A stretch of 64,000 bases of DNA from an uncultured Gammaproteobacteria bacterium. GTDB taxonomy: Bacteria > Patescibacteriota > Patescibacteriia > UBA9934. The position numbers and the translations under genes are program-made. Position 1 is the first letter of the stretch. Each line of letters starts with the position of its first letter. Positions 1 through 64,000 of this stretch are shown piece by piece. The notes beneath the pieces were generated by a model. The model had not been told where the DNA came from. It searched no databases and worked only from the letters and a program-made list of their open reading frames with translations. The DNA lies in assembly GCA_964552565.1 (NCBI GenBank), contig CAZKGL010000002.1, positions 365 through 64,364 of the forward strand, in the 5' to 3' direction.

Positions 1-1971
1 CGGTGTCGCCTGGATGTCGATGCCCGCCACCGCGTCCTCACGCTCTTTGACGCGCGCCTGGATGGTCTCGACCGACTCCTCTTCCGCTTCGTTCTTCTCC
101 TGCGCGACCTCCTCCATGGCACGGTCGAGGTTCACCTTCGTCTCCTGCGCCACCTCTTCCTGCGTCATTTTGACAAGGCTGCACGTGCCGCCGTTGAAGA
201 GCACCTTGAAGTACCGCTGGAACTCCTTGTTGATCTCCGCAAACGACTTCTCGGACTGCGTGCGGATCTGCAGGTCGAGCTCGTCGATAATCTTTTCCGT
301 GCTGCGGATCGCGTCGCGGAGGTCCTTCACCTGCGTCGAGAGGAACGTAAACCGTTCATTCGTCGTCTCGTACTCCTTCATGACTTCCTCGTCGATGCCG
401 CCGATGACCTCCAGCTGGTGCTTGAGTCGGATCATCTTGTCGTGCGCCGCTTGCACGTCCTCGAGCCGGGTCTCCGGCCGCGCCTTCTTCACCTCTGTCG
501 CCATCTCCGCGCCGATTTCGTCCGCCATCTCGCGCTCCATCCCCTCAAGCCGCGTCTCGACGCGCGTCATCTCGATGGCGATGCCGTTCGCCGCCTGCTC
601 GAGGCTGAACAGTTCCTGCTGGAGGGCGCGCAGTTCGCGCTGGAACGCGAAGGCCTCGCTCTTTTGCGCGGTCGCCTGCTTCGCAAACGCATCCATCGCC
701 GCCTCGCTCTCCTTCACCTTCGCCTCTGCCGCGCCGATCCGCGTCTTTGCGGCGTCGATTGCGGCGAGCTGTTCGGCCGAAGGCGTGAAATCTTCGGGAT
801 TCGGTTTGGTGAGACGATCCTTAAGCTTCTTCGAGCGACTGAAAATGCCGTCGATCTCGTCCGCGATGCGCGTCACCTCCTCCAAATCCTTCGCCGCTTT
901 CAGCCGCGCCACCGCATCCTTCTGCGCGTCAGAAATACCGCCGACCTCGAGGATGATTTCGTGCAGCGGAAGCGGCGCCCACGTCGACTGCGCCTTCACC
1001 TTTGCAAGCTCAAGCTCACGCTCGGCCGTAAAGTGGATCCTTCGCGCCTCGGCGAGTTCTTGTTGCGCGGCCTTGTACGCAGCCTGGAGCGGAGCCAATC
1101 CGGACTCGTTCCTCGATCCTCGCTCCTCGCTCCTCTCCAAGGCCGCCAACTTCTCGTCTCCCGCCCTAATGTCCTCCTGCTTCTTGCTGACACGGCCACG
1201 GGCTTCGGCGAGACGCCGATCGATACCTTGCTTTTCGTCCATGAGCGCCCACCATGCCGACCCGTAGTACTCGCGTTCAAGGGCACGGAGCTCCGCCTCG
1301 ACCGTCGCGCGCTTCTGCAGGCGGTCGACCTGGCGCTTCAGCGAGTTGAGGCGCGGCTCGAGTTCGCCAAGCAACAATTCGACCTCGGAAAGATTCTCCG
1401 CGGACTTCGTCAGCTTGAGGAGCGCCTGGTGGCGCTTCATCTGGAACCCGCGGACGCCCATCGCGTCATCAAAGAAAATCTTGCGCTCTTCCGGCGTCGC
1501 GGTGAGGACGTGGTCGATCATCCCCTGCCCGATGACCGAATACGACCGCTGGCCGACGCCGGCCTCGGCGAGCATGAGCTGGATGTCGGCAAGGCGCGAG
1601 GCGGCGCCGTTCACGAGGTATGCGGACTCGCCGTCGCGGTAGAGGCGGCGGGTAATGACGACTTCGGAGAACTCGACGCCCATCGACTGGTCGCGGTTGT
1701 CGAACGTCAGGCTCACTTCAGCGAACCCGGAACGGGACTTGCCTTCAGAACCGGAAAAAATGACGTCCTCCGCCTTTTTGCCGCGCAGGAGCTTCAGCGA
1801 CTGTTCGCCCAAACACCAGCGGATGGCGTCCGCGAGGTTGCTCTTGCCCGACCCGTTGGGGCCGACGACGACGGTCAGCGCATGCCGACCGCCCTTTTCT
1901 TCCGGGAACTCGAGCGACGTCTTTGCCGCAAACGTTTTGAACCCCTGGACCTCAAGGCGCTTCAAGTACAT
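1..1971 (-). CDS. smc: chromosome segregation protein SMC, N-terminal part (5' portion; gene runs off the window start)
   Basis: Minus-strand translation from ATG at 1971 gives MYLKRLEVQGFKTFAAKTSLEFPEEKGGRHALTVVVGPNGSGKSNLADAIRWCLGEQ, the SMC N-terminal Walker A signature. The two long plus-strand ORFs here (14..1267, 418..1977) are Ser/Arg-rich antisense artifacts. Confidence 0.85.
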   Translation of the reverse strand, partial: MYLKRLEVQGFKTFAAKTSLEFPEEKGGRHALTVVVGPNGSGKSNLADAIRWCLGEQSLKLLRGKKAEDVIFSGSEGKSRSGFAEVSLTFDNRDQSMGVEFSEVVITRRLYRDGESAYLVNGAASRLADIQLMLAEAGVGQRSYSVIGQGMIDHVLTATPEERKIFFDDAMGVRGFQMKRHQALLKLTKSAENLSEVELLLGELEPRLNSLKRQVDRLQKRATVEAELRALEREYYGSAWWALMDEKQGIDRRLAEARGRVSKKQEDIRAGDEKLAALERSEERGSRNESGLAPLQAAYKAAQQELAEARRIHFTAERELELAKVKAQSTWAPLPLHEIILEVGGISDAQKDAVARLKAAKDLEEVTRIADEIDGIFSRSKKLKDRLTKPNPEDFTPSAEQLAAIDAAKTRIGAAEAKVKESEAAMDAFAKQATAQKSEAFAFQRELRALQQELFSLEQAANGIAIEMTRVETRLEGMEREMADEIGAEMATEVKKARPETRLEDVQAAHDKMIRLKHQLEVIGGIDEEVMKEYETTNERFTFLSTQVKDLRDAIRSTEKIIDELDLQIRTQSEKSFAEINKEFQRYFKVLFNGGTCSLVKMTQEEVAQETKVNLDRAMEEVAQEKNEAEEESVETIQARVKEREDAVAGIDIQATP

Positions 1972-2025
1972 AGCTAGGCTCGATTGTACACGGCCTTTTC
2001 GCCCCTCGCCAGACAGGTGCCCACA

Positions 2026-2054
2026 TTGACTTTATGCGCACTTTTTGCTAAATT
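2026..2054 (+). promoter_or_regulatory. sigma70-like promoter (TTGACT - 17 nt - TAAATT) upstream of small membrane-protein ORF
   Basis: TTGACT at 2026-2031 and TAAATT at 2049-2054 with 17-nt spacing, in the smc/ORF intergenic region. Confidence 0.4.
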
Positions 2055-2083
2055 TTGTAGACATCAGCACACCGGGAGCCACC

Positions 2084-2242
2084 ATGAAAGCGTTTCTTTC
2101 GATCCTCGCGCTCTTCGTCATCATCACGTTCGCCTTCGCCGCCGGAGCATTCTGGAAAGCTCACAACCCGATCTGGATGCTGACCCTGTCAGCAAGTGTC
2201 GCATCGGCTGCGGCGATCGTGGTCCGCGCGATGAAAACGTAG
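2084..2242 (+). CDS. small hydrophobic membrane protein (hypothetical, 52 aa)
   Basis: MKAFLSILALFVIITFAFAAGAFW... single TM helix. GGAGCC RBS-like upstream, promoter-like element upstream, GC-hairpin plus T-run downstream. Confidence 0.4.
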   Translation: MKAFLSILALFVIITFAFAAGAFWKAHNPIWMLTLSASVASAAAIVVRAMKT

Positions 2243-2321
2243 CCGCTTCGCCACATCCGCGGGCCGCCCACACGAAGGGCCGCCCTGCGGGTGCGGCTCT
2301 TCATTTTTATCCGAGCAAACC

Positions 2322-2458
2322 GAGACTTAGTCATGACTTAGTCTCGAAACTTGTAGACTTAGTCTCGAAACTTGTACCAAATACAGCCAAAAAACTGGCC
2401 GCGGATCCTTCCCGTGCGCTCAGGATGGTTGCAGAAAGCCCCGAGACTTAGTCTCGCA
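2322..2458. repeat. array of four copies of palindromic operator-like motif (G)AGAC-TTA-GTCTC, including a perfect 21-bp tandem duplication (2336-2356 / 2357-2377)
   Basis: gacttagtctcgaaacttgta occurs twice in tandem. Further GAGACTTAGTC(TC) copies at 2322-2334 and 2445-2458. GAGAC/GTCTC arms are inverted repeats. Confidence 0.6.
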
Positions 2459-2765
2459 TGTGGACAAGCGCCTTTGACACCATGCACAGGTACGGTATCC
2501 TCGAATGCAGATATGTTGAGCTTCACCTGGATCAAGCGCTACACCGCCCTCACCGTCGATTGCTTTTCGCCGGCCGGTTTGCGTTGTACCTAAGTGAAGC
2601 CTTTTCACCTCGATACAAAGCGAACCGACCGCCCACGCGGTCGGTTCTTCGTTCCGGCGAGTTGAACGCTCCTTTGCGGAGAAAGGGAGCGTTCAGGCCA
2701 CCGGAAACCCCGCGCACCGCCAGCCTGAGGGCATGCGCATCCGTCCACCAGCAGGTCTTTCACCA

Positions 2766-3110
2766 ATGAACGCTGACGACTACGCCATCGACACCCCGCC
2801 CGCCATCCACGCCGAAGCCCCCGCGGAGGCGGGTGTGCCCTCCCGCGACCCCGCCAACCTCGAGGAGTGGCACCTCATCGCCTCCCGCGTCCCCGGCTTC
2901 GGTTTCACGGTGACCCACGACCGCCGCGGCAAGCCGCAGGTCGTGACCACCGGCCACCCCACGCACAACGGCCGGAAGCTCTCGCGGAAGGAGATGATCG
3001 CGGTCGCGCACGGTGAGTCGGGCATCACGCTCGACCCGCCCGGCACCCGTCAGGCCAACCCGCCGCCGAAGCGCCAGCGTCCCATCGCGCTGCGCGTCTA
3101 CGCCTCGTAG
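2766..3110 (+). CDS. hypothetical protein (114 aa), very high GC3
   Basis: ORF MNADDYAIDTPPAIHAEAPAEAG... has near-uniform G/C at third codon positions. The overlapping antisense ORFs (2760..3395 -, 2780..3046 -) were rejected. Confidence 0.5.
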   Translation: MNADDYAIDTPPAIHAEAPAEAGVPSRDPANLEEWHLIASRVPGFGFTVTHDRRGKPQVVTTGHPTHNGRKLSRKEMIAVAHGESGITLDPPGTRQANPPPKRQRPIALRVYAS

Positions 3111-3246
3111 ACCCCCCTGCTGGACCTGGAGGAGCACGCCCTCGCGCCTGCTCCTCCGTCCCACTGTCATCCGAACTGAGGTTCGGATTGCTGAGGACGC
3201 ATACACTTGACCAAGGGGAAACGGACCCGTACACTCCGTCCTCCCT

Positions 3247-4263
3247 ATGGGCCCCGTTATCGAGCAAAAAGCGGTGGAGGCGATGCGTGCCAGCCGGCAC
3301 GTCCTCCTCATGACCGACGAGCGCCTGGACGGCGACACGCTCGGTTCCAGCTTGGGGCTTTTCCATGTCCTGCGCGAGATGGGCAAGACCGTCACGGTCT
3401 ATTCGCCAAAACCCATCCCGGCGCAGTTTTCTTTTTTGCCCGGCATCGACCGCATCCGTACGGACGACCTCGTCTTTGCGGATACGACGATCGACCTCGC
3501 CATCATCTGCGACTGCTCGGACGGCCTCTACCTCAACGACAAGCTCCCCCTCATGCCGCGCAAGGTGCCGATGGTCATGTTTGACCACCACAGCACCAAC
3601 CCGCGGTTCGGGACATACAACTTCGTCGAGCCGCGTGCGGCGTCGACCGCGGACGTGGTGTGGCGGTTCCTGAAGCGCAACGGCTTCCCCGTGCCGCGCC
3701 ATGCCGCGCAGTGCTTCCTGACCGGCATCTGTACCGACACGTCGCTCTTCTCCACGTCGAACACGACCGCGGCGGCGTTCGAGGCGTCGGTCGAACTGAC
3801 AAAACGCGGCGCAAAGCTCCATGAAGTCGTGCGCCACACCATGATGGACCGCCCCGTGCCCGTGCTGCGCGTGTGGGGCATCCTTTTTGAGCGCCTGCAT
3901 TACAACGAGGAGTTCGACGCCCTTGCAACCGCCCTCACCCAGGCGGACATCGAGGCGTGCGGCAACCCGGAGGTCGAGACCTCGAGCATCTCCAACTTCT
4001 TGAACGCCACACTCGACCAGGCCGACACCATCCTCATCCTCCGCGAGGCGGACGACGGGTCGGTGAAGGCGAGCCTGCGCAGCCGCGGACGCGACGTTGC
4101 GGCGCTTGCCGAAAAGTACGGGGGTGGCGGCCACACGTTCGCGGCAGGCTTCAAAGTCCCGAACGCGCGCCTCGAGCAGGCGGACGGCATTTGGCGCATC
4201 CGCCGTACCGAGCCCCTCCCCACCGCGCCCAAAGAGGGCATCGAGGTGAATTTTTTGAAGTAA
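3247..4263 (+). CDS. nrnA: DHH/DHHA1-family phosphoesterase (nanoRNase / pAp phosphatase NrnA-like)
   Basis: DHH motif (MFDHHSTN) and DHHA1 GGGH motif (KYGGGGHTFAAG), 338 aa. Confidence 0.85.
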   Translation: MGPVIEQKAVEAMRASRHVLLMTDERLDGDTLGSSLGLFHVLREMGKTVTVYSPKPIPAQFSFLPGIDRIRTDDLVFADTTIDLAIICDCSDGLYLNDKLPLMPRKVPMVMFDHHSTNPRFGTYNFVEPRAASTADVVWRFLKRNGFPVPRHAAQCFLTGICTDTSLFSTSNTTAAAFEASVELTKRGAKLHEVVRHTMMDRPVPVLRVWGILFERLHYNEEFDALATALTQADIEACGNPEVETSSISNFLNATLDQADTILILREADDGSVKASLRSRGRDVAALAEKYGGGGHTFAAGFKVPNARLEQADGIWRIRRTEPLPTAPKEGIEVNFLK

Positions 4264-4300
4264 CGGCACGGATGTGCCAGACTGGATGCGGAGGTGTTCG

Positions 4301-4549
4301 ATGGCGGCCGCCCCCTCTCCCGTGTCCCGTGTGGACTGCCCGCACCCGCGCTGCAAGCTGAAGACGCACATCTACGACTCGCTCGGCGCGCATCATTCCG
4401 GCGACGACGTGTACCAAATCGTGAAGTGCCAGCACTGCGGAGGGCAGATCAAGGTCTTTACCATGCTGAAAGGCATGTTCGTTCCCGCAGACAAGCTCGT
4501 CGGTGAGAAGTTCAACGAGACTGTCCGCCGCAAGGAGTGGACGCGATGA
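4301..4549 (+). CDS. small zinc-ribbon protein (hypothetical, 82 aa)
   Basis: Two Cys pairs (CPHPRC ... CQHCGG). GGAGGTG RBS 6 nt upstream of ATG 4301. Terminator hairpin follows. Confidence 0.45.
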   Translation: MAAAPSPVSRVDCPHPRCKLKTHIYDSLGAHHSGDDVYQIVKCQHCGGQIKVFTMLKGMFVPADKLVGEKFNETVRRKEWTR

Positions 4550-4555
4550 ACGCCA

Positions 4556-4602
4556 GCGACGCAACGACCCCCAGCCATCGTCTCGGCCGGGGGTCGCTCG
4601 CA
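4556..4602. terminator. bidirectional intrinsic terminator hairpin between convergent genes
   Basis: CGACCCCC...GGGGGTCG stem between the zinc-ribbon ORF (+) and the PPDK_N gene (-). Confidence 0.4.
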
Positions 4603-4603
4603 T

Positions 4604-5347
4604 TTATAAGGTCGTAATAGGCCGGCTTTGCAGAATGGACAGATCGCCGCCCGCAATCGCCCACTCAATGTCGCACGGAAAGCCGAAGTGCGACTCGATA
4701 CGGCCGCACATCGCCGCGATGGCGCGCACCTCGTCGTCCGTCAGCACGCGCTGGTCGTCCGCCTGAAACACGTCGATAATCGCGTCCGCCGTCTTGTCAT
4801 ACGTATAACCGTCCGGGGTCACCTCCCCGCCGACAAGTCGGTCGCCGAGGCCGCGGCACGCTTCGATAATCATGTGGTCGGCGCGCGCCGTCACCGGGTG
4901 CACGGTAAAACACACACCCGCCGCGTCTGCCCGCACCATCTGCTGTACGACGACTGCGACCGCGGCGTCCCCCTGCCCCTTTTCTGCCTGGTACGCCTTT
5001 GCGCGCTCCGACGCGACGGACGCCCAACACCGCTTCACGTTTTCGATAAGCGTGTCGCGCGTCGTGTTGAGATACGACCCGAGCTGTCCGGCCCAGCTCG
5101 CCTCTTTCGAGTCTTCGCCCGCCGCGGACGAACGAACGGCGACGCGATCGGCTCCGAGCGTTGCGAACGCACGACCAATCTCCTCGACGACCTCCGGCGT
5201 CGCACCGGCGCGAAACGCATCGACCGTAACGACAAAACCCGGCGGCACCGGAATCCCGGCGCGCGTCATTTCCCCAAGCGACGCTCCCTTCCCACCCGCA
5301 ACGAGGACGTCGTCTTTGCCGATTTCAGAAAACCATCGCACGTACAT
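4604..5347 (-). CDS. stand-alone PEP/pyruvate-binding (PPDK_N / PEP synthase N-terminal ATP-grasp) domain protein
   Basis: FSEIGKDDVLVAGGKGASLGEM ... VRSSAAGEDS ... DIEWAIAGGDLSILQSRPIT matches the N-terminal domain of PEP synthase / pyruvate phosphate dikinase. Only 247 aa; no swivel or PEP-utilising domains. Confidence 0.75.
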   Translation of the reverse strand: MYVRWFSEIGKDDVLVAGGKGASLGEMTRAGIPVPPGFVVTVDAFRAGATPEVVEEIGRAFATLGADRVAVRSSAAGEDSKEASWAGQLGSYLNTTRDTLIENVKRCWASVASERAKAYQAEKGQGDAAVAVVVQQMVRADAAGVCFTVHPVTARADHMIIEACRGLGDRLVGGEVTPDGYTYDKTADAIIDVFQADDQRVLTDDEVRAIAAMCGRIESHFGFPCDIEWAIAGGDLSILQSRPITTL

Positions 5348-5392
5348 GCCGAGATGGTATCGAGCGCAGCATCATGATGCAACAAAAACACC

Positions 5393-5424
5393 CGGCGCAG
5401 GGCCGGGGTGTTTTTGGAGCGGGT
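5393..5424. terminator. intrinsic terminator hairpin (AAAAACACCC GGCGCAGGGCC GGGGTGTTTTT), copy 1 of a duplicated element
   Basis: Perfect GC stem flanked by A5/T5 runs; bidirectional. Confidence 0.6.
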
Positions 5425-5559
5425 TGCGGGAGTCTGGCCTTGCGGCCAGAGCCGCTGCGCTCGCTCGGAAGTCCTGGAGCGAGCTCCGGACCCCACTCGC
5501 TCGCTTGCTTGTCGAACCACTAGTGAAACGCGGGTTCTCCTCCCTGCAACAAAAACACC

Positions 5560-5591
5560 CGGCGCGGGGCCGGGGTGTTTTTGGAGCGGGT
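5560..5591. terminator. intrinsic terminator hairpin immediately downstream of tRNA-Gly (copy 2)
   Basis: Same hairpin as 5393-5424 with 1 mismatch; abuts the tRNA 3' end on the minus strand. Confidence 0.65.
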
Positions 5592-5665
5592 TGCGGGAGT
5601 CGAACCCGCGTTCGCAGGTTGGAAACCTGCAGTATTAGCCGTTATACGAAACCCGCGTGCAATTG
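5591..5665 (-). tRNA. tRNA-Gly (anticodon UCC)
   Basis: Reverse complement folds as GCGGGTT-TC-GTAT...ATAC-T-GCAGG-TTTCCAA-CCTGC-GAAC-GCGGG-TTCGACT-CCCGC-AACCCGC-T-CCA. 7-bp acceptor, T-loop TTCGACT, anticodon loop UU-UCC-AA, encoded CCA. Confidence 0.75.
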
Positions 5666-5757
5666 CTGACGGGAGAATCCTATCAAAAAAGCAGGCGTTT
5701 GCCAAGAAATGCGTTGCCCGCCCCAGGAGACCCAGGGCGGGCGACGATGACGAGGCG

Positions 5758-6276
5758 CTAGAGCCCCGGGTGGGCGACGAGGCGACGCACGAAGGCGTAG
5801 GCGGTCCTGGCGGACGGGATGACCCGCGTCACGACGGCAACGGACAGCGAGGTGCAGAGCAATGCCCACTTCATCCGGTTGCTCAACATGAAGGAGGTCA
5901 CGTCCTCTTCGCGAACAAGCAGGAGAACAGTTGCCGCGGTGTTCTCGGCCATGGTGTCAATCATGGCAGTGAACGACGCGAGCACGAAGCAGTTACCCCG
6001 CCAGATTCCACGCGGAGCGATGTGGGTGATGACCCCCGCGTACGCGATCGGGAACAGGACGTCGAGCGTCCACAGCGCCCAGAGGTACGTCGACCCCATG
6101 CCGCTCCGCTCGAGGGCGTCGAAGGCGCTCTTCGCCTCCTCCATGGTCGCGAAGACGATGAGGTCGGGCACCGTGCCTCCCGCGGCCTCGATGATGCCGG
6201 TGACGTACTGGAGGCCGGCCGCCGAGAGGAGGTACAGGACGAGGAACAGGAAAAAGGGACGTCGGATGAACTTCAC
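5758..6276 (-). CDS. hypothetical integral membrane protein (172 aa)
   Basis: Multiple hydrophobic helices. The overlapping plus ORF 5575..6315 runs through the tRNA and is Arg/Gly/Asp-rich junk. Confidence 0.5.
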   Translation of the reverse strand: MKFIRRPFFLFLVLYLLSAAGLQYVTGIIEAAGGTVPDLIVFATMEEAKSAFDALERSGMGSTYLWALWTLDVLFPIAYAGVITHIAPRGIWRGNCFVLASFTAMIDTMAENTAATVLLLVREEDVTSFMLSNRMKWALLCTSLSVAVVTRVIPSARTAYAFVRRLVAHPGL

Positions 6277-6348
6277 GCGAACTCCTGGGTTGCAAGGTTG
6301 CGAGGCGAATATTAGCCGAAAAACGGCATTCCGTCAACCGGAGTACCG

Positions 6349-7848
6349 TTAATCAAGTTCCAGCTTCATTCGCTCAATCGCCTGTGCTGCGTCGCGATTG
6401 CCGCTCTGGTCGGCCGGAACCTCGCGCAGGAGGGTGACGATGTTGTAATGACAGAAATCCTTCTCGTCCCTGAGGTCGTCGGCGAGGCGGACGATCTGCC
6501 CCACGCCAGGGCCGGGCGGGTAGCCGAGGTCAATAATCTCCCCGCCGCGGACGAGATGCTCCGGCGCGGCGCCGAACACGCCAAGTTTCTTTGCCCGGTC
6601 GCGCAGCCAGGCCCCTGCATGGTATTCGCCGGGAAACGCAAACTCGCCCGGCTTTCCCGGTACAGGAAACGGCCCACGGCCGCGGAAGTCGGCTTCCGTC
6701 ACCAAGACGAGCTCCGCAATCGTCGCCGGGTCGATGCGCGCCGCAAGCCTGCGGATGGCGCCATCGCTGATCGCCGTCCCCTTCTCCGTCTCCTCGTGCC
6801 ACAACCGGAACGGCTTCATGTGGTCTCGGACGATGCCCACCACCTTGTCGCGGGTGTCCTCGCCAATCGCCAATGCGTGCAAAAATGCCTTCGTCGGCGC
6901 AGCGCCGGCATCCTCATGTCCATGCGATCGGACTCTCCCCTCCTCCACCCGCGTGACGCACGGCTTCCCAAAGTCATGACACAGCGCGCCGAGCATCATG
7001 GTGAGCGCGGTATCGTCATCGAGCGCTTCGCGGCGCGCGATTGCCGCCGCCTCGTCGACCACCATGCAGCTGTGCACCCACACGTTGCCTTCCGGGTGCC
7101 ACTCCGGCTCCTGCGGCGTCCCGGCGAGCGCCAATACTTCCGGGTGCAGCTCCTCGATGATGCCGACGTCCATGGCGAAATGGAGCCCAAGCGAGGGCTT
7201 CTCGGATTGCATGAGGAGCTTGCGCCATTCGCCGCCAATGCGCTCGCGCGGCAACTCTTTCAGCGTCCCCTGCATCCCCTTCATGAGCGCAAAACTATCC
7301 GGGTCGACCGTGAGGCCGAACCGTGCGACGAACTGCATGGCGCGGAGCACGCGCAGCGGGTCGTCGCCGAACATCTCCGCGTCGACGACGCGGAGCACCT
7401 TGTTCTTGAGGTCGTCTCTGCCGCGGTATGGGTCGACAAGCTCGCCGGTCAGCGGGTCCTGCGCAATGGCGTTCATCGTAAAGTCACGCCGACGCGCCGC
7501 CTCCGTTGGCGTCATGTCCGGGTGCGCCGCAACGGCAAACCCCTTGTGGCCCGGCGCAACTTTGGAATCCGAGCGCGGAAGCGACACGTCGATGTCCGCA
7601 CCGTCGACGACGAGCTTCAGGATGGCAAACCCCTTGCCGACATCGGACACCTCGCCGAACTCGCGGACGATGGCCTCGACCACTTCCGGCGCAAGCCCGT
7701 ACACCTCGACGTCGTAATCGACCGGTGCGATACCAAGGAGCCCGTCGCGCACGCTGCCGCCAACCACAAGCGCCCGGCCGCCCTTCTCGGCGACCGCCCC
7801 GGCCAGCGCAACGACGATTTCGTGGGCTTTGGGCATACCAAAACCCAT
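6349..7848 (-). CDS. cca: CCA-adding enzyme / tRNA nucleotidyltransferase with HD domain
   Basis: PolyA-polymerase head domain (GGSVRDGLLG..DYDV), HD motif region (HSCMVVDEAA...LCHDFGK), C-terminal tRNA-binding region. Start chosen at MGFGMPKAH (ATG 7848), 1 nt from the ruvC stop. Confidence 0.8.
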   Translation of the reverse strand: MGFGMPKAHEIVVALAGAVAEKGGRALVVGGSVRDGLLGIAPVDYDVEVYGLAPEVVEAIVREFGEVSDVGKGFAILKLVVDGADIDVSLPRSDSKVAPGHKGFAVAAHPDMTPTEAARRRDFTMNAIAQDPLTGELVDPYRGRDDLKNKVLRVVDAEMFGDDPLRVLRAMQFVARFGLTVDPDSFALMKGMQGTLKELPRERIGGEWRKLLMQSEKPSLGLHFAMDVGIIEELHPEVLALAGTPQEPEWHPEGNVWVHSCMVVDEAAAIARREALDDDTALTMMLGALCHDFGKPCVTRVEEGRVRSHGHEDAGAAPTKAFLHALAIGEDTRDKVVGIVRDHMKPFRLWHEETEKGTAISDGAIRRLAARIDPATIAELVLVTEADFRGRGPFPVPGKPGEFAFPGEYHAGAWLRDRAKKLGVFGAAPEHLVRGGEIIDLGYPPGPGVGQIVRLADDLRDEKDFCHYNIVTLLREVPADQSGNRDAAQAIERMKLELD

Positions 7849-7849
7849 T

Positions 7850-8302
7850 TTAGCGGTCAGCCGCGCTCCACGCAATTGCAAGCGCATCGGCCGCGTCATC
7901 GACCTTCGGCGCCTTTTTGAGTTTGAACACCGTCCGCACCATCTCCTGCATCTGCCGCTTATCGGCCCTGCCATACCCCGTGAGCGCCATTTTCACCTCG
8001 TTTGGCTTCACTTCAACGACCTCGAGACCGGCTTCGGCCGCAAGCATGAGGAGGACGCCGCGCACTTCGGCGACCTTGAGACCGGTCGTCACGTTCTTGC
8101 TGAAAAACAGCGTCTCGATCGCCATGCGCTCTGGTCTGTATTGTTTCATGAGCGTCCGCACGTCAGCAGCGATCTCCGCGAGCCGCTCGGCGGCAGCGCG
8201 CTCCTTCGGCGTCGTAATGACACCAAACCCAAGCGCCTTGCCAGCCTCGACGACCGCAAACCCGAGCCTCCCGTAGCCTGGATCGAATCCAATGACGCGC
8301 AT
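7850..8302 (-). CDS. ruvC: crossover junction endodeoxyribonuclease RuvC
   Basis: MRVIGFDPGYGRLGFAVVE ... catalytic D/E pattern, 150 aa. Confidence 0.9.
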   Translation of the reverse strand: MRVIGFDPGYGRLGFAVVEAGKALGFGVITTPKERAAAERLAEIAADVRTLMKQYRPERMAIETLFFSKNVTTGLKVAEVRGVLLMLAAEAGLEVVEVKPNEVKMALTGYGRADKRQMQEMVRTVFKLKKAPKVDDAADALAIAWSAADR

Positions 8303-8356
8303 ATCCCACCCATTTTACCAAAACCAAAGCCGGGGCGTGGGAACCCCGGCTCTTGG

Positions 8357-8547
8357 CTACGTCTGCCAACCGGCGACGGTTTTGAGTTTCCGGAGTTCAC
8401 GGTGGACCTCCTCGAAATGCGGAAAGACATTGTCTTCGAGCATTTCACCGACCGCGGTGATGATCTCGACTTTTGCCGTCTCGATAGCCGTACCGACTTC
8501 TTCCTTCACAATGCCGCGAATTGCCTGCAAATCCTGTTGTTCCAACA
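8357..8547 (-). CDS. small hypothetical protein (63 aa)
   Basis: MLEQQDLQAIRGIVKEEVGTAIETAKVEIITAVGEMLEDNVFPHFEEVHRELRKLKTVAGWQT between ruvC and the rpoC terminator. The longer listed ORF start is spurious. Confidence 0.4.
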
Positions 8548-8612
8548 TAAAATTATGGTTCGGGGAGTTGGAGTAAAAAGTTTCGCGCGAGGGAGTACGA
8601 CAAGCATACCAT

Positions 8613-8644
8613 AACCAAAAGCGGGCCACAGTGGGCCCGCCTAT
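8613..8644 (-). terminator. rho-independent terminator downstream of rpoC
   Basis: GCGGGCCACAGTGGGCCCGC hairpin followed by a T-run on the minus strand, 5 nt past the rpoC stop. Confidence 0.65.
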
Positions 8645-8648
8645 TGGT

Positions 8649-12716
<4,068 letters not shown>

Positions 12717-12725
12717 AGGATGCGC

Positions 12726-15968
<3,243 letters not shown>

Positions 15969-16868
15969 AGGCAGATGAAATTACCGATGGGGTGTCTCGG
16001 CTTCGATATTTGCGTCAGGGCAAGGAACGGGGTGGCGGCGAGGAGCCGTACTGAGACGTACGGTGACGAAGCCGCCGGGAACCCGTGACACAGCCATGGC
16101 GTAAATAGCGAAGTCGAGATTAAAGCCAAAATCGCCTTGCATGGGTACAAGGCGGCCGACTACTCATCGTGCTCGTTGTGAACAGTTGCCGTGGCAGCGA
16201 GACGCTCGACTGCGACAGTCAACTGGTGGTGAGGGGACGACACCAGAAACGAGGCTAAGTATTGAACAATTTCCTCACCGTGTCCACGTCCAATGTACAC
16301 GGTTTCGGAGGCGGTCAGAGGGGGTCTGGCCGAGTGGTCGCGAGTATAGCAGGGCGCCCCACGCCCGTCAAACCCCTCCCCTGTGGATGGTGAACACGGG
16401 AGTTGTTCAGGGAAAATGGGTGGACTCGGGTACCCCATCGCGCTCCGCAGCTGCGCTACGCCGCAACGGCGACACGTCGCCTGCGGCTGGGCGCCAGACG
16501 TCTCCGCGCTCCGGGGCACCACTCGTCCTGCGCGGGGACGGATTTCGGCTTCGAAACGGCGCCCGCTCGCTTGGCAACGGTCCGCTCGCGACCATCGATG
16601 AAAAAGAAAAAAAATTCCTCCCTCACAGCGCAGGATGAGCACACGATTACGAGAGGTCACGCCATTGGGTGTGAACGAAGGAGAGAGAATTCTTCGCGAA
16701 CCGTGTGTCCGCAAAGCGTTCAGGCAATGGTGTAACGAGATCGCGTCTCACCCCGCACTGCGAGGAAGGGATATGCCGCGACAGTACAGGAAAAACCCTC
16801 CCCTGGCAACCCCCAGACTCATAAAAAACCAAACCCCCGCCGTGTCCGACAGGGGCTTGTCTAAATCG

Positions 16869-17888
16869 CTACTTTGCCGCTGCCAAATCGACTTTCTGAG
16901 CAGCGTCCCAGGTTGCGGCACGGATTGTCTTGATGAGATCCGGGTGCTCCCTAAGGTACTGCTTCGCGACTTCGCGGCCGACGCCGAGCTTTTCTTCGCC
17001 GAACACGTAGCTGTTGCCGCGCTTTTCCACCGACCCGACCTCGGTGCCGAGGTCGAGGAGGTCGCCGGCGATCGAAATGCCCTCGTTATACATGATGTCG
17101 AACTCGCAGGTGCGGAACGGCGGCGCGACCTTGTTCTTCACGATCTTTGCCTTCACGCGGTTCCCGATGATCTTCTCACCCTGCTTGATTTGCGCGCTGC
17201 GGCGCACCTCGATGCGCAGCGATGCATAAAACTTCAGCGCGTTGCCGCCCGGAGTCGTCTCGGGGTTCCCGAACATGACGCCGATCTTCATGCGGATCTG
17301 GTTGATGAAAATGACCACGCACCCGCTTTTTGCGACGATACCAGTCAGCTTGCGCAGCGCCTGGCTCATGAGCCGCGCCTGGAGCCCCATGTGCGACTCC
17401 CCCATCTCGCCCTCGATCTCCGCTTTCGGCGTGAGCGCCGCGACCGAGTCGACGACAATGACATCCATCGCGCTCGAGCGGACGAGCGTTTCGACGATTT
17501 CGAGCGCCTGCTCCCCCGTGTCCGGCTGCGAAAGGAAGAGCTCGTCGATGTTCACGCCGATTTTCCTTGCGTAGTCCGGGTCCATGGCGTGCTCGGCGTC
17601 GATGTACGCCGCAATGCCGCCCATGCGCTGCACTTCGGCAACGATGTGCTGCGCGAGCGTCGTCTTACCGGACGATTCCGGTCCGTACACCTCGACGATG
17701 CGTCCGCGCGGCACGCCGCCGACCCCAAGCGCCAGGTCGAGCGACAGGCACCCCGTCGGGATGACGTCGACGTTCGTCTGCCGCGCCTCTCCCAACCGCA
17801 TGATGGACCCCTCGCCGAACCGCTGTTTAATTTGCGAAATTGCCTGCGTCGCCGCAGCCAATCGCGCGTTCCCTGCGTCTTTTGCCAT
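16869..17888 (-). CDS. recA: recombinase RecA
   Basis: Walker A (GPESSGKTT) and RecA L1/L2 loop regions. Start at [13 protein letters not shown]... (ATG 17888); the 25 upstream codons of the ORF are unlikely. Confidence 0.95.
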
Positions 17889-17963
17889 ACAAAAAGTTAG
17901 ATGCTGGAGAGAGAATAGGGAGTAACAAAAAGAGACCACCGGCCTCCTCTTGTATTCTACCAC

Positions 17964-18650
17964 TTAGTCCGCAATGCTGACTGAGGATATCTTTGGTTCA
18001 AAGACGACGCGGCGGTAAATCACTGCAGACCGCGAGTAGCGGCGCTTCGCTTCGACCGTAATAACGTTGAGCCCGCGCTCGAGGTCGATCGTCGTTTCAA
18101 ACGTATTGTCCGCATTCACGATGACCGCCTCGCCGTTGATCGCGAGCGTCGCTTCCCCCTTCACGACCTCCCCCCGCACGGCCAGGAGCGCGGAGTCCGT
18201 CGCCATGCCGTCTTCCGGGGCGTACAACACCACCTCCGGCGCGCGCACGAGGCCGGTGAACTGCCAGCCGAAATACGCCAATACCACAAGGGCAAAAAGG
18301 CCGAGAAGGCCCGCGGCGACCGCTCCGGGGAGGTTAAAGAGCGACGCCTTGCGCACGCGCTGGCGCGGCATGCGCGACGGGTCGAGCAAGTCGCACCGGC
18401 CGCATTCCTCTTCGTAGAGCTCGATGAAATACTTCTCGTCCGCATGAAGAGCGCGGGCGTAGGCTCGGATGAAGTTGCGGGTGTAGAGCGGCTCTGGGAG
18501 CTCCTCGTACCGTCCACGCTCGAGCGCCTCGAGATAGCGACGCTGGACGTGCGTTTCACGTTCAATATCGCCAAGCGTGACCGCTTGGCCGCGGCGCAAA
18601 GCCCGCAACTTTTCCCCCAACGTCTGCGGGACTCGATCCAATTTCCGCAT
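17964..18650 (-). CDS. RodZ-like protein: N-terminal XRE-type HTH, one TM helix, C-terminal periplasmic domain
   Basis: HTH (LGEKLRALRRGQAVTLGDIERETHVQRRYLEALE), TM (AVAAGLLGLFALVVLAYF). Architecture matches RodZ / DUF4115 proteins. Confidence 0.6.
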   Translation of the reverse strand: MRKLDRVPQTLGEKLRALRRGQAVTLGDIERETHVQRRYLEALERGRYEELPEPLYTRNFIRAYARALHADEKYFIELYEEECGRCDLLDPSRMPRQRVRKASLFNLPGAVAAGLLGLFALVVLAYFGWQFTGLVRAPEVVLYAPEDGMATDSALLAVRGEVVKGEATLAINGEAVIVNADNTFETTIDLERGLNVITVEAKRRYSRSAVIYRRVVFEPKISSVSIAD

Positions 18651-18664
18651 GACGAACACCATAG

Positions 18665-20959
18665 CTATCCTTTTGCCTTGAGGTCTTCTTCCGTCTCCAC
18701 GTCCTCCTCCTCGTCAAACCGCGCAGCTTCGTCTTCATCGTCCGGCAGGTCGGCGTCTTCCTCATCTTCGTCCATCGCCTCTTCCTCGTCCAGTTCGTCA
18801 TCGTCCTCAGGCGGCCGGGTATTGAACTGCGTCGGCTTCCGGCTGCCCTCCGGCGGCCACTCGGTCACGAGGATTTCGCGCGGCTTTGCGCCGTCCTGGG
18901 CGCCGATAATGCCCATCTGCTCCATGAGGTCGATAATGCGCGCGGCGCGGGAGTACCCGATCTTCATGCGGCGCTGCAGGAAGCTCGTCGAGGCCTTGCC
19001 GCTCTCAAGGACGATCTGGATGGCGTCCTCCATGAGGTCGTCGCTGTCCTCCGGGTTCATGGAGACCCCGCCGGACGAGGCGCCTTCCGTAATCTGGTAG
19101 TTGTAGTCCGGCGCGCTCTCGCCCTTCAGGAAGTCGACCACGCGCTCAATCTCCTTTTCGGACAAATACGCGCCCTGCAAACGCCGCGGTTTGCTGATCT
19201 CCGGAGTCGACATGAGCATGTCGCCGCGGCCGAGGAGCTTTTCCGCGCCCGAGATGTCGAGGATAGTCTTGCTGTCGACCTGCGAGGCGACCGCAAAGGC
19301 AAGGCGCGTCGGGATGTTCGCCTTGATGGTGCCGGTGATGACGTCGACCGACGGCCGCTGCGTCGCAAGGACGAGGTGGATGCCGGCGGCGCGGGCCATC
19401 TGCGCAATGCGCACGATGACCGCTTCGACATCGCGCTTGTTCTGGCTCATGAGGTCGGCGAGCTCGTCGATGATAACGATGATGCGCGGCATGCGCTCCT
19501 TCGCCTTCTGGTTGTACGAGTCGATGTCGCGGGCGCCGAACTTCGCCAGGTAATCGAGCCGGCGTTCCATTTCGCGCACCGCCCACTTGAGGGCGTTGAT
19601 CGCCTCGTCCGCCTTGGTGATCGGCGGCACAAGGAGGTGCGGAATGCCCCCGTAGACGCCGAGTTCGACGCGCTTCGGGTCGACCATGATGAGTTTGAGG
19701 TCGTCCGGACCGTTCTGGTAGAGGAGCGAAATGATGATGGTATTCAAACAGACCGACTTCCCGCTGCCCGTCGCGCCGGCGACAAGCATGTGCGGCGCCT
19801 TGTCGACGGAAAGGAGCTGCGTCCCGCCCGAAATGTCTTTGCCGATCGGCGCGGTAAAACTCGTCTTGCGGTGCTGGAACTCCTTCGACTCGAGGAGTTC
19901 GCGAAGGCAGACGCGACCGATGGTCTGGTTCGGGACCTCAATACCGACGAGGGACTTGCCCGGGATCGGCGCCTCGATGCGGATCGGGTGCGCGGCGAGC
20001 GCGAGCGCCAAGTCGTTCTGGAGGGCGACGATGCGGGCGAGTTTGACGCCCTGCGCCGGGCGGAGCGCGTACTGCGACACGGTCGGCCCTACTTTCACCT
20101 CGCTCATCTCGACCGGGATGTTGAACTGGCTGAACGTCTTCACGATGATCTCTTTGTTGCGCTCGATATCGCCTGCCTTTGCGTCCGAGCTTCGGTCGTC
20201 GAGCAGGTCGAACGGGATCTCAATCTTGCGGCGCAGCTTGCTCGTCATGACCTGTTCGGCCGGCGGGACGTACGGCGCTGCAGGCGCCGAGTCTTCTTCC
20301 TCCGGGGACGAATCGGACGCATCAGCCGAATCGGACGCCGCCGACGGCTCCTCTTCTTCGCGCGCCTGCCGTTCCTCGAACGTCTCCCCGTCCTCGACCG
20401 CTTCCTCATCTTCCTTACGACGCATCATGCCAAACAGTGCGAAGGCCGGGGCGAGCAGCGTGCGGAGCGAGGTATTGAGGAGCACGATGACCGACACAAG
20501 GAAGCACGCGCCGGCTAAAATGAGCGCAGCGATGAACCCCATGGATGCCACGAGGAGTGACGACACCAAGAGGCCGAGCCGGCCACCAAAGGCGCTCACG
20601 ACCGCGACGTCGGTGACGCCCGACGCGAAAAGCAGGTTCATGAGGCCGCAGAATGCGACGACAAAGATGCCGAGCGCGAGCATGTTGCGCCAGGTGAGGA
20701 ACCGGCGGTCGCCGATGACGACCGTGGCGCCGATGGCGAAAAAGAGGAGCGGCACGGCGATGCGCGCCAACCCGACGTTCGCAGCCAAGAACCCGTCCAC
20801 GGTGCGGCCGACCTGGCCCGCCATCCCGAAAAACGCCAACAAGAGGATCGCCCCCACGGCAATAAGCCCGATCGCCACAATGCTCTCGCGCACGTCGTCC
20901 CCCACCATCACCTCGTCCTCCTGGTACTTGGGCGCCCTGCGCTTCACCTTTTTGGCCAT
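18665..20959 (-). CDS. ftsK: DNA translocase FtsK (with unusual acidic C-terminal tail)
   Basis: N-terminal TM helices, Walker A (GATGSGKSV), RecA-like motor, gamma winged-helix (FLQRRMKIGYSRAARIIDLMEQMGI), then about 60 aa of D/E-rich tail. Start at MAKKVKRR (ATG 20959). Confidence 0.9.
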   Translation of the reverse strand: MAKKVKRRAPKYQEDEVMVGDDVRESIVAIGLIAVGAILLLAFFGMAGQVGRTVDGFLAANVGLARIAVPLLFFAIGATVVIGDRRFLTWRNMLALGIFVVAFCGLMNLLFASGVTDVAVVSAFGGRLGLLVSSLLVASMGFIAALILAGACFLVSVIVLLNTSLRTLLAPAFALFGMMRRKEDEEAVEDGETFEERQAREEEEPSAASDSADASDSSPEEEDSAPAAPYVPPAEQVMTSKLRRKIEIPFDLLDDRSSDAKAGDIERNKEIIVKTFSQFNIPVEMSEVKVGPTVSQYALRPAQGVKLARIVALQNDLALALAAHPIRIEAPIPGKSLVGIEVPNQTIGRVCLRELLESKEFQHRKTSFTAPIGKDISGGTQLLSVDKAPHMLVAGATGSGKSVCLNTIIISLLYQNGPDDLKLIMVDPKRVELGVYGGIPHLLVPPITKADEAINALKWAVREMERRLDYLAKFGARDIDSYNQKAKERMPRIIVIIDELADLMSQNKRDVEAVIVRIAQMARAAGIHLVLATQRPSVDVITGTIKANIPTRLAFAVASQVDSKTILDISGAEKLLGRGDMLMSTPEISKPRRLQGAYLSEKEIERVVDFLKGESAPDYNYQITEGASSGGVSMNPEDSDDLMEDAIQIVLESGKASTSFLQRRMKIGYSRAARIIDLMEQMGIIGAQDGAKPREILVTEWPPEGSRKPTQFNTRPPEDDDELDEEEAMDEDEEDADLPDDEDEAARFDEEEDVETEEDLKAKG

Positions 20960-21059
20960 ATCAGTCCCTATTGTAGCAGATCGGCCGCCGTGTGAATAAA
21001 TGCTTGAACGATGCGGTTTTTCGGGGCAAACTGAAAGCTCACTTCCCCGGAGGACACCC

Positions 21060-21452
21060 ATGCAGGCCTTGGCCTCTCCCCGCACCGTCCACATGGCGAG
21101 CCGCCTCAAGGTGGGCGCCACGTTCATCGGCGACACCCGCGTCGGCGAGTACACCCACCACCGGTTCGGCCGTTCGCTGAACGCCCGCGACCCGCGCCGC
21201 CGTCTCCTCGCGCTCATCGCGTACGTCGACAAGGTCATGGCGGCGCAGCAGACGAAGACGCACGAGCCGGTCTTCCTCACGGTCGAGGACGCGTTCTGCC
21301 AGCCCTGTCCCCTCCTCACGGAGATCGTCGCCAAGTGGCGTCCGGAGTACACCGGCAAGATCTACGCCCGCAACCCGGAGGTCGTCGCCGAGCTCGAACG
21401 CTGGAGCGCGTTCCGCATCGAGATCGCGCCGAAGCCCTCCCGCCGCCGCTAG
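21060..21452 (+). CDS. hypothetical protein (130 aa)
   Basis: Very high GC3 ORF MQALASPRTVHMASRLKVGATFIGD..., preceded by GGAGGACACCC. Confidence 0.55.
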   Translation: MQALASPRTVHMASRLKVGATFIGDTRVGEYTHHRFGRSLNARDPRRRLLALIAYVDKVMAAQQTKTHEPVFLTVEDAFCQPCPLLTEIVAKWRPEYTGKIYARNPEVVAELERWSAFRIEIAPKPSRRR

Positions 21453-21570
21453 GCAGCCCCTCCCCCTCCGCCCCACGCTCGAGCACCGGCTCGCGTGGGG
21501 CGACGTCGTCTACGGTGACTGGACGCCCGTCATGGCTGGTTTTGCTATACGATGTACCATATACCTCTGT

Positions 21571-21885
21571 ATGACCAAGAAAATCGCTGGCGGTGTGGTG
21601 CACAACGTGCCGACGGATTTGCGGAAAGCATTCATTGCCGATCCGGATGCATTGGCGAAATGGAACGACCTTACGCCGCTCGCGCGCAACGAGTGGATCT
21701 GTTGGACGATATCGGTCAAACATCCGGAAACGAGAGCGGAGCACATTGCGCGCGTATGCTCGGAGCTGAAGGAAGGAATGCGGCGGCCCTGCTGCTGGTA
21801 TGGCTGTGTGCATCGTACGGATAAGCCCATAAGCCCTTCGGTGCAACACGTGTTGATGAAGAAGCGAGCAAAACCGAGGCGGTAA
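21571..21885 (+). CDS. YdeI/OmpD-associated (bacteriocin-protection) family protein, lower GC
   Basis: MTKKIAGG...WICWTISVKHPETRAEHIARVCSELKEG resembles the YdeI/OmpD-associated domain. Noticeably AT-richer codon usage than neighbours. Confidence 0.55.
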   Translation: MTKKIAGGVVHNVPTDLRKAFIADPDALAKWNDLTPLARNEWICWTISVKHPETRAEHIARVCSELKEGMRRPCCWYGCVHRTDKPISPSVQHVLMKKRAKPRR

Positions 21886-21899
21886 ATGGCAACCGCCCG

Positions 21900-22952
21900 C
21901 TACACGGAGTAGCGGGCGGCGTGGGCCGAGGTAATCTCGGCGAGGGTACGGCGGTCGACGAGTGAAAACTGGGCGCCCTCGGCATCCGGCCGCACGGCGT
22001 AGCCCCCGGGCGTCGTCGAGCCACGAATGCCCCAGATGTCCGTGAGCGGCGCGAGGTGGTCGCGCATCTCCGGCGTCTCTCGGCCGGTGATGACGACCTT
22101 GATCCGCCCCGGGGCGTAGGCACGGCCCATGATGCTCGTGATGGCGACCGCACGGATGAAGTCGTCATCGGTGCACCGCGCGTCCGTCGTCGCGCCCTTC
22201 GCGGGGTTGAGCCGCGGCACCGAAATGGTGACGAGCTCTGCCCCGAGGTCGAGCAGGATCCGGGCGTGCGCGGTGACGCAGGCGACCTCGAACCAGATGT
22301 CCGGGTTCGCGCCGAGGAGCGCACCGACCCCGACCTGCCGCCAGCCGGCTGTGAGCGCGGTCGTCGGCTGCGTCGCGCGCTCTTCCGGAGTCCCCTTGAA
22401 GCGCATGTCGTCCTCGGTGTGCATGACGCGGTAGCAGTCAGTGCCGTACGCCTCCTGGAACAGGACGTAACGGCAACCAGGACCGGCGACGTGCGCCAGA
22501 TGCTCGAGCTCGTGCCGCGCGAACGGCGACATCTCGAGGATCGGGCGCAAGCCCTGCTCACGCACTGCCGTGAGCCCGCGCGCCGCGAATTCGGCCTGGC
22601 GGCTCAGCGTGCCCCGCAGCGTAGACAGCGTGTCCCAGCGCGTGAGCGTGCCGCCGAGCACGTAGGCTGCCGTGCAGCCCATCAGCCAGATGGCCCCCGC
22701 CTCGCGGCCGAGATCGCGCTCGCTGAGCATGACGCGCGTCATGACGTTGCCCTTGCGGAACCCGCAGTACGCGCAGTTCGCGTGGCAGACGTTGTAGACG
22801 TAGAGCGGCGAGAACGCCTCGTGACAGCCTCCTGGCGGGCCGACAACGATCGCGCGCTCGAGCAGTGCTTCGCTGGAAAGAGCGGACAGGCTTCGGACAT
22901 CGTGAGCGATGCCCGCAGCCCTTTTGTGAATGGCTGCGAGCATCGTCGTCAT
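21900..22952 (-). CDS. radical SAM enzyme of the ThiH/HydG (tyrosine-lyase) family
   Basis: LYVYNVCHANCAYCGF matches ThiH LYLSNLCANDCTYCGF. C-terminal ISVPRLNP and TTPGGYA resemble ThiH SFPRLRP and TQPGGYA. Start at MTTMLAAIHK (ATG 22952). Confidence 0.75.
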   Translation of the reverse strand: MTTMLAAIHKRAAGIAHDVRSLSALSSEALLERAIVVGPPGGCHEAFSPLYVYNVCHANCAYCGFRKGNVMTRVMLSERDLGREAGAIWLMGCTAAYVLGGTLTRWDTLSTLRGTLSRQAEFAARGLTAVREQGLRPILEMSPFARHELEHLAHVAGPGCRYVLFQEAYGTDCYRVMHTEDDMRFKGTPEERATQPTTALTAGWRQVGVGALLGANPDIWFEVACVTAHARILLDLGAELVTISVPRLNPAKGATTDARCTDDDFIRAVAITSIMGRAYAPGRIKVVITGRETPEMRDHLAPLTDIWGIRGSTTPGGYAVRPDAEGAQFSLVDRRTLAEITSAHAARYSV

Positions 22953-22954
22953 GG

Positions 22955-23008
22955 CTACAGGTAACCCAGCTTGCGCAGGGCCTCGGTGAGCTTGTCGTTC
23001 TCGGACAT
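22955..23008 (-). CDS. 17-codon ORF (MSENDKLTEALRKLGYL) with consensus SD, stop 2 nt before the radical-SAM start; candidate leader or precursor peptide
   Basis: AAGGAGG 5 nt upstream of ATG; 17/18 codons end in G/C; TAG-CC-ATG junction with the downstream ThiH-like gene. Confidence 0.35.
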   Translation of the reverse strand: MSENDKLTEALRKLGYL

Positions 23009-23144
23009 GGCTGCCTCCTTGCGGGTTCTCCGCACCATGAAGATAGCCAAAACGCGGCAACAAACGTCTGTTGTCAGTACATGGATGACCTCCAGAAACT
23101 CGCCCATCCATTGACAGACATAGCATTGTATGGTGTCATATTTA

Positions 23145-23863
23145 TGATGACTATGCTTGAAGGGCATCTTGCAAAACTTGGACTCCCCAAGAACACGACA
23201 AAGGTCTTCCAAGCGCTTCTCGGCATCGACGAAGCGCGCGCTTCGGACGTCATTAAAAAGACGGGACTGCATCGGCACCTCGTCTACGAAGCGCTACGCG
23301 ACCTTGAAGCACGGGGTCTCGTAAAAAAGCTTGTGCGCGACGACGTCGCACACTTCCGCGTCATGAGTGCCGATCCCCTGCTCGAAGAAGCCGAAGAGCG
23401 TTACGCTGCGGCAGCAGAAGTTGCGCGGGTGTTGCGACAGCGCAAGCCAAAAGCCGAAAGCTCGGTAACATTCTTTGAGGGCATCGAAGGCGTGCATGCC
23501 TTTACTGAGTTTGTACTGGCACAGGGCGCAGATCTTGATGTTCTTGGTGCAAACGCCCGCTTCCGGCAGTTCTACCCCGAAATCTTCGACCTCTGGAACG
23601 AACGTCGCCTCAAAAAGCGCATTCGGTTCCGCGTACTTGCCCCGAAAGAAGTACGCGACGAGCACCTGAGCGATGTCCCCGGCGTGACTATTCACCGTTA
23701 CGACGGCCGACTTTTCCCAGGTGTCGCCTGGATCTTTGGCGACTACCTCGCACACATCGTCTGGAAAACCCGCCAAAACACCGAAATTATCCTCCTCAAA
23801 CAAACCAACCTTGCCGAACAGCACCGAGAACTTTTCAATGCGCTCTGGGGGACGACGAGATAA
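23145..23863 (+). CDS. TrmB-family transcriptional regulator (low-GC)
   Basis: N-terminal wHTH LGLPKNTTKVFQALLGIDEARASDVIKKTGLHRHLVYEALRDLEARGLV plus C-terminal TrmB-like domain. Divergent from the peptide/radical-SAM pair; TTGACA at 23111. Confidence 0.6.
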
Positions 23864-23906
23864 CACAAAAGCAGCCGACAGGGCTGCTTTTGTGTTTGTT
23901 TGTACG

Positions 23907-24473
23907 TTACTTCGCCACGCGCTCGACGTAGGCGCCGGTGTCGGTCGAAATGCGGACGGTATCACCCACGCCGACGAAGATCGGCACGCGGATCTTGAGG
24001 CCGTTGTCGCAGACCGCGTCCTTCTGGACGTTGCCCGAGGCGGTGTCGCCTTTCACGGCCGGCTCGGTGTCCGCGATCGTGTACTCGATCTTGAGCGGGA
24101 GCTCCATCGCGATCGCCTTGTCGCCGTGCATGATGACCGTCACGTCGAGGCCTTCCTTGAGGTACTGCGCGTCCTCCCCGACCGTGTCGCGGCCGAGTGA
24201 AACCTGCTCGTACGTCTGGCCGTCCATGAAGGTGAGCGTGTTCTCGTCGCCGAAGATGTACTGCATCTTCTTGAAGCCAACGTCCTCAAACGTCAGGGTT
24301 TCCGACGACTTGAAGTTGTTTTCCACCACCTTGCCGGTGCTGAGCGACTTGATGCGGGTGCGGACGAACGAACTGCCCTTGCCTGGGCTGACGCGTTGGA
24401 AGCCGACGACGACCCAGAGATCGTTTTCGTAGTTGATGACCGTACCCTTACGGATGTCATTCGGAGATGCCAT
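23907..24473 (-). CDS. efp: elongation factor P
   Basis: 188 aa, KOW/OB domains, conserved loop SPGKGSSF with Lys at the modification site. Confidence 0.95.
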   Translation of the reverse strand: MASPNDIRKGTVINYENDLWVVVGFQRVSPGKGSSFVRTRIKSLSTGKVVENNFKSSETLTFEDVGFKKMQYIFGDENTLTFMDGQTYEQVSLGRDTVGEDAQYLKEGLDVTVIMHGDKAIAMELPLKIEYTIADTEPAVKGDTASGNVQKDAVCDNGLKIRVPIFVGVGDTVRISTDTGAYVERVAK

Positions 24474-25371
24474 AACCTTGCTGCGTAAAACGTTCCGACG
24501 GAGGGAACAAATGAATACTATCGATATCCTTGGCGGCGGCCTTCAGCATGACCAGCCGGTCGACGCCGAGCGCATTGCCAAAGGTGGGAGACGCGACGGA
24601 GGATAGCCGAGAAAGCAGCTCCTCGTCAATCGGGAAGACCTCCTTGCCCGCCGCCCGGCGCTCCTCCTGCTCCATGCGGAACCGGGCACGCTGTTCGTTG
24701 GCATCCACGAGCTCGGTGAAGCCGTTGCATAGCTCCATGCCGCCCACATAGGCCTCAAACCGCTGCGCCGACCGGCCGTCCGGCGATTTTTGCGCGAGCG
24801 CGGCCTGGTCGATCGGGAACTCGTTCACAAAGAACCGGTCGTACGTGACCATGAGGGATGGGAGGATATGCTGGTTGAACGTGTCTTCGTCCGTCGCGCC
24901 GCGCGCACCCTGCCATGCCGCGAGGAGGTCGACGTACGAGAACCGCGGCCACCGCTCCCCCCTCCCGCCAACAAATCCGTCGATGAGCGCCTCGGTTTCG
25001 TCCATGCACGCGTGGTAGTCGGCGCCCTGGCGGTACCACTCGAGCATCGTGAACTCGATGGAGTGGTCGCCGCCGAGCTCTTCGACGTTGCGGAAGACCG
25101 GCGTCACCGTGTAAATGCGCTCCATGCCGGCGCCAAGGAGCTTCTTCATGCTGTACTCGGGGCTCGTAATAAGCCCGGCGCGCACCTTCCCGCGGCGAAT
25201 GACGTTCAGGTCGATGCCGACCGGGTCGAGGTTCGGCTCCATGCCCGGAGATGCGACCGCGATCGGCGTGCGGACGTTCGTGTACCCGCGTTCCGCAAAG
25301 AACCGGTCGAGGTATGCGTACGTGTCGTTCCAGAGCTGTGCGCGCTGCTGCGCGTCTTCACGAGAAATCAT
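24457..25371 (-). CDS. epmA: EF-P--(R)-beta-lysine ligase EpmA (PoxA/GenX; class II LysRS paralog)
   Basis: Class II aaRS motifs (FRNE, GGDHSIEFTMLEWY, NGFTE...GLGVDRL) without anticodon-binding domain. Overlaps the efp start by 17 nt. TGA stop. Confidence 0.85.
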   Translation of the reverse strand: MISREDAQQRAQLWNDTYAYLDRFFAERGYTNVRTPIAVASPGMEPNLDPVGIDLNVIRRGKVRAGLITSPEYSMKKLLGAGMERIYTVTPVFRNVEELGGDHSIEFTMLEWYRQGADYHACMDETEALIDGFVGGRGERWPRFSYVDLLAAWQGARGATDEDTFNQHILPSLMVTYDRFFVNEFPIDQAALAQKSPDGRSAQRFEAYVGGMELCNGFTELVDANEQRARFRMEQEERRAAGKEVFPIDEELLSRLSSVASPTFGNALGVDRLVMLKAAAKDIDSIHLFPPSERFTQQGYGISE

Positions 25372-25445
25372 AGCGAAAAATCAAGAATAAGCGTCATGAG
25401 ACGCCTATTCCTGGTGACGCGGATGTTTTCGCCACGTGTTGCATG

Positions 25446-25673
25446 TTACTCCTGGACAAACGGGAGCAATGCCATGATGCGCGAGCGCTTGATTTCGCCG
25501 GCGACTTCGCGCTGGTGGCTCGAGCAGAGGCCACTGCGCTTGCGCGGCACGATCTTCGCGAACGAAGAAAGGTAGCGGCGCAGCATGTCGGTGTTCTTGT
25601 AGTCGATGACGAGGTCCTTCTGCACGCAGAACGGGCAGTGGCGGACGCCGGTCTTTTGCTGTTGCTTTGCCAT
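25446..25673 (-). CDS. rpsR: 30S ribosomal protein S18
   Basis: CPFCVQKDLVIDYKNTDMLRRYLS... 75 aa. Confidence 0.95.
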   Translation of the reverse strand: MAKQQQKTGVRHCPFCVQKDLVIDYKNTDMLRRYLSSFAKIVPRKRSGLCSSHQREVAGEIKRSRIMALLPFVQE

Positions 25674-25679
25674 AAGGGT

Positions 25680-26123
25680 TTAGAACGGAATATCTTCAAG
25701 TTTGATTTCATCATCGGCAACCGGTGTGGGCGCATCGTCAGAGGCCGGTGCTTCGCTCTTGAACGGCGTGCCGCCGCCCATCCCCGCACCCGCCTTGTCG
25801 AGCATGATCATGTTCTCGGCGACGATTTCGGTGCGGTAGCGCTTCTGGCCGTCCTGGCCTTCCCACTCGCGGTTTTGGATGCGGCCGTCGACGTACACCT
25901 TTTTGCCCTTCGTGAGGTACTGAGCGCAGATCTCTGCCAAGCGGCCCCAGGCGACGATGTTGTGATAGTCGGCCTGTTCCTTGCGTTCGCCGGTCTGGGT
26001 GGTAAACGCGCGGTTGGTGGCAATACTGAACGACGTGACCGACTGGCCGTTCGCCGTCTTCCGGAGCTCCGGGTCGCGGGTCAGGTTGCCGATGAGCATT
26101 GCGCGGTTGAGGGAGTTTGCCAT
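25680..26123 (-). CDS. ssb: single-stranded DNA-binding protein
   Basis: OB-fold MANSLNRAMLIGNLTRDPELR..., Gly-rich linker, acidic C-terminal tail DDEIKLEDIPF. Confidence 0.95.
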   Translation of the reverse strand: MANSLNRAMLIGNLTRDPELRKTANGQSVTSFSIATNRAFTTQTGERKEQADYHNIVAWGRLAEICAQYLTKGKKVYVDGRIQNREWEGQDGQKRYRTEIVAENMIMLDKAGAGMGGGTPFKSEAPASDDAPTPVADDEIKLEDIPF

Positions 26124-26135
26124 ATGAAGAGCGCG

Positions 26136-26621
26136 TTAGATGCTCTTCATGATATCGGAGTCGAGGATTTCGTCGAGCTTCTTATCAAGCTCCTGGGTCG
26201 ACATCGGCTTTTCGTCCGTCGCGGCGGCCGGCTTGTCAGCACGGCGCGGGCGGTCGTCGGCCTTGTCGCTAGCGCGGCGGCCCTCCGCGTTGAGCGGCGG
26301 GACGTACGACGTCGGCTTCGGCGTGTGGACCGGGACGCCGTCCGGGCGGGCGACGATCATGTGGCGGAGCACCTCGTCGGCAAGGCGCAAGTCCTGGTCG
26401 ACCTTCTTCATGGCTTCCTGCGCGGCCTCGACGTAAAAGAGGACGTACGTGCCGTAGCGGACGTGGTCGATGGCGTACGCGAGCTTGAGCTTCCCGAGGT
26501 TTTCGGTCTTCTCAATCTTGCAGCCGTCGGTTTCGAGCGTCTTTGCGACGCGCTCGCTCACGGCGTCGATCTCGTTGTCGGAGAACTTCGCCGGGATGAT
26601 CGTGAGGATCTCGTAGATCAT
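26136..26621 (-). CDS. rpsF: 30S ribosomal protein S6 (with extended basic/acidic C-terminal tail)
   Basis: MIYEILTIIP...GKLKLAYAI...YVLFYV. rpsF-ssb-rpsR operon order conserved. Confidence 0.9.
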   Translation of the reverse strand: MIYEILTIIPAKFSDNEIDAVSERVAKTLETDGCKIEKTENLGKLKLAYAIDHVRYGTYVLFYVEAAQEAMKKVDQDLRLADEVLRHMIVARPDGVPVHTPKPTSYVPPLNAEGRRASDKADDRPRRADKPAAATDEKPMSTQELDKKLDEILDSDIMKSI

Positions 26622-26864
26622 AGGTGGCTTGGCTCCGGTGGTCCGGAGCAACCCCGGGTGGGGCTTTGGACAAGAATAAGTGGCCGAACTGTAGCGGAAA
26701 AGGCCGGTGGCGTCAATGCCCTAGGCGGGGGTGCCCCGGGTATGCCACAATTCTTGTCAGCGGCCGGTTTTTCTGCTAGGCTGCGTGCTCCTCTGCTCCC
26801 CTTGGGCATCTCGCCCGGGAGCCGACGAGGAGAGTAACCGCCCTTTCCCACAAGGAGGTGCGCC

Positions 26865-28631
26865 ATGGCGGCGACCCCCGAAACCACCCCCGCGCTCCCC
26901 GCGCCGGTCGGCGGCGGCCGGTACCGGTTCATCCGGGAACTCGGCGTCGGCGGCATGGCGACGGTCTACGAGGCCATCGACGACCGACTCGACCGCGTCC
27001 GAGCCATCAAGGTCATGCACCCGCACCTGACGCGCTCGAAGGAGCTCGTCGCGCGGCACATGGCCGAGGCCAAGGCGCTCGCGAAGCTCGAAGGCCACCC
27101 GAACGTGCTGCGCGTGTACGACGTCGGCGTCGAAGACGGCAAGTACTACATCGTCATGGAGCTCGTCGACGGGATGAACGTCGCGGAGATGATGTTCTTC
27201 CGCGGCGGCGGCAAGGTGCAGGCCAAGTTCCTCGTGCGGGAAGCCGTCGACACCATGCACGCGGTCCTGTCGGCGCTCCGCGCCGCGCACGAACTCGGCA
27301 TGGTCCACCGTGACGTCAAGACGCAGAACGTCATGCTCACGAAGGACGGGCGGGTGCTCGTCATGGACTTCGGCATCGCGCTCTTCGCCGACAGCACGCT
27401 CACGAAGACCTCGGTCGTCATGGGCGGCTTCACGACGAGCCCGCCGGAGCAGCTCATGAGCGCGAAGAACGTCGACCAGACGGCCGACATCTACGCGTGT
27501 GGCGTGATGCTCTACCACATGCTGTCCGCGGACCTCGAGACGACGGAGTTCTACAAGAAGGTGCGCGACGACGGCCGCATGTCGTCCGTTCCGCCTCCCT
27601 TCGTCACGGTGTTCCGCCGCGCCTGCGCGGAGCGCCCCGAAGACCGCTACCAGAACGTGGAAGAGATGGTCGCGGGGATCGACGACGCCATGCGCGCGTA
27701 CCTCGCGATGACGCCGACGAACGCCGCGCTGGATCCTCCTGAGCCTCAGGTGGCTCCGAAACTGGAGCGGCCGGCGGCGCAGGTGATCCGCCTCAGCCCG
27801 GAAGCGGCCGCGCCGACCGCGGTGCCCGAGGCGGTGGAGGACCGCCCCGAGCCGCCCGAGGCGATCGCGAGCCGCGTCACGATGCCGCCCGAGTCCATCA
27901 AGGGCGACATCAGCGAGGATCCGTTCGCGGATCCGCCCGAGGTGCGCTCCCGCTCCCCGCGGTGGCTCATCCCGGCCGCGGTCGCAGTCGTGCTCGCCGT
28001 CGGCGCCGGAGCCTGGTCCTGGCGCACCTCGCCCGAGGCCGCCCCGGACCCCGCCGTCACGCAGGTGGCGGTGGCCGCGCCGATGCCCGTCATCGATCCG
28101 GAGCCGGAGACGTCGATGGCGGTGGACGAGGACGACCGCGTGCTCGACACGAGCGTGCCCGACGTCGGGACCACCGTCCTGACCTCGGCGGACCTCGTGC
28201 CCGCGCCCGCCGTCGCCGCGTCGACCCCGATGCCCGCCACCGTCGCGCTCAGCGCGACCCCTGCGGCCATCGAGGCGCAACCGTCGGTGCAGCCGTCCGA
28301 GGCGAAGCTGCTGAAGCCGAAGGCCGTGAAGCCCAAGGCGGCGGCGAAGCCCGTCACCCACACAGCCCGGTCCGCGGACGGAAGCATCGTCTTCACGGCG
28401 ACGCTCACCCCGTCCGACGACGCCGCGCGGCTCCTCGTGCGCTACAAGGTGGGCACTTCCCCGTGGAAGAAGCTCGCCATGCGCCAGGGCGCCCCCGGGA
28501 CGTACACCGCCACCCTCACGGTCGACGAGACCATGAAGGACGGCGTGAGGTACGTCGTCGAGGCGAGCCGGGACGGCGCGGAGCCGCTGCGGGACGGCAG
28601 CATGGACGTGCCGTACACCATCGTGCCCTAG
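26865..28631 (+). CDS. Hanks-type serine/threonine protein kinase with TM segment and extracellular C-terminal domain
   Basis: GxGxxG (LGVGGMATVY), VAIK-like AIKVM, HRDVKTQN catalytic loop, DFG. Pro/Ala-rich linker, TM (WLIPAAVAVVLAVGAGAW). CAAGGAGG RBS. Confidence 0.9.
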   Translation: MAATPETTPALPAPVGGGRYRFIRELGVGGMATVYEAIDDRLDRVRAIKVMHPHLTRSKELVARHMAEAKALAKLEGHPNVLRVYDVGVEDGKYYIVMELVDGMNVAEMMFFRGGGKVQAKFLVREAVDTMHAVLSALRAAHELGMVHRDVKTQNVMLTKDGRVLVMDFGIALFADSTLTKTSVVMGGFTTSPPEQLMSAKNVDQTADIYACGVMLYHMLSADLETTEFYKKVRDDGRMSSVPPPFVTVFRRACAERPEDRYQNVEEMVAGIDDAMRAYLAMTPTNAALDPPEPQVAPKLERPAAQVIRLSPEAAAPTAVPEAVEDRPEPPEAIASRVTMPPESIKGDISEDPFADPPEVRSRSPRWLIPAAVAVVLAVGAGAWSWRTSPEAAPDPAVTQVAVAAPMPVIDPEPETSMAVDEDDRVLDTSVPDVGTTVLTSADLVPAPAVAASTPMPATVALSATPAAIEAQPSVQPSEAKLLKPKAVKPKAAAKPVTHTARSADGSIVFTATLTPSDDAARLLVRYKVGTSPWKKLAMRQGAPGTYTATLTVDETMKDGVRYVVEASRDGAEPLRDGSMDVPYTIVP

Positions 28632-28706
28632 CGGCAGGGCAAACGGCGCCCCTGGGAACGCAAGTTCCCGGGGGCGCACACCTTTCCTTCAACCCATTTC
28701 ATTACT

Positions 28707-29951
28707 ATGCAAACCTTCGCCATCCTTGGCAGTCACCCCACGCTTTCGCTCGCCGAGATTACGGCCGCGACCGACGCACGCGCCACGCACGCCGCAGGCA
28801 TCGCCGCGGTCTTTGATGACGTGTCGGGCGACCCCGGCACTCTCATGGAGCGGCTCGGCGGGACGCAAAAACTCGGCGTCGTCATCGGCGAAGTCGCCAA
28901 ACCCGACACGGGCGAACTCGTGGCGTTCCTTGCGACCCAGCTCGAACACGAGCACCGCGAAAGCAAGATGCATTTCGGCGTCAGCGTCTACGACTTCGGC
29001 AATCCGAAGGGCGTCGACCTCCTCGCGAAGCAGGCGCGTCAGATCGGCATGACGGTAAAAACCCAACTCAAAGAAAAGGGGCTGTCCGCGCGCTTCGTCA
29101 TGAGCGAGAGCCCGGCGTTGAATGCCGTTGCGGTCCGGAAAAACGACCTCATCAAGAAGGGCGCGGAATTCGTCCTGCTCGTCGCACCGGACCGTGTCGT
29201 CATTGGCACCACGACGGCCGTGCAGGACGCTGAAGATTGGAGCGAGCGCGACTTCGGCCGTCCGCGACGCAACGCGAAGCAAGGCATGCTCCCGCCGAAA
29301 CTCGCGCGCATGATGATAAACCTCACCGGCGAGCGCGTGACCGGCAAGACGCTCCTCGACCCATTCTGCGGCAGCGGCACCGTGCTCATGGAAGGCGCGA
29401 TGCTCGGCGCGGCGAAACTCGTCGGCAGCGACATCGCGACCGGCGCGGTCCACGACACGCAGCACAACCTCTCGTGGCTCAAGGAGCGCGGGGTGTCGGT
29501 CGGCGACGTCGACGTGTTTGCGGCAAAGGCAAGCGAGGTCGCACACCGCCTCGAACCCAAGTCGATCGATCTTCTCGTCACGGAAACCTATCTCGGCATG
29601 CCGCGCCGCGGCACGGAAACGAAGGAGGAAATTCTCAAGGCGGTGGAGTACATCGGCACGCTGTATCGCGAAAGCTTTGCGACCCTGCGTGCGGTGCTCG
29701 CGGACGACGCCGTCCTCGTCATTGCCGCGCCGGTGCACATGCTCGGCGATGCGTCATACGAAGCGCCGGTCGAAGCGATCATGACCGAACTCGGCTACTC
29801 CTACGACCCGGTGACGCCGGATCCGCTCATCTACCACCGCGAGGACCAGCTCGTCGGCCGCCGATTTTTCCGCTTCCAGGCAAACCCGCCCAAACAAGGA
29901 GGCCCCGGCAACGCGGCGGTGTACAAGAAAATGAAGGCCGAGCAAGGCTAA
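28707..29951 (+). CDS. THUMP-domain SAM-dependent RNA (guanine-N2) methyltransferase-like protein
   Basis: DPFCGSGT motif and downstream class I MTase motifs, preceded by a THUMP-like N-terminal region, 414 aa. Confidence 0.65.
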   Translation: MQTFAILGSHPTLSLAEITAATDARATHAAGIAAVFDDVSGDPGTLMERLGGTQKLGVVIGEVAKPDTGELVAFLATQLEHEHRESKMHFGVSVYDFGNPKGVDLLAKQARQIGMTVKTQLKEKGLSARFVMSESPALNAVAVRKNDLIKKGAEFVLLVAPDRVVIGTTTAVQDAEDWSERDFGRPRRNAKQGMLPPKLARMMINLTGERVTGKTLLDPFCGSGTVLMEGAMLGAAKLVGSDIATGAVHDTQHNLSWLKERGVSVGDVDVFAAKASEVAHRLEPKSIDLLVTETYLGMPRRGTETKEEILKAVEYIGTLYRESFATLRAVLADDAVLVIAAPVHMLGDASYEAPVEAIMTELGYSYDPVTPDPLIYHREDQLVGRRFFRFQANPPKQGGPGNAAVYKKMKAEQG

Positions 29952-30080
29952 CCAAAAACGACGCCGCGAGGCGTCTTTTTGGCGGCTCTTCGTTTTCCTC
30001 AAGAAAAATGCGAAAAAGAACGCCTTCGCATTGACAATCGACCACAGCAACGACAGTATGGATGGCACGGAGGTCCCACC

Positions 30081-30485
30081 ATGTCCCTTCCCGTCCGTTC
30101 GGGCGACGGCCGCACGCCCGTCCCCGTCATCACCGCCCTCGACATCCGCAACGACCCCAGCCTCGCCATCCGCCTCCTCACCCCGATCGCCGATCTGCCG
30201 CTCGACGAGGCCGACGAAGCGGCGCGCCGGCTCGGGAACTCGCAGCTCACCTACGTCTACGAGGTCGTCGACTTCGACGAGGTGACGTTCGCCGCGTCGC
30301 TCGTGCCGCCGCACCTCGCGCGGAAGCTTCGTGCCGCGTTCGGCGCGAAGCTCCAGCCGGTCTGCGAGCTCGGCGAGGGGCTCGCGTCGCTCTGCCGCCA
30401 GGCGGTCGGGCGCGGACGCCCCGCGCAGTGGCTCCTCGAGGAGGTCAACCGGGAGATCGACAAGGTCATCCGGCTCCGGACGTAG
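30081..30485 (+). CDS. hypothetical protein (134 aa)
   Basis: High GC3 ORF MSLPVRSGDGRTPVPVITALD... with GGAGGTCCCACC RBS; followed by a terminator. Confidence 0.5.
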   Translation: MSLPVRSGDGRTPVPVITALDIRNDPSLAIRLLTPIADLPLDEADEAARRLGNSQLTYVYEVVDFDEVTFAASLVPPHLARKLRAAFGAKLQPVCELGEGLASLCRQAVGRGRPAQWLLEEVNREIDKVIRLRT

Positions 30486-30506
30486 TCCACCTCCGCCGAC
30501 ATCGAA

Positions 30507-30550
30507 GACGCCGCCCCCAACCTCCTCGGGGACGGCGTCGCTCTTTTTTA
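30507..30550 (+). terminator. rho-independent terminator
   Basis: GACGCCGCCCC...GGGGACGGCGTC stem followed by CTCTTTTTTATT. Confidence 0.6.
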
Positions 30551-30702
30551 TTCCTCCCATCCCTCAACGGAGACGGCGGGGTGCGGGGATCCCGCCCATG
30601 CAATAAGGGGTGGCGGCGAGGGAGGCCCCCGATGGGCGCGCAGGGAGCGAAGCGACTCGAGCACCCAGCGGGGGTCCGAGCCGACAGGACCCGACCACTA
30701 CA

Positions 30703-31779
30703 TCACGATCCGATGCGGAAGTGGCAGACGTCGCCGTCCTGCATGACGTAGTCCTTGCCCTCAATACGCAGCTTGCCGTGGTCGCGCGCACCGGACTCGC
30801 CGCCGAACGTCACGAAGTCCTCGTACGAGATCACTTCTGCGCGGATGAAGTTCTTTTCGAAATCCGTGTGGATCACGCCGGCGGCTTGCGGCGCCTTCGT
30901 TCCTTTCGGAATCGTCCATGCCCGCGTCTCCTGTTCGCCGGTCGTGAGGTACGTCATCAAGTGCAACAACTCGTAACACTTGCGGATGACCGTATCGAGT
31001 CCGGACTCCTTCATACCAAGCTCTCCGAGCATCATCTTCGCGTCGTCGTCCGGCATCCCCGCGAGCTCCGCCTCGATCTTCACGGAGATCGGAATGGCAA
31101 GACGGTCAGGACCAAGCGGCGACGTCCACGCCCCGGATGTCGCCGTATCTTCGTCGACGTTCACGACGTAGAGAATCGGTTTCGTCGTGAGGAGCTGCAC
31201 GCCCTTCGCCGCCTCGCGCTCCTCGTCGGTCAGCTCCACGCTCCGCGCAAGCTTCCCCTGCGTCAGCGCCGCATGCCATTTCTCGAGCGCCGACGCCTGC
31301 ACCGCGAGCTCCGGCGTCTTGCCGGACTTCATCTTCCCTTTCACGCCATCGAGGACGCGCTCGACCGTCACAAGGTCGGCCATGGCAAGCTCGAGCTCGA
31401 TGACCTCGACGTCCCGCGCCGGGTCGACGCTTCCGTCGACGTGCGTGATATCCGGATTTACAAACTGGCGGACGACGTGCGCGATCATGTCGCACTCGCG
31501 AATGTTCGCGAGGAACTTGTTCCCCAGCCCTTCACCCTTGTGTGCCCCCTTCACCAGACCGGCGATGTCGACAAACTCGATCGCCGTCGGGATGAGCTTT
31601 TTCGACTGCGACATCTCCCCAAGCACCCTCACGCGCTCGTCCGGGACTTCGACGACGCCGACGTTCGGCTCGATGGTGCAAAACGGGAAGTTTGCGCAAT
31701 CCACCTGTTTTTTGGTGAGCGCGGTAAAAAGCGTGGATTTTCCGACGTTTGGGAGGCCGACGATGCCAACATTCAACAT
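30703..31779 (-). CDS. ychF: ribosome-binding ATPase YchF (Obg-family GTPase with TGS domain)
   Basis: GLPNVGKST G1 motif, NVDE, C-terminal TGS domain, 358 aa. Confidence 0.95.
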   Translation of the reverse strand: MLNVGIVGLPNVGKSTLFTALTKKQVDCANFPFCTIEPNVGVVEVPDERVRVLGEMSQSKKLIPTAIEFVDIAGLVKGAHKGEGLGNKFLANIRECDMIAHVVRQFVNPDITHVDGSVDPARDVEVIELELAMADLVTVERVLDGVKGKMKSGKTPELAVQASALEKWHAALTQGKLARSVELTDEEREAAKGVQLLTTKPILYVVNVDEDTATSGAWTSPLGPDRLAIPISVKIEAELAGMPDDDAKMMLGELGMKESGLDTVIRKCYELLHLMTYLTTGEQETRAWTIPKGTKAPQAAGVIHTDFEKNFIRAEVISYEDFVTFGGESGARDHGKLRIEGKDYVMQDGDVCHFRIGS

Positions 31780-31918
31780 AGTGGCGAAAGTCTAGCAAAA
31801 ACATTGACGAAAGCCAACTTTTGCGGTAGTTTATCCCCTCCAATGATACGCTTTGGAGAGGCTGCGGACCCGCGTCTGTGCCTACCGATTCCGTGACCAC
31901 AACCCCGGAGGACACCCC

Positions 31919-33121
31919 ATGTTCCTTTCCCTGGCGAGCCTGGCGCTCGCACAGACCCCCGCCGAGTTCTGGCAGAAGCCCCTCAAGGAGGGCGTCGAGC
32001 CCGCGAAGGCGACCGTCGTCCTCGTCATCACCGCCCCGGAGACCGGGACGGCGACGAGCGTCATCGTCCGCGACAGCACGAACCTCCCCGAGCAGCTCGG
32101 CAAGTTCGAGCCCGACGGGATCCTGACGGTCGAGGCCGACAAGTCGACGAAGGCGAACGTGCTCGCCGCGCTCGCGGAGCTCCGCAAGTACGGCCGTGGC
32201 GTCGTCATCATCGACGGCCCATGGGTCGGCGGTGACTTCGAGGACCCCGTCCTCCTCACCGTCGACGCGAAGGCCGACGACCGCAAGACCGGCATCCGCG
32301 CCCGCGACCTGCTCGCGCAGCTCGACGGCGGCCAGGAGTGGGTCGCGGTCATCGCGCCGACGTTCGCGCCCGGCATGACGCCGAGCGGCGAGTCGTACAT
32401 CGGCCTGGACGCCGACCAGTGGGCGAGCTTCGCCCCGTCGACGATGAACGGCTACTTCCTGACGTCGCACGCCGACGTGGGGACGCCGCCGAGCGCGACC
32501 TGCAACGTGCGGTTCACCCACGTCCTCGGCAACAGCGTGAACGCGCACTACGGCTCGGGCCACGACCTCACCTTCGACGAGCTCACGAAGCTCGCGAAGC
32601 GGGAGGCCGGGCTCACGCCCGCGTGCGGCTTCGCCCCCGAGGCCCGCTACACCGGCAACCTCGCTCCGCCGCGCGTCATGCTCGTCGGGTCGGGCATCCT
32701 GCCCGAGCCCGATGCGCCCGTCGCCGTGATGATGCCGGAGAAGGGTCCCGTCGAGCCGGTGAAGATCCGGCCGAAGCACACGGTCCCCCTGCCGGTCTCG
32801 ATCGGCACCACGGGGCTCGGCGCCGTGCTCCTCGGCACCGCCGGCGTCCTCGCGGTCGGCATGCAGGCCGACGCCGAGACCGCCCGCGCGAGCTACGCCG
32901 AGCGCTTCAGCGAGACGAACGCCCGCGAGGAGTTCGGCAGCGAGGCCGAGGCGCAGGCCGAAGCGGAGGCGGAGGCGAAGCGCCTCGACAGCGAGTTCGG
33001 CCAGCGCGGCACGCTGATCGGGGCGCTCGCCATCGGCGGCGGCGTCATGCTCGTCGGCGGCGGCGTGACCTTCGTCATCTCCGACCAGGGCGGCATGGCC
33101 ACCCTCACCCTCCCGTTCTGA
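31919..33121 (+). CDS. hypothetical secreted / C-terminally membrane-anchored protein (400 aa)
   Basis: Signal peptide MFLSLASLALAQTPA, (EA)n low-complexity segment, C-terminal hydrophobic helix. High GC3. Same CCCCGGAGGACACCC pre-ATG context as the 21060 gene. Confidence 0.6.
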   Translation: MFLSLASLALAQTPAEFWQKPLKEGVEPAKATVVLVITAPETGTATSVIVRDSTNLPEQLGKFEPDGILTVEADKSTKANVLAALAELRKYGRGVVIIDGPWVGGDFEDPVLLTVDAKADDRKTGIRARDLLAQLDGGQEWVAVIAPTFAPGMTPSGESYIGLDADQWASFAPSTMNGYFLTSHADVGTPPSATCNVRFTHVLGNSVNAHYGSGHDLTFDELTKLAKREAGLTPACGFAPEARYTGNLAPPRVMLVGSGILPEPDAPVAVMMPEKGPVEPVKIRPKHTVPLPVSIGTTGLGAVLLGTAGVLAVGMQADAETARASYAERFSETNAREEFGSEAEAQAEAEAEAKRLDSEFGQRGTLIGALAIGGGVMLVGGGVTFVISDQGGMATLTLPF

Positions 33122-33188
33122 CCCGTTCGCACCGGTCCGCGATGCGAAGCCCCCGCCACGGCGCATGCCATGGCGGGGGCCTTCTTTG

Positions 33189-35558
33189 TTACTCCGTGGT
33201 TGGCGTTGCGGGACTTTCCGTTGCCGCTCCATCGTCTTCTTCGATCGGCGGGGGCAGGTGCGCTGCGGCAAGGCCGGCCCTCAGGTTTTCCAAGCGCGTC
33301 GTGACGGTCGTATTGTCCGGGTTCAGCGCCGCGACCGCCTCAAGTTGCGCGATGGCGCCCTCGAGGTCCCCTTCGCCCTCGAGAATCGTCGCCAGGTACC
33401 AGCGGGCATTCGAATAGTTCGGGCTAATCTCGAGCGCGCGTTCGAGTTCCGCCTTTGCAAGGTCGTTCTTTCCCTGTTGCAAGTACAACAGTGCGAGCTG
33501 CATCGCCACGCCGATATCGAGCGGGCTCTGCGCCTTCACCGTTTCCATGCTCGCGATGGCGCTCTTCAACTCGCCCTGCCGTTCGTACACGCTTGCGAGG
33601 TAGTAGCCGGCGGGCAGATAGTCGCCCTTCAGCTCCTTTGCGTGCAGGAGCGCGGCGAGCGCCTTGTCGAGCGCCTCGGTCCGACGCGCGTCCGCGGCCT
33701 CCGCCGTGTCCGCATCGTCGCTCTCCATGGCGACCATCTCCTGGTCGGCTTGGACGAGGTACGCCTGGGCGAGGTCGACGAAATATTTCGGGTTATTCGA
33801 GGCGAGCGCGATCGCCTCCGTGTACGACGCCACCGCAAATGCCGCGGCGTCGGCAACGACCGGGGAGACCTCACGGTAGACGTCGCCCTGAAGCTCCCAG
33901 TTGACGACGTTGCCCGGCGACAGTTCGGTCGCGCGGCGTGATGCGCTGATGCTCGCGCCAATGAGCTGCTGGATGTATGTCGCAGTCGCGGTTTCGTCTT
34001 GCAGGGCGTCCGCGGTCTTCAAGAGGAGCGCGTGGCCGAGGTTGCGGTAGTAGATATCGCTCCAGCGGTTGCGCAGCGCCGCAGCATCGAGCCGCATGAT
34101 GACCTCGTCGATCGACGCGCCGGACCGGTCAAGGCTGATCGCCTGCGCGAACGCGACCTCCGCCGCGTAGCGCGACGACGTAACGAACAGCGACGTCACC
34201 AGGACGACGAAGGCGAGCACGAACGCGAACGCGCCGGCGAGACCGGCACGCGGCGAAAGCGCGAACGGGTACTCCTTCACCTCGCGCAGCGCCTGGCCGA
34301 GCAAGACGGCGGTCAGGAGCCAGAAGACAAACGACAACGTCATGTTCGACGCGTACAAAAACTGGCCCACAAACAAGGCGAGCCATGCGGCAAACGGCGC
34401 GAAGGTCATCTTCCATTCGTCGTGTACCCGCTCGCGGAGAAGGCGGGACAACGCAAGCGCGAGCACCGTACCGAATACCAGGAGATACGCCGCGAGGCCG
34501 ATGATGCCCTCCGTGGCCAAGATCGTCAGGACGTGCGACGCCGCCCGGTCGAACCGGACATCCCACAGCGTCGACGCGTTGACGCCAGCGTCATGGAATT
34601 TCGCATAATCGAACACGAATGTCCCCGGACCGCTGCCAAAAAACAGGTGGCTGTCACCAAGCGTCTGAGTCACGATCGCCCATGATGCTCGCTGGGTCGG
34701 CGCGGCCTCGGACAAAAACGGGTTGCTGATGACCGAGGGAATAAACAGGAACACCAGGGCGAAGACGAACAGGAGCATGGGCGGGACGAACCGGCCGATG
34801 GCCGGGAACTCCTGCGCGCGCACAAGCGCAAAGGCGAACAGCGTCCCCATGCCGACCAATGCAAGCGCCCAGGGCACCCAGTAGTCAATCGCGAGGAGCG
34901 TGAGCGTCGCGGCGAGCCCGGTGACGAAAATGGCGGCGCGGACCGCGACGCCCCATGGCCCGTGCGGCAGGACGTCGCGCTCCCCCGTCCCCCGTGCGGT
35001 CAGCCAAAGGCCGAACCCGAGCGTCGCCATAGAGACGAGGTACACCGCAAGCGCGTTTGGCGTCCCCACGGTGTTCGCGATGCCAAACAATGCGCGTCCG
35101 AAAAAGTTCGGCAATACGGAAAGGCCAACAAGGCCGGAGGTGAGTAAGGACCACGACCAGAGCGCGCGCTGGGTCGAGGTGTCGGCGAGGTACTGCGCCC
35201 CGAGGACGGCGAAGAGCGCGAAGGCGGCGGTCGTCAGGAAACTCGCGTACTCCTGGCCGGCTTCGCCGACCAAACTCAGGTACGGGCTGCCCGACAAAAG
35301 CGCGGAAACAAGGACCGCACCGGCAAGGGCGGCGATGAGCATGTACATCCCCCCGCCGTGACGGAACACGAACCGCTTTTCCGCGAGCGCGGACGACAAC
35401 GCGCAGATCGTCGCGATAACGACGAGGACGACCGTGACCGTCTGCTTATTCACTTCGAGCGCCTCGCTCGTCCACGGGCACCACACGAGCGGCACGGCTA
35501 CTGCACAAACAAGCAACGCTCCGCGCGTAATGGCGGCAAGGGTACGGCCAAGGGTCAT
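33189..35558 (-). CDS. O-antigen ligase/polymerase-like polytopic membrane protein with C-terminal TPR repeats
   Basis: About 12 TM helices in Wzy_C-like arrangement, then TPR-like repeats (ISLDRSGASIDEVI..., LALLYLQQGKNDLAKAELERALEISPNYSNARWYLATIL). Last gene of the surface-protein operon. Confidence 0.65.
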   Translation of the reverse strand: MTLGRTLAAITRGALLVCAVAVPLVWCPWTSEALEVNKQTVTVVLVVIATICALSSALAEKRFVFRHGGGMYMLIAALAGAVLVSALLSGSPYLSLVGEAGQEYASFLTTAAFALFAVLGAQYLADTSTQRALWSWSLLTSGLVGLSVLPNFFGRALFGIANTVGTPNALAVYLVSMATLGFGLWLTARGTGERDVLPHGPWGVAVRAAIFVTGLAATLTLLAIDYWVPWALALVGMGTLFAFALVRAQEFPAIGRFVPPMLLFVFALVFLFIPSVISNPFLSEAAPTQRASWAIVTQTLGDSHLFFGSGPGTFVFDYAKFHDAGVNASTLWDVRFDRAASHVLTILATEGIIGLAAYLLVFGTVLALALSRLLRERVHDEWKMTFAPFAAWLALFVGQFLYASNMTLSFVFWLLTAVLLGQALREVKEYPFALSPRAGLAGAFAFVLAFVVLVTSLFVTSSRYAAEVAFAQAISLDRSGASIDEVIMRLDAAALRNRWSDIYYRNLGHALLLKTADALQDETATATYIQQLIGASISASRRATELSPGNVVNWELQGDVYREVSPVVADAAAFAVASYTEAIALASNNPKYFVDLAQAYLVQADQEMVAMESDDADTAEAADARRTEALDKALAALLHAKELKGDYLPAGYYLASVYERQGELKSAIASMETVKAQSPLDIGVAMQLALLYLQQGKNDLAKAELERALEISPNYSNARWYLATILEGEGDLEGAIAQLEAVAALNPDNTTVTTRLENLRAGLAAAHLPPPIEEDDGAATESPATPTTE

Positions 35559-35567
35559 AGGCGACTA

Positions 35568-38500
35568 TTATAACGCAGCGTCCAGCGCGGGAGCCGACGG
35601 CTCTGTGGGGACCGGTGCTTCGACCGCGGCGTCCTCTGCAGGCTGCTCCTCGGCGACGGCCGGCGCAACAACGGGCTCTTCCGCAACAACCGGCTCGACG
35701 ATTTCCGCTTCTGCCGCCGCAGCTTCTTCACTCGCCGTCTCCCCTTCTGCAGAGACCTCCTCAATCGGCGCATCGGCAGCAGGGGTCTCCGCAACAGGTT
35801 CCTCGTCTCCGATCGGTTCGACCTCCACCGGCTCGGCAACCGCCTGTTCCGGCGTCAATTCTTCTGCTTCCGGAATGACGTCCGTCGGCAACGCCTCCTC
35901 CGGCGCAAGGACATCCTCGACGAGCTGCTCGGGCGCGAAGTCTTTGTGGTACGCAATGACGAGCCAGTCGACCGAAACACCGGTCGAGGACCCGGCTTCG
36001 CGGATGACAAAGCCGTCGATCGAGCGTTCCGCGACGTACAGCTGGCTCGTGGCGCCATACGGCGTCACGATGACGCGGTACGGCACGGTGTTGGCGATGA
36101 TGTTGCTGAACTCCGGGTCGACGTCGTCGAACTCGACATGCGCGCTGCCGCCGCGGAGCGTCGTCGTTCCCGAAAGCTGGATCGTCGTCTCACGGCCAAG
36201 CGCCGCGACGGTCGAAATCTCTTTCCCGTCGTAGCCGCGGACAAGGCTCGTCACGCGGCTGCGGGTCACGAAGTCGCCGCTCTCCGACAGGCTCCAGTTG
36301 CCGCCGATACCCGAGAGCGACGCGACCGACAGGATGCTGCCGCCGTTCATGTTCATCGATCCGGAAATATTCAGGTCGGTGACCGACGCAAGCTGGGAGG
36401 CGGTGTTCTCTGCGGCAGGCGCCTCCTCGACCGGACCACCGTCATAATACGAAGGGCGGATAAACGCGATAATCGCGCCGGTCGTGCCGCTCCACGCCTC
36501 CATGGCATAGCCGATGATCGGCCCGGCCTCGGTCGCTTTCATCGCGTAGCCCGCCTTGGTCGACGTGGTCAGTGGATCGCCGATCGCAATGGCGCCGTTT
36601 TCTCCGGAGACGTACGTCGGCACGCGACCGGCAAGGGCCACCGGGACGTGGCCAGGGAGGTTTTCACCGGCGAGGAAGCCCGGGCGCGTTGAAATAACGC
36701 CGGCAATACGGTCGTCGTACGCGATGCCGGTCGAGCGCTGTACCTCTTCGTCGTTTGCGGCAAACACCACGACTTCGCCAGCGGCGAGCGTTTGCTGCGA
36801 GGGGAACATTTCCGCGAAGTCATAGGAGCCCGTTCCCCATCCCGAGGCGTTCGTGCGCATGAAGTCCCCACCAGCCCCGGCCGAACCGTCGTAGGAGATG
36901 TATTTTGATGTTTGCAGCGTGCCCCGGTCGGACGGGTACAGCTTGCCCGCGATGGCGAGGTCGCCACCTTCGCCGATATACGCCACCTCCGCGCCGTTAT
37001 CGTTGACAACGGACAAGCGGTAGGCGTCGTCCCCGTTCGTCACCGACGTGCGGAGCGTCATGTCCTTCGCGACCGCCGTCCCGCCGCTCCAGCCCGAGCC
37101 CCGCAGCGCAATGCCCTGCGAGGCGTAGCTTGCCGATGCGGTCGCGGTGGCGAGCGGCGCAAGCACGAGATCGTCGCCTGATACGATGGCGCTGCCGTCG
37201 CTTGTGAGGACATCGCCGCCGTACCACTGCGGCTGCACAAGGACGCGAATGACGCCCGTGCCGCTTGCAAGCGGTTCGAGCGCAAAGCCGACGATGCGCG
37301 CCGGGCCATGCGACTTCGCGCCGTACCCCGTCGTCACTGACGAGTTGGTGATGGGGTCGCCGATGGCGATCGCCCCTTCGCCCGCGTTCACGAGCGTGTC
37401 AATCTGGCCGACCATACCGATTTTCCGGTAGTTCGGGTCGTTGCTCATGTCCTCGCTCGCGCCGCGGAAGTTGTTTCCGACGAACGCCGCATTCGTCGAC
37501 ACGACACCCATGACGTACGCGTCGCTCCCTGGGTCGCACCGGCGCACCGATTCGGCGACCGCGGGGTCCTGGCAGACGACATGATAATCGCCAAGCGACG
37601 CATCGCTCGTCTTGAAGAATTCGGCGTAGTCGGCACCGGCCGTGTACGCCGCGCCATCGCCAAACACATCGCCGTCGCTCTCGACGCGGAACTCCGTATC
37701 TGGCGTGCCGTCCGCGTCCGAACGGGCGATGATCATATTTTCACTTCCCGAACCCTCCATGACATCAATGACGAGCGCGTTGTTGCCGATGGAATTTGCA
37801 ACGTGCGCGCTCAGCGTGCTTTGGGCGATGTACAGGCCAACCGAATTACCGCCACCCAGGTTGTCGATGACAAGGGCGTCGGCATCGACGCCGGCGCCGG
37901 TATCGTTCTGCGTGACGCGGAACAGCGATCCGTCGAAATCCGCCCCACTGTCCGCGCGCGAGATTTGGAAGCCGATGCCACTGGTCAACGAGTCCAATAC
38001 CATCGATGCAGCGGTAGTAGTCGTCACGGCGCTGGTAAAACCGAACGTATCCGTGCCGCTCGTGTCGCCGAACGTGACCGAACCGTCGGTTTCCAGGGCA
38101 TCGGTGATGAACAGGTCCCCCGCGCCGGTCGCAAGCCCTGGGACGTCCGGCGTACCGTCCGCGTCAATCTGCACACGCGACCCGGAAAAATAGCCGGCGA
38201 AATTCTGACCGGCGCCGCCCGACGCCTCAGCCCAGACGCCGTAACGGTTCGTCCCCGCGACCGTATTGCCAAAACGGCCGGCATACGAGCTCGTCAGCGT
38301 TCCCGCGCCCGTAGTGACTTGTCCGAAAACGCCAACCGCCGTCGAAACCGTACCCGCCGACGCGCTGACCGTGCCGTTCACGCCGTACAGTGACGCGACG
38401 GTCGCGGCGGCTCCGTGCAGCGCGACGCCTTCAAGCGAGGCGAGATATCCCGACCCCTGCACCAAACTTGCGTTTGTCGAGTTATTCGTCAAATAGAAAC

Positions 38501-40070
38501 GGCCGGCGTAGGCGTTCGTCACGGTCGCCGTGGACCCGTTGAGCACCAAGTTACTCAAGATGCCGCCGGTCACGTGGTCGGTGCTGGTCGTATTTTCAAT
38601 CGCCGAGTAGGTGTTGCTGACGCCCAGCGAATAAAACTCGATTGTGTTGAGGTTGGGACTGCTCGTGCCGGTAAACGTAGAGTCGAGGTTAAACTCTTCG
38701 TTCAATCCGAGCGCCACGCTCGGCAGCTGCCCGTTGCCGGTGAACGTGAAGTTCCCGCCGGTCATGCTGAAACGGTCGTCGTCCGTAAAACTGAACGTAC
38801 CCGAGTCCGCCGCGTCCGAGGCGTACATGACGATGCTCGGGTCGTTGGTATCGCTCGCGCCATCACCGATGCGGACGGTGTTCGTGCCGTCGTCCACGGA
38901 AAATGGCGCGATCAGCGCGTTTGCGCCGACCGCGAAATCATCCCCCGCCGTGACATACACGAGCCCACTCCCGTTCGGGTTGATGCTGATATCGCCGCCA
39001 GACGACGAAAGAATCATGGAGGAAGTCGAGGTAATTTGCCCGCCATTGACCGCGAGGTTGTTCGCGGTGGTAATGAGGCCGTTCGCCGCGATCTGCCAGT
39101 CGTCACCGCCAATGACCGTCGTCGTCGTCGAGGCGTTCACGTTGCCGATGGTGATGATGTCCGCGCTCGTGTTGTGTGTCGCAATATTCACCGTCGTGGT
39201 GCCATCCGACGTCACGCCGCCGATGTCGATCGTGCTCGTCGTCGCCGCGTCGGCAATATTGAGCGCCGTTGCCGCGGACGCCATGTTCACCGTCGTGGCG
39301 TTTGCGGTGATGAAATTAAACGTCGACGCAGTCGTCGTGAAGTCGCCGCCGTTGACGCTCATGTCTCCGAGGTGCACCGCGTCTCCCTCGCCATCAACCA
39401 AAAATCGCAACGCCCCCCCGACGGCAATGCCGAACAACGTCTCATCGGCCGCGACAACGCCCGCTCCAGGGTTGATCAATACCGAACCGCCCGAAACGTC
39501 CGAGCTCTGCGGGCTTCCGGTCACTACCAAGTTCCCAAACGGATCGAAAACAGGGACGAGCGCCGACGTACCGCCGACCTGCGTGGTAGTAAACCCGTCA
39601 ACCGTATCCGCGTTCATGGCGTACGGCGCCGCGACGATCTGCTTGCGCGGAGTCAGCGTCTCGCCGGCGATGATGACCTCGAGGTAGACCGTTGCGTTAT
39701 CGGCAAACACGCTGTCGTTGATTGCGGCGTACGGCGTCGCAGCGCCGGTGTCGCCGAGGTTTTCGCTGAAAAGGCCGTCTGTGAGCGTCACCGTGCGCGC
39801 GACGACCGACGCGCAAGTCGCCGAGTTGTTGGACCACAGGCACGTGCCGCCCGATGACGCGGTATACAGCGCAAAGGAGATACTCGCGGTCGCGTCCGAG
39901 ACCGGGACGCCGTTCGCGTTCAGCACGCGGCCCTGGTACGAAAGAATGTTCGGTGCGGAAACGGCCGATACGCCCGAAACCGCGAGCAGTGTCGCGCCCA
40001 AAAACACCAAACACGCCAGGAGCATACTGGCGATGCGTCGGCGCATGGTAGTCGCAGCGGTCACGGTCAT
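35568..40070 (-). CDS. giant repetitive secreted surface protein (1500 aa; adhesin/fibre-like; Gly/Thr/Ala/Asn-rich beta repeats, internally duplicated C-terminal domain, acidic tail)
   Basis: Signal peptide (MRRRIASMLLACLVFLGATLLAVSGVSA). Two copies of an approx. 130-aa domain (..DYAEFF..VVSTNAAF.. / ..DFAEMF..VISTRPGF..). Acidic (E/P/A/V) C-terminal tail. ATGA start/stop overlap with the upstream gene. Confidence 0.8.
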   Translation of the reverse strand: MTVTAATTMRRRIASMLLACLVFLGATLLAVSGVSAVSAPNILSYQGRVLNANGVPVSDATASISFALYTASSGGTCLWSNNSATCASVVARTVTLTDGLFSENLGDTGAATPYAAINDSVFADNATVYLEVIIAGETLTPRKQIVAAPYAMNADTVDGFTTTQVGGTSALVPVFDPFGNLVVTGSPQSSDVSGGSVLINPGAGVVAADETLFGIAVGGALRFLVDGEGDAVHLGDMSVNGGDFTTTASTFNFITANATTVNMASAATALNIADAATTSTIDIGGVTSDGTTTVNIATHNTSADIITIGNVNASTTTTVIGGDDWQIAANGLITTANNLAVNGGQITSTSSMILSSSGGDISINPNGSGLVYVTAGDDFAVGANALIAPFSVDDGTNTVRIGDGASDTNDPSIVMYASDAADSGTFSFTDDDRFSMTGGNFTFTGNGQLPSVALGLNEEFNLDSTFTGTSSPNLNTIEFYSLGVSNTYSAIENTTSTDHVTGGILSNLVLNGSTATVTNAYAGRFYLTNNSTNASLVQGSGYLASLEGVALHGAAATVASLYGVNGTVSASAGTVSTAVGVFGQVTTGAGTLTSSYAGRFGNTVAGTNRYGVWAEASGGAGQNFAGYFSGSRVQIDADGTPDVPGLATGAGDLFITDALETDGSVTFGDTSGTDTFGFTSAVTTTTAASMVLDSLTSGIGFQISRADSGADFDGSLFRVTQNDTGAGVDADALVIDNLGGGNSVGLYIAQSTLSAHVANSIGNNALVIDVMEGSGSENMIIARSDADGTPDTEFRVESDGDVFGDGAAYTAGADYAEFFKTSDASLGDYHVVCQDPAVAESVRRCDPGSDAYVMGVVSTNAAFVGNNFRGASEDMSNDPNYRKIGMVGQIDTLVNAGEGAIAIGDPITNSSVTTGYGAKSHGPARIVGFALEPLASGTGVIRVLVQPQWYGGDVLTSDGSAIVSGDDLVLAPLATATASASYASQGIALRGSGWSGGTAVAKDMTLRTSVTNGDDAYRLSVVNDNGAEVAYIGEGGDLAIAGKLYPSDRGTLQTSKYISYDGSAGAGGDFMRTNASGWGTGSYDFAEMFPSQQTLAAGEVVVFAANDEEVQRSTGIAYDDRIAGVISTRPGFLAGENLPGHVPVALAGRVPTYVSGENGAIAIGDPLTTSTKAGYAMKATEAGPIIGYAMEAWSGTTGAIIAFIRPSYYDGGPVEEAPAAENTASQLASVTDLNISGSMNMNGGSILSVASLSGIGGNWSLSESGDFVTRSRVTSLVRGYDGKEISTVAALGRETTIQLSGTTTLRGGSAHVEFDDVDPEFSNIIANTVPYRVIVTPYGATSQLYVAERSIDGFVIREAGSSTGVSVDWLVIAYHKDFAPEQLVEDVLAPEEALPTDVIPEAEELTPEQAVAEPVEVEPIGDEEPVAETPAADAPIEEVSAEGETASEEAAAAEAEIVEPVVAEEPVVAPAVAEEQPAEDAAVEAPVPTEPSAPALDAAL

Positions 40071-42634
40071 ACGTCCCCCTTTGCTTCCTCAATCGGGACG
40101 TCGAGCGCAAGCGCGGTCGGCTCCTGCTTTCCGCGGTAGTCGATCGGCTTCACCATTTTCTCGGTGTACCCGGGCTTGCTGTACGTCACGTAGTACTCGC
40201 TTGGCCCGACAAGGAATGCATAACGTCCGAAACGGTCCGTCAGGACGGTTTCGACGAGCTTATTATACGTCGGTTCGAACAACCTGACGACCGCGTTGCC
40301 CACAGGTTCGCGCGAGTCCTTGTCGTACACGATGCCCCACCCCTTCGGCTTGCGTCCCTTGGCAAGACGGCGCACGAGAAGGTACACGCCAACTTGCACC
40401 GCACACATGATACCGGCAAACCACGACGGCGTAATGATGAATACCCCGGCGGCAAGCATGATGCCGACAATGGCAACGACCTGCTGGAAGGCGCGGAGGA
40501 AACGTTTCAGCGCGACATCGCGCGGCGTGACAACCGCGGCGTCGTTTGCCGGATCAAGCGGGATGTTCGCCGCGATGACTGCATCCTTCTCCGTGACAAC
40601 AATCTCCTGGCCGGTGTAGACGTCGAGATAGACGCCATCGTCCTTCCGGTCTTTCAAGATCGCGCTTGGGAAGGCGAATCCCGGCTTCGTCACCTCGATC
40701 GCATAGGTGCCGGGCGCGACGGAAAGGAGGTATTTCCCCTTTTGGTCAGTGACGACGCTGCGGACCAGCCGATGCTCCGGCATGGCGAAAAGGCGGATAA
40801 TCGCGAGGTCGACCGGCAACTTCGTCGCGGCGTTATACACGGTACCGAACGCCTTGCGCTTCCGGCGCGCGAAAAACAAGATCGGCGAGGTAAACAAGTA
40901 CTGGAGGAATGGGAGGAGGTTGAACGACGAGGCAAGCACCGCGACCGAGGTACCGGCGAGCACAACCGTGGTCGGCGCGGCGATGTCTGCCGCAACCTGG
41001 ACCTCCGGAATTTCGCGGATCGCTTCGACCGCCTCCGCCACGCTCGCCACTGCGGCGACGGCGATCGCGACCGGTGTGGACGACGTTGCAACGGGCGTCA
41101 CGTCTTCTGGCACGACGTCATCTTCGGCAAGACGCATCAGCTCAATCGATGGCGCGAGGATGTGGTCGCGCACCGCGATCTGTCCGCTAGTGCCATCCTC
41201 ATACCCCGACTTCCCCGCCGACACGATGTACGTGCCGTTCGGGACATACCACGCAAACGCACCGCTGTCGCCGAGCGTCACGGGGTTGCTTGCCCCGTAC
41301 AGCGACGCGTCCCATGCCACGCGCGCGCCGCCACGGATCTCGTACACCGTGACGACCGCGCCGCCGACCGGCGTACGCTCGCCATCAACCACCTCATACA
41401 CGCTGCCGCTCCCGCGGACGTCGATAAAATACGTCTCCCGTTCTACCGTACCGTCCGCGTGCTCTACCTCGACCGTCAGCGCCGAGTCGGTCGCCGGGAC
41501 CGTCACCTCCGTGGCGTACGTGCCGTTGTCCGGCGTCAAGACGTACTCCTCGCCTTCAAAAAGCACGCGTACCTCTTCGGCGTCCCCGTCAACGTCGATG
41601 ATGACGGTCGTTTCTGTGCCGGCGATTGCGTCAAACGTATCGCCGTCCGGGTTGAGCGTGAGGCCACCGTCAACCACGATGACGGTATCGACATCGATCG
41701 TGTCCGATGACGACCCTGTGTCGTCCGCTTCGTCATCGCCGGCATCATCCCCCGAATCCGATGCGCCCGTATCCGAACCGCTGTCCGATGACGTACCGCC
41801 GTCGCCGCTTCCGCTCGACGACGTGCCCGAATCACCGCTCGACGTCTCACCACCCGAAGATTCCCCGCCAGTCGTCGTATCGGGCGACGAGGGCTCGGGC
41901 GTGGGCTCCGGCTCGGGCTCCGGCGTCGGCTCCGGCTCGGGCTCTGGCTCGGGTTCGGGTTCTGGCTCAGGTTCTGGCTCAGGCTCGGGCGTGGGCTCCG
42001 GCGTCGGCTCCGGTGAGGGAGTCGAAGAAGAGGAAGACGACGATGCTCCGCCGCTCGCAGACGGCAACACGGTTCCGGAAACTCCCTGCGCGTCTTTCGA
42101 CACGATCGGTACCGGCACATAGCCTGTGTCACCGAACGTGCCACCGATCGTAATGAAATGCATGCCCGCGACCGAGGGATTCGTGATGCGGTCTGTCCCG
42201 GTTCCGGACGCCGACGCGTTGGTGCCGATCTCGACCGTGACCACGCTGCCCGCGGCGATCGCACCGCCGTCGCCCGCGCAGATCGTCATCGTGAGGACGT
42301 CGGCAGCCATCGCCACCGATGCCTGTTCCGTTGCCGCGCAGTCGGCTGCGGTCGTGAGGTCGACGCCATCATCATCGATGTCCACGTCGTCTTCAGTGAT
42401 CAACGAAGTGTCGAACGATGGCGCAAAGGCGAACGTCACCGTTTCGCCCTCGTCGACCGCGCTCGCCACAGTCATGACGAGCTTATGGTTGGAGGCTTCG
42501 GAAACAACGAGCGACGACGGCTGGTCGTACGCATCGGTGACGGTGGCGGCAACGGCGGCAGATGCAAAAAGCAGGCACACTCCTCCGAGCGCGCCGACAA
42601 GCGAGCGCAACACTGCAACCCACCGGTTGCTCAT
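40067..42634 (-). CDS. surface protein with (EP/TPEP)n proline-glutamate linker, Ser/Gly/Asp-rich acidic region, carboxypeptidase-regulatory-like beta-sandwich repeats and TM segments
   Basis: Signal peptide MSNRWVAVLRSLVGALGGVCLLFASAAVA. PEPTPEPTPEPEPEPEPEPEPEPEPEPEPTPEPEPEPTPEP run. Three CarboxypepD_reg-like motifs (VVDGERTPVGGAVVTVYEI; VVTDQKGKYLLSVAPGTYAIEV; VLTDRFGRYAFLVGPSEYYVTYSKPGY). Start at internal ATG 42634. Confidence 0.75.
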   Translation of the reverse strand: MSNRWVAVLRSLVGALGGVCLLFASAAVAATVTDAYDQPSSLVVSEASNHKLVMTVASAVDEGETVTFAFAPSFDTSLITEDDVDIDDDGVDLTTAADCAATEQASVAMAADVLTMTICAGDGGAIAAGSVVTVEIGTNASASGTGTDRITNPSVAGMHFITIGGTFGDTGYVPVPIVSKDAQGVSGTVLPSASGGASSSSSSSTPSPEPTPEPTPEPEPEPEPEPEPEPEPEPEPTPEPEPEPTPEPSSPDTTTGGESSGGETSSGDSGTSSSGSGDGGTSSDSGSDTGASDSGDDAGDDEADDTGSSSDTIDVDTVIVVDGGLTLNPDGDTFDAIAGTETTVIIDVDGDAEEVRVLFEGEEYVLTPDNGTYATEVTVPATDSALTVEVEHADGTVERETYFIDVRGSGSVYEVVDGERTPVGGAVVTVYEIRGGARVAWDASLYGASNPVTLGDSGAFAWYVPNGTYIVSAGKSGYEDGTSGQIAVRDHILAPSIELMRLAEDDVVPEDVTPVATSSTPVAIAVAAVASVAEAVEAIREIPEVQVAADIAAPTTVVLAGTSVAVLASSFNLLPFLQYLFTSPILFFARRKRKAFGTVYNAATKLPVDLAIIRLFAMPEHRLVRSVVTDQKGKYLLSVAPGTYAIEVTKPGFAFPSAILKDRKDDGVYLDVYTGQEIVVTEKDAVIAANIPLDPANDAAVVTPRDVALKRFLRAFQQVVAIVGIMLAAGVFIITPSWFAGIMCAVQVGVYLLVRRLAKGRKPKGWGIVYDKDSREPVGNAVVRLFEPTYNKLVETVLTDRFGRYAFLVGPSEYYVTYSKPGYTEKMVKPIDYRGKQEPTALALDVPIEEAKGDV
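41890..42015. repeat. hexanucleotide microsatellite (GGCTCN)n, about 20 units, encoding the (EP)n linker on the minus strand
   Basis: ggctcgggcgtgggctccggctcgggctccggcgtcggctccggctcgggctctggctcgggttcgggttctggctcaggttctggctcaggctcgggcgtgggctcc... Confidence 0.8.
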
Positions 42635-42642
42635 ACGTGAAA

Positions 42643-43521
42643 TTACCTCCTCGCGCGCACAAAGACGTAGGCGCCCGCAGCGATGCCGCCGACAAGGAAG
42701 ACGCGCCACGGGAAGACCACGACGCGCGTGGTCTCGGTGAACGCCGCCTCTCCGCCGGGGTACGGTGCCGCCAACAACTCTGCCGTGAACACGCCGACAC
42801 GGAAGTCGACGATCTCACGCCAAAGTTTTTGGAACACGTTTCGCTCCCCCTCCGCATCGCCCCACGACACAGTATAAGCGCGTTCATGGCCTGCGGGAAT
42901 GCGCCGGAGCGCGGGATTGATGTCGTATGTCGCGACCTCCCCGCCGAACGTGTTGCGGATCGTCACCGTCCCGTACGGTTGCAGGACGCGCTCGCCGTCG
43001 TTGACGATGGTGACGGTGACATCAACCGGCAGGCCGGATGTCAGGCCTGGTGTCGCGTCCATCGACCGCACGCCGCCGGACCATTCCGGCGATCCGACCG
43101 TCATAAAGACGAGGCTGCTGACCCCCGCGGTGATTGTCACCCCCTCCCCGTCCTCAAGCTCGCGAACGACGAGCCCAACGACGAGCGAGTCCGCCGACGT
43201 GCCTTCTGGCGGCGCGACCGTCAACGCAATATCCTTTTCCCCGCCCGCGGCGACAGAAAAATTATAGGCATCGAGCGCCATCCACGCGGCGACGTCTTGA
43301 TGCAGCGGGCCAAACGACGGCTCTCCGGTTTCGGCATCGAGCGTCACGGCATACAGGCTCGCCGCATAGTCATGTGCAACCTCGTCGGTATTGGTCAGGG
43401 TGAATGTCGATGCGAGCCCTTCACCCGGCATGACGGAAAAATCCGAGACCATCGGCGCAAATGTCATCGCCGACGCGGCATGCGGCATGAGCAACGCGAG
43501 CATGAAGACGAGCATCCGCAT
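42643..43521 (-). CDS. hypothetical secreted protein with C-terminal TM anchor (292 aa)
   Basis: Signal peptide MRMLVFMLALLMPHAASA; C-terminal hydrophobic helix plus basic tail (VFLVGGIAAGAYVFVRARR). Part of the surface-protein operon. Confidence 0.55.
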   Translation of the reverse strand: MRMLVFMLALLMPHAASAMTFAPMVSDFSVMPGEGLASTFTLTNTDEVAHDYAASLYAVTLDAETGEPSFGPLHQDVAAWMALDAYNFSVAAGGEKDIALTVAPPEGTSADSLVVGLVVRELEDGEGVTITAGVSSLVFMTVGSPEWSGGVRSMDATPGLTSGLPVDVTVTIVNDGERVLQPYGTVTIRNTFGGEVATYDINPALRRIPAGHERAYTVSWGDAEGERNVFQKLWREIVDFRVGVFTAELLAAPYPGGEAAFTETTRVVVFPWRVFLVGGIAAGAYVFVRARR

Positions 43522-43522
43522 A

Positions 43523-44437
43523 CTAGTAGTCGCCGACATAGATCGCGGTCAGTGTGTGGCTGTATCCCCCCGACGTAAATCCATTCGCCACGCTCACTTT
43601 TAACGTCACAAAATCGCGCTCCTCGTATGCGTTATTGCTGCGGCTCGCAACTTGCTGCAGCGACGTCGTAATTCCCGTGTCCTGGGTGTCAAACGTCGAC
43701 GACGCAAGCGAGGCATCCGAGGCGCGCGCGCCATACTCGGTTGATCCCGCAGTCACCGTGCCGTCGCTGACGTCCGTGATCGTCGACGGCCCACTAGCGA
43801 GCAAATCTTGGTTTTCAAACAGGTAGACGTTATACCCCTGGCTCACGTCGGCAGTGACCTCCCAGCCGATGACCGCGGTAGAAACCGCGGAGCTGGTAAT
43901 CGTGCCGAAATCAATCGCGTCTCCGGTCAACTCATACACGTAATCGCCCGACCCATCGATAGTCGGCGACCCCCCGTCAAAAAAATCCACGGTAATGACG
44001 GTCGCAGTCACCCCCGTCACCTTGCCGATTGCAGAAACCTGCGATACACCCTCGTCTTGCACGACGAGCACATAGTCTCCGTCGCTGATACCCGTCGTGG
44101 TCGTGACGGTGACGGTCGTCGTCGTCATAGCCGTTACAGCGACCTGTGTCGACCGTTTCTGCGTGAGAACGTCAAAATCCACGATCGGATCATAAATACC
44201 CGCGCGATACCCGTCCGTCACTTGGTATGTGCTCCCCGAGGACGTCCCACCGACCGTGCCAAGGCTGCTTCGGAGTTTATAACTCGCCGATGTCGCCGTA
44301 TCGATCCCACCGACACCGACGGAGTCCCAGAGAATCTGATAGTTCGTCGACGTCATCGCCGCGAACACCGCAGGGATATCAAAAGAAAGTAACGCTAAAA
44401 CTGTCATGGCAATAAGGAAATCCGTACGCCGTGCCAT
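43523..44437 (-). CDS. hypothetical secreted Thr/Ser-rich beta protein (304 aa), first gene of surface-protein operon
   Basis: Signal peptide MARRTDFLIAMTVLALLSFDIPAVFA. Thr-rich stretches. 1-nt gap to the next gene. Confidence 0.55.
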   Translation of the reverse strand: MARRTDFLIAMTVLALLSFDIPAVFAAMTSTNYQILWDSVGVGGIDTATSASYKLRSSLGTVGGTSSGSTYQVTDGYRAGIYDPIVDFDVLTQKRSTQVAVTAMTTTTVTVTTTTGISDGDYVLVVQDEGVSQVSAIGKVTGVTATVITVDFFDGGSPTIDGSGDYVYELTGDAIDFGTITSSAVSTAVIGWEVTADVSQGYNVYLFENQDLLASGPSTITDVSDGTVTAGSTEYGARASDASLASSTFDTQDTGITTSLQQVASRSNNAYEERDFVTLKVSVANGFTSGGYSHTLTAIYVGDY

Positions 44438-44769
44438 ACGACATCCATTTTACCGTCAGCGCTAAGTAAACGAAAGAAAATCGGGTGGATACATGTGGAT
44501 AAAAAAATGGTTCAAAAACCAATCAATCGCTTACCTTCTACATTTTGTCAACTCTAGAGTAGACAAAATATGTATATTATCGACGAGATCCGATCTACTT
44601 TTTGTGGTATGGACACATCATTTGCTCAAATAGTGTGCAACCTACACTAAGATATCCACACATGTTTCATGTGAAACACATGCAAGCATACCTCTTAAAG
44701 ACGCGAAGATTTCGAAAACGTTACACCGAGCCATAACGAAAAAACGACGGGGGTTCCGTCATTTTTTCG

Positions 44770-44845
44770 TGGTGGACCTGAGCGGATTCGAACCGCTGAC
44801 CTCCGCAATGCGAATGCGGCGCTCTACCAACTGAGCCACAGGCCC
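44770..44845 (-). tRNA. tRNA-Ala (anticodon CGC)
   Basis: Reverse complement GGGCCTGTGGCTCAGTTGGTAGAGCGCCGCATTCGCATTGCGGAGGTCAGCGGTTCGAATCCGCTCAGGTCCACCA. G3:U70 alanine identity pair, anticodon loop TT-CGC-AT, encoded CCA. Confidence 0.85.
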
Positions 44846-45161
44846 GTGTGCTCGCTTTCCGACGGATTGCCGTTCGGACTCGCGAATCTGTAAGTGTGCC
44901 GCTCGTCCTCACTTTCATCCGTCGCCGCTCGCGTTCGTCTCGCTTTGCTCGACGACTGGCGCAGGATGAGACAATGTTTCACATGAAACATTATCTAACT
45001 GCCAATTTGCCCATGCAGGTATAGACAAGATTACCCGTACATTCCAGAGCTCAGTAAATGGTCGAGTACAAGGAACGGGATGTTTTTGCCGAGACGTACT
45101 TTGACGTACGTTGAGGCAAAAACAGGGACCCGTGACACAGTAATCGGCCATTTAATGAGCT

Positions 45162-45238
45162 CTGGTGACCTCGGCAGGAGTTGAACCTGCAACCTTGTCC
45201 TTAGGACGGACCTGCTCTATCCAATTGAGCTACGAGGT
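45162..45238 (-). tRNA. tRNA-Arg (anticodon CCU), tentative isotype
   Basis: Reverse complement GACCTCGTAGCTCAATTGGATAGAGCAGGTCCGTCCTAAGGACAAGGTTGCAGGTTCAACTCCTGCCGAGGTCACCA. Perfect 7-bp acceptor, T-loop TTCAACT, loop G-U-CCU-AA. Confidence 0.7.
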
Positions 45239-45353
45239 CGCATGTTCGGCTCATGTGTCGTAAAACACATATCTGCCGGTTGTGCTATACTGAGGTTTCC
45301 GACAACAGAACAAATGCGGTCAAAGTATAGCCTTGGTAATCCCTTTGGTCAAT

Positions 45354-46475
45354 ATGGACATTGAGATCCTCCTGCTCGCGCTCGTGGTCATTCTCGGCGG
45401 AATCGCCATATTTTTTGTCATGCGGACGCAAAACGAACGCACCTCCGCCGTACTCGCGAAGAGTTTGGAGGGCGTCATGGAAAAGCTCCGCCAGGACATG
45501 CTCCTCATGAGCGACCGAGACCGCCAGGAGCTCCAACAGCAACTCGACCGCGTCAATGCGCAGCTCTTTAAAGGAATGAGCCACTCGCAAACGTCCGCAC
45601 AGCAGCAGGCGGAGCAGATGAATCGCATTATCCAAGATGTTACACAGCGACTTGCGACGCTCGACAATACAAACAAACAGGTCCTCGATTTCTCGTCACA
45701 GCTGCAAAACCTCCAGAACATCCTCAAGAACCCGAAACAACGCGGCATCCTCGGGGAATATTATCTCGAGACGTTGCTCAAGAACGTCCTGCCGCCAGGA
45801 AGTTACGAGATGCAGTTCCGTCTGGGCACCGACGAGGAAGGAAAGGAGCTCATCCCGGATGCCGTCGTTCGCGTAAAAGAGAAGATTATCCCCGTGGATT
45901 CCAAATTCTCGCTCGAGAATTACAACCGAATCGTAGACGAAACTGATGCCACCGAGCGCGCGAGACTAGAAAAACTCTTCGTCAACGACCTCAAGAACCG
46001 CATCATGGAAACCGCGAAATACATTAAACCGGAACAGGGGACGATGGACTTCGCGTTTATGTTTATCCCGCACGAAGCGATCTACTACGACCTTCTCGTC
46101 AACAAGATCGGCGCGGTGCAAGAGGAGACCGAAAACCTCATCCAGCGTGCCGCGAGCAAGTACCGCGTCATTATCGTCTCGCCCACGTCATTCCTCGCAT
46201 ATCTGCAGACCGTGTTGCAAGCGCTGCGCGCCCTGAAGATCGAAGAGACCGCGCAGGACATCATCAAGCGCGTCGGCGAGCTGGGAAAACACTTCCAAAA
46301 ATACGCGGAGTATCAAGCAAAGATGGGAAAGAACCTGAGTACGGTCGTCGGCCAGTTCAATGAATCATCAAACGAGCTCCGCAAGTTGAGCAAAGACGTG
46401 CAGCGCATCACCTCGGCGGACGACAGTGGAATGATCGAGGTCGATGAGGTGACAAAACCTCTCCTCACCGAATAG
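45354..46475 (+). CDS. rmuC: DNA recombination protein RmuC
   Basis: N-terminal TM helix, long coiled-coil, C-terminal RmuC nuclease-like domain (FAFMFIPHEAIYYDLL...VSPTSFLAYL). Extended -10 (TGcTATACT) at 45281-45290. Confidence 0.8.
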   Translation: MDIEILLLALVVILGGIAIFFVMRTQNERTSAVLAKSLEGVMEKLRQDMLLMSDRDRQELQQQLDRVNAQLFKGMSHSQTSAQQQAEQMNRIIQDVTQRLATLDNTNKQVLDFSSQLQNLQNILKNPKQRGILGEYYLETLLKNVLPPGSYEMQFRLGTDEEGKELIPDAVVRVKEKIIPVDSKFSLENYNRIVDETDATERARLEKLFVNDLKNRIMETAKYIKPEQGTMDFAFMFIPHEAIYYDLLVNKIGAVQEETENLIQRAASKYRVIIVSPTSFLAYLQTVLQALRALKIEETAQDIIKRVGELGKHFQKYAEYQAKMGKNLSTVVGQFNESSNELRKLSKDVQRITSADDSGMIEVDEVTKPLLTE

Positions 46476-46476
46476 T

Positions 46477-46935
46477 ATGGCCGAACTCCGACGCATCACA
46501 CGCGACATCGTAGGAGGAGTACTCGTCTCACAAGACAACAAAGTGTTTCTTGGACAACATCGCGCAGGAGGCGTGTACCAGGAATGCTGGATTATTCCCG
46601 GCGGAGGAATCGAGGAAGGGGAGTCACAAGAAGATGCGCTCCATCGCGAAATGCTTGAAGAAACTGGCATCGACACTACCGGCTGCCCGATCGAATTCCT
46701 GAATACGGATACTGGCAGTGCAGAAAAAATATTGAAGACGACGGGGGAACGCGTCATCGTCGACATGACGTTTTACGATTTCCGCATCACACTTCCTTTG
46801 ACCGCTGAAAAAATTCCTCCAAGCCCTGACGACGAGCTCGTGCGCTCGCACTGGTATTCCATCGAAGAACTCAAGGGCCTTCGCCTCAGCCCTCCCACAG
46901 AAAAACTCTTCCGCAAAATCGGCTACCTCCCCTAA
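46477..46935 (+). CDS. NUDIX hydrolase
   Basis: Nudix box GGGIEEGESQEDALHREMLEETGI. Confidence 0.8.
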   Translation: MAELRRITRDIVGGVLVSQDNKVFLGQHRAGGVYQECWIIPGGGIEEGESQEDALHREMLEETGIDTTGCPIEFLNTDTGSAEKILKTTGERVIVDMTFYDFRITLPLTAEKIPPSPDDELVRSHWYSIEELKGLRLSPPTEKLFRKIGYLP

Positions 46936-46970
46936 CACAAAACCGGCTCGTGGCCGGTTTTGTGGTTTGC

Positions 46971-47240
46971 TTACTTTTTAAGCGCGGCGTTCAGGCGCGC
47001 GGCGAGGCGCGACTTGGTGCGCGACACGGCGTTCTTCTTGATGACGCCCTTGCCCGCAGCCTTGTCGAGCGCCTGCTCGAGCTTCGGCAGCATCGCCTTC
47101 GCGTCTGCGGCCTTGCCCGCCTCGAGCGCCTTGCGGAACTGACGCTTCATCGAGTCGATGGCGCCTTCGCGAGCGCTGTTGCGGAGTGCGCGGGCTTTTG
47201 CCTGGCGCAGGGCCTTAATGGCGTTTTGGAGATTCGGCAT
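46971..47240 (-). CDS. rpsT: 30S ribosomal protein S20
   Basis: MPNLQNAIKALRQAKARALRN... 89 aa. Confidence 0.9.
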   Translation of the reverse strand: MPNLQNAIKALRQAKARALRNSAREGAIDSMKRQFRKALEAGKAADAKAMLPKLEQALDKAAGKGVIKKNAVSRTKSRLAARLNAALKK

Positions 47241-47255
47241 AGAATGAGGCGAAGT

Positions 47256-48245
47256 CTAGCGGAAAGTGGGGGAGGCGTCAAGCATCTCGGCGGCGAGGCG
47301 GTCGACGGCCAGGGCGGGGTCTATCCCGCCCCGTTTCGCCTCTCGGTCGAACCGCGCGACGAGCCCGTGCAGGCGGACAAGCTGGCGCAACGTAAAGCGT
47401 TTTGCTTGGGTTAGCGACTTTTGGGCGACGTAGGGGTGGAGGCCGAGGCGCTTGGGCAGCGTGCGCTCGGAAGAGGGGTCTTCTGCAAGCGCCGCCTGGA
47501 TTTGCAGGAGGATACGTACCTGGCGGGCGAGCATCGCGAGCAGGTACAGGTCTGCAGACCCCGCGGCGCGCTCCTCGGCAAGGAGCTGCAGCGCCTTCTT
47601 GCCGTCCCGCTGGCTCACCGCATCGACAAACGCAAAAATATTACTCGAACTGCTGCGCGCACTAAGGAGGTTGAGGGTGTCCATCGTGATCAGCCCGCTT
47701 CCTGCATACGAGGCTAACTTATCGAGTTCGTTTGCGAGCCGCCATGTATCGTCCGGGAAGCGTCGTGCGAGCTCCTCAGCAACGTCGATTGCGAGCGTTG
47801 CACCCTTCTTGCGCGCCTCATCGATAAGCCACTTCTTCAGTGCCGCGCCCTCGCGCTTCTCTTCGGCGTACGCATGCACCTCAGCCTGTCCCTGCAATTG
47901 TTTGAACAGCTCATGCTTCTCGACCGTCGCTTTCGGTGCAACATCGACCAACACGACGATACTCGACGACGGCGTGCGCGAGAGGCCTTCGGCCCACTGG
48001 CGCGCGTCATCCTTTTTGAGCCCATCCATGAGCCCGCGAATGACGACCATGCGCTTCTCCGACAGAAATGGCGCGCTCTGCACCGCGGTGAGCACCTCGG
48101 CAAACGGGATCTCCGAGCTGCCCGGGGCAGGGAACTCCACGAAGTTCATGCCGGACGGGTCGAACTTTTCTTGAAAACGGGACGTGAATTCAAAAAGTTT
48201 CTGTTTTGCCCGCACCCCGTCGTCGCCGTAGACGAAAATTAGCAT
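47256..48245 (-). CDS. holA: DNA polymerase III subunit delta
   Basis: AAA+-like clamp-loader delta fold (MLIFVYGDD..., ELDKLASY...), 329 aa, adjacent to rpsT as in many bacteria. Ends with TGA. Confidence 0.75.
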   Translation of the reverse strand: MLIFVYGDDGVRAKQKLFEFTSRFQEKFDPSGMNFVEFPAPGSSEIPFAEVLTAVQSAPFLSEKRMVVIRGLMDGLKKDDARQWAEGLSRTPSSSIVVLVDVAPKATVEKHELFKQLQGQAEVHAYAEEKREGAALKKWLIDEARKKGATLAIDVAEELARRFPDDTWRLANELDKLASYAGSGLITMDTLNLLSARSSSSNIFAFVDAVSQRDGKKALQLLAEERAAGSADLYLLAMLARQVRILLQIQAALAEDPSSERTLPKRLGLHPYVAQKSLTQAKRFTLRQLVRLHGLVARFDREAKRGGIDPALAVDRLAAEMLDASPTFR

Positions 48246-48333
48246 ACCCGAGGTGATGGTATCGGAATCCCGTAAAAATGCGAAGGCCCGCCACCACGAT
48301 GGGGCGGGCCGTCACGAGCGATGCACCGCATCG

Positions 48334-48657
48334 CTACATCCGGCGACGGAAGGTCCAGGCCTGGCGGAACTTGCCGCCCTCGGGCATGAGACCGTCGGAG
48401 ACGATCGTCACCCACCCTCCGAACGCGCGCTGGAGCGCGGCCAGGTAGTCGGCGAGATCGGCCACCTCCTCGATCACGTAGGAGACGCAGACCGTGACCG
48501 GCCAGCCGACGTGGTTTCCGGCGAGCTCATCGAGGATCTCCTGAATGCTGCGGTTGCCGACCTCGCGGTCGCGGTGCGCGTCGGGGATGTTCTCGATGAG
48601 GCGCTCGATGGGGAACGCAGGGGCCTCGGCGCGGGCCGCGGCGGAGGAACGGGTCAT
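48334..48657 (-). CDS. hypothetical protein (107 aa), weak call
   Basis: GC3-biased ORF between holA and polA; no recognisable motifs. Confidence 0.3.
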   Translation of the reverse strand: MTRSSAAARAEAPAFPIERLIENIPDAHRDREVGNRSIQEILDELAGNHVGWPVTVCVSYVIEEVADLADYLAALQRAFGGWVTIVSDGLMPEGGKFRQAWTFRRRM

Positions 48658-48752
48658 GGACGGATTCCGGCTGTTGCCAGGCGGCGGCGAGGGGAGTCTC
48701 GACAGCGCTGGCGAACGTCCGCAACCTTAGCCGAAAAACTCTATTTTGTCAA

Positions 48753-48781
48753 CAAAAAACAGGCCTTTCGGCCTATTTTTC
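48753..48781. terminator. bidirectional intrinsic terminator downstream of polA
   Basis: AAAAAAC-AGGCCTTTCGGCCT-ATTTTT, 11 nt past the polA stop. Confidence 0.7.
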
Positions 48782-48791
48782 GTTGCGCAAA

Positions 48792-51373
48792 CTACTTCAT
48801 TTCTCCCCAACTGCGGTCAATCTCTACCGCCACCGCGAGCGGAACATCGAGATCAACGACCGTGGTCATGAGCTCCTTCAACTTCCGCGCAACCTTCTCC
48901 GCATCCTCTTTTTCAACCTCGAGCACGAGTTCATCGTGGACTTGGAGCACGAGCTTTGCCGGCACCCGCTCCTGCGCAACCCAGTCCCATACCCTGCGCA
49001 TCGCCATCTTAATGATGTCCGCCTGCGTCCCCTGCGCGGGCATGTTAATCGCCATGCGCTCGGCCGCGGCGACGAGCTGCGGCACGCCGGAATTGATGTC
49101 CGGCAAGTACCGACGCCTGCCGAATACCGTCTCGACGTACTCGTTGGCATGCGCGCGGACCTTCATCTCGTCGATATACGCGTGGATACCGGGGTGGACG
49201 GCAAAGTAGCGGTCAATGAACTCCTTCGCTTCATCAAACGTCACGCCAGAGCTACGCGCAAGCGAACGCGGGCCGATGCCGTACAGGATGCCGAAGTTGA
49301 TTGCCTTGGCGGCGTAGCGCTGCTCCTTCGTCACCTCGTTCTCCGGGATGCCCCACATCTCGGCCGCGGTGCGGCGGTGGATGTCCGCGTCTTCCCTGAA
49401 CGCCTCAATGAACGCCTTGTCCTTCGCGATCGCCGCGGCAAGGCGCAACTCGATCTGCGAGTAGTCGGCGGCAACGAGCACCGAGCCCTTCGGCGCGACA
49501 AACGCCTTGCGAATCTCGCGACCGAGCTCGGAACGGATCGGAATGTTCTGGAGGTTCGGATTCGACGACGACAGGCGGCCGGTCGCCGCGATGCATTGGT
49601 TGAACTGCGCGTGGATACGCCCGTCCTTGCCGACGAGCGTCGGCAACGTGTCGGAGTACGTACTCTTCAGCTTCGCCACCTCACGGTACTCGGAAATGAG
49701 CGGGACGATGGCATGGGCGTCCACGATCTTCTCGAGCTCCTGGGCCGCAGTCGAAAACCCGCTCTTCGTCTTTTTGACGCCTTTCGTCGGCAGCCCGAGG
49801 TCGACGAACAGCACGTCCGCGAGCTGGGAAGGGGAGTTAATGTTGAATTCCTTGCCCGCGAGTGCGTAAATCTTTTTCGTAAGCGCCGTGAGCGTCGTTT
49901 CAAAATCGTGCGAGAGGGACTTCAGCTTCTCGGTATCGACCGCGACGCCGTCCCGCTCCATCGTGAAGAGCACGGGGATGAGCGGCATCTCAATCTCGTC
50001 GGACAGCCTTCGCATGCCGTCCTTTGCGAGACGCGCTTCGAGCGCGTCCGCGAGCGGAAGAATGACGGCAAGCGCGCTTCCCGCGTCACCCTTCACCTCT
50101 TCGCCGAGCACATCCCGGACCATGTCCGCGAACGCGACCTCGCGGTCGCCGGACGATAGGAGGTACGCCGCGACCATCGTGTCGAAATGGGCCTTGCCAA
50201 GCAACGACGTCACGTCGACCCCGGCGCGGTGCAGCGCATGGAGCACGCGTTTTGCGTCATGCGCAACGATGCGCGCCGCGGCGTCGAGGACGCGCACCAC
50301 GCTGCCGAGCGCCTCGGCGTCCGGCTCGTCGAGCACGACCGCGTGCGCGGCGTCGGTGAGTCCGATGCTTGCGATGCCACCGCCAAACAGATCCGTCGGC
50401 TTTTCAACAAGTACGACCCCGACGCGTTCGGCGCGGATGTCGCTGAGAGAGCCGTTTGCCGCCTTCGTCCGCTTCTTCGGCTTCTCCGCCGCCGGCGACG
50501 CGCCCTCGTACTTTTTTAGTAATGTCTTGAACTCAAGATCGCGGAAAATCGGTATGAGCTTCTTGGCGTCCGGCGTCTGCACGGCAGCACCCGCGACCGC
50601 AAATCCGTTCAGGTCGACATCGCGCACGATGGTGACGAGCCGGCACATCTGCTTTGCGACCTCTTCCTTGCCCTCGAGCTTCTTTGCAAACTTCGCCGGC
50701 ACCTCACCACGCGTGAGCGCATCGAACACGCCCTTCACGGAGCCAAAGTTCTGCAACAGCTCGAGTGCAGTCTTCTCGCCGATGCCTGCGACGCCGGGAA
50801 GGTTGTCGGATGCGTCACCGATGAAGGTTTTCAAATCAATAAGCTGGTCGGGGCGCAGCCCATACCGCGCCTCGACCGCCACGGGGTCGTAGAGCGTCGT
50901 CTGCGACAATCCCTTCACGAAAAACACGACGTGCGTTGACTCGTCGACGAGCTGCAATGCATCGAGATCGCCGGTGACGATGAGCGTCTTGAAGCCCTTC
51001 TTTTTGTTATGGCTCGCGATGGTGCCGATGATATCGTCCGCTTCGAAACCTGGAACGGAGAGCGACGGGATGTCGTATGCCGCAAGGATCTCTTGGATGA
51101 TGGGGATCTGGTCGTACAGCTCCTGCGCCTTCTTTTCACGCGTCGCCTTGTACTCCTTGTATTCCTCATGGCGGAACGTCGCGCCCGGCAAGTCCCACGC
51201 AACCGCCATGAAGTCCGGTGCAAACTGCGCGAGCATCTTCTCAACGACCATCGTAAAACCATACGCCGCGTTTACCACGCGGCCGTCTTTGGTGGTCAGG
51301 GGCGGGATGGCGTGCCAGGCACGGTGGAGGAGCGCGTTGCCGTCCAGAATGAGGAACGTCTTCTTTTCTGCCA
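48792..51373 (-). CDS. polA: DNA polymerase I (5'-3' exonuclease plus polymerase domains)
   Basis: 5'-nuclease (GNALLHRAWHA, GDASDNLPGVAGIGEKTA) and polymerase motifs A/B/C (DYSQIELR, RRxAKxxNFGxxYG, QVHDEL). Start at MAEKKTFLIL (ATG 51373); the Arg-rich 5' extension in the listed ORF is spurious. Confidence 0.95.
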
Positions 51374-51514
51374 TAGTTTTCCGCATCATAGCCCAGAAAC
51401 AAAAAAACTCCCATAAAAGGGTTCGACGCCCGACACCACGAGGGATGCCGAGCGTCGAGGCGCCGGGGATCGTCCCAGCGCGGGGCCGTACGTGGTGTCG
51501 AGTTGTGGAGCCGG

Positions 51515-52072
51515 CTACTTGCCGGTCGCGGCGACCTGGACGCGGGTCATGTTGCCGCGGCCGTCGCCGGTGCGCTGGAAGCGCACGCGGGTCGCGGCGT
51601 CCTGCTTGCCGGTGCGGTCGACCGCCGGGAAGGCGTAGACGTTCTCGCCGAAGCCGGTCTCGCCCTTGTCCGTGAGCTCGGTGTTGTCGAGGCCGTAGTA
51701 GACGATCTTGTCGTCCTTCTTGGCCGCCATCACCGGGGTGAGCGGGTCGAGCTCGGCGCGGACGAGCGTCATGTTGTCCTCCTTCGCCATGCCCTCGTCG
51801 TCCTTGAGCACGTCCTCGTTGTTGAGGACGCGGCCGACGAAGTCGTTGATGGAGAGGATCGCGAGGCGCGCCGCGGTCTCGATGGCGATCGAGTCCTTGC
51901 CGGCGTAGAACGCCTGCTGCACGTCGTCGAGCTTGTACTTCACCTTCAGCTTGCCGTCCTGGTCGATGCCGTAGAGCACCCCGACGGTGGTGAAGGAGTC
52001 GTCGGCGTGGGCGAGCGTCCCGAAGTGCGCGCCCTGCTCCTGGAGGAGCTTCCCGAAGGCCTGCGCCTCCAT
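51515..52072 (-). CDS. hypothetical exported protein; coding signal continues upstream to about 52399 in frame with no ATG/GTG/TTG (possible non-canonical start, frameshift or pseudogene)
   Basis: ATG-to-stop ORF MEAQAFGKLLQEQGAHF... Upstream in-frame codons (..QKKRPQALFRSLERIPFASLLALISYQDDNADKLESFDANKK..) keep strong GC3 bias and read like a signal peptide, but begin right after a TGA with no canonical start. Confidence 0.45.
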   Translation of the reverse strand: MEAQAFGKLLQEQGAHFGTLAHADDSFTTVGVLYGIDQDGKLKVKYKLDDVQQAFYAGKDSIAIETAARLAILSINDFVGRVLNNEDVLKDDEGMAKEDNMTLVRAELDPLTPVMAAKKDDKIVYYGLDNTELTDKGETGFGENVYAFPAVDRTGKQDAATRVRFQRTGDGRGNMTRVQVAATGK

Positions 52073-52420
52073 CTCCGCCTTGTCGTCGTCGAGCAGCGTG
52101 TACTCCCCGTCCTGGAAGGTGCCGAGGAAGTACCGGGTGCCGTCGATCTCGCCGAGGGCGATGATCTCGTTGCGCTCGGTGGTCTTGTCCGAGACGGGGA
52201 AGGCGTCGTCGGCCGTCGAGACCGTCGCGGTGCCGTCGTTGTTGACGGACCAGCGCGTGATGGTGTCGGGGCCGATCTTCTTGTTCGCGTCGAAGCTCTC
52301 GAGCTTGTCGGCGTTGTCGTCCTGGTAGGAGATGAGCGCGAGGAGGGACGCGAACGGGATGCGTTCGAGCGAGCGAAATAATGCCTGAGGCCGTTTCTTC
52401 TGTCAAATACTTGCCCAGGG

Positions 52421-52458
52421 TTATTGATAAAACCCTTAGAAAATGCTAGGATATATTG
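52421..52458 (+). promoter_or_regulatory. putative promoter for the tRNA-Arg/tRNA-His pair (TTGATA ... AT-rich -10 region)
   Basis: TTGATA at 52424-52429 followed by gctaggatatatt; tRNA starts at 52471. Confidence 0.35.
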
Positions 52459-52470
52459 TCTGTTTTTGGA

Positions 52471-52547
52471 GCCTCGGTAGCTCAGTTGGATAGAGCAGGG
52501 GACTTCTAAGCCCAAGGTCGATGGTTCGATCCCATCCCGAGGCACCA
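52471..52547 (+). tRNA. tRNA-Arg (anticodon UCU); anticodon stem imperfect
   Basis: GCCTCGG-TA-GCTC-AGTTGGATA-GAGC-A-GGGGA-CTTCTAA-GCCCA-AGGTC-GATGG-TTCGATC-CCATC-CCGAGGC-A-CCA. Loop CU-UCU-AA as in E. coli tRNA-Arg(UCU). Confidence 0.7.
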
Positions 52548-52610
52548 AAAGCAGGCTAGGGGCTTGATTTATCGGGTCTTGGATGCTATTCTTTACCCCG
52601 CAAAACCCAC

Positions 52611-52685
52611 GGCGGCTATAGCTCAATGGTAGAGCACCGGGTTGTGGTCCCGGCTATACGGGTTCGATCCCCGTTAGTCGCCCCA
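52611..52685 (+). tRNA. tRNA-His (anticodon GUG) with G-1 and C73
   Basis: G(-1)+GCGGCTA acceptor, D-arm GCTC/GAGC, anticodon loop TT-GTG-GT, T-arm ACGGG-TTCGATC-CCCGT, discriminator C, encoded CCA. Confidence 0.85.
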
Positions 52686-52687
52686 TG

Positions 52688-52720
52688 AAAAAACCTCCCC
52701 TTGCCGGGAGGCTTTTTCTT
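52688..52720. terminator. bidirectional intrinsic terminator shared by tRNA operon (+) and ndh (-)
   Basis: AAAAAA-CCTCCCCTTGCCGGGAGG-CTTTTTCTTT. Confidence 0.7.
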
Positions 52721-53940
52721 TAGGTGAGCTTGGTGATGTCGCGCGGATAGAAGAGGTTGATCGTCCACTCGAAGGCGATACGGATGCGTTTTTTCGTGCT
52801 GGCGAACTTGAAGAGGTACACCGTGCGCCAGAGCCACCAGGTAAAGCGGCCCGAGATGTCGAATGCGCCGACCGTACCGGCGGCAAACCATTGGCCGAGG
52901 GAGACCAGCGAGCCCTTGGAACGGTACGCAAACGGGTGCAGCGGCCGTCCGGCGAGTTTTGCGACGACATTCTGCGCGACGGTCTTGCCTTGTGCGACCG
53001 CGACCTGGGCCAGCATGGGGAGCGGGGAAGGCGTCGCGGCAGAATCGCCGAGCACGAACATGCCGTCGACGCCGCGTGCCGCAAGTGTCGCATCGACGGC
53101 GATCCGCCCGTTCGTCATCTCGGGTGCGCCGTTTGTAAACGTTGGCACGACCGGCTTCACGCCCGCAGTCCACGCGACAAGCGATGCATCGATGCGCGAC
53201 CCATCACCAAGGTCGACGCCGTCCGTATCCACACCGAGCACCTGGACGCCGAGTTTGAGCACGATGCCGTTCTTGCGCAACCGTTCCTCCGCAGCCTTGC
53301 GCGTCGCTGGCGAAAACTGTGCAAGGAGTTCTGCGCTTGCGCTGACGAGCGTCACCGAAACCCCGTGCGTGCCGCCAAAATATTTTTCCGCAATACCGGT
53401 CGCGAACTCTGCAAGCTCCGCGACGAGCTCCACGCCCGTCGCGCCGGCGCCGACAACGACAAAGGAAAGCAAACGCCGCTTCGCTTCTTCATCATTCGTC
53501 AGCGCAGCAGCCTCAAATGCATCAATAACCCGTTCGCGGATACGGATCGCGTCGCTGAGCGTTTTCAGGCCGACGCCGTGCGCGTCCGCCCCCGGAACGC
53601 CGTAGTAATTCGTCTCCGCACCGCTTGCGAGGACGACAATGTCGTAAGGGATGTCACACGTTCCGACACGGATATTCTTTGCCGCGATATCAACGCCCGC
53701 GACGTCGCCTTGCGCAACACGGATGCCGGAGCGCGCAAACACGTCGCGCAGCGGCTCGGTCACGCTTGTCGGCGTCAGGCCGCCGGTGGCGACCTCATGG
53801 AGGAGCGGCGTAAACAAAAAGTAGTTCGTGCGGTTGATGACCGTTACGTCAATCTCCCCACGCCGCACCTTCGGCGCCAACCGCTTCGCAACCTCCATGC
53901 CCCCAAACCCGCTTCCGATGATGACGATGTGCTGCTTCAC
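52720..53940 (-). CDS. ndh: type II NADH dehydrogenase (NDH-2; FAD/NAD(P)-binding oxidoreductase)
   Basis: Two Rossmann motifs (VIIGSGFGGMEVAKRL; VVVGAGATGVELVAELAE), 406 aa. Confidence 0.8.
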   Translation of the reverse strand: MKQHIVIIGSGFGGMEVAKRLAPKVRRGEIDVTVINRTNYFLFTPLLHEVATGGLTPTSVTEPLRDVFARSGIRVAQGDVAGVDIAAKNIRVGTCDIPYDIVVLASGAETNYYGVPGADAHGVGLKTLSDAIRIRERVIDAFEAAALTNDEEAKRRLLSFVVVGAGATGVELVAELAEFATGIAEKYFGGTHGVSVTLVSASAELLAQFSPATRKAAEERLRKNGIVLKLGVQVLGVDTDGVDLGDGSRIDASLVAWTAGVKPVVPTFTNGAPEMTNGRIAVDATLAARGVDGMFVLGDSAATPSPLPMLAQVAVAQGKTVAQNVVAKLAGRPLHPFAYRSKGSLVSLGQWFAAGTVGAFDISGRFTWWLWRTVYLFKFASTKKRIRIAFEWTINLFYPRDITKLT

Positions 53941-53949
53941 AATGATGGG

Positions 53950-54891
53950 TTACTCTTCTTTCGCCTTCCCATGAAACTGCTTGTACACGCGCTTCAGTTC
54001 TTTGTCGGTGATGTGCGTGTAGACCTGGGTCGTGATGATCGATTCGTGGCCGAGGAGCGACTGGACGCTGCGGATGTCGGCGCCGTTGCGCAGGAGGTCG
54101 GTCGCGAAGGTGTGGCGGAGCGTGTGCGGCGTCACGCGTTTCGTGATGCCGGCCGCACGGGCGTACCGGTCGACGATGCGCTGCACGCTGCGCGGCGTGA
54201 GCGCCTGGCTGCCGCCTTTCTTCGCGCGGTCATGCCGGACAAACAGGAACGGCGCGACGTCGTGGCGGATGGTGAGGTACGCCTTGAGCGCCGTCTTCGC
54301 GTCGTCGGAAAGAAAGACGACGCGGTGCTTGCTCCCTTTTCCCTTCACCGTAAATTCGTCCTGCTTCAGGTTGACCTGCTCAATCTGCAAATTCGCCAGC
54401 TCTGAGACGCGCAGGCCGGTGGAAAAAAGGAGCTCGAGGATGGCCCGGTCGCGCAGGCCGACGATCGACCGATCTTTTGCGGCGATGGCGAGCATCCGCT
54501 TCAGCTCGTCCGCTTCGAGGAAGCTCACATGCCGCCCATCCTGCTTGGCCAACTCGATCTTTTCCGGAGAAAGCGAGGCAATATCGCGCTTGGCGAGGAA
54601 CTTCAGGAAGGCGCGGAGCGCGATGAGGTGGTAGTTTTGGGTCGATTTCTTGAGGCTGTCCTCCTCGCGGCCGGCAAGGTCGCGGTTCAGGAAAAGCCGA
54701 AATTTTCGCACCAATTCAAGCGTAATCTCGTCCGGCTTCTTGATCTTCGCCCAATCGAGGAATCGGCGCAGGTAAAAATGGTAGTTGCGGACCGTCAGCG
54801 CCGACCGTCCACGTTCAATTTCCAAATATTCCAGGAATTGCGTGAGGGAACGTTCCAAGGACAAGGGCATACGCCACATATTGTACGACAC
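53950..54891 (-). CDS. xerD: tyrosine recombinase XerC/XerD
   Basis: N-terminal core-binding (LERSLTQFLEYLEIERGRSALTVRNY) and catalytic R..HxxR..Y (HTLRHTFATDLL...GHESIITTQVYTH). Confidence 0.9.
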   Translation of the reverse strand: MSYNMWRMPLSLERSLTQFLEYLEIERGRSALTVRNYHFYLRRFLDWAKIKKPDEITLELVRKFRLFLNRDLAGREEDSLKKSTQNYHLIALRAFLKFLAKRDIASLSPEKIELAKQDGRHVSFLEADELKRMLAIAAKDRSIVGLRDRAILELLFSTGLRVSELANLQIEQVNLKQDEFTVKGKGSKHRVVFLSDDAKTALKAYLTIRHDVAPFLFVRHDRAKKGGSQALTPRSVQRIVDRYARAAGITKRVTPHTLRHTFATDLLRNGADIRSVQSLLGHESIITTQVYTHITDKELKRVYKQFHGKAKEE

Positions 54892-55005
54892 ACTTGACCA
54901 AGGCGACGAATTCCGCTAGAGTTTGGGCACTAATTCACTGTCGTGCGCCATGGTTTGCGGGTTGAGCACCCCTTTCTGCGACGCTCGAATGCACATCGTC
55001 AGGCT

Positions 55006-55299
55006 ATGCTCAGCAAGAAACAGAAGGAGAACCTCATCAAGAAGTTCGGCACCCATGCGAACGACACCGGTTCGCCGCAGGTGCAGATCGCCCTCCTCAC
55101 GAAGGAGGTTGAGGAGCTCACGAAGCACCTCAAGAACCACCGCAAGGACTTCAGCTCGCGCCGCGGCCTCATCAAAAAGGTCGCCGAGCGCCGCCGCCTC
55201 CTCAAGTACCTGGAGCGCGAAGATGAGAAGGCATACGCGTCGCTGGTCGAAGAACTCGGCCTCAAGCCGTCGCAGCAGACCGCCAAAGCAACCAAGTAA
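55006..55299 (+). CDS. rpsO: 30S ribosomal protein S15
   Basis: MLSKKQKENLIKKFGTHANDTGSPQVQIALLTKEVEELTKHL... Confidence 0.9.
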   Translation: MLSKKQKENLIKKFGTHANDTGSPQVQIALLTKEVEELTKHLKNHRKDFSSRRGLIKKVAERRRLLKYLEREDEKAYASLVEELGLKPSQQTAKATK

Positions 55300-55392
55300 G
55301 CAGCCGCACCTTGCGCTATTCCGGCGCAGGGTGCTGTTGTACTATAAGGAGGGAGATTTTTCAGACCATTTTTTAAACGCCAGTTTTCTTTT

Positions 55393-56034
55393 ATGCTCGA
55401 CACACAGCACCGCCGCGTGGGCGTGTTCATCGATATCCAGAACATGTACTACAGCGCACGCAACCTTTACGGAAACAAGGTGAACTTTGCCAACATCGTG
55501 AAAGCGACGACCGGTGACCAGAAGCTCATCCGCGCCATCGCGTACGGCGTCTCGACGAAAGGCGGGGACGAAACCGCGTTCTTCGAGGCGCTCCACGGCG
55601 CAGGCATCGAAGTGATGACCAAAGAGCTCCTCGAGTACGACTCAGGGCACAAGAAAGGCGACTGGGATGTCGGCATTACGATCGACATCGTCCGCATGCT
55701 CGACATGGTGGACGTCGTCGTCCTCGTGTCCGGCGATGGCGATTACGTGCCGGTGGGCGATTACGTGAAGGGGCGCGGCCGCATCTTCCATGTCGCGTCC
55801 TTCCGCGAGTCGACCTCGACGCGCCTGGTCGAGACCGCGGACATCTACACGAACCTTTCCGACGACACCGCGCAGTTCCTCATCCCGGGCGGCGGCCGTC
55901 CGCGCCCGCCGCGCAAGGGCGAGGCAAGCATCGACCCGACGTCGGTCGAAGACGAACCGAAACCCGCGCAGGTCGACCACAACGTCGTCAACGACGAGCA
56001 GCGCAAGCCGCGCCGCTTCGCCCGCCGTGGATAG
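55393..56034 (+). CDS. NYN-domain (LabA-like) putative RNase inserted between rpsO and pnp
   Basis: VGVFIDIQNMYYSARNL...VVLVSGDGDYVPV matches the PIN-like LabA/NYN fold; basic/acidic low-complexity C-terminal tail. Confidence 0.7.
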   Translation: MLDTQHRRVGVFIDIQNMYYSARNLYGNKVNFANIVKATTGDQKLIRAIAYGVSTKGGDETAFFEALHGAGIEVMTKELLEYDSGHKKGDWDVGITIDIVRMLDMVDVVVLVSGDGDYVPVGDYVKGRGRIFHVASFRESTSTRLVETADIYTNLSDDTAQFLIPGGGRPRPPRKGEASIDPTSVEDEPKPAQVDHNVVNDEQRKPRRFARRG

Positions 56035-56157
56035 TTGACGCAAAGCCATCGAACCGGTTCGATGGCTCCCGTCACTTATTCATAACATCGGCCCGGGACA
56101 TCGAGACCTTTGCCGTATGGCTGAGTTCTTGTGCCTCGGGCCGAGCAACGTCACGCT

Positions 56158-58404
56158 ATGCAAACGCAGCAGTTCAGCATGGAGTACGGCGGCAAGCCGC
56201 TCACCATTGAGGTAGGGAAGTTCGCCCAGGCGGCAAACGGCAGTTGTACGGTGCGCTACGGCGACACCGTCGTCCTTGCCACCGCCGTCCTCAGCAAGGA
56301 CAAGCGGCCGGGGCTCGGGTTCTTCCCGCTCATGGTCGAGTTCGAAGAAAAATTGTACGCCGCCGGCCGCATCAAGGGGTCGCGCTTCATCAAGCGTGAA
56401 GGCCGCCCGACCGACGAAGCGGTGCTCAACGCGCGCTTCATCGACCGCGCCATCCGCCCGCTCTTTGACAGTCGCATCGAACACGACGTGCAGGTCATCG
56501 TGACCGTGCTCGCGTTCGACGGTAAGAACGACGCGGACATCCCAGGCCTCATCGCCGCGTCCTGCGCGCTCCACATGTCCGATATCCCGTGGGGCGGCCC
56601 TATCGCCGCGGCACGCGTGAACAAGGTCGATGGCCAGCTGCTCCTGAACGGCACCTACGAAGAGCGCGAAAAGAGCCTCTTTGACGTCGATGTCGCCGGC
56701 ACCCCGGAAAAGGTCATCATGATCGAGGCGGGTGCGAAGGAAGCAAGCGAAGACGACGTCCTCGCCGCATTCGCGTTCGGCCAGGAGCGCCTCGGCGACG
56801 TCATTACGCTCATCGAGCAGGTCCGCGCCGCGGTCGGCAAGGAAAAGAAGGACCTCGTGTCGCCGAAAACGGACGCGGAAAAGGCGGCGGCCGAAAAGCG
56901 CACCGTTCTCAAAGCGAAGGCGGACGCCATTATGGAGCCCCTTATCCGCGAACTCTTCTACGGCGCGCCGAAGGCGACGAAAACCGAACGCGCACTCGCG
57001 AAGGACGAAGTGAAACGCCGCCTTGTCGCGCAACTGACGGCGGAAGGCGCGGAACCGGACGACATCGCATACACCTCGTCGCTCGTGTACGACTGCATCG
57101 AGGCGATGATCACGCGGCTCATTCTTGACGAAGGCCGACGCGTCGACGGCCGCGGGCTCGACGAGATCCGCCCGTTGTATTCGGAAGTCGCGACGCTGCC
57201 GTGCGTGCACGGGTCCGGCCTCTTCATGCGCGGCGAAACGCAGGTCCTGTCGGTGTGCACTCTCGGCGCGCCGGGCGACAAACAGACGCTCGACGGCATG
57301 GAACTCATCGGCGAGAAACGGTTTATGCACCACTACAACTTCCCGCCGTTCTCGGTCGGTGAAGCGAAGCCCTTGCGCGGTGCGGGCCGCCGCGAAATCG
57401 GCCACGGCGCGCTCGCCGAAAAGGCGCTCATGCACATGATCCCGGACAAGGAGGCGTTCCCGTACTCCATCCGCGTCGTGTCCGAAGTCCTCGGCAGCAA
57501 CGGCTCGAGTTCGATGGGCTCGACGTGTGGCGCGACGCTCGCGCTCATGGACGCCGGCGTGCCGATCAAGGCCCCGGTCGCGGGTATCGCGATGGGCCTT
57601 GCGAGTGACGGCGAACGCGCGATGGTCATCACCGACCTCCAGGACCTGGAGGACGGCGAGGGCGGCATGGACTTCAAAATCACCGGCACGAAGGACGGCA
57701 TTACTGCCATCCAGATGGACACGAAGACCGACGGCCTGACGCGGGAGATCATGGAAACCGCGGTGCGCCGCGCCAAGGAGGCCCGCATGCGGGTGCTCGA
57801 CGTCATGCTCGCCGCGCTCCCCGCACCGCGTCCGGAGCTTTCCCCGAACGCGCCGCGCATCCTCAAGCTCCGCATTAACCCGGACAAGATCCGCGAAGTC
57901 ATCGGCCCGGGCGGCAAGATGATCAACGAGATCATCGCAAAGACCGGCGTGACCGCGATCGACATCGAACAAGATGGCCTCGTCATGATTACTGCGGTCG
58001 ACGGCGCATCGGGCGACGCGGCATACAAGTGGATCGCTGACCTGACGAAGGAAGTGACCGTCGGCGAACTGTACGAGGGCGAGGTCGTCCGCCTCATGGA
58101 CTTCGGCGCGTTCGTGCAGATCCTTCCGGGCAAGGACGGCCTCGTGCACATCTCGGAACTCGCGCCGTGGCGCGTGAATGCCGTCACCGACATCGTGAAT
58201 ATCGGTGACAAGGTCAAGGTGAAAGTCATCGAAATCGACGACAAGGGCCGCACGAACCTCTCCATGAAACAGGCCGAGGGCAACGTCTACCCGGAGCGCC
58301 CCGCCGGCGCGCCGGACAGCACCGGCAGCGGCATGCGGAGCGCCCGTCCGCCCATGCGCGGCGGGAACGGCTCCCGCGGTCCGCGCCGCGATACGCGATC
58401 GTAA
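56158..58404 (+). CDS. pnp: polyribonucleotide nucleotidyltransferase (PNPase)
   Basis: Two RNase PH domains, KH (PDKIREVIGPGGKMINEII), S1 (GEVVRLMDFGAFVQI), Gly/Arg-rich C-terminal tail. Confidence 0.95.
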   Translation: MQTQQFSMEYGGKPLTIEVGKFAQAANGSCTVRYGDTVVLATAVLSKDKRPGLGFFPLMVEFEEKLYAAGRIKGSRFIKREGRPTDEAVLNARFIDRAIRPLFDSRIEHDVQVIVTVLAFDGKNDADIPGLIAASCALHMSDIPWGGPIAAARVNKVDGQLLLNGTYEEREKSLFDVDVAGTPEKVIMIEAGAKEASEDDVLAAFAFGQERLGDVITLIEQVRAAVGKEKKDLVSPKTDAEKAAAEKRTVLKAKADAIMEPLIRELFYGAPKATKTERALAKDEVKRRLVAQLTAEGAEPDDIAYTSSLVYDCIEAMITRLILDEGRRVDGRGLDEIRPLYSEVATLPCVHGSGLFMRGETQVLSVCTLGAPGDKQTLDGMELIGEKRFMHHYNFPPFSVGEAKPLRGAGRREIGHGALAEKALMHMIPDKEAFPYSIRVVSEVLGSNGSSSMGSTCGATLALMDAGVPIKAPVAGIAMGLASDGERAMVITDLQDLEDGEGGMDFKITGTKDGITAIQMDTKTDGLTREIMETAVRRAKEARMRVLDVMLAALPAPRPELSPNAPRILKLRINPDKIREVIGPGGKMINEIIAKTGVTAIDIEQDGLVMITAVDGASGDAAYKWIADLTKEVTVGELYEGEVVRLMDFGAFVQILPGKDGLVHISELAPWRVNAVTDIVNIGDKVKVKVIEIDDKGRTNLSMKQAEGNVYPERPAGAPDSTGSGMRSARPPMRGGNGSRGPRRDTRS

Positions 58405-58405
58405 C

Positions 58406-59650
58406 ATGCAACCGGCACTCAACATCCCCCTAGCGAGCGCGCCAACAACCCGTCGTGATTATCGACGGGTTGTTGCGCTTTGCCTTGCGGTCGCCGCCGG
58501 GCTGTGTGCCGCAGTACTCGCGTTCCGCATTCCGTTTGCTATGAGTACGACGCTCGGCCTCCGTCCGGAGACCACGGCTGCGAGCATCCGCGTCCTCGTC
58601 ACGCCGGCGAACGTCCGCACGCTCGACGAGCGCCTCGGAACATATGCACCCGCAACCGGCCTGCCGTGGACCATGCGGGACATCATCGCACGGAGTAAAC
58701 GGGAATTCAGCATCCATATCACGAGTGACGGGCAGATCAGTATTACCGTCGACACCCCGCTGCCCGAAGAAGACGCGGCGGCGCTGTCGGCATTCGGCTT
58801 TTCGGCTATTACCGCCGATGCCGTAACCGTCATCGTTCCCGACGGCCTGCCGACGGGGGAGACGGGTCCGTCTTTCCGTGCCGGCGCGCTGCTTCCGACG
58901 TACGACGGCGATCTTCATATTTTTGGCGAAGAAACGGCATCGGCGCCGCTACGGATTACCGGCGGCGGCGTCTCCATCGTTGGCATGGGCATCGCGGAAG
59001 ACGGCATTGCATCCGGACTGTTCGCCCCAAATGGCGCAGCCGTCCTGGCAAAACTCGCAATTCCCGCCGGGTTCCACGATGTCCCGATGATGTGGGAGAG
59101 CCTTTTGCCCGTTGCAGCAACGGCGAAAGCGCTGGACACGCTCCTTGCGAACGGCGGCGCACTCCTCGTGACGGAAGATCGTGATGGTCTTGGGTATTTC
59201 CTGAGTTTTCCGCCCGGCGACCTGACCGTGGAAGAACTCGCAAGCCTTGGGAAGGACATCATGAACCGTCAAACTCTGACTACGCAGGCGTGGACAACGG
59301 AAGACGGGGAGGCGTTCACGGAAATCCGGAGCGCAACCGAAGACATTGCAATCGATATCCGGGCGGAAGAAGCATTTACGCTTATTTCCCTGAGTAACAC
59401 CACGGGCAACCTCATTCGGCTCGCGAAGACACCGAACCTCCTTACGCTTGCGAATAGGGACATTTCCTTGGAAAATACTGAAAAGGTACAGTCAGAATGC
59501 ATGTACCGTGCCCATTCATGGTTCAAAACATCCGTACTTCCTCACGCGGAAGTCGCAGGACTCCTGAACACCAACCACACGCTCGTAACATTCCTCAGAA
59601 ACTTCGAGGAAGTCGCAATAAACGTGAGTAAGATTACGCTCTGTTGGTAA
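58406..59650 (+). CDS. hypothetical membrane-anchored protein (414 aa)
   Basis: N-terminal TM (VVALCLAVAAGLCAAVLAF); no recognisable domains; 1 nt after the pnp stop. Confidence 0.5.
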   Translation: MQPALNIPLASAPTTRRDYRRVVALCLAVAAGLCAAVLAFRIPFAMSTTLGLRPETTAASIRVLVTPANVRTLDERLGTYAPATGLPWTMRDIIARSKREFSIHITSDGQISITVDTPLPEEDAAALSAFGFSAITADAVTVIVPDGLPTGETGPSFRAGALLPTYDGDLHIFGEETASAPLRITGGGVSIVGMGIAEDGIASGLFAPNGAAVLAKLAIPAGFHDVPMMWESLLPVAATAKALDTLLANGGALLVTEDRDGLGYFLSFPPGDLTVEELASLGKDIMNRQTLTTQAWTTEDGEAFTEIRSATEDIAIDIRAEEAFTLISLSNTTGNLIRLAKTPNLLTLANRDISLENTEKVQSECMYRAHSWFKTSVLPHAEVAGLLNTNHTLVTFLRNFEEVAINVSKITLCW

Positions 59651-59653
59651 GAA

Positions 59654-59725
59654 TGTGGATAACATGTGTTTTCTACACAAGTTATCCACAAGCATACACA
59701 AAACTTGCGCAGAAAATTATCCACA
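59654..59725. promoter_or_regulatory. cluster of three perfect DnaA boxes (TGTGGATAA, TTATCCACA, TTATCCACA) in an AT-rich intergenic region; oriC-like or DnaA-regulated element
   Basis: Exact consensus 9-mers at 59654-59662, 59682-59690, 59717-59725. AT-rich DUE-like tract 59726-59800. Further TCCAC-containing degenerate boxes downstream. Confidence 0.5.
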
Positions 59726-60258
59726 AGTGCAAAAAACTATTTATTTACAAAGCATTTGTGCTGTTTACAATAGTTGTTCAACGTCATACAATATTTTTGT
59801 GAACGTCATGCTCTTTCCACAAAACCTCTAGACCCCTGAACGAAGCATCGATCAGGGATGACATAGGGGAAGTTCCCCGAAGCCCCCACATTTCCAGCTT
59901 CGGGGAATACCTCACTGCTTTACTCTCCATCTCCAGGGGGAACTTCGCTGAGCGACCTGTACGTGCACCGCACGCAAGGAAGCCCATGCAGGGTAGAGCA
60001 GGTCGTCAACGCGAAACGCTGTTGACGCCGATCAGACGGTGAGTAGTCCATTCGACGATGTCGAGTCGACTACCCACCGCCTGAGCGCGGTGTCCGGCAA
60101 TCGCCCTACTGAGGGTAGCGCATCACAACCTGTTCCGCAGGACATATTTTTTCCACGTCCACCACGTGTCCACTTGCCTGCAAGAACAGCACTCGCGCTC
60201 CCTCTTTTCAATTTCCGACAGTTTGTTATAGTGCCGAGACTTGCACTTTATTTTCTTT

Positions 60259-60630
60259 ATGAAGAGCCAACTTTTGGACCAACTGAAGGCCCAGCTCTCG
60301 GCAGAAAAGCAGAAACTCGAAGCCGAGCTTGCAAATATCGCCCACCGCACGCAAAACACCGGGGGGGATTTTGATGCGGACTTTCCGTCACACGGCGACA
60401 AAGAAGACGAGAATGCTGCGGAAGTTGCGGAATTCAGCGACAATCTTTCTTTGGAAAGCGAACTCGAGTCCGCGCTGAAGGATGTAAACTCCGCATTGAA
60501 GGCGATCGACACCGGTTCATACGGCAAGTGTAAATACTGCCAGAATGAAATTGATGTCCAGCGCCTCATGGCCCGCCCGACCTCCACGTCGTGCATCGCC
60601 TGCAAGAAAACGCTGACACAGGAAGTCTAG
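60259..60630 (+). CDS. DksA/TraR-family C4 zinc-finger protein
   Basis: Coiled-coil N-terminus, CKYCQNEID...CIACK four-Cys finger, 123 aa. Start could also be the TTG at 60241. Confidence 0.7.
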   Translation: MKSQLLDQLKAQLSAEKQKLEAELANIAHRTQNTGGDFDADFPSHGDKEDENAAEVAEFSDNLSLESELESALKDVNSALKAIDTGSYGKCKYCQNEIDVQRLMARPTSTSCIACKKTLTQEV

Positions 60631-60632
60631 CC

Positions 60633-61091
60633 ATGCGAACACGCGCCGTCTTGGTCACTGCCATCGCATTTGCCGTGGCACTCCTCGACGGCGCGTTTAA
60701 ATATCTCGCCATTCGCTTCTTGCCGCTCGATTCACAACCCGTGTCCGCGCCGATCGACCTTGCGCTCCACAAAAATCCCGGCATTTCATTCGACATCCCA
60801 CTCCCGATGGCGTTTATCGTCCCATTCACGATCGTGGTGATCGCCGCGTTGCTCATGATGGCTCGTGACGCATGGCGCGGAAACGCCATGCGGTCCGCAT
60901 CAGCGGCCGTCATCGCGCTCGGCGCCCTCGGCAACCTCGTCGATCGCATCATCAACGGGTTTACGACCGATTACCTCATCCTTTTCGCCACGTCGGCCAT
61001 CAATTTGGCAGATATCCTCATCATCGTTGGCGCCGTCGGCCTTTTGTACTACACTCGATACAACCCCCCTGTCCCGTCGCGCGAATCTTAA
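60633..61091 (+). CDS. lspA: lipoprotein signal peptidase II
   Basis: Four TM helices with conserved Asp motifs (GNLVDRI, FNLADILI); 2 nt after the dksA-like stop. Confidence 0.8.
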   Translation: MRTRAVLVTAIAFAVALLDGAFKYLAIRFLPLDSQPVSAPIDLALHKNPGISFDIPLPMAFIVPFTIVVIAALLMMARDAWRGNAMRSASAAVIALGALGNLVDRIINGFTTDYLILFATSAINLADILIIVGAVGLLYYTRYNPPVPSRES

Positions 61092-61118
61092 GTCACTCCC
61101 CTGTATATCTTTTGGTAT

Positions 61119-62642
61119 ATGGGGTCTTCTTGTAGTTACGCGCCCGCGCTCGTCGGGCTTGCCGCACTTCCCGTGTGCGTGGAGGCGGATATTGCGTCAG
61201 GGCTGCCGAAATTTCTCATCGTCGGCCTGCCGGACGCCGCCGTCAGTGAGTCCCGCGAACGCGTACGGTCGGCGATGAAAAACAGCGGCCTCCCGTTTCC
61301 ACGCACGCACATCACCATCAGCCTTGCGCCCGCCGACGTGCGCAAACAAGGCCCGGCGTACGACCTCGCGATCGCGCTTGCCATTCTTTCCGCGCATGGC
61401 AGCGTGACGCCCGTGCAGCCGCTCTCGCGGTTCGTCTGCCTTGGCGAACTCGCCCTCGATGGCCGGGTACGGCCGGTCCGTGGCGCGCTCCTTGCCGCGA
61501 TGATGGCAAAAGCGCAAGGATTTTCCGGCATTATCGTGGCGCCAGAAAACGCCAACGAGGCCGGCCTCGTCGATGGTATTGCCGTGTATCCGGTCGCAAC
61601 CCTCGCCGAATGCGTCATGCGCCTGGAAGAAGGGTCGTTCGTTGCGCATACGCCGTCATCCATCGCCCGTGAAGGGCGGCGAAATGCCGAGGACATGGCG
61701 AACATCCGTGGCCAGGAGCAGGTAAAGCGCGCGCTCGAGATCGCGGCGGCGGGCGGGCACAATATCCTCCTCTCCGGCACGCCGGGGGCGGGGAAGACGA
61801 TGCTCGCCCGCGCCCTGCCATCCATCCTTCCGGAACTCACATTCGCGGAGGCACTCGAAATCACGATGATCCATTCCGTCGCCGGCACACTTCCCGAGTC
61901 GTCCGCGCTCGTCGCCGAGCGCCCGTTCCGGAGCCCGCACCATACGAGTTCAGGCACTGCGCTCGTCGGTGGCGGATCATGGCCGAAGCCCGGCGAGGTG
62001 TCGCTGGCGCACCGGGGGGTCCTTTTCCTCGACGAGTTCCCCGAGTTCTCCCGCAACGTCCTCGAAAACCTGCGACAGCCGCTGGAGGACGGGGTAGTCG
62101 TCATCTCCCGCGCCGCAGGGACGCTGGAGTTCCCGGCGCGCTTCATGCTCGTCGCCGCGATGAACCCATGCCCATGCGGGTTCCTGAATGACCCCGGCCG
62201 CGCCTGCACCTGCACGCCTGGCCAGATCCTCAAATACCAGCAGAAAATTTCCGGCCCGCTCCTCGACCGGATTGACATGTGCTGCGAGGTGCCGCGCGTC
62301 GACTTTGCAAAACTCACGAGCGCTGCGAACGCCGAACCGTCAGCCGTCATCCGTGCGCGCGTGCAGCGTGCGCGCGACATCCAAACCACACGGTTTGCCG
62401 GCTCCGCCGTCACGATGAACGCCGAACTACGCGCGGAGCCGCTGCGCACGCATTGCGACCTCGATGAGGAGGGGCTTGCGCTCATTAAACATGCCGTCGA
62501 GCGGCTCTCCATGTCTGCACGTGGGTACACCCGCGTACTCCGCGTCGCGCGCACCATCGCGGACCTTGCGGAGTCGGAACAGATCACCGTGCCACACCTC
62601 GCCGAGGCGCTGCAGTACCGGCCGAAGACGGTAGTACAGTAG
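61119..62642 (+). CDS. comM: YifB/ComM-family Mg-chelatase-like AAA+ ATPase
   Basis: N-terminal Lon-like domain, Walker A GTPGAGKTM, Walker B LFLDEF, C-terminal Mg-chelatase subunit ChlI-like domain, 507 aa. Confidence 0.85.
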   Translation: MGSSCSYAPALVGLAALPVCVEADIASGLPKFLIVGLPDAAVSESRERVRSAMKNSGLPFPRTHITISLAPADVRKQGPAYDLAIALAILSAHGSVTPVQPLSRFVCLGELALDGRVRPVRGALLAAMMAKAQGFSGIIVAPENANEAGLVDGIAVYPVATLAECVMRLEEGSFVAHTPSSIAREGRRNAEDMANIRGQEQVKRALEIAAAGGHNILLSGTPGAGKTMLARALPSILPELTFAEALEITMIHSVAGTLPESSALVAERPFRSPHHTSSGTALVGGGSWPKPGEVSLAHRGVLFLDEFPEFSRNVLENLRQPLEDGVVVISRAAGTLEFPARFMLVAAMNPCPCGFLNDPGRACTCTPGQILKYQQKISGPLLDRIDMCCEVPRVDFAKLTSAANAEPSAVIRARVQRARDIQTTRFAGSAVTMNAELRAEPLRTHCDLDEEGLALIKHAVERLSMSARGYTRVLRVARTIADLAESEQITVPHLAEALQYRPKTVVQ

Positions 62643-62654
62643 ACGTAGGTACAT

Positions 62655-62772
62655 CGTCATTGCGAGGAGCACGGCGACGAAGACCCGCTGAGCGGGTCAA
62701 AGCAATCTCTGTTCACCTGAGATTGCTTCGCTTCGCTCGCAATGACAATGCCGGGCGTGTTGCCCGGCATTG
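62655..62772. terminator. nested inverted-repeat element between convergent comM and M23-peptidase genes (11-bp outer stem, two internal hairpins, 11-bp terminal hairpin CAATGCCGGGC/GCCCGGCATTG)
   Basis: GTCATTGCGAG(62656-62666)/CTCGCAATGAC(62737-62747). GACCCGC-TGA-GCGGGTC. AGCAATCTC-N9-GAGATTGCT. Hairpin 62746-62772 overlaps the 3' arm of the outer stem. Confidence 0.5.
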
Positions 62773-62779
62773 TGAGTGC

Positions 62780-63997
62780 TTATCGGATGTACGACAGCGG
62801 ATTCATGAAGCTGCCGTTGGCGATGACTTCGAAGTGGAGGTGCGTGCCGGTCGATTTGCCCGTGGAACCGCAGCGCCCGATCGGCGTACCCGCCGTGACG
62901 CTATGGCCGGCCGACACGTAGATGGCGTGATGGTGGCCGTAGCGCGTCACAATGCCGTTGCCGTGGTTGATCTCTACCGTATTGCCGTACCCGCGCAGCC
63001 AGCCGGCGTACTGCACGATGCCGTCCGCAGCGGCGTAGTTGTCGTTGGTCGAGGACCCGTCCGCATGGCCGTTGCAGTCGATGTCGACGCCGGTGTGGTA
63101 CCAACTGAGGCCGCGGACGATATACGAGAGGTCGGTCGGCCACATCATCGCCGCACCGGTGTTCTTCACGGTCGACGCGGTTGACGTGGTCGGCGCGGCG
63201 GTAAGGACGCGCGACACCGCTTCGCGGCGGCTCGTCGGGGTCGGCGCTTGGATTTCGCCGCCAGGAATAACGAGCGTTTCACCGGCGGATAGCGTCCCGC
63301 TGTCGTCGAGGCGGTTGTACGCGATCACCTCGCTCTGCTCGACACCGTACGTCTTTGCGATGCGTGCAACGGTATCGCCGCTCTTCACCGTGTGCTGGAC
63401 GCCGGAGACCGGAAGGATCGTCAGGACCTGGCCCGGCTTCACGACGCTTCGGACGTTCAGGCTGTTCGCCCACAAGAGTGTATTGAGGCTGATGCCGTAG
63501 CTCGCCGCGATGGTCGAAAGCGTGTCGCCTTCCTGGACCGTGTAGGTTTCGATCGCTTCACGCGGTGCAACGCTCGCACTGCCCTCTGCAATGGCGAGCG
63601 ACGAAAGGGCGCCGCCGCCGACAAGCGACGTGGTCATCACCGCGCCCGATGCGTCCGTCCCGCCCACGGGAACGGAAAGCGTGCTTGCGGAGAGATACTT
63701 CACCGGCGGTGCAGACGTCACGTCAGACACATCGGCGTAGTCGTCGATCAACTCCTGTTCGTCATTCGTCACGAGGCCGTACATAAGGCTGCGTTCGCCA
63801 TATGTTTCGGCGCGGACGTCGGTCAGCTGGATGTTTACGACGCCGGCAGCGACCGCGATCGCGATGGCGACAGTGTGGAACATGTGGCGGTTCGCCACGG
63901 CGTACATGAGCCGGTTTTTCGCCGGGCGGTAAAAGCGCTGCATGCGGCGGCGCAGCAAATAGACTCCGTGGTATGCGGGAACCACGACACGCGGCAA
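62780..63997 (-). CDS. LysM-domain M23-family metallopeptidase (LytM-like); N-terminus may extend beyond window
   Basis: Two LysM repeats (YTVQEGDTLSTIAASYGISL; HTVKSGDTVARIAKTYGVEQ) and M23 motifs (HTGVDID, GNTVEINHGNGIVTRYGH, GSTGKSTGTHLHFEV). Confidence 0.85.
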   Translation of the reverse strand: MPRVVVPAYHGVYLLRRRMQRFYRPAKNRLMYAVANRHMFHTVAIAIAVAAGVVNIQLTDVRAETYGERSLMYGLVTNDEQELIDDYADVSDVTSAPPVKYLSASTLSVPVGGTDASGAVMTTSLVGGGALSSLAIAEGSASVAPREAIETYTVQEGDTLSTIAASYGISLNTLLWANSLNVRSVVKPGQVLTILPVSGVQHTVKSGDTVARIAKTYGVEQSEVIAYNRLDDSGTLSAGETLVIPGGEIQAPTPTSRREAVSRVLTAAPTTSTASTVKNTGAAMMWPTDLSYIVRGLSWYHTGVDIDCNGHADGSSTNDNYAAADGIVQYAGWLRGYGNTVEINHGNGIVTRYGHHHAIYVSAGHSVTAGTPIGRCGSTGKSTGTHLHFEVIANGSFMNPLSYIR

Positions 63998-64000
63998 AAG

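What the first reader, a model, noticed from the sequence alone, without database searches (positions are those of the whole stretch)
21900..23863. 17-codon SD-driven ORF directly upstream of a ThiH/HydG-family radical-SAM tyrosine-lyase homolog, divergent from a TrmB regulator
On the minus strand a 54-nt ORF (22955-23008, MSENDKLTEALRKLGYL) follows a consensus AAGGAGG SD at 5-nt spacing. Of its 18 codons, 17 end in G/C. It terminates TAG-CC-ATG, 2 nt before the start of a ThiH-like radical SAM gene. ThiH/HydG/CofH/NosL-type enzymes are aromatic-amino-acid lyases acting on free Tyr/Trp. Here there is no thiG/thiS/thiF partner in the window, and the peptide carries a Tyr at its penultimate position (..GYL). 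The arrangement of a tiny translated peptide, a radical SAM enzyme and a divergent dedicated regulator resembles precursor-peptide/maturase pairs such as PqqA/PqqE and MftA/MftC (MftC processes a C-terminal Tyr). However, the enzyme belongs to a family not known to act on peptides. Alternatives are a leader peptide for coupling or attenuation of a thiamine-type ThiH, or a new peptide-tyrosine lyase system. No SPASM domain is visible.
Basis: partly seen in the sequence, partly recalled or inferred. Interest (0 to 1): 0.7.

Follow-up and report, generated by a model that had tools for sequence, protein, structure and literature searches.

The report
Small peptide gene before ThiH-like enzyme
A real 17-codon gene sits just upstream of a rare, uncharacterised relative of the tyrosine-cleaving radical-SAM enzymes in a Candidatus Uhrbacteria genome; its tyrosine-containing tail recurs upstream of the same enzyme in two distant relatives, so it may be a new peptide/enzyme pair, but most relatives lack it and that role is unproven.

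Summary
The micro-ORF MSENDKLTEALRKLGYL (22955-23008, minus strand) has an AAGGAGG Shine-Dalgarno site 5 nt upstream and G/C at 17 of 18 third positions. It ends TAG-CC-ATG, directly before a 350-aa radical-SAM gene that has no Shine-Dalgarno site of its own.

The enzyme is not ThiH. It scores 128 bits against a cutoff of 380. It belongs to a tiny family found only in metagenomes, inside the ThiH/HydG/NosL structural clade. It keeps the Arg/Glu pair that anchors a free amino acid. All three residues that hold the tyrosine phenolate in ThiH are replaced by glycine.

SD-driven small ORFs in the same position in two low-GC relatives (49-50% identical enzyme) end in KLGYVD and LLGYVGYVN. In a six-frame scan of 3989 segments, LGY[VLI] tails occur only at these three ORFs. 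A shuffle test puts the chance at about 0.005.

Eight of twelve loci lack the ORF. These include the nearest relative, where the same Shine-Dalgarno site drives the enzyme directly. A TrmB-like regulator with conserved operator palindromes is the more constant partner.

Best reading (about 0.35): a co-translated peptide that is the enzyme's substrate or partner. Main rivals are a regulatory upstream ORF, an independent small peptide, and chance. Ordinary thiamine ThiH is effectively excluded.

The parts
22955..23008 (-). Micro-ORF of 17 codons plus TAG, MSENDKLTEALRKLGYL. The C-terminal motif KLGYL is shared with the small ORFs of L003 and L006.
23014..23020 (-). Shine-Dalgarno site AAGGAGG, 5 nt before the micro-ORF ATG. 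It is the only SD in the 5' leader. In L001 the homologous SD precedes the rSAM ATG itself.
23021..23033 (-). Small hairpin GCGGAGAACCCGC directly upstream of the SD. It is conserved as GCGGAGATCCCGC in L001.
21900..22952 (-). Radical-SAM enzyme, 350 aa, of the ThiH/HydG/NosL fold. CX3CX2C at C56/C60/C63. Anchors R291, E140 and R297 are kept. The phenolate crown is replaced by G290/G308/G311. The start codon lies 2 nt after the micro-ORF stop and has no SD of its own.
21877..21898 (-). Terminator-like hairpin plus T-run immediately after the rSAM stop codon.
23147..23863 (+). Divergent TrmB-family HTH regulator, 238 aa. Orthologues at 45-84% identity lie divergent to the rSAM in L001, L003, L006, L007 and L015.
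23135..23151 (.). Operator-like palindrome O1, GTCAT-N7-ATGAC, overlapping the regulator's start codon. Present in the window, L001, L003, L006 and L015; only the ATGAC half-site of L007 lies within the stretches I read.
23073..23089 (.). Second operator-like element O2, GTCAT-N8-TGAC, between the promoter-like site and the micro-ORF. Counterparts occur in L001 and L007, and a GTCAG-N7-CTGAC palindrome in L015.
23125..23153 (-). Sigma-70-like promoter match (TAGTCA-17-TACAAT) for the micro-ORF/rSAM transcript, overlapping O1.

Best explanation
The locus is a three-part module.

(1) A TrmB-family regulator binds two palindromic operators in the divergent promoter region. It controls itself and the opposite transcript. 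This step is inferred from operator conservation.

(2) That transcript carries a single Shine-Dalgarno site, which starts translation of the 17-residue peptide. Ribosomes terminate at UAG and re-initiate 2 nt downstream at the SD-less AUG of the radical-SAM gene. The enzyme is therefore made only where the peptide has just been made. The layout is shown by the sequence; the re-initiation is inferred.

(3) The enzyme is a new, very rare branch of the ThiH/HydG/NosL aromatic-amino-acid-lyase clade. Its phenolate pocket is remodelled to three glycines and its N-terminal cap is about 40 residues shorter than in ThiH. This is shown.

The peptide is a genuine, selected product. Its functional part is the C-terminal h-x-[K/L]-L-G-Y-[L/V] tail. 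My preferred reading is that the tail is presented to the enzyme as substrate, or as a tightly bound partner. The 5'-deoxyadenosyl radical would then attack at the Tyr residue, by analogy with the Ca-Cb lyase chemistry of the clade. This last step is inferred, speculative and untested.

In the low-GC relatives the same peptide type is a separate SD-driven cistron. It is followed by a strong stem-loop before the enzyme's own SD, as in many precursor-then-enzyme operons.
For: Coding and coupling:
- SD at 5 nt, GC3 17/18 against intergenic GC of 49%, and TAG-CC-ATG with no SD before the rSAM ATG.
- All peptide-less relatives place an SD directly before the rSAM start.

Motif conservation:
- L006 reads MKMFFSLLVVLFLSSDVPQNTNQDRTNNINLFHKLGYVD.
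- L003 reads MKSVSFLLILLVAPFLSGASQNVGQNRIGNLELLGYVGYVN.
- Both have an SD at about 5-7 nt, the same strand and the same position.
- LGY[VLI] in the last 9 residues occurs in only 3 of 3989 six-frame segments, and these are exactly the three ORFs.
- Dinucleotide shuffles give about 0.0005 per locus, or 0.005 summed over 11 loci.
- Between L003 and L006 the frame is kept despite indels. The L-G-Y-V codons differ only synonymously (GGA/GGT, GTT/GTG). L003 carries an in-frame GYV duplication.
- A strong hairpin of different sequence sits at the same place between the peptide ORF and the enzyme SD in L003 and L006. I found no antiterminator alternative by reading the sequences.

Enzyme:
- High-confidence model, pLDDT 94.6.
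- Best structural matches are ThiH 7pd1, HydG and NosL, TM 0.77-0.82.
- The crown T299/S318/S321 of TcThiH (PMC9046217) becomes G/G/G.
- The profile alignment starts at ThiH residue ~52, so the N-terminal domain is shorter.
- The conserved peptide residue is Tyr, the amino acid that ThiH and HydG, two of the clade's three structurally characterised members, cleave.
Against: - No LGY-tailed ORF lies upstream of the rSAM in L001, L002, L007, L008, L009, L010, L011 or L015/L016. In L015 none lies within +/-10 kb. Apart from the truncated L011 copy, those enzymes keep all catalytic motifs, so the enzyme evidently works without a cis-encoded peptide.
- L001 has the same operators, hairpin and SD, but the SD-ATG is the rSAM start.
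- R300 and E158 of ThiH, which bind the free amino and carboxylate groups of tyrosine, are retained as R291 and E140. This argues for a free amino-acid substrate.
- No RRE or SPASM domain, and no protease or transporter nearby.
- The N-terminal parts of the peptides are not homologous between clades. One is a 17-mer; the others are ~40-mers with a signal-peptide-like hydrophobic start.
- Only three instances exist, representing two independent lineages. A profile search with the peptides found nothing else.
Confidence: 0.35

Rival explanations
1. Regulatory upstream ORF (leader peptide). The micro-ORF exists to gate translation or transcription of a free-amino-acid lyase. In the window it would act by obligatory termination/re-initiation coupling. 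The conserved ...LGY[L/V] tail would act as a Tyr-codon or nascent-chain sensor, in the manner of TnaC or SpeFL upstream of amino-acid-catabolic genes.
For: - The rSAM AUG in the window has no SD and lies 2 nt after the upstream ORF's stop, so the upstream ORF necessarily controls enzyme translation.
- The patchy, dispensable distribution fits a cis-regulatory add-on.
- Only the C-terminal residues are conserved.
- The enzyme keeps its free-amino-acid anchors R291 and E140.
- In L003 and L006, small pyrimidine-rich segments can pair with the enzyme SD.
Against: - The two architectures, a 2-nt coupling versus a 70-nt spacer with a self-contained hairpin and a separate SD, would need different mechanisms with opposite logic.
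- I found no antiterminator or alternative pairing in L003 or L006 (plus reading the sequence).
- The window leader shows no significant structure (z 0.24).
- A dedicated transcription factor is already present.
- The SD-driven hydrophobic N-terminus and the GYV duplication in L003 have no regulatory rationale.
Confidence: 0.22
2. An independent small functional peptide, either a secreted or membrane signal or a small protein partner of the regulator or enzyme. It would be merely co-regulated with the enzyme and not modified by it.
For: - The L003 and L006 peptides start with MK followed by an 11-14-residue hydrophobic stretch resembling a Sec signal or membrane anchor.
- The gene lies between a divergent HTH regulator and its target, as in Gram-positive pheromone cassettes (from general knowledge).
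- A hairpin after the peptide cistron suggests the peptide transcript is more abundant than the enzyme's.
- The KLGY[L/V] tail looks like a generic amphipathic-helix C-cap. A similar tail ends a NUDIX protein in the same window.
Against: - The window peptide has no hydrophobic N-terminus and is tightly coupled to the enzyme.
- No receptor, transporter or processing genes are linked.
- The association with this one rare enzyme family in two distant clades would then be unexplained.
Confidence: 0.15
3. Fortuitous ORF or remnant. A 56-nt insertion, or the remnant of an older gene, between the SD and the rSAM start in this one lineage. The motif match to L003 and L006 would be coincidence.
For: - The nearest relative L001 lacks exactly these 56 nt.
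- An open 17-codon frame is not rare at 62% GC.
- Only two independent lineages share the motif.
- A KIGYLP tail also occurs by chance-level statistics at a NUDIX gene.
Against: - The combination of genome-typical GC3 of 17/18, an SD at optimal spacing, loss of any separate SD for the enzyme, and a motif match with shuffle probability ~0.005 is unlikely.
- The L003 and L006 ORFs are maintained in frame with synonymous-only changes in the motif.
Confidence: 0.12
4. Ordinary thiamine-pathway ThiH (or HydG) with an irrelevant upstream ORF.
For: The best NCBIfam hit is ThiH. One homologue is labelled 2-iminoacetate synthase by JGI.
Against: - 128.5 bits against the curated cutoff of 380, and HydG 68.5 against 312.
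- The family forms its own clade apart from ThiH.
- The Tyr-phenolate crown is lost.
- No HydG C-terminal cluster domain (350 aa).
- No thi genes among 30 window ORFs scanned and no TPP riboswitch in 18000-27000.
- The family is absent from 185,579 GTDB representative genomes.
Confidence: 0.03

Closest known systems
ThiH, 2-iminoacetate synthase (TcThiH, PDB 7PD1; TIGR02351)
   Same: Same fold (Foldseek E 9e-23, TM 0.77). CX3CX2C cluster motif. The R300/E301, E158 and R306 equivalents are conserved. The beta8 segment has the same length as in ThiH.
   Different: HMM score is one third of the family cutoff. T299/S318/S321 become Gly/Gly/Gly. About 40 N-terminal residues are missing. There is an extra invariant Cys260. 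No ThiG/ThiS context and no TPP riboswitch. The family forms a separate clade.
HydG, [FeFe]-hydrogenase maturase (PDB 4RTB, 4WCX)
   Same: Best sequence-profile match in the PDB (158 bits). Same barrel.
   Different: Lacks the ~90-residue C-terminal auxiliary-cluster domain. Has Glu, not Asn, at ThiH position 158. No hyd genes were found nearby.
NosL, tryptophan lyase (PDB 4R33)
   Same: Highest TM-score (0.80-0.82). NosL is the precedent for a member of this clade serving a RiPP pathway.
   Different: NosL acts on free Trp, not on the peptide. It lacks the R306 equivalent, which this family keeps. Sequence score is 63 bits against a cutoff of 400.
MftA/MftC and PqqA/PqqE peptide-derived cofactor systems
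   Same: A very short hydrophilic peptide with a Tyr near its C-terminus is encoded immediately upstream of a radical-SAM enzyme.
   Different: Those enzymes are SPASM-domain proteins that need an RRE chaperone (MftB, PqqD) and are unrelated to the ThiH clade. MftA's Tyr is the last residue. Here Tyr is followed by 1-2 residues (5 for the upstream Tyr of L003's duplicated GYV) and no chaperone or peptidase is linked.
TnaC/tnaA and SpeFL/speF amino-acid-sensing leader peptides
   Same: An SD-driven short ORF upstream of an enzyme that consumes an amino acid. Conservation is confined to the C-terminal residues.
   Different: No long Rho-dependent spacer. Here there is either a 2-nt overlap-type junction or a 70-nt spacer with a plain hairpin. 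No evidence of arrest.
Precursor gene, stem-loop, biosynthetic gene layout of lantibiotic and sactipeptide operons
   Same: L003 and L006 show a peptide cistron, a strong hairpin with a weak T-tract, and then an enzyme with its own SD.
   Different: A single enzyme with no protease or transporter. The window version has no hairpin and uses coupling instead.

Membership tests
ThiH (TIGR02351, 2-iminoacetate synthase) | Score at or above the curated equivalog cutoff of 380 bits | tested here: not met
   128.5 bits
ThiH (TIGR02351, 2-iminoacetate synthase) | Tyr-phenolate crown T299, S318, S321, plus R306 | tested here: not met
   G290, G308 and G311 replace the crown; R297 is kept
ThiH (TIGR02351, 2-iminoacetate synthase) | Free amino-acid anchors R300 and E158 | tested here: met
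   R291 is invariant and E140 nearly invariant
ThiH (TIGR02351, 2-iminoacetate synthase) | Thiazole-pathway context (thiG, thiS, thiF, thiE) and/or a TPP riboswitch | tested here: not met
   None among 30 window ORFs. No Rfam hit in 18000-27000. The rest of the genome could not be searched.
HydG (TIGR03955) | C-terminal auxiliary [4Fe-4S]/dangler-Fe domain and a score at or above 312 bits | tested here: not met
   350 aa aligning to HydG residues 93-380 of 477; 68.5 bits
NosL/NocL (TIGR04158) | Score at or above 400 bits, and absence of the beta8 bulge and the R306 equivalent | tested here: not met
   63.3 bits. The R306 equivalent is present and the beta8 segment has ThiH length.
Radical-SAM aromatic-amino-acid-lyase structural clade (ThiH/HydG/NosL) | Full TIM-barrel radical-SAM fold with CX3CX2C and the (S/T/G)-R-E motif on beta7 | tested here: met
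   pLDDT 94.6. The top 11 PDB hits are all ThiH, HydG or NosL. C56/C60/C63 and R291-E292 are invariant.
RiPP precursor / radical-SAM maturase pair | Precursor gene consistently adjacent to the maturase across the family | tested here: not met
   Present in 3 of 12 loci, with a weak fourth
RiPP precursor / radical-SAM maturase pair | Conserved core motif in the peptide | tested here: met
   h-x-[K/L]-L-G-Y-[L/V] in all three peptides; shuffle probability ~0.005
RiPP precursor / radical-SAM maturase pair | Peptide-recognition (RRE/PqqD-like) or SPASM/twitch domain in the enzyme or a neighbour | tested here: not met
   No such Pfam or NCBIfam hit at E<=1. Neighbours are housekeeping genes.
RiPP precursor / radical-SAM maturase pair | Enzyme-dependent modification of the peptide | not testable with these tools
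   Needs biochemistry or a co-folding model. A fused or paired input was not accepted by structure prediction.
Attenuator or arrest-type leader peptide | Mutually exclusive RNA structures, or a defined stall site linking upstream-ORF translation to downstream expression | tested here: inconclusive
   The window has only a coupling junction and the leader is unstructured (z 0.24). L003 and L006 have a hairpin plus possible SD pairing, but no antiterminator was found.
TrmB-family regulator | N-terminal TrmB winged-helix domain above the Pfam gathering score | tested here: met
   PF01978 at 40.3 bits against a cutoff of 25.6. The C-terminal domain is unassigned, and the AF2 single-sequence model failed.

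The most novel reading that the evidence does not exclude
The enzyme would be the first member of the ThiH/HydG/NosL lyase clade to act on a ribosomally made peptide. It would attack the Tyr of the C-terminal LGY(L/V) motif. For example, Ca-Cb scission would release p-cresol and leave a dehydroglycine or glycyl residue, or after hydrolysis a C-terminally amidated ...KLG-NH2 peptide. That would define a minimal two-gene RiPP-like system in candidate-phyla-radiation (CPR) bacteria.
Probability: 0.27. Interest if true: 0.85.

Novelty: new variant of a known kind. Interest (0 to 1): 0.6.

Why it matters
All characterised enzymes of the ThiH/HydG/NosL clade cleave free tyrosine or tryptophan. A branch that has dismantled the tyrosine-phenolate pocket, carries its own regulator and is repeatedly joined to a Tyr-tailed micro-peptide points to new chemistry in a well-studied enzyme clade. 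That chemistry could be peptide-directed, or could act on a different amino acid.

It also bears on candidate-phyla-radiation (CPR) bacteria, whose small genomes are thought to have almost no secondary or cofactor metabolism.

Whichever role proves right, the window offers a clean natural example of a gene whose translation depends entirely on re-initiation after a 17-codon ORF. The hypothesis can be tested directly with a synthetic 17-mer and one recombinant enzyme.

Tried and rejected
- Two scans of GTDB representative genomes with family alignments found no relative. IMG/VR gave none. JGI metagenome contigs returned only the already known L003 contig, as L005.
- A profile search with the three peptides against 5.8 billion proteins returned only the L003 ORF itself. 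Two earlier attempts failed on parameter limits.
- Rfam at E<=0.1 gave nothing in 18000-27000.
- Classical attenuation was considered. I found no antiterminator pairing in L003 or L006 by reading the sequences, and the window leader is unstructured.
- A 408-aa in-frame extension of the rSAM from ATG 23126 was rejected. It runs through the promoter and operators, and no homologue has it.
- A frameshift or assembly error fusing the peptide to the enzyme was rejected. The TAG stop intervenes, there is no slippery site by inspection of the junction, and all homologues start at the same position.
- The L004 mini-ORF MLIVLAVGYVWK (GTG start, no SD) is treated as unsupported.
- Structure prediction of the TrmB-like regulator failed.
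- The AFDB fold library was unavailable.
- I considered the rSAM as an EpmB substitute for EF-P lysylation, because of the epmA-efp synteny. I did not pursue it. The synteny is confined to close relatives and the known aminomutases are PLP enzymes of another family.
- Literature searches found no description of a ThiH-like enzyme paired with a peptide.
Full report
**Observation**

The minus strand between 23008 and 22955 encodes MSENDKLTEALRKLGYL followed by TAG. AAGGAGG lies at 23020-23014, 5 nt upstream of the ATG. The TAG is followed by CC and then the ATG (22952) of a 350-aa ORF ending at 21900.

Seventeen of the 18 codons end in G or C. For comparison, the neighbouring rSAM and efp genes have GC3 of 0.87-0.88. 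The intergenic DNA just upstream is 49% GC. Only 7.7% of all 18-codon windows in any frame of the 64-kb window reach 17/18, and none do in the two off-frames of the rSAM gene.

The rSAM start at 22952 is confirmed by alignment. All full-length homologues begin at the same M-x-x-L-x-x-I position. The longer 408-aa reading from 23126 runs through the promoter region and has no counterpart in any homologue.

**What the enzyme is**

The best database name for P0001 is 'hypothetical protein HYS28_02800, Candidatus Uhrbacteria bacterium'.

- NCBIfam gives ThiH 128.5 bits (cutoff 380), HydG 68.5 (cutoff 312) and NosL 63.3 (cutoff 400).
- Pfam Radical_SAM and BATS both fall below their gathering scores.
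- A search of 5.8 billion clustered proteins found only about a dozen relatives at 43-63% identity. The next hits are true ThiH at 28%.
- An exhaustive profile search of 1.84 billion representatives shows the same cliff. Four clusters score above 200 bits, then generic ThiH/HydG-like proteins at 180 bits or less.
- No relative was found in 185,579 GTDB species representatives or in IMG/VR.
- A neighbour-joining tree places the family as one clade beside, not within, ThiH.

An AlphaFold model built on a 53-sequence alignment is confident (pLDDT 94.6, pTM 0.93). Its 11 best PDB matches are ThiH 7PD1/7PD2, HydG 4RTB/4WCX and NosL 4R33/6HTK/6HTO, with TM 0.74-0.82.

I mapped the family onto the tyrosine-bound TcThiH structure (PMC9046217) with a MAFFT alignment.

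- R300, which binds the amino and carboxylate groups of the substrate, corresponds to R291.
- E158, which binds the carboxylate, corresponds to E140.
- R306 corresponds to R297. All three are retained.
- The three residues that hold the phenolate (T299, S318, S321) are G290, G308 and G311 throughout the core family. Position 299 is Ala in the most distant members.
- The family lacks about 40 N-terminal residues of ThiH, because the profile alignment begins at ThiH residue ~52.
- It lacks the C-terminal cluster domain of HydG.
- It has an invariant Cys260 that ThiH and HydG do not have.

No thi genes were found among 30 window ORFs scanned. No riboswitch lies upstream. This is not a thiamine ThiH. 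It is a new branch of the aromatic-amino-acid-lyase clade with a remodelled side-chain pocket.

**Constant and variable parts of the neighbourhood**

I read twelve independent family loci.

A TrmB-family regulator lies divergent to the rSAM in the window, L001, L003, L006, L007 and L015. These regulators are orthologues, 45-84% identical to the window protein.

The shared intergenic region carries a conserved palindrome over the regulator's start codon. This is GTCAT-N7-ATGAC at window 23135-23151. A second GTCAT...TGAC element lies about 50 nt further on, at 23073-23089. A sigma-70-like match overlaps the first palindrome. Regulator plus enzyme is therefore the conserved core module.

In the high-GC relatives the enzyme also follows epmA-efp (window, L001, L002, L008, L014). 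This synteny is confined to close relatives.

**The micro-ORF in relatives**

The nearest relative L001 (63% identical enzyme, 84% identical regulator) has the same operators, the same small hairpin (GCGGAGATCCCGC) and the same SD. There, however, the SD-ATG is the rSAM start. The window has 56 extra nucleotides, which are the micro-ORF. L002, L007, L008, L009, L010 and L015 also have an SD directly before the rSAM and no comparable ORF. L011 carries an N-terminally truncated enzyme.

Seen alone, that would suggest a fortuitous ORF. However, the two low-GC loci (39-40% GC, enzyme 49-50% identical to the window's) each have an SD-driven small ORF on the same strand between the operators and the rSAM.

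- L006: MKMFFSLLVVLFLSSDVPQNTNQDRTNNINLFHKLGYVD
- L003: MKSVSFLLILLVAPFLSGASQNVGQNRIGNLELLGYVGYVN

Together with the window's ...ALRKLGYL, they define a tail of the form h-x-[K/L]-L-G-Y-[L/V].

- In a six-frame scan of every locus plus the whole window (3989 stop-delimited segments of at least 10 residues), LGY[VLI] within the last nine residues occurs three times, and these are exactly the three ORFs.
- Dinucleotide-preserving shuffles of the 240 nt upstream of each rSAM produce such an ORF at about 0.0005 per locus, or 0.005 summed over 11 loci.
- L003 and L006 are related to each other (enzymes 69% identical). The match therefore counts as one independent confirmation, not two.
- Between L003 and L006 the ORF is kept open across indels. 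The L-G-Y-V codons differ only synonymously. L003 has an in-frame duplication of the GYV unit.
- A weak fourth candidate in L004 (GTG-start MLIVLAVGYVWK, no SD) is not counted.
- A profile search with the peptides found nothing else.

**Expression logic**

In the window the only SD of the leader serves the micro-ORF. The rSAM AUG lies 2 nt after the UAG with no purine-rich tract before it. Every peptide-less relative has its own SD there. The enzyme must therefore be translated by termination and re-initiation. The layout is shown by the sequence; the mechanism is inferred.

In L003 and L006 the peptide cistron ends about 70 nt before the rSAM. It is followed by a 10-13-bp hairpin that differs in sequence between the two loci but sits at the same place. 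After that comes a pyrimidine tract and the enzyme's own SD. I found no alternative (antiterminator) pairing. The window leader folds no better than shuffled sequence (z 0.24).

**Weighing the explanations**

*For a functional peptide that the enzyme acts on or binds:*
- The conserved residue is Tyr, the amino acid that ThiH and HydG cleave.
- The peptide is always immediately upstream and co-directional.
- The layout in the low-GC loci (precursor, hairpin, enzyme) and the duplicated GYV unit are typical of precursor genes.
- The enzyme's cap is shortened and its ring pocket is opened.

*Against it:*
- Two thirds of the loci lack the ORF, yet apart from the truncated L011 copy their enzymes keep every catalytic motif.
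- L015 has no candidate within +/-10 kb.
- The Arg/Glu pair that binds a free amino acid is conserved.
- There is no RRE/SPASM domain, protease or transporter.
- The N-terminal halves of the peptides are unrelated between clades.

*A purely regulatory upstream ORF* explains the patchiness and the coupling. It does not explain the two different architectures, the lack of switchable RNA structure, or the hydrophobic N-termini.

*An independent secreted or membrane peptide* explains the signal-like N-termini. It does not explain the 17-mer or the specific association with this rare enzyme.

*Chance* is disfavoured by the combined codon-bias, SD and motif statistics.

My estimates are: substrate or partner peptide about 0.35, regulatory upstream ORF about 0.22, independent peptide about 0.15, fortuitous about 0.12, and ordinary ThiH about 0.03. 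The remainder is unassigned.

**Comparison with known systems**

The enzyme works like a ThiH/HydG/NosL lyase as far as fold, cluster and amino-acid anchors go. It fails the membership tests for each of the three named families: the score cutoffs, the phenolate crown, the HydG C-terminal domain and the pathway context.

The peptide-plus-enzyme arrangement resembles MftA/MftC and PqqA/PqqE only in outline. Those use unrelated SPASM enzymes with RRE chaperones. NosL shows that this clade can serve a RiPP pathway, but through free tryptophan.

No paper in the searchable library describes a ThiH-type enzyme paired with a peptide. NCBIfam release 20 has no model for this family.

**Verdict**

The specific claim of a precursor/maturase pair remains a minority-probability hypothesis with clear counter-evidence. 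I rate it a new variant of known kinds: a novel branch of a known enzyme clade with an optional coupled micro-peptide. Interest is 0.6. A synthetic 17-mer and one recombinant enzyme would settle the question.

Noticed in passing
window 46477-46935 (+): A 152-aa NUDIX hydrolase ends ...LSPPTEKLFRKIGYLP*. It is the only other segment in the window with [LIVM]GY[LIVMF] in its last nine residues. About 2 such segments are expected by chance and the DNA is not similar. It is probably a generic helix C-cap, but it could be a second target if the enzyme acts on protein tails. NUDIX genes also lie next to the rSAM in L002 and 5 kb away in L004, without this tail.
   Followed up: partly
window 23907-25371 (-); L001, L002, L008, L014: An epmA-like gene (class II tRNA-synthetase fold, 304 aa) overlaps efp. 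This pair lies next to the TrmB/rSAM module in the window, and efp directly precedes the rSAM in L002 and L008. No epmB (lysine 2,3-aminomutase) was seen among the window ORFs scanned. The synteny is restricted to close relatives.
   Followed up: partly
window 21480-21899: About 420 nt downstream of the rSAM stop show no coding-type GC3 signal and no Rfam match. That is unusually long for a compact CPR genome. It lies between the rSAM terminator and a convergent 150-aa ORF of unknown function (21000-21452, +).
   Followed up: partly
L011 2155-2811, L012, L013: A 218-aa homologue (P0012) lacks the whole N-terminal third, including CX3CX2C, and has Lys in place of the carboxylate-binding Glu. 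It recurs in three samples. It is followed 44 nt later by a Beta_elim_lyase-family (threonine-aldolase-like) gene.
   Followed up: no
window 22173-22175 (-), residue C260 of the rSAM: A Cys in the motif R-C-S/T-D-D-D-F is invariant in the core family alignment and nearly so in the wider one. It is absent from TcThiH and HydG, which have Val or Ile there. It may be a hydrogen-atom donor or a family-specific catalytic residue.
   Followed up: no
window 23111-23153 (+): A TTGACA box conserved in all TrmB-bearing loci lies ~20 nt before a weak -10 that abuts the regulator's ATG. The regulator mRNA may therefore be leaderless and auto-repressed through palindrome O1.
   Followed up: no
L003 2462-2485: A tandem 9-nt duplication (GGATACGTT GGATACGTA) doubles the G-Y-V unit of the peptide tail (LLGYVGYVN).
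   Followed up: partly
L015 3341-21020: In this 109-kb contig the TrmB/rSAM module is inserted between the str operon (S12, S7, EF-G, plus a 623-aa ABC-F-like ATPase) and EF-Tu with the S10 ribosomal operon.
   Followed up: no

Follow-up and report, generated by a model that had tools for sequence, protein, structure and literature searches.

The window, that is, the whole stretch of 64,000 nucleotides that was analyzed, contains a 608-bp gap between a gene for a 414-amino-acid protein and a dksA/traR-like gene. This gap is part of the gene order rpsO-NYN-pnp-unknown-(gap)-dksA-lspA-comM, which was kept in all loci sampled. The features of the region are listed below, with the two flanking genes given for context only.

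58406–59650, + strand: upstream gene for a 414-aa protein with no Pfam family; its start adjoins the pnp stop
59654–59662, − strand: DnaA box 1, exact TTATCCACA (TGTGGATAA on the + strand), 3 nt past the stop codon of the 414-aa gene
59669–59677, + strand: weak DnaA box TTTTCTACA, two mismatches, read from the sequence
59682–59690, + strand: DnaA box 2, exact; the block CACAAGTTATCCACA is invariant in 7/7 group-A loci
59717–59725, + strand: DnaA box 3, exact; its start lies 45–46 bp 5′ of the promoter block in 7/7 group-A loci
59726–59763, no strand: A+T-rich spacer, conserved in length and least conserved in sequence (group-A alignment, n = 7; composition)
59764–59792, + strand: predicted sigma70-type promoter of the RNA gene, TTTACA-17-TACAAT; the block CTGTTTACAATAGKTGTTCA is invariant in group A
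59799–60152, + strand: predicted structured non-coding RNA gene of about 354 nt, of no catalogued family (fold, covariation, no open frame)
59799–59833, + strand: 5′ tail of the RNA, ~35 nt, single-stranded in the predicted fold
59834–59857, + strand: hairpin P1 of the RNA gene
59866–59913, + strand: P2 of the RNA, with CCCCAC in the loop
59915–59930 paired with 59986–60001, + strand: P3 of the RNA
60006–60125, + strand: 3′ domain of the RNA, including a long hairpin at 60033–60083
60129–60152, + strand: weak terminator-like hairpin CCTGTTCCGCAGG with a T run behind it, where the RNA probably ends
60205–60232, + strand: separate promoter-like site for the dksA/traR-like gene, TTTTCA-16-TGTTATAGT; the block TCTTTTCA...TTTGYTATAGTG is conserved
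60259–60630, + strand: dksA/traR-type C4 zinc-finger gene (Pfam PF01258), which heads dksA-lspA-comM

The sample comprised ten distinct homologous loci (204 kb) of Candidatus Uhrbacteria, collected via protein-based contig look-ups. The taxon was assigned from the DksA homologues, which bear the name Candidatus Uhrbacteria (Patescibacteria/CPR). Seven loci (the window, L028, L005, L002, L029, L024, and L037) formed group A, and three (L033, L035, and L040) formed group B. Four parts followed one another in the same order in all ten gaps: two or more exact DnaA boxes, a variable A+T-rich spacer, a predicted promoter, and a predicted RNA of 350–400 nt. The G+C content was 31% at 59651–59798 and 56% in the remaining ~350 bp of the gap, compared with 62% for the window. 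The preliminary description had regarded the entire 600-bp gap as AT-rich, which was correct for the former part but not for the latter; the AT-rich stretch of ~75 bp that it had pointed out was found at 59731–59805 (75 nt, 73% A+T). No relatives of the 414-aa protein were detected in a JGI metagenome scan with an alignment of this protein, and no plasmid or phage similarity of the locus was found.

DnaA boxes and promoter-like sites

Three exact TTATCCACA boxes were located within 72 bp, at 59654 (−), 59682 (+), and 59717 (+), in agreement with the preliminary description. Four exact boxes were observed in the whole 64-kb window against 0.11 expected from shuffled sequences, and no shuffle gave four. 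Over the ten loci (204 kb), 24 of the 29 exact boxes were in this gap, and of the five outside it, three flank dnaA in L029. A fourth, weak box of the cluster (TTTTCTACA) had been overlooked previously. Six base pairs separate it from box 1, which it faces head-to-head, and 4 bp separate it from box 2, with which it is arranged head-to-tail; the layout of the window is a reverse box, 6 bp, the weak forward box, 4 bp, box 2 (forward), 26 bp, and box 3 (forward). The counterparts of the weak box contain a single mismatch, being TTTTCCACA in L029 and L002 and TTATCCCCA in L024 and L037. The three degenerate boxes proposed earlier are not DnaA boxes: tttccacaa (59814–59822) is part of the conserved 5′ tail of the RNA, and gtccaccac and tgtccactt (about 60158–60185) are unconserved in the homologous loci.

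The upstream regions of the seven group-A loci gave a nearly gapless alignment over 155 bp, in which the invariant blocks coincided exactly with the boxes and CTGTTTACAATAGKTGTTCA and the spacers were variable. Box 1 was exact in the window, L028, L005, L002, and L029 and degenerate (GGGGGATAA) in L024 and L037, and box 3 was altered to CTATTCACA in L002. Group B was unlike group A in the number, orientation, and promoter distance of the boxes. In both L033 and L035, only two boxes are present, both reverse; they are separated by 22 bp and lie 92 bp from the −35 element. L040 has reverse, 7 bp, forward (one mismatch), 6 bp, reverse, located 72 bp from the −35 element.

Promoter-like sites with a 17-nt spacer were also present upstream of the RNA in the three group-B loci, and a G was read exactly 7 nt past the −10 hexamer in 10/10 loci. 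Relative to this G, the boxes of the window are located at about −145 to −75. Since they overlap neither the −35 nor the −10 element, a simple occlusion mechanism is not evident. The distance between boxes and promoter was 45–46 bp in the seven group-A loci despite the variable spacer sequence. In L040, the boxes are separated from the promoter by a strong terminator-like hairpin, an arrangement that fits better to a stand-alone DnaA-binding site than to a promoter-proximal operator. Analogues of the promoter-like site on the dksA side were identified in L033 and L040.

When the DnaA of L029 was aligned to E. coli domain IV (PDB 1J1V), the PRQ and GGRDHTT..HA motifs were found to be kept, suggesting that this protein is able to read the TTATCCACA consensus. 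Because these DNA-reading motifs are kept and exact boxes are otherwise nearly confined to the surroundings of dnaA, we infer that DnaA probably binds the predicted boxes.

The structured RNA

The boundaries of the RNA were set from the G located 7 nt past the −10 hexamer and from the T run at the 3′ end. The folding z-score was −6.1 for the window and −5.3 for L033, and RNAalifold predicted 90 pairs, 19 of which showed two-sided changes. In group A, 94.1% of the cells were paired, whereas slid partners gave 38–43%, and none of 500 shuffles reached the observed value. For P2 and P3 of groups A and B together, these values were 97.8% and 46–56%, respectively, with two-sided changes in 11 of 27 pairs. 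The GC-rich hairpin noted in the preliminary description is present as TTCCCCGAAGC/GCTTCGGGGAA at 59873–59883 and 59897–59907. The terminator-like hairpin is preserved in group A, where both one-sided and two-sided changes occur, and the T run is missing in L024, L037, and L029; read-through from the RNA into dksA may occur at this weak terminator, which varies among lineages.

No conserved reading frame was found in the RNA: each of the ten sequences had stops in every frame, and of 49 indel runs, 40 had lengths that are not multiples of three. Searches with Rfam 15 of the window and seven loci yielded only tRNAs above threshold. A catalogued family, for which a scan of the gap had been suggested earlier, was not detected in the gaps of the window and L033 even at E ≤ 10, where only chance matches of miRNA and histone type appeared. 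ARAGORN detected neither a tmRNA nor a tRNA-like domain in the RNA. RNase P, tmRNA, SRP, 6S, CsrB-like RNA, PNPase-linked Y RNA, and transposon-associated guide RNA were rejected as identities, as no covariance model scored. AGGAAGCCCAUGC, which we take to resemble the RNase P CR-I motif, and AAGGAAGC, presumably similar to SRP helix 8, were not conserved among the homologues, and these resemblances were likewise rejected.

The RNA occurs as one copy per locus, and an nhmmer profile identified no further copy in the window. Exact 18-mer scans of GTDB genomes (CATGCAGGGTAGAGCAGG) and JGI metagenomes (CACTGCTTTACTCTCCAT) returned chance matches only, which lacked the other RNA motifs. As far as sampled, the RNA is restricted to Candidatus Uhrbacteria; a literature search on structured RNAs of Uhrbacteria or CPR found nothing relevant. 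The only target in the window complementary to the conserved 5′ tail was the RNA gene itself. Reading of the sequence also indicated that GGGG at 59866–59869 has two possible pairing partners, both of them conserved CCUC segments, which is suggestive of alternative structures.

Evaluation of the locus as a replication origin

The preliminary description had presented the region primarily as a candidate oriC. In that case, the locus would be the chromosomal oriC, or half of a bipartite origin, and box-bound DnaA would unwind the adjoining A+T-rich tract. Consistent with this reading, three exact boxes and one weak box adjoin a tract with 73% A+T, and the two forward boxes of group A face the tract, as E. 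coli R1 likewise points toward its DUE. The cluster is also as strong as those flanking dnaA in L029, in which dnaA is only 8 kb from the locus. We know of no experimental mapping of CPR bacterial origins, a point that we counted in favor of this reading, and a literature search on CPR origins found nothing relevant.

However, the sign of the GC skew was identical to the left and right of the locus in 7/7 loci (the window and six relatives), and the sign change expected of an origin was thus absent. Since the coding strand dominates the weak skew of the window itself, this evaluation rests mainly on the relatives with strong skew. The skew on the two sides was +0.17/+0.17 in L024 and +0.14/+0.15 in L037; the third-codon skew of L024 was +0.31 and +0.39, and it was also positive among the minus-strand genes on each side. 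As reported in the preliminary description, neither dnaA nor dnaN was found in the window by tblastn with related DnaA and DnaN. In L024, L028, L033, L035, L037, and L040, the two genes were also absent within 10 kb of the locus, or within 8.7 kb on the right side of L028. They are near the locus only in L029, where the dnaA-dnaN region 8 kb away has box clusters of its own. The dnaA-dnaN spacer of L029 contains boxes, then a TTA CTG TTA CTA run and, immediately 5′ of dnaN, an A+T tract, which is a conventional origin layout.

The A+T-rich tract itself also argued against an origin. Its conserved part is the −35/−10 promoter, whereas the 38 bp next to box 3 are least conserved, with no DnaA-trio array or repeats shared in group A. 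Furthermore, the box orientation flips in group B, and the terminator hairpin of L040 parts the boxes from the A+T tract. Hence, the locus shares with bacterial oriC the consensus boxes adjoining an A+T-rich tract, but it is unlike oriC: it has no skew switch, in most relatives it is unlinked to dnaA/dnaN, and neither a DnaA-trio nor a 13-mer array is conserved. We consider an origin at this locus to be very improbable. Box counts and an A+T-rich tract would mis-call it as oriC, which is a warning for origin prediction in uncultured genomes; judging from its sequence, the locus more likely links the replication initiator with an RNA in these tiny-genome bacteria.

Proposed DnaA control of the RNA and alternative readings

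The gap is probably a composite intergenic module, conserved in the Candidatus Uhrbacteria lineage, other than a replication origin. We also think it rather probable that a predicted non-origin, high-affinity DnaA site controls or accompanies the transcription of a new structured RNA. This is close to the fallback of the preliminary description (DnaA titration, a DnaA-regulated promoter, or a small RNA), which fits the fixed box-promoter spacing of 45–46 bp and the covariation-supported RNA.

Here, we proposed the following model. The boxes lie directly past the last gene of the rpsO-NYN-pnp-unknown operon, and a predicted sigma70-type promoter is located 45 bp 3′ of the last box. This promoter would start the ~354-nt structured RNA at G59799, with its end near 60152, and the second promoter would serve dksA-lspA-comM. 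DnaA, the replication initiator and also a transcription factor, would occupy the high-affinity boxes and modulate the firing of the RNA promoter; such regulation, including its direction, is putative. The RNA level would then follow the level or activity of DnaA and hence the growth and replication status, and the same binding would place the locus among the chromosome's few strong DnaA sinks. A further-reaching version seems to us quite improbable, namely a Uhrbacteria- or CPR-specific replication-control module in which the strongest non-dnaA DnaA site drives an RNA that feeds back on initiation. For such feedback, the RNA would bind DnaA or the replisome, or would couple a DARS-like DnaA-reactivating site to transcription. 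If true, the DnaA cycle would have an RNA arm, for which no counterpart has been described.

Alternatively, the boxes may be a stand-alone DnaA-control site, either a titration cluster or a site of DARS-like ADP-DnaA reactivation, to which the RNA gene is adjacent incidentally. The near confinement of exact boxes to this locus and dnaA is consistent with such a site, as is the L040 hairpin separating boxes and promoter; across lineages, at least two exact boxes are conserved, but not their orientation or promoter distance. Chromosomal DnaA titration is experimentally supported in E. coli (PMC12371093). The order reverse, 6 bp, forward, 4 bp, forward of group A resembles the DARS core, in which 5 bp lie between the head-to-head boxes I and II and box III points the same way as box II (PMC6868365). 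Like DARS1 and DARS2, the group-A locus is non-origin and intergenic and has a three-box core with the first two boxes head-to-head (6 bp here) and the second and third codirectional. However, box II of DARS1 is a consensus box, whereas the middle box here is the weakest, and the layout is lost in L033 and L035, which have no head-to-head pair. The locus is also similar to datA and the DnaA-box clusters of B. subtilis in that intergenic consensus boxes away from oriC would sequester DnaA. Only two to four boxes are present here, with a fixed promoter spacing, in comparison with five boxes in datA; the B. subtilis clusters contain more than either. To our knowledge, neither DARS nor datA has been described outside E. 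coli and its close relatives, which we counted against a stand-alone site. Moreover, because the spacing is fixed (45–46 bp in group A; 92 bp in L033 and L035) despite the divergent spacer, the boxes and the promoter appear to be one unit. We therefore regard incidental adjacency as unlikely.

Two other readings concern the RNA rather than the boxes. It could be a long 5′ leader, riboswitch or protein-binding, of dksA-lspA-comM, with the DnaA boxes regulating that operon. The RNA is directly upstream of dksA on the same strand in 10/10 loci, and the weakness of the terminator-like element, the loci lacking the T run, and the two alternative CCUC partners of GGGG at 59866–59869 would also suit a leader. 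However, dksA is preceded by a promoter-like site of its own, 3′ of the RNA, in the window, L033, and L040, and group A shows conserved blocks there. The association of the RNA with dksA is uninformative because the synteny block is unbroken throughout the sample. In addition, almost all leaders that we know of are smaller than this multi-domain RNA of 350–400 nt. A leader is thus very unlikely, and we give equally little credence to a very divergent housekeeping RNA missed by the Rfam models, e.g., a 6S/Ms1-like RNA polymerase-binding RNA. The latter would agree with the single copy, the conservation in the lineage, the strong promoter-like elements, and the neighboring dksA, a gene for an RNA-polymerase-binding factor, and 6S-type RNAs are known to elude homology searches outside well-sampled phyla. 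Against it, no Rfam family scored at E ≤ 10 in the window or L033, a tRNA-like domain was not detected, and the predicted fold is multi-branched with a single-stranded 5′ tail of ~35 nt, unlike a rod that has paired ends and a bubble in its center.

Only in a few model bacteria have non-origin DnaA sites been studied well. In the present locus, a consensus DnaA-box cluster is conserved across a CPR lineage, and its partner is a covariation-supported RNA of ~350 nt, not a protein gene. If DnaA controls the RNA, the locus would offer a way to learn how RNA-level functions are coupled to the replication cycle in bacteria whose genomes are very small and whose regulators are few, and structural and functional studies would gain a new class of structured RNA. 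The RNA is comparable to OLE, raiA, ROOL, and Ms1/6S (Rfam) in being several hundred nucleotides long, multi-helix, covariation-supported, lineage-restricted, and a (predicted) stand-alone gene; it differs from them in that no sequence or structure match was found and that DnaA boxes precede it.

The DnaA-regulated non-oriC promoters of E. coli (dnaA, mioC, nrdAB, and others) likewise have high-affinity 9-mer boxes upstream of a sigma70 promoter. Unlike these, the target here is a structured non-coding RNA gene of a CPR bacterium, the boxes are clear of the promoter, and the arrangement is predicted from sequence only. The compact DnaA regulon of E. coli, mapped by ChIP-seq, includes RNA-metabolism genes (PMC11317965). 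Closely spaced box pairs occur in both cases: those of E. coli are 2–3 bp apart, and the weak box and box 2 of the window are 4 bp apart in the same direction.

The box-promoter unit and its relatives

The 608-bp gap lies between a gene for a 414-aa protein (58406-59650) and a dksA/traR-like gene (60259-60630). In Pfam searches, the operon on its 5' side comprised rpsO, an NYN-domain gene, pnp and the 414-aa gene, which matched no family; on its 3' side lay lspA and comM, preceded by a zinc-finger gene of the dksA/traR type. Close homologues of the DksA protein bear the name Candidatus Uhrbacteria, which assigns the organism to this lineage of the Patescibacteria/CPR. Contig look-ups with homologues of both flanking proteins added nine distinct loci that share the gene order and have gaps of 566-684 bp; scans of whole collections by protein pattern or exact 18-mer gave no useful match. 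Group A consisted of the window, L028, L005, L002, L029, L024, and L037 (n = 7), and group B of L033, L035, and L040 (n = 3), the last from Candidatus Uhrbacteria RIFCSPHIGHO2_01_FULL_63_20 (GCA_001791045.1). The upstream protein of the window was only 48-52% identical to those of L002 and L005, yet the gaps were 84% identical in nucleotides.

Features of the gap
59654-59662, minus strand: DnaA box 1, exact
59669-59677, between boxes 1 and 2: weaker fourth DnaA box, TTTTCTACA
59682-59690, plus strand: DnaA box 2, exact
59717-59725, plus strand: DnaA box 3, exact
59764-59792: predicted sigma70-type promoter TTTACA-17-TACAAT (consensus scan)
59866-59913: predicted RNA helix P2, alignable across groups A and B
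59915-59926 paired with 59990-60001: predicted RNA helix P3, alignable across groups A and B
60129-60152: short hairpin and T run (consensus scan)
60205-60232: second promoter-like site, before dksA (consensus scan)

The three exact boxes reported in the preliminary description were all confirmed. Four exact boxes were observed in the whole window against 0.11 expected from dinucleotide-preserving shuffles, none of which reached four. Across 204 kb from the ten loci, 24 of the 29 exact boxes fell inside these gaps, and three of the remaining five flanked dnaA in L029; exact DnaA boxes are highly specific to the gap locus. The motifs with which E. coli domain IV reads DNA are retained in the DnaA of L029, so the consensus from E. 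coli can reasonably stand in for the box of this lineage. The A+T-rich stretch was also recovered (73% A+T over the 75 nt past box 3), as was the GC-rich hairpin TTCCCCGAAGC/GCTTCGGGGAA. A+T richness of the entire gap held for its first ~150 bp (31% G+C) but not for the remaining ~350 bp (56% G+C), and the "degenerate boxes" described downstream were either part of the conserved 5' tail of the RNA or not conserved.

Between the upstream stop codon and the predicted RNA start, the 155 bp of the seven group-A loci aligned with hardly any gaps. The invariant blocks coincided exactly with the boxes and with CTGTTTACAATAGKTGTTCA, the spacers being variable, and box 3 started 45-46 bp 5' of the CTGTTTACAATAGKTGTTCA block in all seven. 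Group B carried the following predicted promoters.

Promoters of group B
L033: TTGACT-17-TAGTAT
L040: TTGACA-17-TAATAT
L035: TTGACC-17-TATCAT (by reading of the sequence)

A G was found exactly 7 nt past the -10 hexamer in 10/10 loci and was taken as the putative start site (G59799 in the window). These alignments mark promoter and boxes as one conserved unit.

Boxes 1 and 2 also form the core sequences of an inverted repeat (23 nt, 83% complementarity; 59647-59697). In L005, a spacer change was mirrored on both arms (GTGT/ACAC to GTGA/TCAC); therefore, the palindrome itself may be under selection, whether as a symmetric site for a protein or as a hairpin at the 3' end of the upstream mRNA.

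A putative unclassified structured RNA

The stretch from promoter to T run folded at -146.7 kcal/mol (z = -6.1 against shuffled sequence). For group A, RNAalifold predicted 90 pairs, and compensatory double changes occurred in 19 of these; 94.1% of alignment cells were paired, compared with 38-43% when partners were slid by 1-3 columns, and none of 500 shuffles equalled the real alignment in pairing, in number of double changes or in covariation score. Over both groups, P2 and P3 were 97.8% paired (46-56% in slid controls), with double changes in 11 of 27 pairs, and L033 alone folded to the same P2/P3 layout (z = -5.3). Because structure prediction and tests used the same alignments, of ten sequences from one lineage, these controls are supportive rather than formal proof.

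Stop codons occurred in all six frames of all ten sequences and indels were mostly not multiples of three, so the region is non-coding. Rfam 15 at gathering thresholds gave tRNAs only (window and seven loci), and at E<=10 just chance miRNA or histone hits (gaps of the window and L033). No tmRNA was detected by ARAGORN, and no plasmid or phage similarity was found. An nhmmer profile matched exactly once in each locus and nowhere else in the window. From these results, we treat the region as a putative unclassified structured RNA, with a predicted length of ~354 nt in the window and of as much as ~400 nt in group B; both ends are predictions, the modelled terminator being weak and variable between loci.

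Origin, DnaA sink or promoter control

The preliminary description had headlined the gap as a candidate oriC, a reading that was not supported. At an origin, GC skew is expected to change sign. In each of the seven loci with flanks, it kept the same sign across the gap. Skew was +0.17 on both sides in L024, and +0.14 and +0.15 in L037; third-codon skew in L024 was +0.31 (left) and +0.39 (right), and was positive also among minus-strand genes on each side. The window's own skew is weak and mainly dependent on coding strand, and so decides little alone. Both dnaA and dnaN are absent from the window, as previously noted, and in L024, L028, L033, L035, L037, and L040 neither was found in the 10 kb to either side (on the right of L028, 8.7 kb). 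In L029, dnaA is located 8 kb away on the right side, with box clusters in its flanking regions (17703-17929 and 19316-19573). The rpmH-dnaA spacer, upstream of dnaA, has two exact boxes and one with a single mismatch; the dnaA-dnaN spacer has CTATCCACA, TGTGGATAA, TTATCCCTT, and TTATCCCCC, then a run of TTA CTG TTA CTA (DnaA-trio definition of PMC8235120) and, directly before dnaN, an A+T tract. This conventional oriC layout makes the L029 dnaA region a candidate oriC for Uhrbacteria. Box orientation in the gap is not conserved between lineages (reverse, weak forward, forward, forward in group A; two reverse in L033 and L035; reverse, forward, reverse in L040), and in L040 a 13-pair terminator-like hairpin separates boxes and promoter. 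Taken together, skew, dnaA/dnaN position, L029 layout, orientation, and the L040 hairpin make an origin here very improbable.

Besides initiating replication, DnaA acts as a transcription factor. The fallback proposals of DnaA titration, a DnaA-regulated promoter or a small RNA were supported, and the sequences argue for a DnaA-box cluster that is conserved, is not an origin and is joined to the promoter of the unclassified RNA. That the box-to-promoter distances are fixed although the spacers diverge suggests that DnaA controls this promoter: DnaA bound at the boxes would raise or lower its activity. In E. coli, DnaA has a compact regulon including RNA-metabolism genes and prefers closely spaced box pairs (PMC11317965). 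The main rival is that the boxes serve as a stand-alone DnaA sink or DARS-like site. In the DARS core, boxes I and II are head-to-head with a 5-bp space, and II and III run in the same direction (PMC6868365); group A mirrors this (reverse, 6 bp, forward, 4 bp, forward), albeit with 6 bp at the head-to-head step, but the layout is missing from L033 and L035. Promoter control and a stand-alone site are compatible. DnaA sites outside oriC are a known kind; the attached RNA would be a new family.

Separately, in syntenic regions of the same orientation, skew was strongly positive, about +0.15 to +0.19, in L024 and L037 (20 kb each) and weakly negative or near zero in the window, L029, L033, and L035. 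Therefore, either these regions belong to different replichores or the strength of the skew varies widely among Uhrbacteria lineages.

Neighbouring genes and a tRNA island

In all loci, pnp is followed by a ~400-aa protein without Pfam family (355-433 aa; 58406-59650 in the window; homologues P0002-P0004), whose start codon adjoins the pnp stop. A search of 5.8 billion proteins gave only four homologues, and the protein may be lineage-specific. Gene orientation switches near 54900, between a xerC-like gene (53950-54891, minus) and rpsO (54943-55299, plus): left of this point, long ORFs whose codon composition is gene-like lie mostly on the minus strand, and most of those from rpsO to comM lie on the plus strand. 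The xerC | rpsO divergence recurs in relatives, with no accompanying skew change in L024. Right after comM, a Y1 (IS200/IS605-type) transposase gene was called in contig L039 (12555-13157) but not at the same coordinates of the otherwise matching NCBI contig L040.

Positions 44000-47000 form a low-GC island (0.51-0.54 against ~0.63) with minus-strand genes for tRNA-Ala(cgc) and tRNA-Arg(cct). It holds the following boxes.

44484-44502 and 44652-44660: island boxes

The window's fourth exact DnaA box, adjoining the half-match GGTGGATAC, lies here ~50-65 bp upstream of a minus-strand gene for a 304-aa protein without Pfam family; ATATCCACA is likewise in the island. Two near-perfect palindromes, TGTTTCAYRTGAAACA, lie on either side of the tRNA-Ala gene, near 44664-44682 and 44975-44993.
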